This document shows positions 1 through 64,000 of a DNA stretch of 64,000 bases, one piece after another. The number at the start of each line of letters is the position of its first letter. The first letter of the stretch is position 1. Position numbers and translations under genes: made by a program. Below the pieces are notes generated by a model. That model was not told where the DNA came from, made no database searches, and saw only the letters and a program-made list of their open reading frames with translations. Source of the DNA: Tubulanus polymorphus. Taxonomy: Eukaryota; Animalia; Nemertea. The stretch covers positions 5,356,231 to 5,420,230 of the forward strand of contig NC_134033.1 of the NCBI RefSeq assembly GCF_964204645.1, in the 5' to 3' direction.

Positions 1-12327: not shown

Positions 12328-15300
12328 AAAAATCCTACCCCTTAGTGATTTTTAACTACTAAGAGTTGAAAATCCCAACTACAACTACAACTCTTATGCG
12401 AGCCCCTGTGGGGACACTCAATCAAAAAATCAAACTAAATTGACCAACCAAATTAATAACAAGGACAATCCCTATTTTAAGATCAAAAGATTGCCTGATT
12501 TTTGCTTTGAAATATTTTATCGAATTCAAATCATTTTTGACGATGCAATAACGTAACCGATTTTGTATTCTGAGGTGATAATCAGACGATGTCGCGCTTT
12601 CCGCACATAGTCGGTAAATTCCGTCAAATCTCCGATATCCAGGAGGAGATTCTCGGCCACTATAATTATATTGAATATAAATGTCTATGGTTCAGATAAT
12701 ATCTGACCGGCATACACGAAATGGAGTATCATATTGATTAAATCAATCAATTTATATATCAGGGCAGATGTATATCGTGTTAGAATGTTTTAATTGACGC
12801 CGGGACCAGTTGGCAGCTGACATCTTGCAAACCAATAGCTTCCGAGGAGCTCAGCCGACATAACCTCATAAACGTATTCCCGTTCCCGCTAGATGGCGGC
12901 CGAGTCAATAATACCCTATCTTACAGCCGTCATCCTCCAATTCAATTCAATTCAATATTTATTTCACGGAAAAGCAGAACAATCGAATCATAAGAAAGCT
13001 AAACAAATTTTAAAAAAAGAACGAAAAAATAAAGAAAGCTCCCCGAGAGCTATGTCCCCTGGTGGCGATATAGAGTTCTTGCTATGACGGCGCTCCATAG
13101 TGATGGGCAGACATTTTTTTAATAGAGTAGATGTATTGCATTGGGCAGAAGTTGGCGGAGAGCTCTCCCCTTTTCTTCAAAAAATCCCTAATTCTTCAAA
13201 GTAGTTAAAAATCCCCCTCCTTTTGAATGGAGTGTGCGTAGATACAATCTTAAGGTCATTCAATTCATATTATTCATACATATACCCAATTTACTCACTG
13301 TGGAACACCGTGGTAAGCATATCATGAGCATACAAACTATAGTATAAACTATTTGCATTAAAACATACCTCAAATTAACAGTTCATTAATACTAAATTAG
13401 TACTTACAGTTATCGCAAAGCTTAATGAAAGGGTTCATCGCACATTTCAAATATATAACACTAGCGTGAATCTAAAAATCTTTCAAGTTCATTATTGTTT
13501 ATAATTCATGGCATCGCACAGCTGAAATATGCCACAAGTTAACACGAGATCACAGTTCAAAAATATTCAAGTTCTTATTCTTATTAATTCTAACAGTTTA
13601 TTTTATTCTAAGAGTTTACTTAAGAATCTATCGCAACGAAACATTTCATTGCACAGTTCAAATATATTTCAGTCTGAATGCAATATGAACGAAATTGGCG
13701 AATCATCTCACTTTGAAATGTTCTTGAAAATCACCGAGTGGGTATTTTACCTACTTTAGATATTTGGGGTTTTTTTACCAACAACCAGAGTCATCGTTAG
13801 TTTTCTGGTTTTATTTCGAAAAACAAGGGCATCTTTTTGCTCTGTATCGCCCGTATGACGTCACGCACAGCAGCGCCATACAATGATTCAATAAGTAGGC
13901 CTAAAATTAACCGTCGATATTTTTCACCAGTAATAAGTAAACTCATGAGATAATGAAAATCCCACAATGATAATGAAAGACTAAGTCCGAAAATATTTTC
14001 AAGAGCCAGTAGTTTATTCGATATTTCGACTTTATTCTAATAGTCATCTTCAAGAATACTGTATTCCTCGAGCTCATAGTTTATTCAACGTTTCGACTAT
14101 ATTCTAATAGTCATCTCCGGGGGATGAATGAGTTGCACCAGAAATTATGAAATATATATACAATCCAAGAATTATCAATATTATTATAACCATTATGAAC
14201 GCTATTGTTATCATATTTGCGATTAGAATTATGATTATCTTGTTACTATTATGATTATTATTCATTACTATGAATTACTGCGTTCGTGTATTAATTAATC
14301 AATCATTTTTTTCTCATGGTTGTACGTAAAATACAAGCTCTGCTTCCTATGTTAACCAATCTGTGATATTGTAACATTTCATATCGTTTATAAATATTGA
14401 AATCACTCATTATGATGAATGATTTTCATATGTGTTTTGTTACAATTTTTCAGAAAAATAAAGCTATGTAATCTAAATTGATTTAAGATATACACAAGAA
14501 AGACGAAAAATGAAATTTACACAAGACACAAGAAGACGACGATAGTGTGGAAACGCCATCTTGAAATAAAAAATATCGACGTATTCTAAGTGGCCTTACT
14601 AAGCGCCGATTCACGTGTAAGCGCAAATCGCTTGTGTAAGCGCGGTATTCCGACAAATTCGGCATCGCACAAGTACAGTACTTCGTGTGAAAGCAACTAT
14701 TTTCAATGGATATGATGCTTTTTCTAGTTAGAATGGTTCGAGAAATTTTGTAAATATATCATTCTAAATGAATCCTAAATTCTGAATTTTATCTGAAAAA
14801 AACTCGGAACGCTCTCGAATACCTAATCATTGACATATATTCTAAAATTTCGAATGACGATTTCTATTTCTATTTTGTAAGCCGCTTATTTTTTCACTCA
14901 TAAGCGGTTTAACATGGTATTAAATCACATTCGAAAGTATCTAATAACCGTTAATTTCGGACTTTGACGTCAACTATTGGGAATCGCCTAAAACAGCCGA
15001 AAAAACCAGGCAAGTGACGTCATTTTCATAAAATCTTACTGAGTCTAGTTTTCTTGCTAAGTTCCTTACTACCTATAGTAATAATCAACTAAGTTAGACA
15101 AATTTTATGAATATGGCTGATGGGGAGAATTAACTCTATGCGGAGCTAGTTCATCGGCTGTTCGTTATTGAAATCGTCGATTCTGAATTCAAAGCCGATT
15201 GAAATTCGTTGTTTCAGAGCAACGTTTATGATACAAAATTCGTTTGATTCCAAGACAAATGCCGGAATTAATACATCGTTACACAGGTTATATACTTATA

Positions 15301-15348
15301 ATATATCATTGTTCATTTGATTTAAAAGTTCTTTCTTTGATTTTCAGA

Positions 15349-15412
15349 ATGTATAAAACACTGTTTATTGCCTTGGCCTTGTTTATGGCCATCGGAGCCA
15401 TAGCCGCAGAAG
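15349..15412 (+). CDS. Signal-peptide-encoding exon of an unknown secreted protein (MYKTLFIALALFMAIGAIAAE)
   Basis: Pyrimidine-rich acceptor ttttcag|A-ATG at 15347/8; classic n-h-c signal peptide; phase-1 donor G|GTAATT at 15412/3. Confidence 0.6.
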
Positions 15413-16033
15413 GTAATTTCTAAACAAAAAATAATTCAGTTAACTCGACCGCCGATCACACAACTATATCTGTACTTCGATTTCCGATCTCCGATTTCAA
15501 AATCAAACTCCGTTTCCCGGCAGGTGTGGTGGGTTTGATAACAATTTTTGAGAGGATGTGCGCTACGTCATCAGTATATGCGGGTAAGACCGGTTGCCAG
15601 TCATTATACAATTATCGATATTCAAAATTAAAATAACTTTATTGATCTTTAAAATTTATATCAGATGATATATGAAATATCTATCATTTATCATTTTACT
15701 TCATTTCATTTGTGAAACTCTTTGTCTTAATACAAAGACAATTGGAGTGATATATACAGTACATAAAAATATACATTATATACGACGTATAGCAGGTACA
15801 TACCTAATTAGATACTGGTTTACATGTGAGCTATCTTTAAGGAAAAGTGAAAAATCACACAATTTTGCCAATAAAAATACAAAGTTCGGCTCTGTCTTTG
15901 TCGACATCATTATGCAATGTGCTATCTTTCGAGGCGTCAATATATTTTCAAGTTATTTTCTTGTTTATCATCCGTTTTCAGGTTCGAATCGTCCGTAATA
16001 ACGTCCGTTCGAATCGTCCGTAGCCCTGATAAT

Positions 16034-16336
16034 TCAAAATTGTCTATGATGAAGGGGGCCCTTCCACAGCTGAGCCGTACTCAAAAACATACGTAAGTAG
16101 CACAGACATGTCTTTTGAGTAAAATAGCTGCGGAAGTTTATGAAGATTTGGGCTTTCTTGAAAATATTCTGAAATGCATAAAATAGTTTTCGGAGGTCTT
16201 CAAAGAAACTACGCTCTAAAACAATATGATACTCATCGCCGATTTTGTTTAGGCTACATTCGGTACAAATTCGTTCTTCTATATCGATGTATTTACGTAT
16301 CTGCCTGTTTCTACCGGTAAACACTGGTTCGAGCAT
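16034..16336 (-). mobile_element. Degenerate 3' fragment of an RTE-X-like LINE
   Basis: ERICTECSLNKIGDEYHIVLE resembles the C-terminal zinc knuckle ERVCNKCNENTIGDEYHFILKC of the LINE at 20163-22898. Confidence 0.8.
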
Positions 16337-17693
16337 CGGAATTTCATCGTTTTTATATCTAGATCAGAGGTTATTGTCAATGTCTTTGATGATGAGTAAG
16401 AATGATAATTGCAACCGTCTTAAAAATTGCTAATAACGTCTAAAAAACCATTATGCAGTGTCATTATTGTAAATTATCATAACTGTTATTGCTGTAAATA
16501 TTATGATGTGTATCATTATTATTTGCATAAATGATCTCATTTTACCTGATGTATTCACGAACTCGGAAATGGGCAACTCGGAATATAATAGCTAACATGA
16601 AAAAGATTTATCTATTATTTTGTTATCTTTTTCGATCCTGAACGCGGACTTTGCTTAACTCGACTAAACTTGCATGTTAAGGTTTAGGTCCAAAACGTTG
16701 TATACATTTTTCAATGATCCATAGGGAAGAGGTATTAACGAATAAAAACCCAAAGTTAGATCTGTAGGAAACTGTTTATTTCCACACGGTTTCGAGGTTA
16801 AAACTAAACCTAATCTTCAGAGGAACCAAAAATACAATAATAAGGGTTGAGGTGTGTTTATCAGTATAACTATAACGGACCCTCGATTGGCACAGTAGGA
16901 TTACTTGATATTTCTCGTCGAATCTGAGAAATTGAAATTCATTCAAGCTCATCACCCGAATATATGTCACGCGAATTTTTTTGTCGTTTCTTTTTTCATC
17001 TTGTCTTTTAAAATCATGCTGTGAGTTGTTGAACGTTGAAACGACTGTAAGACGTCATCACATCGAGTGGGTTAAATCTGCAGGAAGAAGTTCCACGAGG
17101 TCGACGGCCAAAAATACATTGATCATTGGGTCCTGTCCCCGAAACAGGTGGTGCGACTGTTGCCATCAGTTGACTTCTTGCCTTCTAAATTGTATGTGCT
17201 GGTTATGATACTCGCATCTGAGGCGGAGAGACTAAACTGGTATCGTGCAATCAATTCAATTCAATTTTCAATTCAAATATATTTATCTGCATAAAATAGG
17301 CAAACATATATACAATCTACGCAGGCCTAGCAATGCCAGAAAGGCCGCTTAACGCTAGCACCCGTACGAAAAAACAAAACTAGGCACCGTAACAAATTAT
17401 ACAAATAGAATTAATAATATGACTCAGCAGGAATGTGGATGCGTAATTATTGCGTGATTTAATATTAATTACACAGTTTGGGGATTCAATAATCCTAAAT
17501 GACAGTTACAACAGTTGATATTATCGCCTCATCCTCGTCTACGAAGTCGTAGACCGGGTACTTGCCCAGAAACAAAAACAGCATTGACCCTTAAAACTAT
17601 ACTACTCAGATGAACTCAGTTTATTCGTAAAGAAATAGTTCGCGCAACAGTTATAGAAATGAAACCGCTTAAATAAAATGAGGAACAAAATTT

Positions 17694-17765
17694 AGGGGAC
17701 ACCCGGACTTGAACCAGGGACCTCTCGATCTGCAGTCGAATGCTCTACCACTGAGATATATCCCC
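17694..17765 (-). tRNA. tRNA-Cys(GCA), G10>U variant (probably impaired or a pseudogene)
   Basis: Reverse complement reads GGGGATATATCTCAG...GCA...TTCAAGTCCGGGTGTCCCCT; the G10>T change at 17756 breaks the first D-stem pair and the A-box. Confidence 0.9.
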
Positions 17766-17852
17766 TTCGACACTGGTGAACCAACGGCTCGATTCTTCTG
17801 TGTTCTGATCTCAAATCGATTATAATCTAGATAATCAAATGGTAAAATTATA

Positions 17853-18002
17853 AGTAATATGGTATGTGTTGTTTCATACCAGAGGTCGAAAGGTCAAACT
17901 CGCAAAAAATGAAAATTAATTCTCGCACGCTCGAATTTATTTTTATTTTTCACTCACCCACCCCTTCAACTTCTGATTTGAAACAACACATACCCTATTA
18001 CT
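17853..18002. mobile_element. Same ~150-bp MITE family, inserted into the inverted duplicate
   Basis: AGTAAT.TGGTATGTGTTGTTTCA / TGAAACAACACATACCCTATTACT; absent from the source segment near 10425-10435. Confidence 0.8.
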
Positions 18003-20162
18003 ATTCCATTCAACCATCAATTTAGAATGTCGCCAGATGTTCAGATCAGATGGCGCACTCGTGCAGTGCCCGTACTTCAGAAACTAATTAAGGTAAGGCA
18101 AACAAGAGGATTACAAATGAATGAAACGATAGATCGAAGGGAACGTGAAAGTGTAAGAAATCCCACAATAATTTCAGTCAAATATGGAAAGTTCTTGAGT
18201 TTAAATGAGTTTTTATATTTCAAGAAACGTTTCGGCTAAAAACTGATACCTATCATCAGGCGTAGCTAGCGTCTTACATATTCTTCAAACACGGATATTG
18301 TGTATCATCTCGACCTGACACAATAAATGCTGAGCTAAACGAAATTGTAGAGAAATTTAGAAATAATTGATGAAATCATCAGAGTGTATCAGGATTCTAT
18401 ATGATATCGTCACAACACGCATCTAATGTTTCATCGATGTTTAACAATCGCGTTTCTTCTTCGCGAATATCAAATTGCGATAACTAGAATCGTCGAACGC
18501 GAAGTCGGCTGAACTCGACCGGATCGTCAGATTCCGCTGAAGATATCTTCCAGACAATCGTAAGTTAAATACTCGAAATCCTGATAGAGTTTATTCAGAA
18601 AAAGTTTCTTGTTCGTCGACGGCACCAACTTCGACAGGTCACCGACTCCCGGAATGCAGATGTCGTTTCTGAATCGACCTTGACATTGAATGGCCTTCCC
18701 GCCCATATAATGACCGCCCATTAATATCTTAAATGAGTCAGCCAAATCGTTGATGATATATCATTTTCAAAGATAGATTTTGTTTCAGTTGTTTAATTCT
18801 GGATGGATTTACCGATCTTTACCGATTTACTTACTATTCAACTCGAGAATCCGTTTTAACCTTTTCAGTGCGTTTACACAACAGTTCGATAAATGAACAA
18901 GTGATGGGTTTTGCTAGTACACCGCACCGCGGTGTATTAGTATGATAAGTAATTAGTTTTTGTCCCTAATGAAAGATAGCAACACCTGCCAAACGCTTTT
19001 GGATATAAGTAACTAACGATACACCGTACCGCGGTGTAGACGCACTGAAGCGTTGTACGCACAACACTAGAGTAGAATATTTATAATTTTCGAACCTCCA
19101 GCACTTTAAGATTCAGCACCGAAAGAATGTTAACGTCACTTTAGAATCTATTTTTTGACGCCATGTTAAACCAACTTTTCGTTCTAACGCCATCGGATCG
19201 CTTGAAATATATTGCTAAGATTTGAACGTTCCATATTTTCCTAGTGGCGCTGCTATCGCTGACTTAGGCTTTAAATCCTGATAAGCAGGCCAGGTAGAAT
19301 AGAAAAATGTCGTCATAGGAGGTTGACTGAAATTGTGTCTCCTCTCAGTAAAATTAAACAGACGAGACGAAAATGTGTGCGTTTTAGGATCTATGTTACA
19401 TCTTTATTGTAACTACAATACTACGATTTTATTTTTTTCAAATTCAAAATTCCGACGAATAATCGCGAATTCGTCGTTAATTCCAGTTTCGAGTTGTTCT
19501 TTGTGCCATGTAAAAACCAACTTTCTGTTTCAACGCCACGATAGAACCACTTCAATACCTCATAGTCTAATCGTTAACCTGGTCTTATTCGTTCTTGAAA
19601 ATAGGGATTAGCCCTGTTATATATCTTATTTGTCTTATTCGTTTTAGCGCCACGATATAACTATTTCATAACGCCTCGTCGAAACCAACCGTTACCTAAT
19701 CAAAACGAAAACTAACTGTTTAAACGTGACAATAAAACGAAAACAGACTGTCGGAGATTATGTCTAATTTTTTTTCATATTGAATCAGCCACTTTTCGGA
19801 ATTGTTTTGGAGTAATTTTGCGCAAACAACAATCTACTACTTTTACATTACGTTAAGTACGTTAAGTAATGAGTTTGGTGCTAACACATCGCAGGCGTGA
19901 GTGCAGGAAAACAGCGTTAGCGTGTTTACCATCGTCAGTAAACACCGTGATTACTTGATTAAGATGACCAGACGCAGGAAATTTCTGGTAATAGCTACAT
20001 TAGCGGTACCTCATTATAGTAATGGCAAAAATTGTCATTGCCAGTTTATTCCACTACGAGAGCCGCCGCACCTACCTTCGGAACTACCCGGCATCGAAGT
20101 TCAAGGTCGTGTAGAACAACGCTTCCGGCATCATCGTATCGCGCAGCCAGTAGTAGAACTCT

Positions 20163-22898
20163 AATGTTATGGACTTTGACCGTATACTGTCCGATGTTCA
20201 TTGTGCTATTTATTGTACTCTAGCCTCAGATTGTAATATTGAAAGGAATGAGTTTCTACCACCCAGAGAGAAGGGCAAAATCCGGTGGTCAAAAGATAAA
20301 GAGGGTCTCTTTAGGAATGCTATTGACCAACAGAAATTAAGTCAGTTAAATCTTGATCTAAACGATAACAAAATAAATTGTGAAACTGCGAATAATATTT
20401 CAACGGAGACATTGATTGGAGCTTCCGAACGTACAATGGGTAGAAAAAAGATTGTTTCAAAAAATAATCGTAAAAAGCCGTTTTTATCTGACCGTGAAGT
20501 TTTAAAACACCGAAAATGTTATAGGCGAGCAAGAAAGAGCTGTAAAAGACACCCAACACCACAACGAAGAACACACATGAATTTGGCTTATAGGAAATAC
20601 AATTTGGCTATTAAAAAAGCGAAACAAAAATACCTTTTGGATCAAATAACCTTTTGAAAAAACTGTCGAAAACCGATCCAAGAGCTTATTGGAAGTTTTT
20701 TTCTAAAGCCAAACAAAATGTTTGTAAAGCCTCCCTATCTGACCTTTTTCATCATTTTTCAAAACTAAATCAAATACCAACAGACGACGACGATGATAGT
20801 AATTATTTTGATGTAAATAACTTTATCGATGTTGACAATGACGACGCCCTCAATCGAGTCATTACGGAATCGGAAATTTCTAAATGTATAAAGAAACTTA
20901 AGAATAACAAGGCACCTGGATGTGACGAGATACTGAACGAATTCCTTAAAACCTCTGAAGATATAATAATGCCCACTTTAGTCAATCTCTTTAATAAGGT
21001 CCTGGAAACTGGGATTATCCCTGAGAACTGGACAATTGGTAAAGTTACACCTATTTTTAAGAACAAAGGCGAGCCACGTGATCCGGACAATTATCGGGGA
21101 ATCACATTACTGAGTTGTATTAGTAAGTTATTCACAAGTATATTAAACGATCGTCTCCATGAATTTCTTGAATCAAATGAACTCCTGAATAGAAATCAAG
21201 CCGGATTTCGAAAAAATCATAGCATTTTGGATCACATTTTCACCCTTCACTCAGTAATTGACACCCTTTTTAGTAAGAAGCGAAAGCTCTATTGTATTTT
21301 TATTGACTACCAAAAGGCATTTGATACAATATGGCGAAAGGCACTGTGGCACAAACTTATCTCAACAGGTATCACCGGAAATATCCTAAACGTAATTCAT
21401 AATATGTATAAACATATCAAATCCATGGTTCACGTGCAGGGTCAATCCTCAGGTTGTTTTCTTAGTAACATAGGATTGAGACAAGGGGAAAATTTATCGC
21501 CAGTGCTTTTTTCTATATTTGTCAATGACCTTGAGGCTTCATTAATTGAAAGTGGTTGTCAAGGGATTTCATCTCCCTTCGAAAACGAAGATCTATGGGT
21601 TCAGCTACTAGTTCTGCTGTACGCAGATGATACGATCTTATTGGCCGATAGTGCAAGTGCACTTCAGAAAAACCTCGATATGTTGGTCGCTTATTGTAAA
21701 AGGTGGAAATTAGTAATCAATATTAGTAAAACTAAAGCCATTGTATTCGAAAAAAGGAAGTCTATTAGACAACCCGTATTTAATATCGATGGAGTATTAA
21801 TCGAAACTGTATCTGAATTTAAATATTTAGGTGTGCTTTTTAATTATACAGGAAACTTTGCAAAATGTAAAAAGCTGATTTGTGAACACGCAAAGAAGGC
21901 GCTTATATTTGTTCTTAAGAAAGTTCAACATTTTTCTCTTGACTTTGATACTGCTTTCCAAGTCTTTGACTCAATGGTTGGATCGATTTTAACATTTGGT
22001 TGTGAGGTGTGGGGCTTTGGAAATTTTGATGTTATTGAAAAAATTCATTTAACATTTTGTAAATATCTGCTAAGCCTCAAGAGGTCAACACCAAATTTGA
22101 TGATATACGGTGAGACAGGAAGGTTTCCATTTGAAATTCGTATCAAAGTTCGTATGGTAAAATTTTGGGGACACTTGATCCTGCATGAAGAGACATACTC
22201 TGGTAAAATGTACCGCATTCTTTATAATAGTCATTTAAATGGTTCGCAAAGTAAATGGATATCCTGTATCAAATCAATCTTACAGAATTGTGGTCTTGGT
22301 AATATATGGTTGGAACAAACTTTTCCGAATATTCCCTACCTTGGGGAACTCGTAAAACTTAGATTAGAAGATCAATTTAAACAGACATGGCATGGATCGA
22401 TGGTACTATCCTCTAAATTAGATACGTATAGAATATTTAAAACTGATTGGGGACAAGAAAAATATCTTTCATCACTACCACGAAGTTTAAGAATCTCACT
22501 ATGTAGATTTAGATGTTCCAACCATAAATTACCAATAGAGACTGGTAGATATGAAAACAAACCACGGAACGAACGAGTTTGTAATAAATGTAACGAGAAT
22601 ACTATTGGGGACGAATATCATTTCATACTGAAGTGCGAATTTTTCAACGCTTTTAGAATTTTGTATATACCTAACAGATATAGAATTGGCGCAAATCATT
22701 ATAAATTCAAGCAATTGCTCAGTAATGAAAACCTGTATTACAGTCTATCTAAATACATTACGACTGCTACACGGTTGTTATAGCTAGGGCTATTAATATG
22801 TATAAATTTGCCAGCTTTTATATTTATACTATTCATACTATTTTGTTATGCTCGGAAAAATTGTATATCTTTTTTGGAGCAATAAACTAAACTAACTA
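20163..22898 (+). mobile_element. 5'-truncated non-LTR retrotransposon (RTE-X-like LINE) inserted in the pseudogene exon
   Basis: Flanked by AACTCT duplication (20157-20162 and 22899-22904). Starts at the end of the APE endonuclease (LSDVHC); one frameshift near 20650; AATAAA plus (TAAAC/AACT)n tail. Confidence 0.92.
20654..22783 (+). CDS. LINE ORF2 reverse transcriptase with C-terminal CCHC zinc knuckle (709-aa open segment)
   Basis: KAPGCD, NYRGITLLS, QAGFR, FIDYQKAFD, GLRQGENLSP, LLYADD, FKYLG, SNHKLPIETGR...CxxC...DEYHFILKC. Confidence 0.95.
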   Translation: MKKLSKTDPRAYWKFFSKAKQNVCKASLSDLFHHFSKLNQIPTDDDDDSNYFDVNNFIDVDNDDALNRVITESEISKCIKKLKNNKAPGCDEILNEFLKTSEDIIMPTLVNLFNKVLETGIIPENWTIGKVTPIFKNKGEPRDPDNYRGITLLSCISKLFTSILNDRLHEFLESNELLNRNQAGFRKNHSILDHIFTLHSVIDTLFSKKRKLYCIFIDYQKAFDTIWRKALWHKLISTGITGNILNVIHNMYKHIKSMVHVQGQSSGCFLSNIGLRQGENLSPVLFSIFVNDLEASLIESGCQGISSPFENEDLWVQLLVLLYADDTILLADSASALQKNLDMLVAYCKRWKLVINISKTKAIVFEKRKSIRQPVFNIDGVLIETVSEFKYLGVLFNYTGNFAKCKKLICEHAKKALIFVLKKVQHFSLDFDTAFQVFDSMVGSILTFGCEVWGFGNFDVIEKIHLTFCKYLLSLKRSTPNLMIYGETGRFPFEIRIKVRMVKFWGHLILHEETYSGKMYRILYNSHLNGSQSKWISCIKSILQNCGLGNIWLEQTFPNIPYLGELVKLRLEDQFKQTWHGSMVLSSKLDTYRIFKTDWGQEKYLSSLPRSLRISLCRFRCSNHKLPIETGRYENKPRNERVCNKCNENTIGDEYHFILKCEFFNAFRILYIPNRYRIGANHYKFKQLLSNENLYYSLSKYITTATRLL

Positions 22899-25677
22899 AA
22901 CTCTCGCGCTTTATCGTAAGTCAACGCGAACTCCATAAACTCTCGTCGTGATATTACGCGGAGCCGGGTTTTTCGTTCGTTGATTTTGTTGAAAGGAATC
23001 TCCCATCGTTATTTCCTATCGAACATATAAACATACTTACAACCTGACCGGCAACCAGTCTAGCCCCGAAATTAATGCCGTCAACTCATGCCACTGATAT
23101 TCATCTATGACCAACGCCGATTTTGATCGACCTTCACTGGCTACCGGGATCGGGGTTTGTTCTAGCTCAGATATATGAAATAACTACAAACTAGTGCAGT
23201 ACATGATATGATAGATCCAGATGAAAATAGAGAGTGAGAAAATGAGGACATGATTTAGACACTGATATGACAGTGGCCAGTCCGGCATTCAAAAAAGGTC
23301 AAGCACCTAATGCAGACTGTCCAGTATATATAGCATAACATATAGATAATATTCTTAATTTATCTCAAATATGTTTAGTAAGTTATCGAAATTAATTGCT
23401 AATAATACAATTGGCCGGTACGAATAAAATCAATCACTTAGGCAGAAAACCCGTTATCCATTACAATCCAATGTATACAGCATTACGGTTCATTCATTAC
23501 TAAAGACAATGCTGGTTCAGCAAAGCCTAAAGGCTGCATAACGCTGGTGTCTTGCAGAAGGAAAATGCAAGAAAATGTAGTAGGCTACAGACGGAAGTAC
23601 TTGAAAATTTCTGTATTGAGATTAGAAATCTATCAAAAGAAGAAAATTGAGATTAACCATCATCATTAAGTCATCTAAGGTGCTTTACCGAATCATAGCA
23701 ACGGAATGCGTGTACAATTTAATACGATTAGAATGTAGTACGAGATAAAATTGGGCAGCAGTACAAAACAAGCAATATAGCTTAGGTAAGAAAAACCTTC
23801 TAAAAATATCAGTCGCCATGCTCAAGCGTTTCAATAAACTGGCCTGTTTACTTCAACAAAAAAATCAGTCTACTTTCGATATTCAAACTCAAACAGATAA
23901 ATCAAACTCAAACTGTATAACTGGGAAACCGGTATGGTCGAATACTTCTGACAAAATGCCAGCTAGGCAAAAACCGGTTTTTCAATAATTAACGATGTTC
24001 CCGACAGCCTCGTTACTATTGAACGCTAAACTTAAGTCGCGTACAAGACTGTGACATTTCTAGAACGCAAGCCGTATTCAAATAGAAAATATATCATACC
24101 CACTAGCCTAGTTATATATCATTCTTACATATTGGACCTTTCCGGATTTCATATATACGAAATATACAAAATATTGCACACCGCATCGATAACCGCTTGG
24201 ACTTTGTGTGAAGAAGGTGTCGTCTGGTTTTCAAATCAATATGACGCAATCGAACCATGGAACAATCAGATACATTAACCACAGAGAAATGGAACGGCGA
24301 CTGATCGGTAAAAATTCCTATACTTTTTTTTGTAAACGTCATTCAGATCAAGGTATCTTCACGATTAATATCACGCAGTTCTGGAAGTTGTATTTCCACA
24401 GTGCCCAACCTTAGTGCGTGGTATAACTTCACTGACACTAAGGTTCTCGGTGAACGATTCATAGAAATTACGATGGTAAAGATAAGTTTAAATAGTTTAA
24501 GTATAATACCATTAAAGTAAATGATTAAAACGTTTGACAGGTTCGGAGTTAAGCTAAACTACATCCTAGGAGAAACAAAAATATAAAAATGATCATAAGA
24601 TTACAAGATAAAAACCCACAATGTACAAATTAAAAGAAATTTAAAATCAAGAATTAGATCCACCCCTGAGCCATTATTTAAATTGGTACTAATATCTGAG
24701 TGACGAGTAATTAGGGCAGAATCAACTATGTGGCATTTAGTGATCATGATCATAAAGATATACGGTAAATTAACATTGAAAAATATGGGTTTTACTAAGG
24801 AATGTTAGGGACAGGAACTAATAAGAGATTTCTCGCCTAAAATACAGACACATTAGACAAAAGATTATGTAGCAGATGTTCATACCAGAAGATATGTATT
24901 TAGATACGAGTTTGTTATGGGAGAGAAGATTATTTAATATCCGTCTACCAGCTACATATTTCATATTCGTAATAAGCAAAAGGAGGAATTTAAAAAAAAG
25001 ATTCGCAATTTTAGTTGTTAGTCCAAAAAACACACGAACGCGTCAATTACAAGCAAAGTAAATTGCCGATGACACGACTGAGGAATGCGACACTTCCGGC
25101 CCATCTTAGGGAAAGGGTTTTTTAAGGATGTGAAATGGTCGAATTAATCAGTCTGGAAATAAAGAAATAGACGTATCACTCTCGACGGAGGCCATGCATG
25201 TTGCACAGGGGGCTGATCCATAGTTCGATACTCAAGTCCAAAAATAATCTTTAGACTGGTTTTAAGTTGTTAGATTGGCCATACAACAAAGATGGCGATG
25301 GACTGGTTTTAAAACAACTCGACTGCGCAATCGGGGGTTAGTTAGATTCAAAGTTCGTTTACGACGTAAAGTAACTTGTTGGTGACATAAATCGCATTGT
25401 CATGTTGGCATTCATCCATGGTTAACGTTAAGCACCTCCTGGCTTCACCTACTTGAGCAAGTTCCGTAAAAATGATATCGATAGATGTAATATAGACATA
25501 CCTTAGAAAGGCCTGCTCGTACATGTTAGGCAGTGAATTGACGAGGTGTCCCGACACAGCCACGGAGGCTGTACAATCACTGTGGACATTCAGACCCCAT
25601 GAACCAGGTAAAAGTTTTATCTACTACTGAGTCATTGAATTAAGTTGATTCTATCGTTTCCTCTTCTCGAATTTCAG

Positions 25678-26048
25678 CGAGCGCGGCATCGACGATCGGT
25701 CAACAGGGGGCACCACGTTATCTCGATTCGTACCTACACGATTGGACAAGTTACCGCACGAATCTGAACCACGACGTCATAGACCAAATGTTCGGCCGTT
25801 ACAAAGACGCTTCCGCGAGACTTCTCGAATTCATGCGCATGAATTTGACAGGTCGCGACGCCGTTTATTCGCCGTCTGCGTTCGACGACGACACGGGTAT
25901 CGATTTACCGGACTGGTCGTCGTCGTCGTCACCGGAACTATCGATGACGCAGTCTCAGCAGCCGCGTTCCGGTTCGGAGGCGACGAACTTGTGGCGCGTT
26001 AGAGTCGAAATACCCAGAGTTTATCTCGACCGCGTTTGTTATAAATGA
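25678..26048 (+). CDS. Probable terminal coding exon of an unknown protein (SAASTIGQQGAPRYLDSY...VEIPRVYLDRVCYK*)
   Basis: Strong acceptor (tttcctcttctcgaatttcag), 122 open codons after a phase-1 start, and the CpG-rich codon style of the other host exons in this window. No recognised domain. Confidence 0.55.
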
Positions 26049-26722
26049 AAAGCGTAATGTGAACAAAAGCCATAAAATCTTGATCTAGATAATCAACCAT
26101 ATTTCTTCGCAGTTTTAGATTCTTTCCTGTTCATAACCACCTCTAATATATGTCGCCTTTTAGAACATTTTTGGTCCAGGTGCAACCACTTAAATCCGCC
26201 CTGCGAGCTTCAAGGGGCCTAATTCTTATTCTACGGCTTACTTTTGGGGAGTTCAGCCCGCTTGAGACCTGACGCCTTCGACCCCAAGTGGGCCGAGTTC
26301 TCTTCCAGGATCCTTCGTTGCAAAAAACATCGGTCAGGTCAGCAGCCACGTCATTTCCGCAAACTCCACTTCAAATCTATCAAACATCTGGACAACATCA
26401 ACGAACAACGAAATATCTCCATATTTATTTCAATATTTATTATTTTATTTATCTCCATAAAATCTATCACAATATTACGATAAAAGTCCACAAAATTTAT
26501 ACACAATGATTGATAACAACAGCGAGATCACTATGAAACGGCGTATCAAACATAGATTTTCTGTATTAACTCGAGGAGTTTGATTATAACAAAAAACGAA
26601 AAAAACCAGTAACACCGTCTGACCAAGAGCTTATTGTCGCATCGACCAAAGAAATCGCCGAATTGAATGCAGAATTTGACCCATCAGACCAACAGAATGA
26701 AGGCATCTGTTGTTTAAGGCAG

Positions 26723-27767
26723 ACTAGGGGTCCAGGGACACCATGCCCACTTGGGGAGTGGTTTCCAATGCTCAACAATCTAACAATTTCAATATTCAAC
26801 GCCCCCTGGTGACCATATACAAAAACCAATGACCTTGAAACTCACTACAATCATAGAACATGTCAGCGGCTACGATTTTCTTATTTATTGTGATAACAAA
26901 ATATGCCTCGTTACCAATTTCATATGGAAATACAAGGTAATTCTACTATTCAACGCCCCCTGGTGACCATATGCAATACCTATTGACCTTGAAACTCACC
27001 ACAATAATAGAACATGTCATAAACTACAACTTTGCAATTGATCATGGTAACAAAATATGCCTAGGTTCCAATCTAATAAGGAAATACTAAGTTATTCTAC
27101 TATTCAACACCCCCTGGTGACCATATAGAATAACTAATGTCCTTAAAACTCACCACAATCATAGACAATGTCATGAGCTACAACTTTGCAATTGATCGTG
27201 GTAACAAAATATGCTTAGGTATCAATATAATGTGGAAAACCTTTTTCCCACCTACGAATGAGTACTGATGATACCAAGATGGCCGCCAACTGCGTCATTA
27301 TTGGCCGATCAAAAATACCTGGCTCAGGTATAAAACATGCTTTTCCAAAGAATACCCATCACAAATTGCAATGAGAAATGGCAAACCAATAGGAAGCTAC
27401 AGGACTCGGAATTCGGGGCAAAATTGACAATTTTGGGCATTTAAAAGGTCATAGGACAGCCATCTTGAGTTCGATCACTCCAATTTATCTTATGGTGATG
27501 GGCCCTTGGGGGATTTAAATATATATGAAAGATCAAGGTAATTGATTTAAGCGTCTTCAAAATTTCCCCCAAAAAGCTCAAAAAGTGCTGATTTTGACAA
27601 ACAACAATGGCTGCCAGTCGGCCATCTTGATTCTGGCAGGGCCAGTTTTTGGACTGAAAATGTGTCTAGGGTAGATACATGTATAAACCAAATATAAACC
27701 AAACGGACGACGGATGAAAAGTTAACGCAATAGCCCGCTGGGACTAAAGTCCCAAGTCGGCTAAAAA
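26723..27767 (-). mobile_element. Second, complete-looking HINE-like copy
   Basis: Reverse-complement similarity to 5684-6920 along its length; internal units at about 26801, 26955 and 27109; subterminal GCCCACTTGGG / CCCAAGTCGGC. Confidence 0.75.
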
Positions 27768-27839
27768 CGCTGCCAGTCACTTCGCAAGATGATTGGAGCT
27801 TCATTCAGTGATCTGAATGGCCAAGATGTAATTTGAAAA

Positions 27840-28070
27840 CCCTCTGTAATTTGATTGGTCTCGCAGATTTATTCCAAATCTGATTGGTCAAAGAGCTAAA
27901 TCCTGCAATGTGATTGGTTGAGGAGATTCATTCTGCAATGTGATTGGTGGAGATCTATCCAGCAATATGATTGGCGGAGGAGGTTCATTCTACTAATTGA
28001 TTGGTAAGAACTTCATCCAGCAATCCGATTGGTCGAATTGATCATACCAGCAATCCGATTGGTCGAGGAC
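27840..28070. repeat. Degenerate ~30-bp array with GATTGG core
   Basis: About eight gcaat.tgattgg units. Confidence 0.75.
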
Positions 28071-28941
28071 AATTCCCTCAGAGATAATACATGTATCACA
28101 AATTACTTACCACCTCTCAGGGTACGATTTTAATATAAAGAGTATTTTCAGATAACACGTGGCGGGCAGGTATCACTTTTGTGCTTCAGTGAATATAATT
28201 TCAAAACTGTTCCTCTTTTTCAAACAGATCGTGACATATTGAGCATTTTACAGATCGAAGATTGTGCCACCGTTAAGCAGCTATCAACCTGCTGACTGTA
28301 CACATCCCTTGATATGTTCGACAAACATTCACCATTTTCCCAAAACACTTCCGTCCAGGTGACGCCGACCCAGTAACAGTACCGCAGAGACTTTTCTTTG
28401 AAATGAACTAGGATATCATGTCTGAACCATCAGTTTTAGACAGAGACATTCACTATATTCGAAAAATGGCGTCCCTTCAGAATTTTCCATTCAAAGGCGA
28501 TCGTCTGAGGGGGTTGGGTACATATAGCAGATTGAAAGCTGCATGAATACATTAAAAACTTTACCCTGTTGTTGGGATTCACGAATATGATAAAAAAGGC
28601 GAACACATTTCCCTGATCAACAAAACTGTAACACCAGCTATCCCGCCAGATGGCATGACGAGCGCTTAGGCTAAAATATAATGTGATACACCTTGCTTCT
28701 TCTTATCGGCTGACCCATTTTGTAAATCGAAATTATAATTTAACTTCATAATTAGTTCATTTCTATACTGCCGGGTCTGTTATGGTTATCACGATCGTGA
28801 TTTTTCAAAAAGAAAAGAAAATATTCAACAAGGTAGGGTAGGCCTAGTGGGTCGTCTTACGAGCACAGCAGAAATGAGAAACGAGGTATCAATTTCTTTA
28901 GCCTTGTTTTCATAATCTGCTCATTATGTGGGACGGATCCA

Positions 28942-29082
28942 GGGGCCAGTCGCACGGTCGTGACCTAAGTCCAAAAGTGGTCTTAAATCTCAAGACTGGT
29001 CTTAAGTTGGTAGATTGGCTATGTAGAACTAAGTTGGTCTCAGACTGGTCTTAAGTCTAAGTCATGACTATGCAACCGACCC
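28942..29082. mobile_element. ~140-bp palindromic MITE
   Basis: GGGGCCAGTCGCA..GTCGTGAC / GTCATGACTATGCAACCGACCC; relatives at about 46608-46743 and 25207-25337. Confidence 0.7.
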
Positions 29083-31596
29083 GGGAGGCCTAAGTAGCCT
29101 GGGTTACTCGATACTTACAAATTGGCATAAGCAGTTCCACATACTGCAGAACCTCGTTAGAACCACCTCTAATACACCGATTTATCGATTATTACGAACC
29201 TAGAATTTCGTCCAAAAACGGACAATATGAACTACCTTGGTACTTTCATACCGAATATAACGAACTATCGGTTATAACGAACGGATTTTCTGGTCCGAGT
29301 GAAGTTCGCTGTAACGAGGTTCCGCTGTTATAACTTTCATGACATTCAACAAAATACAAAACGACGTATTCGGAAAATTCCCGAATGGACGAAATCAACT
29401 GCGTATTAGAAAACCAGTTGGACGGATAGACAAAAAATTTTGCGACAGGGTTTTTAATGGGAATCGAAGAAGAAAAAGAAGCCTTTGTTCTCCTTCGTCT
29501 AGAATACACGGATATAGTTCAACCGCTGAATTGCTGTTTTGTCAGCAATGTACATCATTAATACGGAATGAAACCAGCATGATTTTATTCGACGACGTAA
29601 AATAACTATGATATTGAAATGTAACGAATTGACAAGTTTCGCCTGCATAAAATAACATTATCGGTAGCTCGGCGCGGTAAGATGAGATGCCGAGCCATGC
29701 TGGCAGCAATTCGAACCTGATGGACTCGAGACTCGCCACGGTACAAAGCCCCTCCACACTAGACCGAGTGCATGGGTTTAAGCGCAGTTTAGACGCTGTC
29801 ATTATTAGCCAATCAGAAATCCTATTTCATTCCAGCTCGGGTTTTTCCATTTGTAGTTCTTCCGTGAAATACGCCTCAGCATACAACGAGCAATCTGATT
29901 GGAGCCGCAAGTTTTTGTGCGGTTTAACCTGCACGTCTGGGGTTTCGTGCCGGGGTTTCGTGCCGTGGCTGAATGCAGCAATCAGGTTCGAATTCTGCCG
30001 GGAGGATGACTGCGTACGGACAGCACTTCAAAGGCGATGGTCCCGTCGTGAGACCAAATAGGGTTAGTCGGCCACGATCGGGAAAATTTCGCCCGGGTCA
30101 AGGCGGCCCCGACCAAATACAAATCGCATTTTGCCCGTGCTTAACTAGAGAGCGAGGTCACACGTAAATCACTGACTCGACACTAGATATAATTTCAAAA
30201 TGACGCAGTGGCAAGTTAGGCAAGTCACTCCCCAAACCAGTAAGCATTCACGCGCAACATTTCGAGGTGCGCTTTGGCATCGGCCCGGCCCGATATTACC
30301 TTTGACCCGCGTCAAAAAAACTCGAGTCGAGATCCAAACCAGGTGAGAGCAAGATAAACAAACAAATAAATACGAGAACCGTACATCAATCGGTTAATAA
30401 CATTAGACGAAACAGAAATTTGCCATTTCTTAATTGCTTTTTGCATACGTTTTCTCGACTACCTTTCTTTATAGCTTTTCGCACACCAGAAAATGGCTTG
30501 ATCTGCGATATCACATACACTGCACCTTCAGACAGCACACGACACTGATGATAACAACAGAATTTATGTAAAACTTGAAGTCGACTTACAAAGTCAACTC
30601 GGAAAGTGAAAAAAAAAATGTTTTTACATTTAAATGCATTATCATATGTCATTTTCAACGTTATAATCCTATCGTTATCAAACTCTTTCAACACTGACTA
30701 ATCGATAAGCACTGGAGATAATTTTCAAAAGTTCAAAAAATTCCACCTCCGCGTGTTGAATGACAGGCACACTGCTTAAGTGCGTCTACACCGTGGTGCG
30801 GAGTATCGATAGTTACTAATATTTCACTATGTTTGACAGGTGCTGCCATCTTTTGACACGGATAACAACAAAATCACCAATGACCTCAATACGATTTACA
30901 CCACGACGTGGTGGGCATCAATTCAGGGCATCTAAGTTTTTTCCTTACATAATTCAAAAATATTCTAAAGCCTTCGTGCAAAAAACAACAACATTGTATC
31001 ACAGTAAGAGACATTACACAGGACGTGGATATTTCATTTCTTTCATTTGCTCGGAGGAGTGCTTTACTCACTCGTGCGGGGAATTTGCACCTGATGGCAT
31101 TAGCAGCCTAAGTCACAGTGCGAACCCCGCCCCATTACCCCCGGTGCACAGCTTTTTAAAACCCCTTTAAGGTTTTTGGCGTTGATTTACGAATTGAATT
31201 GAAATGTTAAAGATATCGAAGGGCCATCTTCCAGTAACCACCAGCGAACCTGGCGGATCGACAAGGAATCCTCGCTCGCCACAGCAGCATTGCCCGGGTA
31301 CCCCGTTGACGCTTGGAGTAGACGGGAGCAATTGAAATCAAATGTTACAAAAAGAAGAGGTAAACTTAGAGGTAGCAGAATATTTTGACTTGAACTATGA
31401 CCTCAGAACTAGGTCGACAGCACGCCGGCTTTCATGTCGAACATAGAAAACATGAAAATCATTACGCTTAATCTAACGAAACGAATAACGTACGAGATGA
31501 AAAATGCGTATTTCATACAAACGCGACATTTCACTTTTTCTCCAGTTCGAACCCAACGCGTACGCAGACACACGGACACGCACGCGGGCGTGCGCG

Positions 31597-34500
31597 CTAC
31601 GTAGACGCGACCGGCGATCGCTGTTGCGAGTTGGTCGTCTTTTGGCTGACAACATTGTTTATACGACCGATACTCATAGCCCACAAACTGGATGGCATCG
31701 CGGGTCTGAAAAATCAAAGGATAACGAGACATTAGGTTTAATTACGGGGACGAGTCAAATGGCAGCAAGGACAAGCTCTTAGTTTTTGACGCGATCTGAT
31801 TGGTCCTTATACCAAGTACATCTAGGCCAAACCATCAATAGGAAGGATGAGTACTGAATTCATAGTTTTATAGTTCGTTTTTGAAGCGATGTGATAGGCT
31901 TATATATCGAAGTTACCGACTCAATTGACCAATGAAGAGGAAGAACATTAAAATGATAGAAAGTTTTAGAAACAATCCGAATGGCCCATATAATCTAAGT
32001 CAGTTGATGAGGAAGAACATTAGAGTTTTCAGTTATTGAAGCAATCTGATAGGCCCAAATGTTAAGTTATAGTGTCAAATGACCAATGAAGAAGAAGAAC
32101 ATTAAATCCATAGTTGTAGATGCAATCTGATTGGCCAATATTTTAAGTATCTAAGTCAATTGACCAATAAGGGAGAACATTTGAGTTCTTCAATTTTGAT
32201 GCAATCTGATAGGCCAATACTAAATTGAATACCGTGCATGTTTCCAAGTCGACTGACCAAAACGATGTAGCAAAATTCAAATTAAATCTTAGCAGCAATT
32301 TCATTGGCCGATATACTAAGTATCTACATACGTCAATTGACCAATAGGAAGGAACAAGATTCTCATCAGAAGTTGTGAAAAAATCATCAGGGTAACAAAT
32401 TTTGTGAACTTGTTTGAGTACTACGTATCTGTATGTCTGTAGCGATTGTTTAGACTAGGATCATGTTTCATGTGTTTACGTGTTTGGCAGTGGATAGATG
32501 ACTTTTTTGTATATAAAATGTTGTTAGTGTGACTTTTTATCCAAGGCGGTAGTTTCTTATTTTATTTTAAGATATCAAAAAAAAACTCCAGGCGGGCGCT
32601 GATGAGAATCAAGTGATTTATTTTATATGGCCTTAGATCAATAAACCAACAAGTTTTCAATAAGTATTAAGCATCTGATTGGCCTGCCAGAGCCGGCTTC
32701 CAGCAAATAAAACAATAAGACCAGATAAATACTTGGATCGAATGAGGCAATCCTATAAAACATTTCGAAGATTTTTTCATTAAACTTACGGCGAATGTGG
32801 AGTTGACCTGTTGAAAGATTCAGCTGCATCGTGCATGATTTCGTCGAAATCTTTAGAATAGTTTGTAGATTTAGCAGATGACTCCGCCAGTAAATCATCC
32901 ATCGTGAATTTCAAACGGCCTGAAAAATTTCGAGAAAAGATTTCCTGTTTATTATCGATTCGAAATATGAAAATCAAGAGACTGAACGGTACGAACCCCG
33001 GCCCTAGTAGACACAACCTCAGTTGGCAGGGATTCAAACCTGATGACATAAGACTCTGTCCTAGTAGACACATTCCCCTCAGCATGGATTCGAACCTGAT
33101 GACATCGTGAGACCCTGTCCCAGTACAAACCCCTGCCCCTAATAGACACACCCTCAGTTGGCAAGGATTCAAACCTGATGACAAGACTCTGTCATGGTAC
33201 TAACCCCTGTCCTAGTAGACACACCCTCCTTCAGCAGGGATTCGAACCTGATGACATCGTGAGACCCTGTCCCAGTACAAACCCCTGCCCCTAATAGACA
33301 CACCCTCAGTTGGCAAGGATTCAAACCTGATGACAAGACTCTGTCATGGTACTAACCCCTGTCCTAGTACACACCCTCCCTTGGCAGGGATTCAAAATCG
33401 ATGACATCATTAGACTGTCATGGTACAAACCTGTCCTAGTAGACACATCCTCCCTCAAAGAGAAGAGCCAGCGTACAAGAATAAACTCGAATAAAATCAA
33501 ACTTACTGGCATCGATTTCGGGCGTCAAAAGTTTCGCCTTTTCGTAGAGTTGATTCGCCGTGAACGCGTGCGGAATGCGCGGGAACTCGCCGCGTTCGCC
33601 GAGGTCGAATCCGAACGACACGAGAATGTGTCGGAAGAACTTGTTGGACAACACGTTCTCCTGCGCGTCGGTGTACGGCAACAACGGGATGCAGCGGCCG
33701 AATTCTGCGAAAGGAAAAAATACCACACAATTAGAATTCCATTGGAATTCAACGAGGAGAACACGCTCATCTATTATCACCATTATCATTATCATTAGGG
33801 CAGCTTATTCCACGAGCGTGCAGCCAGGCGTGTTGGAAGCAATCTTTGATTGCCGCAGCCAATTGCGAAAAACGATGGGTCCAGGGACACCATGCCCGCT
33901 GGGAAAGTGGTATGAAATACTCAACAAACAAGCAATTTCAATATTCAACAACCCCTGGTGAACATATTAAGAAAGCAATGACCTAAATGAAATGTAATGT
34001 AATGTAATTTATTTCATCATCAATAAATTACGAATAAAATTTATAGTAAATAAGTAGATTGATGATGAGGGTCTGAACAGAGCCTTAAAGGCTGTACAAT
34101 CACTAGGATGTTCAGGCCCCCTAGAGAAAAAAAAGAAGATTAATGGTAATGATAACAATAGTTATAATTATAATAATAATAATAATAATAACAAAAATTA
34201 TGGTAATAATTATAATGACAATAACAATGATTATTATTATTATCATAATAATTGCAACCGTAATTATAATTATAATTTACTGTAAAAAGCCTCTTATTGA
34301 CATTTGAGCAGATGGAAGATAGATGAATCGAAAAAAATTGCTTTATGTTGGAATGTATTTCATTATCATCAATATGTACTAAGTGTTTGCTTTTTAAACC
34401 TGCTTTTCAATGAAATAATTGATGGGGTGGATTTTATAACGTGCGATTGAGCCTGCCACAATGACGGTGCTTTGCGAAGAAAAGATGAATTCAGTATATG

Positions 34501-37500
34501 CAGGGATGAGAACGCCGACCTGTAAAATCCGCGGGTTATTTTTCTTGAGTGACATACGCGAACCAGCTGACGGCGTAGCCGTCAGCACTAGCGAGCGCCG
34601 AAGGCGCGAAGCTATTTCGGGGGGGGGGGGTTTGGGGGCCCTCCCCCAAGAAAATTTTAGAAATTAAATACGTTTTCCGAGCACTTAGAGCGATCTCGAA
34701 CCCATGAACGACTATTATATTTTGGAAGGTAATGGCTAGTTCCAATGTGGTACATCCTCATTTGATGACATTCAGCATCTCATGCATTACGAGTCGAGCC
34801 CTGAATTATTGCATTAAAAATGCGCCGATGAATGCTCACTAAAAATCATCACCAAGTAGTGTATAATATCCGAAAGCGTTCGCCACACACACGCAGCAAC
34901 AGTAAGTAGACCTATATACGTTACTACTGTTGCTGTGCGTGCGTGTCTGCAACCGATCGATAAAATACATACAAACTCATCGTAGTACAAATGTACATAC
35001 AAAATCACTGTGTTGCAATGAATATGCATTGAAATGCGATACTTTTACGTGACGATAAGTAAAACAGGCACTGAACGCTTTTACGGTTCACCTGATTACC
35101 GATCGCGCCGGACCAATTGAGTGAGATCATCACCCCCCCCCCCATACTTTTACATCATTTTTGGACTATTTGGAAAATTGATATTTTTCAATACTGAAAT
35201 CCGCGGGAAACCGCGGATCCGCGGGGAATTCTCATCTCTGGTATATGGGATTTATGTAATTGTATTCTGGGAAAATTCCGTGATCTAGTATTGTATTGAT
35301 GATTAAATGAATTTTGATCAAATAAATTCATTATCAGCTGTGGAAGAGCATTGTTAATAACTCCGTGGACCAGTTTGAGAAATTCTAAGGTGATCATATC
35401 TTCGAATTTTAGTATTCTATATTTCTGGAAAATGGGAGATGTAGGTGTATTAAACTTTGCACCATCTAATGCTCGGATAGCTTTCTTTTGCAGTTTATGA
35501 ATTGTTTTCAAATGTTTTATGGATATAAGTGGTCCCCATAAGGAAAGGCAATAGGTTACGTGTGTATTTATATAGCTGAAATATAAAGAAGACGTTTACA
35601 CCAATTCGGCAATAAATTTTTAACACTTCTCAGTAAAAAAATATTCTTATTCAGTTTAGAGCATAATGCTTTGATGTGTTCGTCAAATGTGAATCTATTA
35701 TCAACAATGAGACCTAAAAATTTATGTGACCGAAAAAAAGCAATGTTGGTGTTACCAAAAGTTAGTAAGGGATCGTCTTCATTTTACCTTTGGGTGTAAT
35801 AAAAAGTCTGGCCGTTTTTGAAATATTTAATTTTATTATGGAGTCATTCTTCATAAAAATTGAGATAGAATTCAAATTTTTTCCAGTTAAACCAAGTGTT
35901 GTGTTGTTGGCAAAAGTATTCCCTTACAAAATTCTGGATTTTGACAAATATCATTTGAACATATCAAAAACAAAAGTGGTCCTAGGACAGAACCTTGAGG
36001 AACTCCATATTCTATGGAATCGATTTCAGAACAAGTATTGTTATAAATGACAAAAATTTTGCGGTTTTTCAAATAAGATTTGAACCAGTCAAAACCGACC
36101 CCACGAATCCCGTAATATTGAAGTTTGTACAGCAGAATGTCTATATTCAATGAATCGAATGCCTTTGATAAATCCAGAAACTGTCCAATGGTTTTGTCTT
36201 TGTTATCTAATCCTTTGATACAATTTCCCAGAAATTCCATTATTGCGTGGCAAGTTGAATAAGAGTGTCGAAATCCGTATTGACTTAAATAGAGAAGATT
36301 GTATTTAGTGAGAAAATTGTAAAGTCTGTCATGGATGATCTTTTCTAAAATCTTAGATATCGTTGGCAATAATGAAATAGAAATCACCAGAACATAATTC
36401 TTCTATATCTTCACTTGATAATCTATGAAATCTGGTAAATATGTTCTGAATTTATATTTATTTCCTTTTAATCCTTCATATTCCAAGTGAATAACTAATT
36501 TATTACCATATCTATTAGTAATTGTTTCAATATTTGTAATTAAATATTTCTTATGTAATGTTAATTCTGTTAACTTTTTGAATTTATAATCTACAGATTT
36601 AACACTTGTAGTATCTTTGATTCTATTTAAGAATTCACTGTCTATTTTTTTACTCTCCATTTATTATTCATATTTTTTTATTAAAATTGATTTCATTTAT
36701 ATGATATTCATATAATTGATTTTCATTAATATGTTATTATGCTAACACTTTTATGTTTGAAATTGATTTTATTCTAACAACTCATTAAATTCTCGTTACT
36801 TTTTCAAAATATGAATTATTTCACTCACATCTTAATATTCTTATTAAAATTGATTTTCATATATATGATATTCATATAAATAATGTTCATTTATATGATT
36901 TTCATATATTTGGAATTGTTAGAGTAATTGTATAAGTGTTGTTTCAGATCGAAGGTTGAAAGGTTGAGTGAGCGAAAAATAAATAAATTCGAGCGTGCGA
37001 GAATTTATTTCATTTTTTTTATGAGCTCGACCTTTTGACCTTTGATCTGAAACAACACTTATACAATTACTGACGTCATTTCGTTGTTTTGTTAGGAGAG
37101 AGTCCCAGGTTAGTAAACGATAGGTCAGGTGTGGGTAGATGAGGGTATGATGAAGTGTTAAGAGTGATTGTGTATCAAGAAAGTGTGGAATTTGTCGGGA
37201 TTAGACCTATAATTTGTGATATTTTCTTGGGTATTCTATAAATATGCGGTGTCCAATTGAAATTTTTGTGAATGGTAAGACCAATGAAATTTATTTCAGA
37301 AACTCGCTCTAGCAGGGAATTACCAACTTTCATTTGAAAATTTGGATTTAAGAAAAGGTTAACGTGTGGTGATGATGGGAAATTGTGCATTTTGTTTTTG
37401 CGAGTTACTTTACCGGCCATGCATGAAATTGAGGTCGGAATGTTTTGTCAAGATGTATTGTACTAGAGTTTTTAAATTTTTGTGAGATGCTAAGCAGTTT

Positions 37501-40500
37501 GTATCATCTGCAAATAGTATATCATTTAAGTGATGAGAGCATTTTTGAATATCATCTATGTAAATTAAAAAGGGGAGAGGCCGAGAATCGAGCCTATGTT
37601 AGAGAAAAGTGGAGAAAAACAGTGTTATTGAAGGAGTCTATATAAATGTTGACGGTTAGATAGATAGGAAAAGACCCAATCTGTCCTAATCCGCTTATTT
37701 CATAGTGTTCGAGTTTAGAAAGTAAAATATTGTGGTTGAGAGTCTCGAATGCCTTAGAGAGATCAAGAAATGTGCCAATTGTCCATTCGTGATTTTCGAG
37801 AGATTTTAAGATACTATCAGTAGTTCTAGAATGACGAGTTCAGTGGAATGACCTTTTCGAAAGCCTGAAATGAAGTTAAGCGTAATCGTGAACTAGTTTT
37901 TCGCAGATCTTAGAAATGGAACTTAGTAGAGAAATTGGTCGATAGTTTTCAATTTGATCGTCATCATTTTTGTGCAGATGTATAATTTTTTTTCAATTTT
38001 GATATTATCTGGAAAAATACCTAACGTTTAAATGAATTAAGACATTTATCTAAGTCTGATGCCTTGATCCAAGTTTAAGCTGATTTATGACTTCGGGCTC
38101 GGTAATTGGACCATCAATAAGGCCGTTTAAATAAGAAACGATTATGTCATGGAAACACAATCTTGAAATCACTCCCAATGTCGGTATAACATAAGCGGAG
38201 TTAGTAAGCTCTGTAAGCCCGGTATTCAGCATATTCGGCGCCACACAAGTACGATATTTTGTAAGCCCTGATCTCGTGTGAACGCTGCTGTAAACATCGT
38301 CAATCATGTCGACATCCTAATTTTCATCAATCATCGTCTTGTTTAGCCACTACACCACTGAGTTCTTGTTTAGAAATTTGTGACCATTGTTGTAACGTCG
38401 GGTGTTGTGACACTATTGACTTACAATAATTTGTGACACTATTGACTTACAATAAATATCCTACCATTCTCTGATACAAGAGTTGCTTATCAGACCCATC
38501 ACAGTGATTTCCAAGGATTGTTCCTTCCAAAATAAGGTCAACATCTCAGAAAGTCACTTTATTTTTGAAAACAAAACTGACAATCAACGATTATTTGACT
38601 GAATTTCTACAGCGTATTTTTGTACAGAAATATTCACGAATTTCCTGTCCCAGTAAAAGATAGATGTAAAAATTAACCGCAAAGTTACACATTTCAATCT
38701 GAACGCAAATATCAAATATGTGTTCTCTCCGTTCCTCGGATATTGGTAAAAATGTTGTAGTAGTGGATGGAAGTGAACACATCGCAAATGCGACTGAAAC
38801 TGTTACTAGCATTATTGTTGTACGTTTTGATTTTGAAGTTTTCTGATCAGACGAAACTATTTTTGAACCTCTAAATAACTGGATTATTATTACAGAATTT
38901 GATATAATTATCAAAGCTAAGGGTAAAAGGTTAGCGTGGATGACAATTACGGTGAACAGTCTTAATTGATCAATTAATTTATAGTAACATCCGAACCAAG
39001 GGTCGGAAAAATGAATCGACAAAGCAGGGGTGAGAAATATGACCAGCGCATTCACTACAGTAATTATCAATACTGCGATTCTAGCAAATCTCGGTGTACA
39101 TATCAAACGAGCCGTGAACGGGAAGAGCACAACTGCCATACGTTCCAGAGATATAACTACTATTAACCACGAACTATTGCAGGCTGCAAACACGGCTGCA
39201 AATTCATAGATTTGACAACTAATCAGCGAATTCATTATGATTATTGGACCAAAGTTTACGTGCAAGAGAACAAACTGTAAAAGAGGCATCAAAGTTAGAA
39301 CTATACAATACAGAGAATCGCTGAGAGACAAAACGATCAAATAGTTAGCGTAAGGTAAACTGCGGAATCTGCGACTTATCATTATCAGGAAAGTAGCTAA
39401 ATTTCCGAAGGCTCCAAATAGAAACACGATAGGCAGAATGACCAATGACACAATGCGGTGTCTGCCAGACTTGTTTTCCAAAGCCATGATGAGGAAATAA
39501 CTGTGATAAGTTCGACCAATTTGCATCTGCGTTGAATTCATGGTTCAGAGGACCAAAAGGAGAGTCTATACTGACTGAGAGTGTCTGTCTGTGAATGTAC
39601 TGGAACGGAGTGTATATTGCCGCATATTGGAAAATTGATATAACTTTAATATAACGAAGTCTTTATTGCAGCTACATTTCGTTTGTATATATTTGTATGG
39701 AATAAAATTTTAAATCAATTCTCAGAATACAACACAATACACATTGACGAGAGTTTAATGAATGTATATTTAATATAATTCGCGAACATCGTTTAAACGG
39801 AGAATTGTGTTATGTATATGATATTATATTAAGTTATATATTTTCACGCGTTTTTTAATGTATCCTGATATAGTCAACCTTGGTTAATCCGTCTCCGGTT
39901 AAACCGTATAAGTGCGAAATTCCGTATAAATAAATTGGTCCCGTTTTTCAGTAACGTTATTCCCTTTAAAATTCTGTGTCTAATTCGTACTCCACAACCC
40001 GTATTTTCACTTATTCCGTAGACAAATGCGCGGTCCCCGTTGTCCAATTTATATGTAAATCCTTATGTATAATCTGTATCAGCTGTTGGGAACATACACA
40101 ATTCTCATGAAAAAAAATATATTGTTATTGTGGAGGTAAATATTTATGATCACATAAATCAAAGCATTATCAAACCAATAAACATATCAAATATGAAAGG
40201 AATAATAATTACTAGATTTGATATTGAGTTTATTGAATTATGGAATAATGAACCAAATAATGAACAATACGTTGAGTATTAAGCGGTTAAGTGAATTGAT
40301 ATGTTTAAGTACTTCGTCAGCTTTTGTTGGAGCTAAAAAAATTGAATTTTGATTACGAGTCCCTAGATATGATTCAAAGGATTTGTTTGGAGGCGGTATT
40401 TTGCCTGCATAATTTTAACCACTGTACTAAAGAAAGTATTAAAGGAATTAGCTATATGAGCGTTGTCAGAAGCTGTTTTCCCATGAAAAATAATAGAATC

Positions 40501-43500
40501 ACTAGTTATTGAACTTTTATCATTGAATTTGCCCATTGATGATTTTAGGATATTCCAAAGTTTCCTGCTGTCACATTTAAATGACTCAATTTGTTTTGCA
40601 TAGTAGGTTTTTTTAGCAGCATGTTTTATCTGATTATATTTATTTCGGTTAAAAACATAGTACCGATATTTAATAGAGGTTTTATCAAGTCCTATAGAAG
40701 CTCTATACAATCTATCATATATATATATATATCCCTCTAGTCATCCAGGGTTCAGTAATTTTGATTTTTCTTGTCTATTTTAATTGTTTGGGTGAAATTT
40801 CATTAATGGTATGGTGTAATCTATCGATAAATGAATTATACGCGCTCTCAGAGTTCATAGTATGAAGGTTATTCCAATCAATCTGACTAAGCCTTTGGCG
40901 TATCAGGTTAACATTATCTTCGATGAAATTTCTATCGTGTATATTGCCTAACTCCATATTTCTACAAGTAGCTTTAGTGATAGAAAAAAAACATGGGTAA
41001 TGATCTGAGAGATAGGAAAGGCCTATAGCAGATTTAACAGGCATGATGTCTTGACTGATATATGTTGTCAATTAAGGTTGCTGTAGTGGGTGTTACTCTT
41101 GCTGGTTTTATCATTGTTGGCCAAAGACCGTGATTTGTATTCAGTTCGAAAAAGTTATTAGTGTTATAATGCTTGTTAATGTTTATAAAATCTAAATTCT
41201 GATCCATGCCTATTAATATTGATTTATTCTCAGTAGAGATTTTATCTAATAACAGTGAATAATCTTCTAGAAATGTTATTAGTCACTAGTGCCTGGCACA
41301 CGATATATTTCACCAATTATTAAATTCTTAGAATTTTGGCAGTTAATCTCAATGAAGCAGCTCTCGAAATAAGCTTCTTTAAATATACTAATATCGTCCC
41401 TAATATTCTGGTTGATATAGATATACGCCACCGCGAGTTTTGGATTGTCTATGTTTTTCTACTATAACGTAGCCAGGAATTTCACACAACGATACCACTT
41501 TGTCCGTAATAAAGGTTTCACACAAAAGTATTATATCAATGTTGAAATTTTGATCTTTACAACTCTGAATAAGAATCTTCAAATCGTCTAATTTATCATA
41601 GACACTGTGAATGTTGTATTGAATAACATTAAGTTTGGATTTGTTGTTAAAAGTTAGGCCAATTTCATCAATATCTATGTATGGACAGCTGGAATCTATT
41701 ATTTGGTGTCCATCGTCTATCAAGTTGTTAAGATTGTAGCTTCTAGAAGACTCTATATCAGTAATCTGCTTGTTTAGAACGTTTTTTAAACACATTATTG
41801 CAGGTCTAAGTGAACATTGAAAATTATGAATTTAGACTTCAATTAGAGCAATTTATCTTTAAATCCACTAAAATTAAGGGTGGTAGCACAGGCAAGTTTG
41901 TTTGATTACTAATAGAATTCAACTATAAGTGTAAACAAACAAGGAAGTAAACAGGTTCGTGGCTGAGGCAAATTCTAGATGAAATAGAAAAATGAATGAA
42001 TAAGAAAGTAAAAAAAGAACACAGACTAAAAAAGTCTTAAGTAAACACCGATTGGGAATCGGTGGTGATGCAACATGATTACAGTTTAAAGCTTTTTTTT
42101 TAAAGAGAAAGAAAGGGGGATATCATACCTAAACCAAATGGGACGTTGAATGTAATGACCCACTAGCTACAATTTTGCAATTGATAGTGGTTACAAAATA
42201 TGCCCAAAGACCAATACAATATGAACATACTAAGTTATTCAGCTTTTTAACGCCAATGACCTTGAAAGTCACCATAATCATGGACAATGTCACAAGCTAC
42301 AATTTTGCAATTCACTGTGGCTACAAAATACATTACCAATACATTATGAAAATAGTAAGTTATTTGGCTATTCAATGCCCCCTGGTGGCCTTATACAACA
42401 AACAATGACCTGGAATTACTTCACAATCATAGAAAAATAAAGCCTCTCTGAACAGACGGACAGCGGACGAAAAGTAAACGCGATAGCCCGCTGGGACTTA
42501 ACGTAAGTCGCAAGCGGGCGAAACATGTTGAAAATAACTCGTAAGACTTACTTGTGTAATACAAGGTCACCGGCTCTTCTTGAGGTGAATTGCGCGTCAA
42601 TCTCGAACCACCTAGAAATTACCGGAGAAAAAAAAGAGAAATAAAACCTCGGTCGCCGAAGAAAGAAAAAAATTGTTCGCGTTTTAATAAGTTCTTCGAT
42701 CAAAATTCTCTACTTTTCTCCGTTTCTAAAGAACTAAATCAATCATCAATGTAAACAATACGAATCACTGAGTAGAAAATGAAAGACCCGCGCATGTAAA
42801 CTGAAATTAGGAATTTCGTTCGCCAGAAATAATATATGGCTGAAATTTTTACAGGGGTTAGAGTATGTTTTGGGGTGTACGAATCAGATAATTTTTTGGT
42901 AGGTCCTGCGATAATCTATCGAATCGGAAGCCGAAATATTTCAGTGATGAAAGTTGATCGATAATGAACTAATTCTGACGACGTATGACCGAGCGCTCGA
43001 AACGCCATCTGGCGGCATTTATAACCGCAGCCATGCGCAGTTCCCATAGGGCGGTAGACAATCATGGGTCAGCTGTGTAAGGTACCGCGCATTGTGGGTA
43101 GGAGGTCGACTTACCTAGCTTTATGTAGCACGCTTCTAACAGCGTATTCTGCAACCATTCGACGTGTTCGGAGCGCTTTTCTTTGTGTAGTTTTTGAACG
43201 CAGAACGAAATGTAGTCGTTAATGTCGCCACGTTCGCGATCGAATTCGCCCACAGATGCATCGTTCAGCTGCAAGATTAAAATTTGAAAGCGCCTTTCAA
43301 CGACCTGTTTGATGCGAAAAAACATCTAGTACGGCAATGGAGGATTCGACTTGTGGCAAGTGAGGATCCACCAGGTGTCGCTAGTTTGCAGTAGAACATC
43401 AACTACTGCAGCAATTGAGGGTTCTACCTGTGGCAAGTGAGGATTTACCAGGTGTCGCTAGTGTGCAGTAGAACATCAACTACTGCGGCAATAGAGGATT

Positions 43501-46500
43501 CAACTTGTGGCAAGTGAGTATCCACCAGGTGTCGCTAGTGTGCAGTAGGACATCAAGTACTGCGGTGATAGAGGATTCTACTTGTGGCAAGTGAGTATCC
43601 GCCAGGTGCCTTTAGCATGCATAAGACATGAACTACCGAGGAGATTGCGGATTCCAGTTTGGGTAAGTGAGGATCCACAATGTGTCGCTTGTGTGCAGTT
43701 GGACCGAGAATGTGTAACTGTTTGGCGCACCATCCGGTGGGATAACTAGTTCCATGGGATCCTCATTGTATTCGTGTATCTGGGCCGTGCGGAAGATATT
43801 ATGAACGTACCATGGAATGAGTGAGCTCATCAGAGAAATGAACTAAGCCTAGTTCCGTCAGTCTCGCCAGCACCTACGACAGAGAAAGAGAACATTTAAA
43901 TGAAATATATCTATACCTACACAGAATCGAGGCTTTTGAACAACCGAACTACCGCCTAAATAATCACAAATATACAGCTTGATTTTCTAAACGAGAATAA
44001 CTGTTCTGTTGGCGAAAATAGGATACTGACTGTTTAAGTCAAGGATTCCACTTATGGCAAGAGAGGATCTGCCACCGGTTCTAGCCGCTATATACTGGGT
44101 ATAGCGCTCAACCTAAACCCAATCCTAATTCATCTTGCAATCGTTAAATCTCACCCTTAACCCAATTCCAACTCTAATGCTAACGAAATTGAAATATTAT
44201 TTGAACCTCTCCCTGGGGAGAAGTAACATCTGAGCTACTACTAGGTGCTCAGGAATCATCGGGCCAGGTACCCATTTACTCCTGGGTGAAGAGAGGCAAT
44301 GAGGAGAAGTGTCCAAGGACACTATGGTAATATACAGGGTTCGAACCAATGACCAGGGTCACCAGAGTTAAACGCCCTAGCCACTCGCCCACACTACCTA
44401 CTCAACTGGCTATTGCCATATATTATCTTACCGATACTTACGGCATTTTTCGTTTTGTGCGTTTTATCCAAGTTCAAACCGGACCAAACCATCGTCAGCA
44501 TGTCCGGTTTATCCATGTACCGTAGGTAATACATGCTGAGCTTCTCCGTCTCCTCGAGCGTCCAATCAGACGACTCGGTCGCATCGCTGGAAATAAAAGA
44601 AAGACATTTCTCGTCAGGACTGTCCAATGTCAATGACTGATCATTTATATTAACCCTTTCAGTGCTGACTAATCAATACCCTATAGTGCTGGAGATAATT
44701 TGTAAATTTTGAAAAATTCCACCCTAGTGTGTTGAATAACGGTAATACCACTATAGTGCGTATACACCGCGGCGCGGTGTATCGTTAGTTACTAATATTT
44801 CACTATGTTTGACAGGTGCTGCCATCTTTCAATAGAGATAAAAACTAATTACTAGTTACATCAATACACCGCAGTGCGGTGTACCAGCAAAATCCATCAC
44901 CGATTCATACACCCATTGCGGTGTAGGCGCACTGAAAGGGTTAAGCGAACTGATAATAACTTGATAGTCTCAAGATTTAAGACCACTGGATCCAGTTCCA
45001 CAGTTGTGAGTTAAATTTGACACGATAGACCTAAAACAAAACATTGAAAAATGAACCGAGTAAACTCTAACTCACAACTGTGCAACCGGGCCCTGGACTT
45101 AACTCCTCGACTGTGGACCCCCAAGTAAAACCATCAGGAAGTTACTGAACCTGACAAATGGACTACCCCGAATAGCTCAACAATCGAGATTCTTGAGGTC
45201 ATTTCTTTTACCTGTGAATAGCTTCGTCGAACCCGGTCTTCGCGACGACGAGGAATTTCGAGAACGTGTAGTCGATCAAGTCGTCGTAGTTCTGAAGTAA
45301 ATAGAGTAAATCAAAAATAAAACAGAATGAAACCGCGTCGAATTTTGAACTTCAAAATTGTACATATATGAAATGGTTTTAAATGGAAGTTTCTGTAGAG
45401 GTCTGGCCGTAATGTGGTTTTGTCATTACGCTATATTGAACTGATTTACATCATGGCAAACACCCAGTACGTAGCTTCTACAGGCTCTTTATTGTGTCTA
45501 TATCTATTTGCGTGACACACCCCAAAAGATTCCGACAATTACTTTCGAAAGACCTTCCCCGATTTATCAAATTGGAGAATTATCTACATGCACATGCATA
45601 CATAAATACATGCGCTACCGAGTTCCCTGATTGTTAACTCAGTGAAATATTTACAGCAGTCTCAACGCTACCGAGTACCCTGATTGTCAATTCGGTGAAA
45701 TATTTACAGCAGTCTCAACGCTACCGGGTTCCCTGATTCTCAACTCTTGTGAAATATTTACAGCAGTCTCAACGTTACCGAGTTCCCTGATTGTCAACTC
45801 TGTGAAATATTAAGACAACGAATACCAAACGACGTATACGAAACACACGTACCTCTTGCAGTTTATGATTTTCATCGCAGATCGCCGTGAACGTCTCGAT
45901 GATCGGAATTTGCAGAAGCATGTTGGGTTGCTGACAGTCGCCGGCCACGTGGTGCATCATGGTCAACAAACAGTCGTTCAGAAAATCGGTGTTCTGTCGA
46001 AATCGCGTCAGCAATTTGCCGTACTGGGCCATCATACTCTCCGTCGCGAAACTATGAAATAAACGACAACAAGAAATAAGTTAAACAGAGTTGTCGAACA
46101 GCCCGGTACACTCAGACGTCGAAAAAAAGATAATAAGGTTAGAACCGGCTCGACGCAAATTTAAAAGATCAAAAACTGAAATCTATTTATCGACAACGTA
46201 AAATATCAAAAATTCGCAGATAAGATATGAACATCATTAAATCAATGTTTCTTTCCAGTTAAATCAAATTCCCTGCATTACGGCCCGAGACCCTCACGCA
46301 GCTAACTGTCTGGAAACTTTTTCATTTCTCGAAGAAAGTTTTAAAAGGAGAAAAATTTCATCCAAATAGATCCCGAAAAGCCCATCCAAATTTTCAGTGG
46401 GAGGGCCACATACAAGAGCCAACACCAATTACCATGCTTGTAGCACTCGCATTGCCGAACAAGCCCTTAACGGTCCATTCTTATTTTCAGGTCCACCCCT

Positions 46501-49500
46501 GTCGAAGAATCATAAATCCTAGAAGTTTCACAATAAACACATCAAAGTATAAAACAACGCAAACCTTATCGAGGCGACGCAGGCTTGGAGTCATGCCATA
46601 TTTTCCAGGGGCCAGTTGCAGAGTCGTGAATTAAGTCCGGTTTAAACAACTGAAGATCGGTCTTAAGTTGTTAGATTGGCTATATAATCAAGTTGGTCTT
46701 AGACTGGTCATAAGTCTTAGCCATTATTATGCAACCGACCCCCCGAAGTGCAGTCACCAGAATGCCGTACGATGCGTACGGATGAACTTACTTTTTAACA
46801 TGAGCCAGCATGTTGAACGTCAGCGTAGTCGCGGCCGCCGCGTTGTTTTGGCTGTTTACGACGTTCTCCATCATCAGCAGCAAACGATGGTTCGTCATGA
46901 TCGCTTTCGACAGAAAATCCAACGTCTGTTCGTCGTCGTTGCTGTTGTTCTTATGCAGACGGATTAACAGAACGTAGAGCATTCGAATGTCGTACGACGC
47001 CGTCAGTCGAACTGTCGAAAATAAATCGAAGTAGCTATTTGTTTATTATTACCACTCATTTTGCTTTCTTTTCCCCTGAATATTCCCTGACATGCGCTTT
47101 GGTTTTCCCTGACTTGATCTGCTAAGAATCTGATCCATTAATTAACACAGCCGAATACGTACATAAAGAGATAAATGGAAACTGTTTGATTTTACATGCG
47201 ATAAGGCTGTCTCAAATTTCCCTCACTTTTTCCGGATGATATTTAGCTTCTTTTTTTCCTTTTTTTCTTATATAAAATTCTCAAACTTTTTCTAAGACAA
47301 TTTCCTGACTTTTCTTGATGCCCAGGTAAGTGAAGAAAATTCAAAATCAGTCTCATTCTTAACATAATGAATGCTTTCGATGATATCTGGGGTGGGAAAA
47401 GACAGGAGAAATTACCTAAGGTGATGGGGGATACAATGAGCAGGTTTTCCATGGGGGTGGGTACAGACAGCAGATTGTCTGAGGGGGTGCAGGGTCCAGA
47501 CAGCAGAATATCTGACGGGGTGTAGGGTCCAGACAGTAGATTGTCTGAGGGGGTGTAGGGTACAGATATAAGATTTTCTGAAGGGGTGCAGGGTACAGAC
47601 CGCAGATTGTCTGAGGGGGTGTAGGGTACAGATATTAGATTTTCTGAAGGGGTGTAGGGCATAGACAGTAAATTGTCTGAGCGGGTGTAGGGTACAGATA
47701 TTAGATTTTCTGAAGGGGTGTAGGGCATAGACAGCAAATTGTCTGAGGGGGTGTAGGGTACAGATATTAGATTTTCTGAAGGGGTGTAGGGCATAGACAG
47801 CAAATTGTCTGAGCGGGTGTAGGGTACAGATATTAGATTTTCTGAGGGGGTGCAGGGTACAGACCGCGGATTGTCTGAAGGGTCGGGGTGAATGTGGTGT
47901 AGACTCGTACCTTGAAGACTTGTGATGAAATTTTTGTTTCCGTTCAAACCTTCTTCCATCATGAACGTGTCGAGCACGGCCAGGAGTTCATACATCGCCA
48001 TTAAAACATTGTGTAGCCTGAAATACCACGATAAGAAACGCAGATCAATAACAGCGTATCCGACCCTACATCGCGAAATTCCGAGTGATAATGGGTGATT
48101 ATATCACTCGATGTTTACGGAAACCGATTTCAGACACACTTACTGTTTCCAGTAGACACGAGCGGCCGATTCGTCGATTTTCAACGACACTAAATACCGT
48201 TCGCTATAGTCGACCGCTAAATACGTCAGATAGCTGAAGATCTCCGCCGAGTACGCCGGCCTACGAAAAATAAAAACGAACAAATAAATGAAAAGAACGG
48301 CGCGAACAGTCAAAATAGCGCTCGAAGGTAACTAGGAGTCCTAGTTGAAATGCCTGACTACGTATCTGAAAATATCGCTATTCAACACCCTGGGCGAACT
48401 TCAATTATCAGGGTTAGTCGACTATAGTCGAACTAAGTGAAACCGAATGTAAATTAGTTGAAACTATATCGCGAAAATTGTAGTTCGGACCTAATCCCAA
48501 GATGGCTGACATTGTGAAATACGTTAAAACCGAACTATAGTGCGTTCGGTTATTAGTCCTGATGATAGTCCAGTATAGCGTGAGTACCTGTATAGTGGCA
48601 TAGTATAGTAGGCCTATTGGACGGGGAGTACATACGTACAAGCCCAAGATTTTATTCATATTCGAAAATTCATTTTTCAAATCAGGACCTTCTTTGGATT
48701 TGGGTGGTCTGTCGTAACTAACCCATTTAACCCCCAATCACTACGGGCCTGAACATTGCATACCGTAAGTCTGACTCCTGTTTGTAGTTTGTTCAATTGA
48801 CTTCACACGCTGATAGGCTTTTGTAAATTGAGGATGATTTTTAGGCCTATCCATCATTGATAAAATCTTAAATTTCAGCATCCATATCCTACAACACACT
48901 AGCGACATCTGGTGGATACGGTAAGTGGAGTCCTCTATTACCACAGTAGTTGACGTCCTACTGCACACTATTGACACCTGATCCTCCTTGCCACAAATGG
49001 AATCCTTTAAGGCAACAGTATATGTCCTACTGCACATTAGTGACACCTGGTGGATCATCAAGTGTCACAAGTGAAACCCCCAAATGCAGCGGAAGTCGAT
49101 ATCGAAATGCGCGCTAGTGACAAATGGTGGAACCTCACTTGCCGATGAAACGTTAAAAAAATAATAAATCTTGCCACTTACTCGACAGGATCCCAGCCGA
49201 CTTCTTCCATGACGGCGAATTTCGAGAAGAACATCAGCGTCCACAGAAAATACGACTCGGCCTGTTCGTACGATATCCCGTTGTAGTTGTAGTTCGACCG
49301 CAGCAGACTGGCCTGAATACAGAATGGAAACATGTCAATATGATACGAACCGTAAGCTATTCCGTGAGACCTCTAACGGGCAAAACCAGCTATCCCACCA
49401 GATGGCGTGACGAGCAGTAGGTCATCAGTAGGTCAATTTTCGAGCAGTAGGTCAATTTTCGCTCGATCTTTCTTCATCTATAATCTCTAATACATATTGT

Positions 49501-52500
49501 ATATTCATCCATTATCAAAATTAATACATTTTCAATGAACTTTGAACTGGATTTTTAGACTCCATAATCCATATATTATCACAGCACCCGCCAAGTATAC
49601 TTTCAACGTCAATAGTAGAGAGGCATCGAAATGTATATTAAGAGCTGGGTTTTCGTTACATGATCTAAAAGCAATTTCATTCGTAAGCAAGTGGAGTGGG
49701 CGAATGATAAGAGCGTTCCACTCAAGGAACCTAGGTTGTGGGTTTGAACCTCGTGCATTACTGTAATGTCCCCGTCCAAGACACTAAACTTCATCGCCTC
49801 TCTCCGCCCAGGAGTGAGTGGGTACTTGGCCTGATAGACGACTCCTAGCAACTGCTCGGATGTTACTTCTCCGCAGGGAGAGATGTTTGATTCATCGTTA
49901 GGCCAGGCGTAATAAAACCTGTTTAATGGAAAGCGCCTTTGAACACTGTATCCCACTGAAAAGGGTGCTATAGAAACTAAATTACTATAGCTCAATTACG
50001 ATCTAAGACAAAAGACATGAAAAGAACATAATAACAACCCCCCTGGTTTTGCAAATAAACCCAGCCAAACACTATCTTCAAGGTGTAAATAGAACCTAAG
50101 GCGTCGATAAACATACCTGCAAGTTGTTGACCAATTGCGCGAAGCCGTGCTTTAAGAACTGTACGGTAAAAATGCAGAGCAAATCGCTGAAAAAAAAAAC
50201 GGAAATAAACACGCTTAACAAAATGCAACAATCGGAACGAAAAAAAAAACACACCTGGAACTGGACCATGGGAACATTCATAATGAGTCATCATCTAATT
50301 TTTGTTTGTTAGTTTGTCTTTTATCTTTAGGTTGTATAATTGTTTTATGTAATAAGCAGTGAGGGCTTTTAGAAAACAGCACTGCATAAAAGCATATTTC
50401 ATCATCATCTTGATCATCATATTATAATGATATCAATAATAATAATTATCATTATCATAATCATCACTTTCATTGGTTGAAAATTGATTCTTCCTCTAAA
50501 GATTAGAGATTATAACAATAATAATAATAATGATAATAATAATAATCATCATTAAGGTCGAAAAATATAGTGTTCCTCTGAAAATTGGGGATTATCATAA
50601 TAACAATAATAGTAAAATTAACGCACATAGAGAATAGATAATAAAAATATTCCATATATACATAAATGCATAAAAAATTTAGAAGAGACTCAAAACCCAA
50701 AATCGACCGTGAACAAATTCATAAGATTAGAATGAAATATTCCATAATCCAAAATAAAATTCTCAACTCTAAAACAAAATGTCCTTTAAACATAAAATCG
50801 TACTCGGTTTGAATCTTTTATTAATCGTTGCTAAATTTGTTTATAGGGGGTTTCGATCTAAACTCGTTCTAAAGACGTTACCCTCTTGCCTAAGCCCTGT
50901 TCACCCCACCGCGACTACTCCCAAATCCAGGCGACGACCGCGACCGACAAATAACGTTGTAAAGCGATGAACGAACAATGTCTGCTTCTACTGCTTCTAA
51001 TTGGCAAGAGCCAGCAGCGGTTGATTTCGTGAATTCATTTGAAACACATACCCGCACTCCCATAATTCAAACTGTAGTCCGTACGTCATCTCGCGCTGTA
51101 GAAATAATTCATTAACCCTTTCAGTACACTACCCCTTCCAGGAAGCCAGTAAAACATAATTATCCTGATACAACACTCTCTTTGAATCATCAAGGATTGA
51201 TAAATAAAACAGTCCAATTTACCTGATATCTCTAAATGTAGTTGTTTCACCAAAAATTAAGAGTAATTTGACATAAAAAATAATAGTTAATAATTTAAAA
51301 TGAACTATAAATTATTTCAAGAGTATTTCGATATTTTTGGGAGTAGAAACTCATCTCAAATACTCACAGGCAGGTCTGATAAGAGGGTTTTTATGAGAGG
51401 AGAGGGAGAGAGAGATTTTTCCCCTTTATTTCTAATCTATCTAACCCCACCGCCCTGAGTTTTGCAGGTAAGTGGTGGTCACCCCGTAACTGGTGCGTGT
51501 GCTCTTTAAACACGCGTTCATGGATGCCCCATTACGAACACGCGGAAACAATCGCTCCAATAAAAAGAATCAACGTCATTCGATCGACGACGCCTTTATT
51601 TTGTTATGTTCGTTCTATTTCCGTTCTAGCGCGCATACGTGTCCCCGGCGGTCGGCGATTAATTGGCTCGCCGCCAGAAAACGAACGGCAGGAAGAGAGA
51701 GGGATGGTCTCTCGCGCGGGGAGCGGCAATTTCTGATCGCATTTTCTGATTAATGACAATATATATATATCTTTATATAAACATATTGAAAAAAAAAGAA
51801 GATTTCCTGATTAGATGAAAATTGCGTCGTGTTAATTCGCGTTTTTCCGGGGGGCAATTATCGAAATTGGAAATTACGCCGCAAAAAACACTCGCCGCAA
51901 CGACGTCGGTCCATTTCCAGTCGAATATAGAACTTCCCGAAGGTTAGGAAATCAAATCACTTGTGTAAGTGATAAATACAGCAAAAACAAAGCAGCGTTA
52001 TTTCTAGAAAAGTCAAGGCGCGTATACCCGACCTTATTAAGTTTTCACTGCCTATTCTATAGAAAACCCTTATGTTGTTCCCTTGATAATTATTTGAGCG
52101 TTTCGCAAATCCTTTTGTCTTCACTAATAAGGCTGTCTGCTATTTACCAGAAAACCCTATTATTATTCCCTTGATTATCATCAGGGTTTTTCGCTACTTC
52201 GAAAATCTCTTCGCTATACTCTTGGTTTTTATCATTTTCTTTCTTTTCACATTATTAGGGTTTTATGCCATTTCCAAGAAAACCCTTTTGTTATTCCCGT
52301 GATTATCATTGGGTTTTCATTCCTTCTCATAGTTCCCACAGTTATATGAATTCAAAATTCCCAAGTTTTTCCCAAGTATTTCATGGGTGATTTTTCAATT
52401 TTCTCAAATGCAAATGAACACATCGTCATGCTATAGTCAACATTTTAGCGGTGACTGGTTGATGAAGGTGATTTTCAAGGGAAATTACTGAAGAAAGTTG

Positions 52501-55500
52501 CCCTTGGCAAATGCAATATGTGAAATGTAATGAATTTCCCAAATATTTCGGAAAACCAGGAATTATTATTTCAAAATTTTTTCCAATTTCCCTGTTCTGT
52601 GGGAACTATGCCTTCTAGTAAATATTTTTTGTATACCTTTTGTTTTCATTAGAGCTATATTGCTATTCTGTAAATTATCATTTGAGATTTCTGCTTCTGT
52701 CCAGAAAGCCTATTGTTGTAGCTACTTTCTAGAAAATCATTTTGCTATCCTCTTGGTCTTCAATAATGATCCTAATGTAACTATCTCTAACTGTCATTAG
52801 GGTTATCCGCTACTTTTCAAGAAAACCCGATCGATTTTTTGCGCATTTCTTGAAAATCTCTTTTCTATCATCGGTATGATCATTCTCTTTTTTGTTAAAG
52901 TTTTCTGCTATTTTCCATAAAAGCCCTATCACTTCCTTGATTATCACAAGGGACTTCGTATCTTTCTAGAGATTCTATTTTTCTATCCTCTAGATTTTAA
53001 TTGCTTTCTTCGCTATTAGGATAATTTTTTGCCATTTTTCAGAGAAGCACGTTGTTATACCCTCGATTATCATCAGGTTTTTTCGTATCTTACAAGAAAA
53101 TCTTTTTCATCCTCTCGGGTTTCATCGTTCTCTTCATTATTAGCATTTTCTGCCACTTTTGAGAAATACGTATTATTATTCCCTTGATTACACCTAAACA
53201 CGGCACAACCCCAGTCAAGAAAGGGTCAACCCATCAGAACTCAAGCCACCCCTATCTGCCCTGCCCTGTCAGTTTTAGTGGGATTTCGAACCCGATAGCT
53301 TATCATAAACCAGACATGCAAGTCCTCCAAATACCTCACCAAAGTCAACATCTTCCTATTCTGGGGGCCAAAAGGACATGATTTTGGTTGCCTACCTCGT
53401 CAAATCTTACATCATATGAAAGCCTATTTACTACAAAATAACCAAAATTTGTAGTACATGGGAATAAACAGGGAATGAGCTATTCGGCATCGTGATAAAC
53501 TTGGATTTTGCCAAATGAATTTTCTGAGGAGTAATCGACACTACATAGTGACGATTCAGTTAAGAATCACAATATCTGTGACAAGTAACGAGACGAGTAG
53601 TACTGTGTAGGTTAACTGTTTATTGTTAACTGTTTTAGCTCGTGCCTCAAATAAACAGTTAACCTATACAGTACTACGTGGTACTCGTCTCGTTACTTAT
53701 TTTAAACCTCGTTAACACGGCTACTCTACGAATAATATCTGTGACAAGACTCGATGAGTATAAAATCTCACAATGTGTGAACGAATCTAAAAAGTTTATC
53801 TAAAATAATTAGTAACATTTCAGGTGGTAACTATACCACCCTTCATCAGTCTGAAATGACTCGCAAATAATTGCCTAATTCTAATGATTGCTAATGGGTT
53901 AACGTGATGAAAGTGATGAAACCTACCCCAGTTCGTTCTCGAGTGGATTCGATTCAATCGACGAGTCGAGTCTCAGCGAGTTCTCGCCGCCGGCGCACGT
54001 ATCCATAACGCTTAACGCGTCTTCGCGTCGCGAGGCCTCCTCATCGTCGTCGTCATCATCATCGCGGTCATCCTCATCGTCGTCATCGACGTCCATCGAT
54101 TTCATCGACAGACCTGAATCCGAGCAGATGTGATCGCTGCCGACGTAATCGAGCGGCGATTTTTTCTTGCCGGCACCACCTTGAGGCTCATCGTCGTAGC
54201 TGCTGTACGAACAGTCCCGCGACTTGATGCGGGTGGAGCCGTCCTCCGGCTTGTCTCTGGCGCCGCCGCCTGCCGCGATGTCTTTCCGCGACGACCAATA
54301 ACGTGGCAGCATTTTTGCCGTGAAAAGATGGTCGTTCTGAAAAATCCGAAAACGATGATATTCTTATATAAAACTCATATAAAAAGGCGGTGCTGCCATC
54401 TTTCAACAGAGATGAAAACTAATTATTGATAACATCAATACACCGCAATACGGTGTACTAGCAGAATCCATCACTTATACACCGCACTGAGGTGAAGACG
54501 CACGGAAAGGGTTAATGAGAGTTTATTTCAGCGACGATAGATACCTGATGTTTGTAAATGACATTGAGTAGTTGCGCGATCGCGACGACTAGTCGGTTGA
54601 CGGACGGTGAATGCAGCAGCATCAGCAACTCGTTTCCCAAACCTGCACGTAGTAAATTCCTGCAAAAGTTTCCAAGGAGTTAGAAGAGTGGCGAACAAGA
54701 AGCAAACCGAAGGGAAAAATGAGAACAGTTCCAGCTGAAATCCGCGGTTTATTTCGAGAGGTGTCGGTTATATGCCGATAATACCCAGGGTCCAGTTCCA
54801 CAGTTCTGAGTTTAGATTTAACTCATTGAAAATGAATTAGCTTTAACTCAGAGTTAACACTAACTCACAACTGTGGAACTGGATCCAGGACACAGTTCCA
54901 CAGTTCTATGTTTAGGATCTGACTCTGAGTTAACTCGTTGAAAATGAACTAATTTTAAGCTCGGAGTTAACTCAAACTTACATCTGTGGAACCCGGTCCA
55001 GATATATTTTGTCAGCAAGAGCTGGCTCTCAGTTTTCCCCTTTCACTAACGCTAACGTTCTATATCAGTTATATGTAAAGTCTGAGATATTTCATGTAAC
55101 AGACTGTAAACACATAAATAATAATGATAATAATAATCTATTTTCTTATACGGCGATGCACAATTACTAAGTGCAAATCATTTTCCAAAATATCAATTTA
55201 ATTATCATTATTATTGTCATAACCATTATTTTCGGTGCTTTTAATATTGTTAATATTATCGATAACATCATTATTTTTATCATTAATAATATCATTATTA
55301 CTGTACATACCTGAGAAGTCCTCGTGACCGCTCGGCGTGTAGTGGGTTCGACGAAGTGGGAACCTTCAGTAGATTCGCCAGCAGATGTAAACTGAGAACG
55401 GTTAAATCGAGGGCTTCGTCGTCGAGCGGATACTTGCCAGCCTGCGGTGTAGAAAATATATCACGTTTAAACGACATATCGAATATTCATTCGAACGATT

Positions 55501-57143
55501 AAATTTGACGGGAAGCTGAAAGTGACGAGAGGATGAGTGATGAGGTGGCCTAGGAGGAGTGGTAAGGTTTATGAGATGAGAGACATGGGAAGAAAAAAAG
55601 TGGAAGGGACGGATAGGAGTTTAAGTTCAGGTTTATTGTGTAAAAGCTCAAGACCAAGGAGAGAAGGAAGGAAAGGAAAGGCTAAGAAGGGGCAGAGAAA
55701 GGCTAAGGGAAAGAGATAGGTGCTAAGAAGGGGCAGTGCAAGGGTAAGAAAGGGAAGGGAAAGCGTAAGGAGGGAAAGAGAAGGGCAAGAAGGGACAGGG
55801 AAAGGCTTAGAAGGGACAGAGAGAGGGAAAGGCTTAGAAGGGACAGAGAGGGGGAAAGAAGGAGCAGAAAAAGGCTAAAAGGGCAGGGAAAGAGTAAGAA
55901 GGGACAGAGTAAGGATAAGAAGGGAAAGAGAAAAAGACAAAGGGCAGAATCATTAGGTTCATAAAACAATGTAGTCATCAATCAGCGCTATAAATACCAC
56001 CACGAGCACGCGGCGCCGCCGGATTATATTTCACGTTCGTTTATAAAAAGAATTGCGTCGGCAATGAATATGGCGATATAGCTGATTGACTAGGAGTGTC
56101 AGCGCTGCCGCGAAACAACTGACAAATGCTATTTATTTCTTCTTCCATCAACTAAATTATTTTTCGCGATGATGTTGATTCATTTAATAAGAGCTCGCTC
56201 GCTCGCACCTGCGCGCCCATTCACTTTACCGCAGCGTCGATATCGCGCGGATCCGGATATTAACCAGCGACAATGGACTGGAGAATTGTCTGAAACTCAA
56301 CGGTATCAACGAGGATGACTAATAGGATATAGTCAAAACGTCAAATAAACTACGTAGCTGAAGGTGCATTTTCGTTTCCTTCAGGGACGGATCCATGGCA
56401 ATTCCTTGGCTACAGCACGGTGAAATAAAAAGGGCACAAACTTAAAGAACAGCCAGTATCCCTGCCCAGCGAGATCCAAGTTCATCACTATCCCGAATAG
56501 CTCATTTGATGTTTATTTCCATGACCACAAGTTCGTGGTTTTTTGAAGTAAATAGGAAGGCTTTCATATGATATAAGATTTGATGAGGTTGGCCACCAAA
56601 ATCATGTCCTTTTGCCCCCCGCCCCGAAATTCATCCAAACATACTTGGATTTGAAATGAGCGCTCAGATCTGTCATGTTCTAACTCCCAAATACTGGAGA
56701 ATTTCAAATAGGAAGGTGTTGATTTCGGCACGGTTTTTCAACGTCTCAGACGTTGGTCATGTCTCGTCTTTACATTAGCCACTCAGTGTTCCTTATGGAC
56801 AACCAGCTCTAGCACCAATTCAGCGTGTCCAAAACATTGCTGCTCGTTTAATTTCTAGAGGCCGTGAATATGACAGGATTTCTCCTAATTTAAAGCGGCT
56901 TCACTGACCTACCTATCATAGCCAGGATTGATTTCAAGATCCTGTGTAATTAATGTACATCGGTGCATCGGCCCAAACAGACTCTGTCCCATTTGGCACC
57001 CGTGTGAACAGTTGTGCTCGTGTGATCACAGCTTTACTGCATGTCACTGAAGGATGCACCAGATATTGTTCTGCGGATTCACTGCAGATTCATCGCACCC
57101 GTACATAATATGGCGATGGCGCCTTCTCATCGGCTGGACGACA

Positions 57144-57175
<32 letters not shown>

Positions 57176-60100
57176 GACTATCATTACTATTATTATTATT
57201 ATTTCGAGGACTTAAGTACATAGTTTATCATAAGCTATTGGGTTCGAATCCCACTATAACCGTTTTTGCGCAACAGACAACGCCGCTTTACCACTGTTCA
57301 ATTCGAATCAATGACCGCGGCTAAATCTCGATCGGTAAACACGCTGCTCTCTTATTCCGTTTGCCGTCAATGTCCAATGTGAATCAAGCGACTAAATCAA
57401 CAGATACAGATATATACGGATACAGTCTTCTGAGACTTCTGCATCTTCAGGTGTCACTAATTATCACCTTTGTTTCCACGTATGCTGAAACGTATTTTCA
57501 TGTTTCCATGTATGCTGTTTTTGCCAAGTATTTCATGGGTAATTTTTCAATTTTCGCAAATGGAAAAATTGGGCCTTCATAAAAATGAACAGATACCTTT
57601 ATACTACAGTCAACATTTCAGTGGTGACTGGTTCCATAACAAGGTGATTTTCAAGGGAAATGGCAAAGAAAATTGCCCTACGCAAATAAATGCAATACAT
57701 GAAATGAAAATGAATTTCCCAAATATTTCCCTGATTTGAGGTATATTTCTTAAATTCCCAAATATTTCCAAACTGGGAATTATCATTTCAAAATTCCCGA
57801 GTTTTTCCCAATGTCCCTGTTCTGTGGGAACTATGGGTCCTGAAGTGCCCTTTTTGATTTAAAAAATTGCCTTTCCCCAAGAAGCGCCCGATAATTCCCC
57901 GCAAGAGCACCTTCTGATTTCTGTCACATTCTCTAAATAGACAATACGACAAAAAGCTATTTCCGTCGATAACACGCGACATTTCATCCAGTCCACGCGT
58001 GTCCCGAGGCTTTATTAATCACGCCACATCAAAGTCATCTGGTAATTTGTAGAAAAAACTTCCCCACACAGATAACGGCTCCCGTAAACGCCTCAGTCAC
58101 GTCTTAATCTCCCCGAATTGTCTACGCCTCCAAACTAAAGTGATCGATCGCGCGAACGATGCATCACGGGCGGAGGATACCGACCGGAGGATACCACCGA
58201 CTGACCGACCGACTGAACGTCGAAAGGTGACGGATTCGTTAACAATGCCGGACAACGCGTGACGCGTCAATTACAACCGACTTACCACCAGATGATGCAC
58301 AACCTGAGAGGCATAAACTGAGAGGCACGACCTGAGAGGCATAACCTGAGAGGCATGACATCTCCTTTTCTCGCTGCCCCCTATTTTTATATTAACATTA
58401 GTTATCCAACGAAGTCATTTACGCAAAAGTCATAAGTTATTTAAAGAAAAAACGCGTACAGCAGCCATCCTCAGCACTTATTCAACGTGCAAGCACGCAA
58501 CACAATACAATTAGACCGGGTTTAGCATAAAAAACAGACATTTAACGTCCGAAATGCAGAACTGGTTAACCGACAACCGCCATGATGTGAGGAGATGAAA
58601 ATAAAATTTTCTTTTTGTATACCTAGTAGAATCGGACAAATTTAGCAATGGATCCGTTATCCAACTAACAATAAAAAAAAAAGACTTTATCCGTTAACGC
58701 GATAGACCGCAGCACGTGCGTTGACGTATGACTTGTATCTCCACAGAACATCCGCTGTACTTTATACCGCCACCTATATGCCTCGACCTTTGAGGGGGTC
58801 AAAGGTCAAACTTTTGACCTTTGATTGATCGAATCTATTCAGCAACAAAAAGCCTGTATAACTATCTTCAAAATAATTGTAAAGCAGCATTTTCAGTAGT
58901 TTTCACACTGCATCTCTACTAAACTTTTTTTTCGTGCGCAAATTTCATATATAATCGGCTAATACTTCTTTTCAGATGATTTCAATGTTAGCCACCGCCG
59001 TTAGCGGCGCTAGTGTTCGGTCACCTACCTGCAAAATGCATTGAAATGTGGGCAACTTTTGATAGTTTATGAAACTAGTCACAATTTTGATTTTGATAAT
59101 GCCGCTATAATCTTTCCCTGTCCCGATAAAACCAAACGCCACATTACGGAATCTGCCCTTATTATCGAAAAGTAAAAGTGGTTATCGCCATCATCGTCGC
59201 TGTACACGAGTCACGAGGCGAAATCGGATCAACTCGTTTGCAGCGTTTGTCGATTGTCGACGGTTACCACGGCGATGAACAAACGTGCAGAGAGCACGTG
59301 GACGGAGATCGCATGTTTTCGCGTTAGTCTTAAAGCGAAAAACCCGTGCGTCGCGGGTCTTCGCCGGCATTGTCACGCAGCTCTCGCCTCGTGCGTAAAA
59401 ATAACGACGACGCGGAAAGAAAAAAACTATCAAATGCTCTTGACAATGATAGAAGATTGATGATCGAGACTGCCGGTTTTTTTTTCTTTTCGCGGTTAAC
59501 ACGCACTCCGCCTCGCTGCTGAGCGCGTTAGAAATAAAAACCTTTTTAGCGGCCTCGGGCAAAATGGTGCACCAAATAAATATAAGCTAACTTCGAAATT
59601 GGATGAATGCGTATCAATTCCAGATATTTAATTTCAAACTGGATCACAGTTGTGTGAGTTTGATTTTTATTCTAGACCCAGTTCCACAGTTGTGTGGGTT
59701 TAATTGTACTCTGGATCTAGTTTCAAAGATGTGCACGTTTGATTAGATTCTAGACCCAGTTCCACAGTTGTGTGGGTTTAATTTGATTCAAGACCCAGTT
59801 CCAACAGTTGCGTGGATTTATTTTGACTCAGGATCCAGTTCCACAGTTGTGCAAATTAATATGCCTCTAGATCCAGTTCGACAGTTGTGTGAATTTAATT
59901 TGACTCTGAATCCAGTTCCACAGTTATGTGGTTTTAATTAAGACTCTAAACCGAGTTCAATCACAGAAATTTCTACGTTTAAAATGTAACAATTCATTCA
60001 AATTACAATTGCATCACGTACCGATAACGAAACACGCGCGGTCAAAAGCATCAATCCAAATCCCGAAAGCGCGAGAAAACTGAGAGCGTAATACCAACCT

Positions 60101-63100
60101 AACAGTATGAAAGTACGTAAGCCCTAACTATTTGAGGCAATTCACAGAGAGCCATCGACCAAGACGCCGAAAAAAGCTACGAAGTAAATAAATAATCGGA
60201 TGTCTGGACATTTATCTAGACATTACAGTGGCCCCTTTTTGACTTTTCGCCAACTATTCCCTGACATGCACACATTGTTTTCCCTGACTTGAACTGCTGA
60301 GAATCCGATCAATTAACACAGTCGAATACTTAAGACATAGACGGAAACTGTTTGACAAGTAAAGTTCCCACGGCATCCCTCCGATTTCTAGTTGTTTTTT
60401 TTCTTTATTGAAGAAAAGAAAATAGGGGATCAAGAAATTTTTGTTCGCACTACTTACTAACGGTTACGGATACAGGGTCCCCATGGATCAGTCATTCCCA
60501 GATATAAGCAGTTTTCAAGGGGTTTTAAAGTTGAAAATTTCGCGTTTCGAAGAAGCATCCACATCACTTTCGTATCCCAAATTACTGTAGACTCCTCCTA
60601 AATTCGTACCGTTTATCTCGGTTAACCGGTAATTCGGTGGTTTTATACGAGCAAATTTGTATCCTGACACTAACTAAATTCGGTTGCTAATTCGGTAACC
60701 ACCTAATTGGGTATTAACAAAAACATTGCCGTTTAGAAACCGTACCGATTTATTCGTAGTCAATACAACTTCAAAAGGCGCCTAATCTCGAAATTTCTGA
60801 CATTTCGCTCGAACTTAAGTAGTACCGAGCATCTTCAAAAGGATTTACCGCTTCGAAGGAGGTTTCGACGTTTAAATAAGTTGTAGGGAACCTGTAAGAC
60901 GAAAAAAGGAATAAAAACGAATCGTACGAACCTCGCCGGTGACGGTCTGCAGTATTTCGACGATTCGCGCGCCGATCTCCATTTTGCAGACGGCGTCCTG
61001 AATTTGCTGCAGCATTTGCGTCAGGTCCTTCACCAGGCGCGCGTGCGCTTTACTGCGCGACTTCACGATCGCCGGCGACAAAAGAACATTCACCGGTCGC
61101 GTCATGTTCTCAAGCAGCCTGAAAATTAAGACGACGGATGAAAATTAAGACGACGGGGAAAACTAATTACGTGTCAATAGGTTGTCCCTCGATAACGGCC
61201 CCTTAACTGATCGGTCATTCCCAATTTTCAAGGAGAAAATTTCACATTTCTCGGAAGCGTCGACATCGTCTACATTTCCTAATTACAGTAGGCTCCTCCT
61301 AAATCGGTTATACCGCTTGTCTCGCCAAACCGTTTTACTGCATTCGCGCATCTTTCGAATAGAGATGACCCGGGCCGCAATATCACCGCGTAATTCGACG
61401 GTTTCGTAACCGAATCCGTCATCCTTTGATTCGATTGATTTGGCATAAATAATTCGTACAGAGATTATTAACAGAACGGTAATCACGTCCCATGTAGTCA
61501 TCGGTGTAGCAATAGTTTACGCGAGGAATCGAAGAAAAGCCAAAAAGGGTTAATACCAGTCTAAAAACCCCCACACTACACACACTCCAGTCTTGCTTTC
61601 CTAAGCACACATGTGCGCATACATTACTGAAGACGTTCAAAAGTGTAAATACAAATTAGACACGTTTATATTTAGATTGGTAAAGCCTAGCCTACATTGA
61701 CACTGCGATTGGAGACAACTAGTTGCCGGGCAGTTTTCGGCGCATAAGAGTAACTGGCTGGGTGCAATCAGTTGCGCGAACGTGTTGATGTGAGCTAGCT
61801 TACGACTGGTTAGCGTCTATCTCCAGTTCCAGCCAGTTGCCCATGTTCTACTTTTGAGCAACTAGTTGTACTCAGTTACTGTCATATCCATCGATGTGAG
61901 TGCTCCATAATCAACAACACGTGGTTGCAACTGACCAAAAAAACCAATTTGTCAGGTGACTTGAGATGCCCTCAAGAATATTTGCTCGATAACACATCTC
62001 AGTTGCTGTCGATGTGTGCGCTATGGACCTAGCGACCGACATGAGCCACGCAGTTGCTGGTTTTCATTAGATTTTCAATGTGTGCGCTTACTCGCTCACT
62101 AGCAACTAGTTGTCTCCAGTCGTTTAATGAAAAGATCATCGATTCAGTGCGTGTTGCGCCAATTTGGTTTAGAATGCCAATAAATGAAGAATTCGACAAT
62201 TACCAAACACAGTTTACGATTCGGTAAATACCTAACTGGGGCAAAAAAAATCCAGATCCCGACTATATCGATTTAGGGGTAGTTTACTGTACAACTACAA
62301 ACATTCCGAATAATCTGTTCCTCAAAATTGAAGTTTTAAAGAAGTTTTGGGCATTTTGTTCAAATCAAAGGAGTTTCGAACACCTTCATGAGCGTTTTTC
62401 CGTTTTGAAGGAGTTTTCAGGGAATCAAGGAGTCGTAGGGCTCCCGTAAAAACGAAATTATAGCATCACAGTACATAGGCCCTACTTTTCTTTAAATCAA
62501 ATGGTATTTCTACAAGTTATCATGATTATCGTCATCGTAACCTTTTTATGTAAGACTCTATCGTTTATAATAATAGTATAGCTAGCGCTGGTGGAATAGG
62601 ATCGGTATCTGCACTTACTTGATAGAGGCTTGCAGCATAGCTGGATCATCTTTCACAGACAGAATCAAAGGTAGAATTTGCTGCAATAATAAAATGTCGA
62701 TGACAAGTTTTATTTGAGTCTGGATTCAATTCCACTGTTGTGTGGGTTTAATTTGACTCTGGATCCAGTTCGGCAGTTGTGCAGTTTAGTTTGACTTTGG
62801 ACTCAGTTCTGCAGTTGTTATGTGGGTTTAATTTGAGTCTGGATTCAATTCCACAGCTGTTGTGTGGGTTTAATTTGACTTGCATTTAACGTGTATCTTG
62901 TATGAACACGTATTTAGATTTGGCAAACAAAAAATCTACCAGACGCTTCAAAATACGACAGAAATGATGGCGTCGTTATCTTAATAACAATCGCGGCCGT
63001 TGACTTACCAGCTGAACGACCTTACTGAGCCCGAGTTGAACGCGAGCCGATCGCGTGGTAACGTCCTCGTCTTGTAGCAGCTTTAGCAACGTTTCCAACA

Positions 63101-63103
63101 ATT
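31597..63103 (-). CDS. tim: Timeless (Drosophila-type TIM/tim1 circadian clock protein), 5'-partial, about 20 exons
   Basis: GT-AG exons: 63103-63009, 62680-62619, 61118-60932, 55441-55311, 54659-54545, 54336-53927, (51095-51052 tentative), 50186-50117, 49312-49182, 48260-48144, 48017-47911, 47011-46792, 46051-45853, 45291-45212, 44586-44442, 43873-43811, 43268-43115, 42611-42552, 33704-33507, 32919-32790, 31705-31597. Phases agree except between 53927 and 51095, where an exon is probably missed. Peptides match TIM blocks: AQLLNVIYKHQ, FTVQFLKHGF, SYFLWTLMFFSKFA, FSYLTY, YGKLL..F..N..FLNDCLLTMMHHVAGD, DLIDY, WLQNTLLE, FPRIP, LKF. Confidence 0.92.
31790..32350. repeat. Degenerate ~75-bp array with ATTGG and CCAAT motifs
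   Basis: Repeated gcaatctgattggcc...gtcaattgaccaat. Confidence 0.7.
32990..33456. repeat. ~75-bp minisatellite (dimeric higher order) containing B-box-like GGATTCGAACC
   Basis: Repeated cctagtagacacaccctc..ggcagggattc(g/a)aacctgatgaca. Confidence 0.85.
33877..33984 (-). mobile_element. HINE-like element, 3'-terminal part (split copy)
   Basis: gggtccagggacaccatgccc...cccctggtg...aatgacct matches 26728-26836. Confidence 0.75.
34501..35240. mobile_element. Non-autonomous DNA transposon (hAT-like termini) inside the CR1 LINE
   Basis: Termini CAGGGATGAGAA / TTCTCATCTCTG, flanked by a GTATATG duplication; removing it restores the LINE frame (HKSHILNSSFLRKAPSLW). Confidence 0.85.
36403..36660 (-). 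other. AT-rich ORF fragment resembling small Polinton/Maverick-associated proteins
   Basis: FKKLTEL...YLIT...TNRYG..LVIHL...YLP pattern, recognised from memory only; composition differs sharply from host exons. Confidence 0.35.
36923..37071. mobile_element. ~150-bp palindromic MITE
   Basis: TIR AGTAATTGTATAAGTGTTGTTTCAGATC / GATCTGAAACAACACTTATACAATTACT. Confidence 0.8.
37140..38150 (-). mobile_element. Older degenerate CR1-group LINE fragment (second subfamily)
   Basis: Remnants PITEPEV, ENYRPISLLSSISKICEK, FLDLSKAF, FIGLTIHKNFNWTPHI with stops and frameshifts. Confidence 0.75.
38591..39541 (-). CDS. Intronless class A (rhodopsin-like) GPCR, FMRFamide-receptor/GPR139-like or chemoreceptor-type; nested in a timeless intron
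   Basis: 316-aa uninterrupted ORF with 7 hydrophobic segments: FGAFGN (TM1), YLIVLSLSD (TM2), C...SSWLIVVISLER (TM3), LLP (TM5), F..CSLP (TM6), NFAVNFYIY (TM7). N-terminal N-glycosylation sequons; minus-strand AATAAA at 38558-38563. Confidence 0.93.
   Translation of the reverse strand: MNSTQMQIGRTYHSYFLIMALENKSGRHRIVSLVILPIVFLFGAFGNLATFLIMISRRFRSLPYANYLIVLSLSDSLYCIVLTLMPLLQFVLLHVNFGPIIIMNSLISCQIYEFAAVFAACNSSWLIVVISLERMAVVLFPFTARLICTPRFARIAVLIITVVNALVIFLTPALSIHFSDPWFGCYYKLIDQLRLFTVIVIHANLLPLALIIISNSVIIIQLFRGSKIVSSDQKTSKSKRTTIMLVTVSVAFAMCSLPSTTTTFLPISEERREHIFDICVQIEMCNFAVNFYIYLLLGQEIREYFCTKIRCRNSVK
39869..40270. mobile_element. One end of a Tc1/pogo-like DNA transposon
   Basis: TA-TAGTCAACCTTGGTTAATCCG terminus followed by repeated ccgta submotifs; no partner TIR seen. 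Confidence 0.45.
42155..42523 (-). mobile_element. HINE-like element, remaining 5' part (split copy)
   Basis: Continues the internal units and ends in gatagcccgctgggactt...gcgggcgaaa, like 27730-27767. Confidence 0.75.
43330..43700. repeat. ~77-bp tandem array related to the 3' end of MITE family A
   Basis: Repeated gtggcaagtgaggatccaccaggtgtcgctagtgtgcagtagaacatcaactactgc; inverted relative at 48880-49150. Confidence 0.85.
44205..44392 (-). mobile_element. Same SINE family, opposite orientation
   Basis: Reverse complement contains GGTTCGAACC and CCTCTCTTCACCCAGGAGTAAATGGGTACC. Confidence 0.7.
44654..44940. mobile_element. piggyBac-type MITE
   Basis: TTAA on both sides; TIR CCCTTTCAGTGC / GCACTGAAAGGG. 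Partial relatives at about 18860-19050, 30680-30860 and 54385-54514. Confidence 0.85.
45612..45812. repeat. ~54-bp tandem repeat
   Basis: Four copies of cgctaccgagttccctgattgtcaactc.gtgaaatatttacagcagtctcaa. Confidence 0.9.
47452..47885. repeat. 33-bp intronic minisatellite (about 13 units)
   Basis: (ggggtgtagggtacagatattagattttctgaa)n; translates on the minus strand as (PSENLISVPYT)n. Confidence 0.92.
49685..49992 (+). mobile_element. tRNA-derived SINE with conserved central core and L2-like tail
   Basis: A/B-box-like head (GGTTTGAACC), core CCTCTCTCCGCCCAGGAGTGAGTGGGTAC (Nin/Deu-type), tail AAAGCGCCTTTGA...GGGTGCTATAGAAA. Confidence 0.7.
54788..55000. mobile_element. Two adjacent ~100-bp palindromic MITEs (GGATCCAGTTCCACAGTT termini)
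   Basis: CCAGTTCCACAGTT...AACTGTGGAACTGG; another copy at about 44989-45095. Confidence 0.7.
55660..55950. repeat. Polypurine (A/G-rich) low-complexity tract
   Basis: aagaagggacagagagaggg-like units. Confidence 0.9.
56745..57200 (+). mobile_element. 3' fragment of an L2-like LINE with (ATT)n tail, inserted in a family-B repeat
   Basis: QRVQNIAARLI...YDRISPNLKRLH...RIDFKIL remnant; family-B sequence resumes after the microsatellite. Confidence 0.7.
59638..59960. repeat. ~40-bp tandem array built from a MITE terminus
   Basis: Repeated ggatccagttccacagttgtgtgggtttaatttgactct; second array at about 62718-62880. Confidence 0.85.
61286..62289. mobile_element. Tc1/mariner-type non-autonomous element with a nested palindromic element (about 61681-62130)
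   Basis: TA-flanked TIRs CAGTAGGCTCCTCCTAAATCG / CGATTTAGGGGTAGTTTACTG; internal inverted GGAGACAACTAGTTGC pair. A related short copy lies at about 60584-60870. Confidence 0.7.
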
Positions 63104-63654
63104 CTGCGAAATAAGAAGTAAATGACAGCTCATCGAAAAGAAGAACAACATCAGTAAATGGGATGAGGACAACGCTAATGTGGCAAGCGAGTCAACCTCT
63201 TTCATTAGTAAATGAAACTTCAGTTCAATCCTGTGAACGAGAGGAACCGGCAATCGCAGGGACGAACTTAGGGAGTGATCTCAACGGTCCAGATCAGCAT
63301 TCCTAATGAGGTTGCCCTCAGTGATCGAGACAAGGATCTTTAAAACATCCTCTCGGGAATTTTAAACTTGTAAGATCTACGCACGTACTTCTTTGAAAAT
63401 ATCTCAATACCAAGGGTGGGACCATGACACTACTGACTAAAACAAAGCGAAATGATGCTCAAAGATGCCCTCAAGAATATTTGCTAGATAACACATCTCA
63501 GTCGCTGTCGATATACGCGCTGTGGACCTAGAGACTGCTATGCAGTCGCTGGTCGCTGCATATTATCAGCTGCTATTTCGATGTACACTATAGCCTTCAT
63601 AGCCTATCTATTCAATCACTCAGATAATTTTTCGGAACTTTCAGCATTTTTAGA

Positions 63655-63855
63655 ACTTCCAGTTCTAACCAATGGACTTTCCGATACCCAGGAGGTCCCA
63701 CTGTATATAGAACTATCAGTTTTAACGAACAGATTTTCTGGTCTCCTGAAGTTCGCTGTAACGAGGTACCGTTGTATATAGAACTATCAGTTACAACAAA
63801 CAGATTTTCGGATGCCCTGAAGTTAGTTCTAATAAGGGTTCCGCTATCTATGAAC
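63655..63855. repeat. ~70-bp tandem copies of a Tc1/mariner-like terminus
   Basis: Repeated gaactatcagtt.taacgaacagatttt...gaggttccgctgta; matches the end of the element at about 29141-29329. Confidence 0.65.
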
Positions 63856-64000
63856 TCAGATGCCTCCAAATTCTACCATTTCAAATTTTGAGGAAGTGTC
63901 TATGTCGCTTACATATCCCAATTACTCCTCTTCATACTGTTAATTCAGTGACTACGACCTAGACTTGGTTTTAAATTAGATTTAAAAAACCTGCTCCTCA

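Follow-up and report, generated by a model that had tools for sequence, protein, structure and literature searches.

The single-exon receptor gene nested within an intron of timeless in the nemertean Tubulanus polymorphus probably arrived there as a patch captured during the repair of a DNA break. A 3.9-kb piece of foreign DNA appears to have been end-joined, by a non-homologous or microhomology-mediated route, into a LINE that had inserted in the intron beforehand, an explanation to which we assign a probability of about 0.55. Within the window, the 64,000-nucleotide stretch of this genome that was analysed, the nesting is real: the receptor lies entirely inside one timeless intron, and receptor, host LINE and timeless all read from the minus strand. 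The event is of an ordinary kind, a break-repair insertion that yields a nested gene, and reveals no new mechanism.

The host intron extends from 33705 to 43114 on the minus strand (9,410 bp, GT-AG, phase 1) and holds all of the nested elements. On its 5' side, a predicted timeless coding exon (43115-43268, minus strand) corresponds to positions 2-25 of the Pfam TIMELESS_C profile; a ttgcag acceptor marks its predicted start at 43268, and its last base, in phase 1, is 43115 (G|gtaagt), the donor gtaagt occupying 43114-43109. The downstream exon (33506-33704, minus strand; 199 nt, EFGRCIPLLPY...) corresponds to profile positions 38-88 (E=5.6e-6) and matches the PAB domain of human TIMELESS (4xhw). 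Joining the upstream G at 43115 to AATTC at 33704 gives GAA. The sequence-only reading had placed the intron at 33705-42551 (8.8 kb), which proved wrong. A donor at 42551 is ruled out by the continuity of the Pfam profile and by the 61 nt preceding it, which would interrupt the frame; this fixes the intron at 33705-43114, a length of 9.4 kb that is of value for annotation. The timeless exons were searched singly, exon by exon. One of them matched Drosophila TIM (8dd7_B) at E=7.5e-10 as against 0.045 for human TIMELESS (7pfo_K), a comparison that concerns this single exon only, and by that one exon the host would be a tim1-type gene; two other exons match the PAB domain. We assume a clock role for the nemertean timeless.

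The outermost of the nested elements is an interspersed repeat in two split parts, a head at 33869-33984 and a remainder at 42155-42530 that comprises roughly two tandem units of 154 bp and a tail with a hairpin (42486-42519, -14.6 kcal/mol, z -3.9). Each part includes one copy of AATGACC at its breakpoint (33978-33984 and 42155-42161). This 7-bp repeat is the target-site duplication of the LINE, and the reconstructed empty site aligns contiguously over the junction with nine other copies of the outer repeat, which bears out the original proposal of a single element split in two. Its layout is HINE-like: behind a head come tandem repeats of about 154 bp in the centre, and the tail carries a stable hairpin close to the terminus, as in the Helentron-associated interspersed elements (HINE, DINE-1) reportedly treated by Thomas and colleagues in 2014. 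'Helentron-like' is nonetheless a label from architecture only.

Between these two parts lies a LINE, identified by its RVT_1 domain, its target-site duplication and a 3' tail of short repeats. All of its pieces are on the minus strand: a 5' part up to ...EVLKHINSL (40289-42154), an ORF2 part from ISLLPTISKILEK on that contains the reverse-transcriptase domain (35241-36375), and the 3' end, whose short tandem ATTAC-like tail adjoins the duplication (33985-34500). The frame is broken in the first two. A copy of this LINE on contig C11, 94% identical, and 86% identical to the 3' end at 33985-34500, is colinear with both window parts (40289-42154 and 33985-36375) and has 198 bp more, in frame, from ...EVLKHINSL to ISLLPTISKILEK. 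The C11 copy thus confirms that these are colinear halves of one ORF2, and the missing stretch amounts to 66 codons where roughly 65 had been estimated. Aligned to C11, the halves are equally diverged (K2P 0.041+-0.005 for one and 0.038+-0.006 for the other). Broken ORF pieces from the C11 copy gave no Pfam match to an endonuclease domain at E<=0.01; 'CR1-like', too, is a label from architecture only.

This structure already contradicts the idea that the receptor is ancestral in the intron and that the LINE parts on its two sides inserted independently. The receptor lineage is indeed much older than the LINE, as such a history would have it. However, no LINE 3' end is present on the upstream part, the two halves, separated only by the 198-bp gap, are colinear and have diverged equally, and the outer repeat becomes contiguous once the whole LINE is taken out, so that we give this idea practically no credence. 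The proposed order, with the outer repeat first, the LINE second and the receptor block last, is supported by the duplication, the empty site and the colinear halves.

In place of the 198 bp stands a foreign block of 3.9 kb (about 36376-40288) that lacks poly(A), much as first described. It has a mosaic make-up: at least four fragments of repeats, unique DNA and a class-A GPCR gene of 316 codons with the conserved upstream region of its family. At one end, a fragment of an abundant repeat, here called TE-A (36372-37073), is truncated by about 50-65 bp where it meets the LINE and contains a 149-bp palindrome (36923-37071). It is followed by the reverse-transcriptase tail of a second, unrelated LINE (37128-38022, minus strand; 79% identical to C9:8621923-8622864), inside which lies an ORF (37175-37420), and by near-unique DNA 3' of the receptor (38023-38565) with only weak, short matches elsewhere in the genome. 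Beyond the receptor (38591-39541, minus strand) and its upstream region (39542-39747, minus strand) come DNA found to be single-copy by genome search (39748-39867), a short abundant repeat, MITE-C (39868-40099; 950 candidates, identity up to 93%), a further abundant repeat adjoining it (40100-40230) and a 48-bp piece of yet another repeat (40229-40276). At the junction of LINE and TE-A, ATGA (36372-36375) is common to both, a 4-bp microhomology read at one of the two block junctions; reads with loose ends occur at 36374, at this same junction. The block ends were checked for direct repeats or duplications, terminal inverted repeats and A-runs or poly(A), and none was present. A discrete transposon is ruled out, since the block has neither terminal inverted nor direct repeats. 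As for a processed retrocopy (LINE-mediated, class 1), no duplication surrounds the insert, there is no tail, and 198 bp of the target were lost.

Could the arrangement be an artefact of assembly, a false join at repeats? High-copy repeats lie at both block ends, and an independent Illumina sample (X4), with about 5x on unique block DNA but without power to place it, has almost no depth at 40396-40700. The outer junctions at 36378/9 and 40288/9 are nevertheless crossed by error-free contigs from other runs, although with short-side anchors of only 18 and 30 letters, and short-read contigs of other runs span every internal block boundary. A misjoin, moreover, would hardly have made a 7-bp duplication and LINE halves that are exactly colinear. 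We consider an artefact extremely improbable. In one run about 0.8% of sites differ from the window, and therefore a second haplotype has the block.

In the course of events that we favour, a full-length LINE entered the outer repeat within the timeless intron by ordinary target-primed insertion, creating the AATGACC duplication. Later, about 198 bp of its ORF2 were lost and the 3.9-kb genomic piece was put in their place, presumably when a DNA break in the LINE was closed by non-homologous or microhomology-mediated end joining of the foreign piece. Either DNA or cDNA may have served as the patch, whose donor copy has since been lost or else is unassembled. The view that this was break-repair filler and not a plain retrocopy is upheld by the missing duplication and poly(A), the 198-bp deletion, the 4-bp microhomology and the mosaic flanks. 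A single duplication that encloses the whole LINE, together with the colinearity and equal divergence of its halves, fits end joining. Since the paralogues' upstream region is present in the block, the source of the copy was more than a coding sequence by itself.

The block resembles the class 2 templated insertions of Onozawa and Aplan (PMC5110952), which have no duplication and no poly(A), a microdeletion of the target, microhomology at the junction and an insert unrelated to the target; a target microdeletion, junction microhomology and the lack of a duplication were all found here. It differs from them in that the patch is 3.9 kb long and brings along an entire gene, upstream region included, and in that the nemertean event is fixed or present in at least two haplotypes, whereas the published insertions are polymorphisms in humans. 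A further difference is that no template locus was found elsewhere in the 268-Mb assembly. This assembly was searched with the block as a whole, with its right end and with its 5' and 3' flanks, and all hits were repeats or paralogues of at most 82% identity; the donor locus or copies with identical boundaries that the sequence-only reading envisaged did not turn up. Two considerations count against a patch: templated patches leave their donor intact, and the patches published so far are usually far below 3.9 kb. Flow cytometry gives a genome size of about 358 Mb (PMC8468679), and the assembly accordingly leaves about a quarter of the genome unsampled.

The main rival to a captured patch is a template-switch chimera formed as the LINE integrated. 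Here the reverse transcriptase would have left the LINE RNA at ORF2, copied a 3.9-kb read-through RNA that carried the receptor in sense, and resumed 198 nt further on, all in one event with one duplication. LINE template-switch chimeras, in which L1 is joined with U6 or mRNA in chimeric retrocopies, have reportedly been described by Buzdin and colleagues. They share with the present case a foreign sequence fused in sense to a LINE, junction microhomology and one duplication, here around everything, and the LINE does run on to its 5' end past the block. The known chimeras, though, consist of two parts, of which the foreign RNA forms the 5' one, whereas here the LINE resumes past a foreign part that includes upstream DNA of non-transcribed appearance. 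Two jumps would be needed, as would a 3.9-kb RNA with about 750 nt 5' of the receptor start, promoter-like region included, and a donor gene, of which none was found. The common minus-strand orientation of receptor, second LINE fragment and host LINE speaks for such a chimera, but would arise by chance in 50% of cases. We regard it as unlikely, if worth serious consideration.

Stepwise nesting followed by deletion seems to us quite improbable. TE-A-like repeats would have entered the LINE, the receptor would have come through capture by an unrecognised transposon (rolling-circle or composite), and a later microhomology deletion would have taken away both the repeat end and 198 bp of the LINE. 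Insertions clearly pile up in this intron, abundant repeats stand at both block ends, and at other loci pieces resembling the inner part of TE-A and the right-end repeat occur no more than about 1 kb apart. At those loci, however, the two pieces have a different relative orientation; the block lacks terminal repeats, no second locus has a copy with matching ends, and more events are required.

The receptor carried by the favoured repair patch is, as claimed, an uninterrupted class-A GPCR of 316 aa. It scores 65 bits against Pfam 7tm_1 (cut-off 30.5), residues 50-294 aligning to profile positions 6-260, and the region conserved upstream among its paralogues is a candidate promoter or 5'UTR. An AATAAA lies about 30 nt beyond its stop codon. 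The canonical E/DRY and NPxxY motifs are absent from its translation, which has ERM for DRY and NFYIY for NPxxY; the paralogues have these variants as well, and such variants are common in chemoreceptor-like expansions. The family comprises at least 300 copies of single-exon class-A GPCRs in the genome, the nearest of them 82% identical in DNA. From the receptor to the nearest of these paralogues dS is 0.44-0.54, as against 0.04 from the LINE to its sister copy, which argues that the gene is old and only its move later than the LINE. The 'recent receptor-gene mobilisation' first proposed thus holds for the move, which post-dates the LINE, and fails for the receptor lineage, which was old and already diverged when it was relocated. 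The LINE dates the relocation only loosely.

Comparison with nine paralogues gave dN/dS values of 0.30-0.41, well below 1, which mostly reflect history preceding the relocation. At sites invariant in the nine paralogues the window receptor has 13 private changes and the others 0-8. As a test for relaxed constraint on the window receptor this comparison was set aside, being biased: no other member of the set is as distant, and in dN/dS the window receptor does not differ from the rest. That the frame stayed open amid a decayed LINE is correct as an observation. As evidence of constraint it is modest, for under neutral decay the frame would stay open with a probability of about 0.06 at d=0.02 and 0.25 at d=0.01.

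Nothing in the sequence shows a use of the receptor or an effect on timeless. One could imagine that a working chemoreceptor-type gene moved with its promoter by break repair into timeless in sense, its donor being lost, that patching is the regular route by which this family of at least 300 copies spread over all chromosomes, and that expression or the polyadenylation signal of the guest might couple to timeless transcription; we think this very doubtful. Among the runs that hold the stretch none is listed on record as RNA, and X2 and X3 look like low-coverage DNA; a look-up of the exact receptor protein for other assemblies had nothing on record.

As a complete single-exon gene on the same strand inside another gene's intron, the receptor resembles other nested animal genes. 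It differs from them in that the entry route is legible from the split LINE and in that the guest is known from its sequence alone. Here the wreck of a transposon preserves a clear record of the sequence of events and the mode by which a gene entered an intron, and the case illustrates one means for members of a very large receptor family to exit their tandem arrays. Lineage-specific expansions of class-A GPCRs in Lophotrochozoa, Nemertea included, were surveyed with two other nemertean genomes in PMC11886862, which mentions neither Tubulanus nor transposons. The present family is similarly large and fast-diverging, with moderate purifying selection, tandem arrays and dispersed copies, the latter as cassettes of roughly 1.2 kb; it differs in that most close members are missing from the public protein set, a point of relevance to annotation.

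Several young repeats of the T. polymorphus genome are defined here. A young non-autonomous DNA transposon of 740 bp (34501-35240) is nested in the window LINE, into which it also inserted, and is lacking from the C11 LINE. It has the terminal inverted repeats CAGGGATGAGAA and CAGAGATGAGAA, is flanked by GTATATG, and shares 96-99% identity with the 40 copies that were scored among 786 candidates.

The nested elements lie in an intron of timeless, which is encoded on the minus strand of the window. Its downstream exon (33506-33704, minus strand) matches the Timeless PAB domain, positions 38-88 of the Pfam TIMELESS_C profile (E=5.6e-6) and also the human TIMELESS chain 4xhw; the upstream exon, on the same strand, ends at 43115 and corresponds to profile positions 2-25, each exon having been searched singly. 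Since a G before gtaagt upstream and AATTC after cag downstream join in frame as GAA, with profile matches on both sides, the intron is 33705-43114. The sequence-only reading had placed its upper boundary at 42551; the 61-nt stretch preceding that donor would cause a frameshift and lacks a counterpart in the TIMELESS_C profile, and it was not taken as an exon. The gtaagt at 42546-42551, which mimics a splice donor and formed the exon border in that reading, follows by about 15-20 bp the end of a hairpin (42486-42534) in the tail of the outer repeat. Exon 45775-46035 matches Drosophila TIM (8dd7_B) at 7.5e-10 versus 0.045 for human TIMELESS, and this one exon points tentatively to a host gene of the tim1 type. 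Also within the timeless span, 47243-48001 (minus strand) holds a 252-codon open frame of tandem 11-residue repeats (PYTPSENLISV / PYTPSDNLLSM), which could represent repetitive coding sequence or a minisatellite within an intron.

The outermost insertion is a single copy of one interspersed repeat, now split into 33869-33984 and 42155-~42530. AATGACC stands at 33978-33984 and 42155-42161, immediately flanking the LINE, as had been proposed for the two breakpoints; when 33985-42161 was removed in silico, the joined sides could be aligned to nine further copies without a break where they meet (70-74% identity). The repeat consists of a head, tandem units of ~154 bp each and a tail of ~80 bp that is itself repetitive (206 candidates), with a hairpin between 42486 and 42519 (-14.6 kcal/mol, z -3.9); in other copies the tail lies ~0.5 kb past the tandem units in unchanged orientation. 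By its layout, the repeat resembles Helentron-associated elements and may be one of them.

Alignment to a sister copy on contig C11 (L027) upheld the claim that the inner sequences are colinear halves of one LINE ORF2. Window 42156-40289 aligns with L027 at 93.5% identity; after 198 bp that are present in L027 and absent from the window, the alignment resumes over 36378-35241 (93.4%) and then 34500-33992. The missing 198 bp are in frame and correspond to 66 residues between ...EVLKHINSL and ISLLPTISKILEK, in agreement with the ~65 lost codons noted earlier. Substitution distances to the C11 copy are 0.041±0.005 and 0.038±0.006 for the two halves, and therefore these are of one age and one subfamily; an ancestral receptor lying between two independent LINEs is less likely. 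The reading frame of the window copy is broken many times, and in the C11 copy stretches of 223 and 626 codons remain open, with an RVT_1 domain. The LINE 3' end is a short ATTAC-like tandem tail. Between the last two aligned segments, at 34501-35240, sits a non-autonomous DNA transposon of 740 bp whose inverted termini (CAGGGATGAGAA / CAGAGATGAGAA) are Ac-like; it is flanked by the 7-bp GTATATG and missing from the C11 LINE copy. It is 96-99% identical to 40 scored copies (of 786 candidates), and thus was active very recently.

The foreign block that interrupts the LINE (~36376-40288) is a mosaic of repeat pieces, unique DNA and a receptor cassette. Its left end is a fragment of an abundant repeat (36372-37073; ~1,800 candidates, 86-92% identical over the first 360 bp), truncated at the LINE junction, because other copies extend 50-65 bp beyond that end. 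Within this fragment 36923-37071 forms an imperfect palindrome (149 bp, 80%) that also occurs in copies elsewhere. There follow a piece of another LINE (37128-38022, 79% identical to C9:8621923, on the window's own contig), nearly unique DNA (38023-38565), the receptor cassette (38566-39747), single-copy DNA (39748-39867), two mutually abutting abundant short repeats (39868-40099 and 40100-40230) and 48 bp from yet another high-copy repeat (40229-40276). A three-way comparison at the left junction placed ATGA (36372-36375) in both partners, as the last bases of the LINE and the first of the repeat, a 4-bp microhomology, and hundreds of reads from other repeat copies part from the window precisely there (loose ends at 36374).

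We examined the assembly with short-read data only. Contigs from run X2 span 36202-36396 and contigs from run X1 span 40169-40318, both with zero mismatches, although their short-side anchors of 18 and 30 letters fall under the tool's bar of 31; every inner block boundary is crossed by other contigs. Over the unique DNA, X1 departs from the window sequence at ~0.8% of positions, and therefore another haplotype or animal has the block too. In an Illumina sample obtained independently (X4), depth was ~5x on the unique parts of the block and ~0.5x at 40396-40700, where polymorphism, allelic divergence or an artefact of coverage could account for the low value. One name covers two separate species, the Atlantic and the Pacific form (PMC8468679), which may be relevant to this comparison. 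Misassembly is a less likely explanation of the nesting.

The features of the block agree with a break in the LINE that would have been repaired by end-joining with a captured patch. The marks are the loss of 198 bp of target, the absence of a target duplication and of a tail, the 4-bp microhomology with a truncated repeat, and mosaic flanks that include the receptor's upstream region; class 2 templated insertions (PMC5110952) bear the same marks. The nesting in timeless is well documented, as an instance of a type of event already known. Neither inverted or direct repeats at the block ends nor an A-run within it were found, and the earlier proposal that the receptor arrived after both transposons, patch-like and not as a plain retrocopy, holds for order and mode. 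What was first observed stands except for the upper limit of the intron; assigning the repeats to Helentrons and CR1, or expecting any consequence for the clock, exceeds what the evidence shows. The main rival, that the LINE reverse transcriptase switched template during integration, would account for why the orientation is shared and the duplication single, but requires the enzyme to jump twice along with a long read-through transcript, and supplies no donor, a gap that end-joining shares. Stepwise nesting of the pieces with a deletion afterwards is less likely than end-joining with a captured patch.

The LINE differs from its C11 sister by 0.04 substitutions per site; its entry is therefore no older than that distance, and the block came simultaneously or later. 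At silent sites, the distance from the receptor to its nearest relative is tenfold greater (dS 0.44-0.54 and dN/dS 0.30-0.41 against the nine nearest copies; median dN/dS among the others 0.34). The receptor gene is, judged from these distances, old and only its location new, so that the suggested recent origin applies to the place and not to the gene. A search of the 268-Mb assembly returned neither a donor locus nor a second site holding the block, only repeats and paralogues. Since flow cytometry of the Atlantic form gives ~358 Mb (PMC8468679), a donor in unassembled DNA is possible, as is its loss. In a neutral-decay simulation using the LINE's own indel/substitution ratio, a 951-bp frame was still open with P=0.25, 0.06 and 0.009 at d=0.01, 0.02 and 0.033; the open receptor frame is thus only modest evidence of constraint after the move.

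That frame (38591-39541, minus strand) is, as first described, an uninterrupted GPCR of 316 residues, with a 7tm_1 match of 65 bits. A six-frame search of the genome gave 2,116 first-look candidates; 126 were scored, of which one is the window's receptor and 125 lie elsewhere, with identities of 66-75% and an internal stop in just 3. Within the region coding for the second intracellular loop, a 21-nt stretch, the core of the conserved 39078-39110 described below, has 306 occurrences genome-wide with at most one mismatch (reversed control, 0). The family numbers 300 copies or more, and the frame is open in nearly every one; they lie in arrays (chiefly on contig C2 at 6.6-8.2 Mb) and as single copies on every large contig. 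Lineage-specific class-A receptor expansions have been published for two other nemertean genomes (PMC11886862). The closest public proteins are from Tubulanus polymorphus itself and none exceeds 58% identity, so most of the family seems unannotated, perhaps masked as repeat. Similarity among paralogues extends beyond the coding sequence by ~20 bp on the downstream side and by ~200 bp on the upstream side, where short tandem CAGTCAGTAC-like repeats lie; the conserved upstream region (39542-39747 and its equivalent in nine paralogues, L002-L010) carries a short CAGTCAGTACACTCTCAGA-like tandem motif of variable copy number directly before the start codon. At 39078-39110 (ARLICTPRFAR), ~30 of 33 nucleotides are invariant in ten paralogues, whereas silent sites elsewhere differ by ~0.4.
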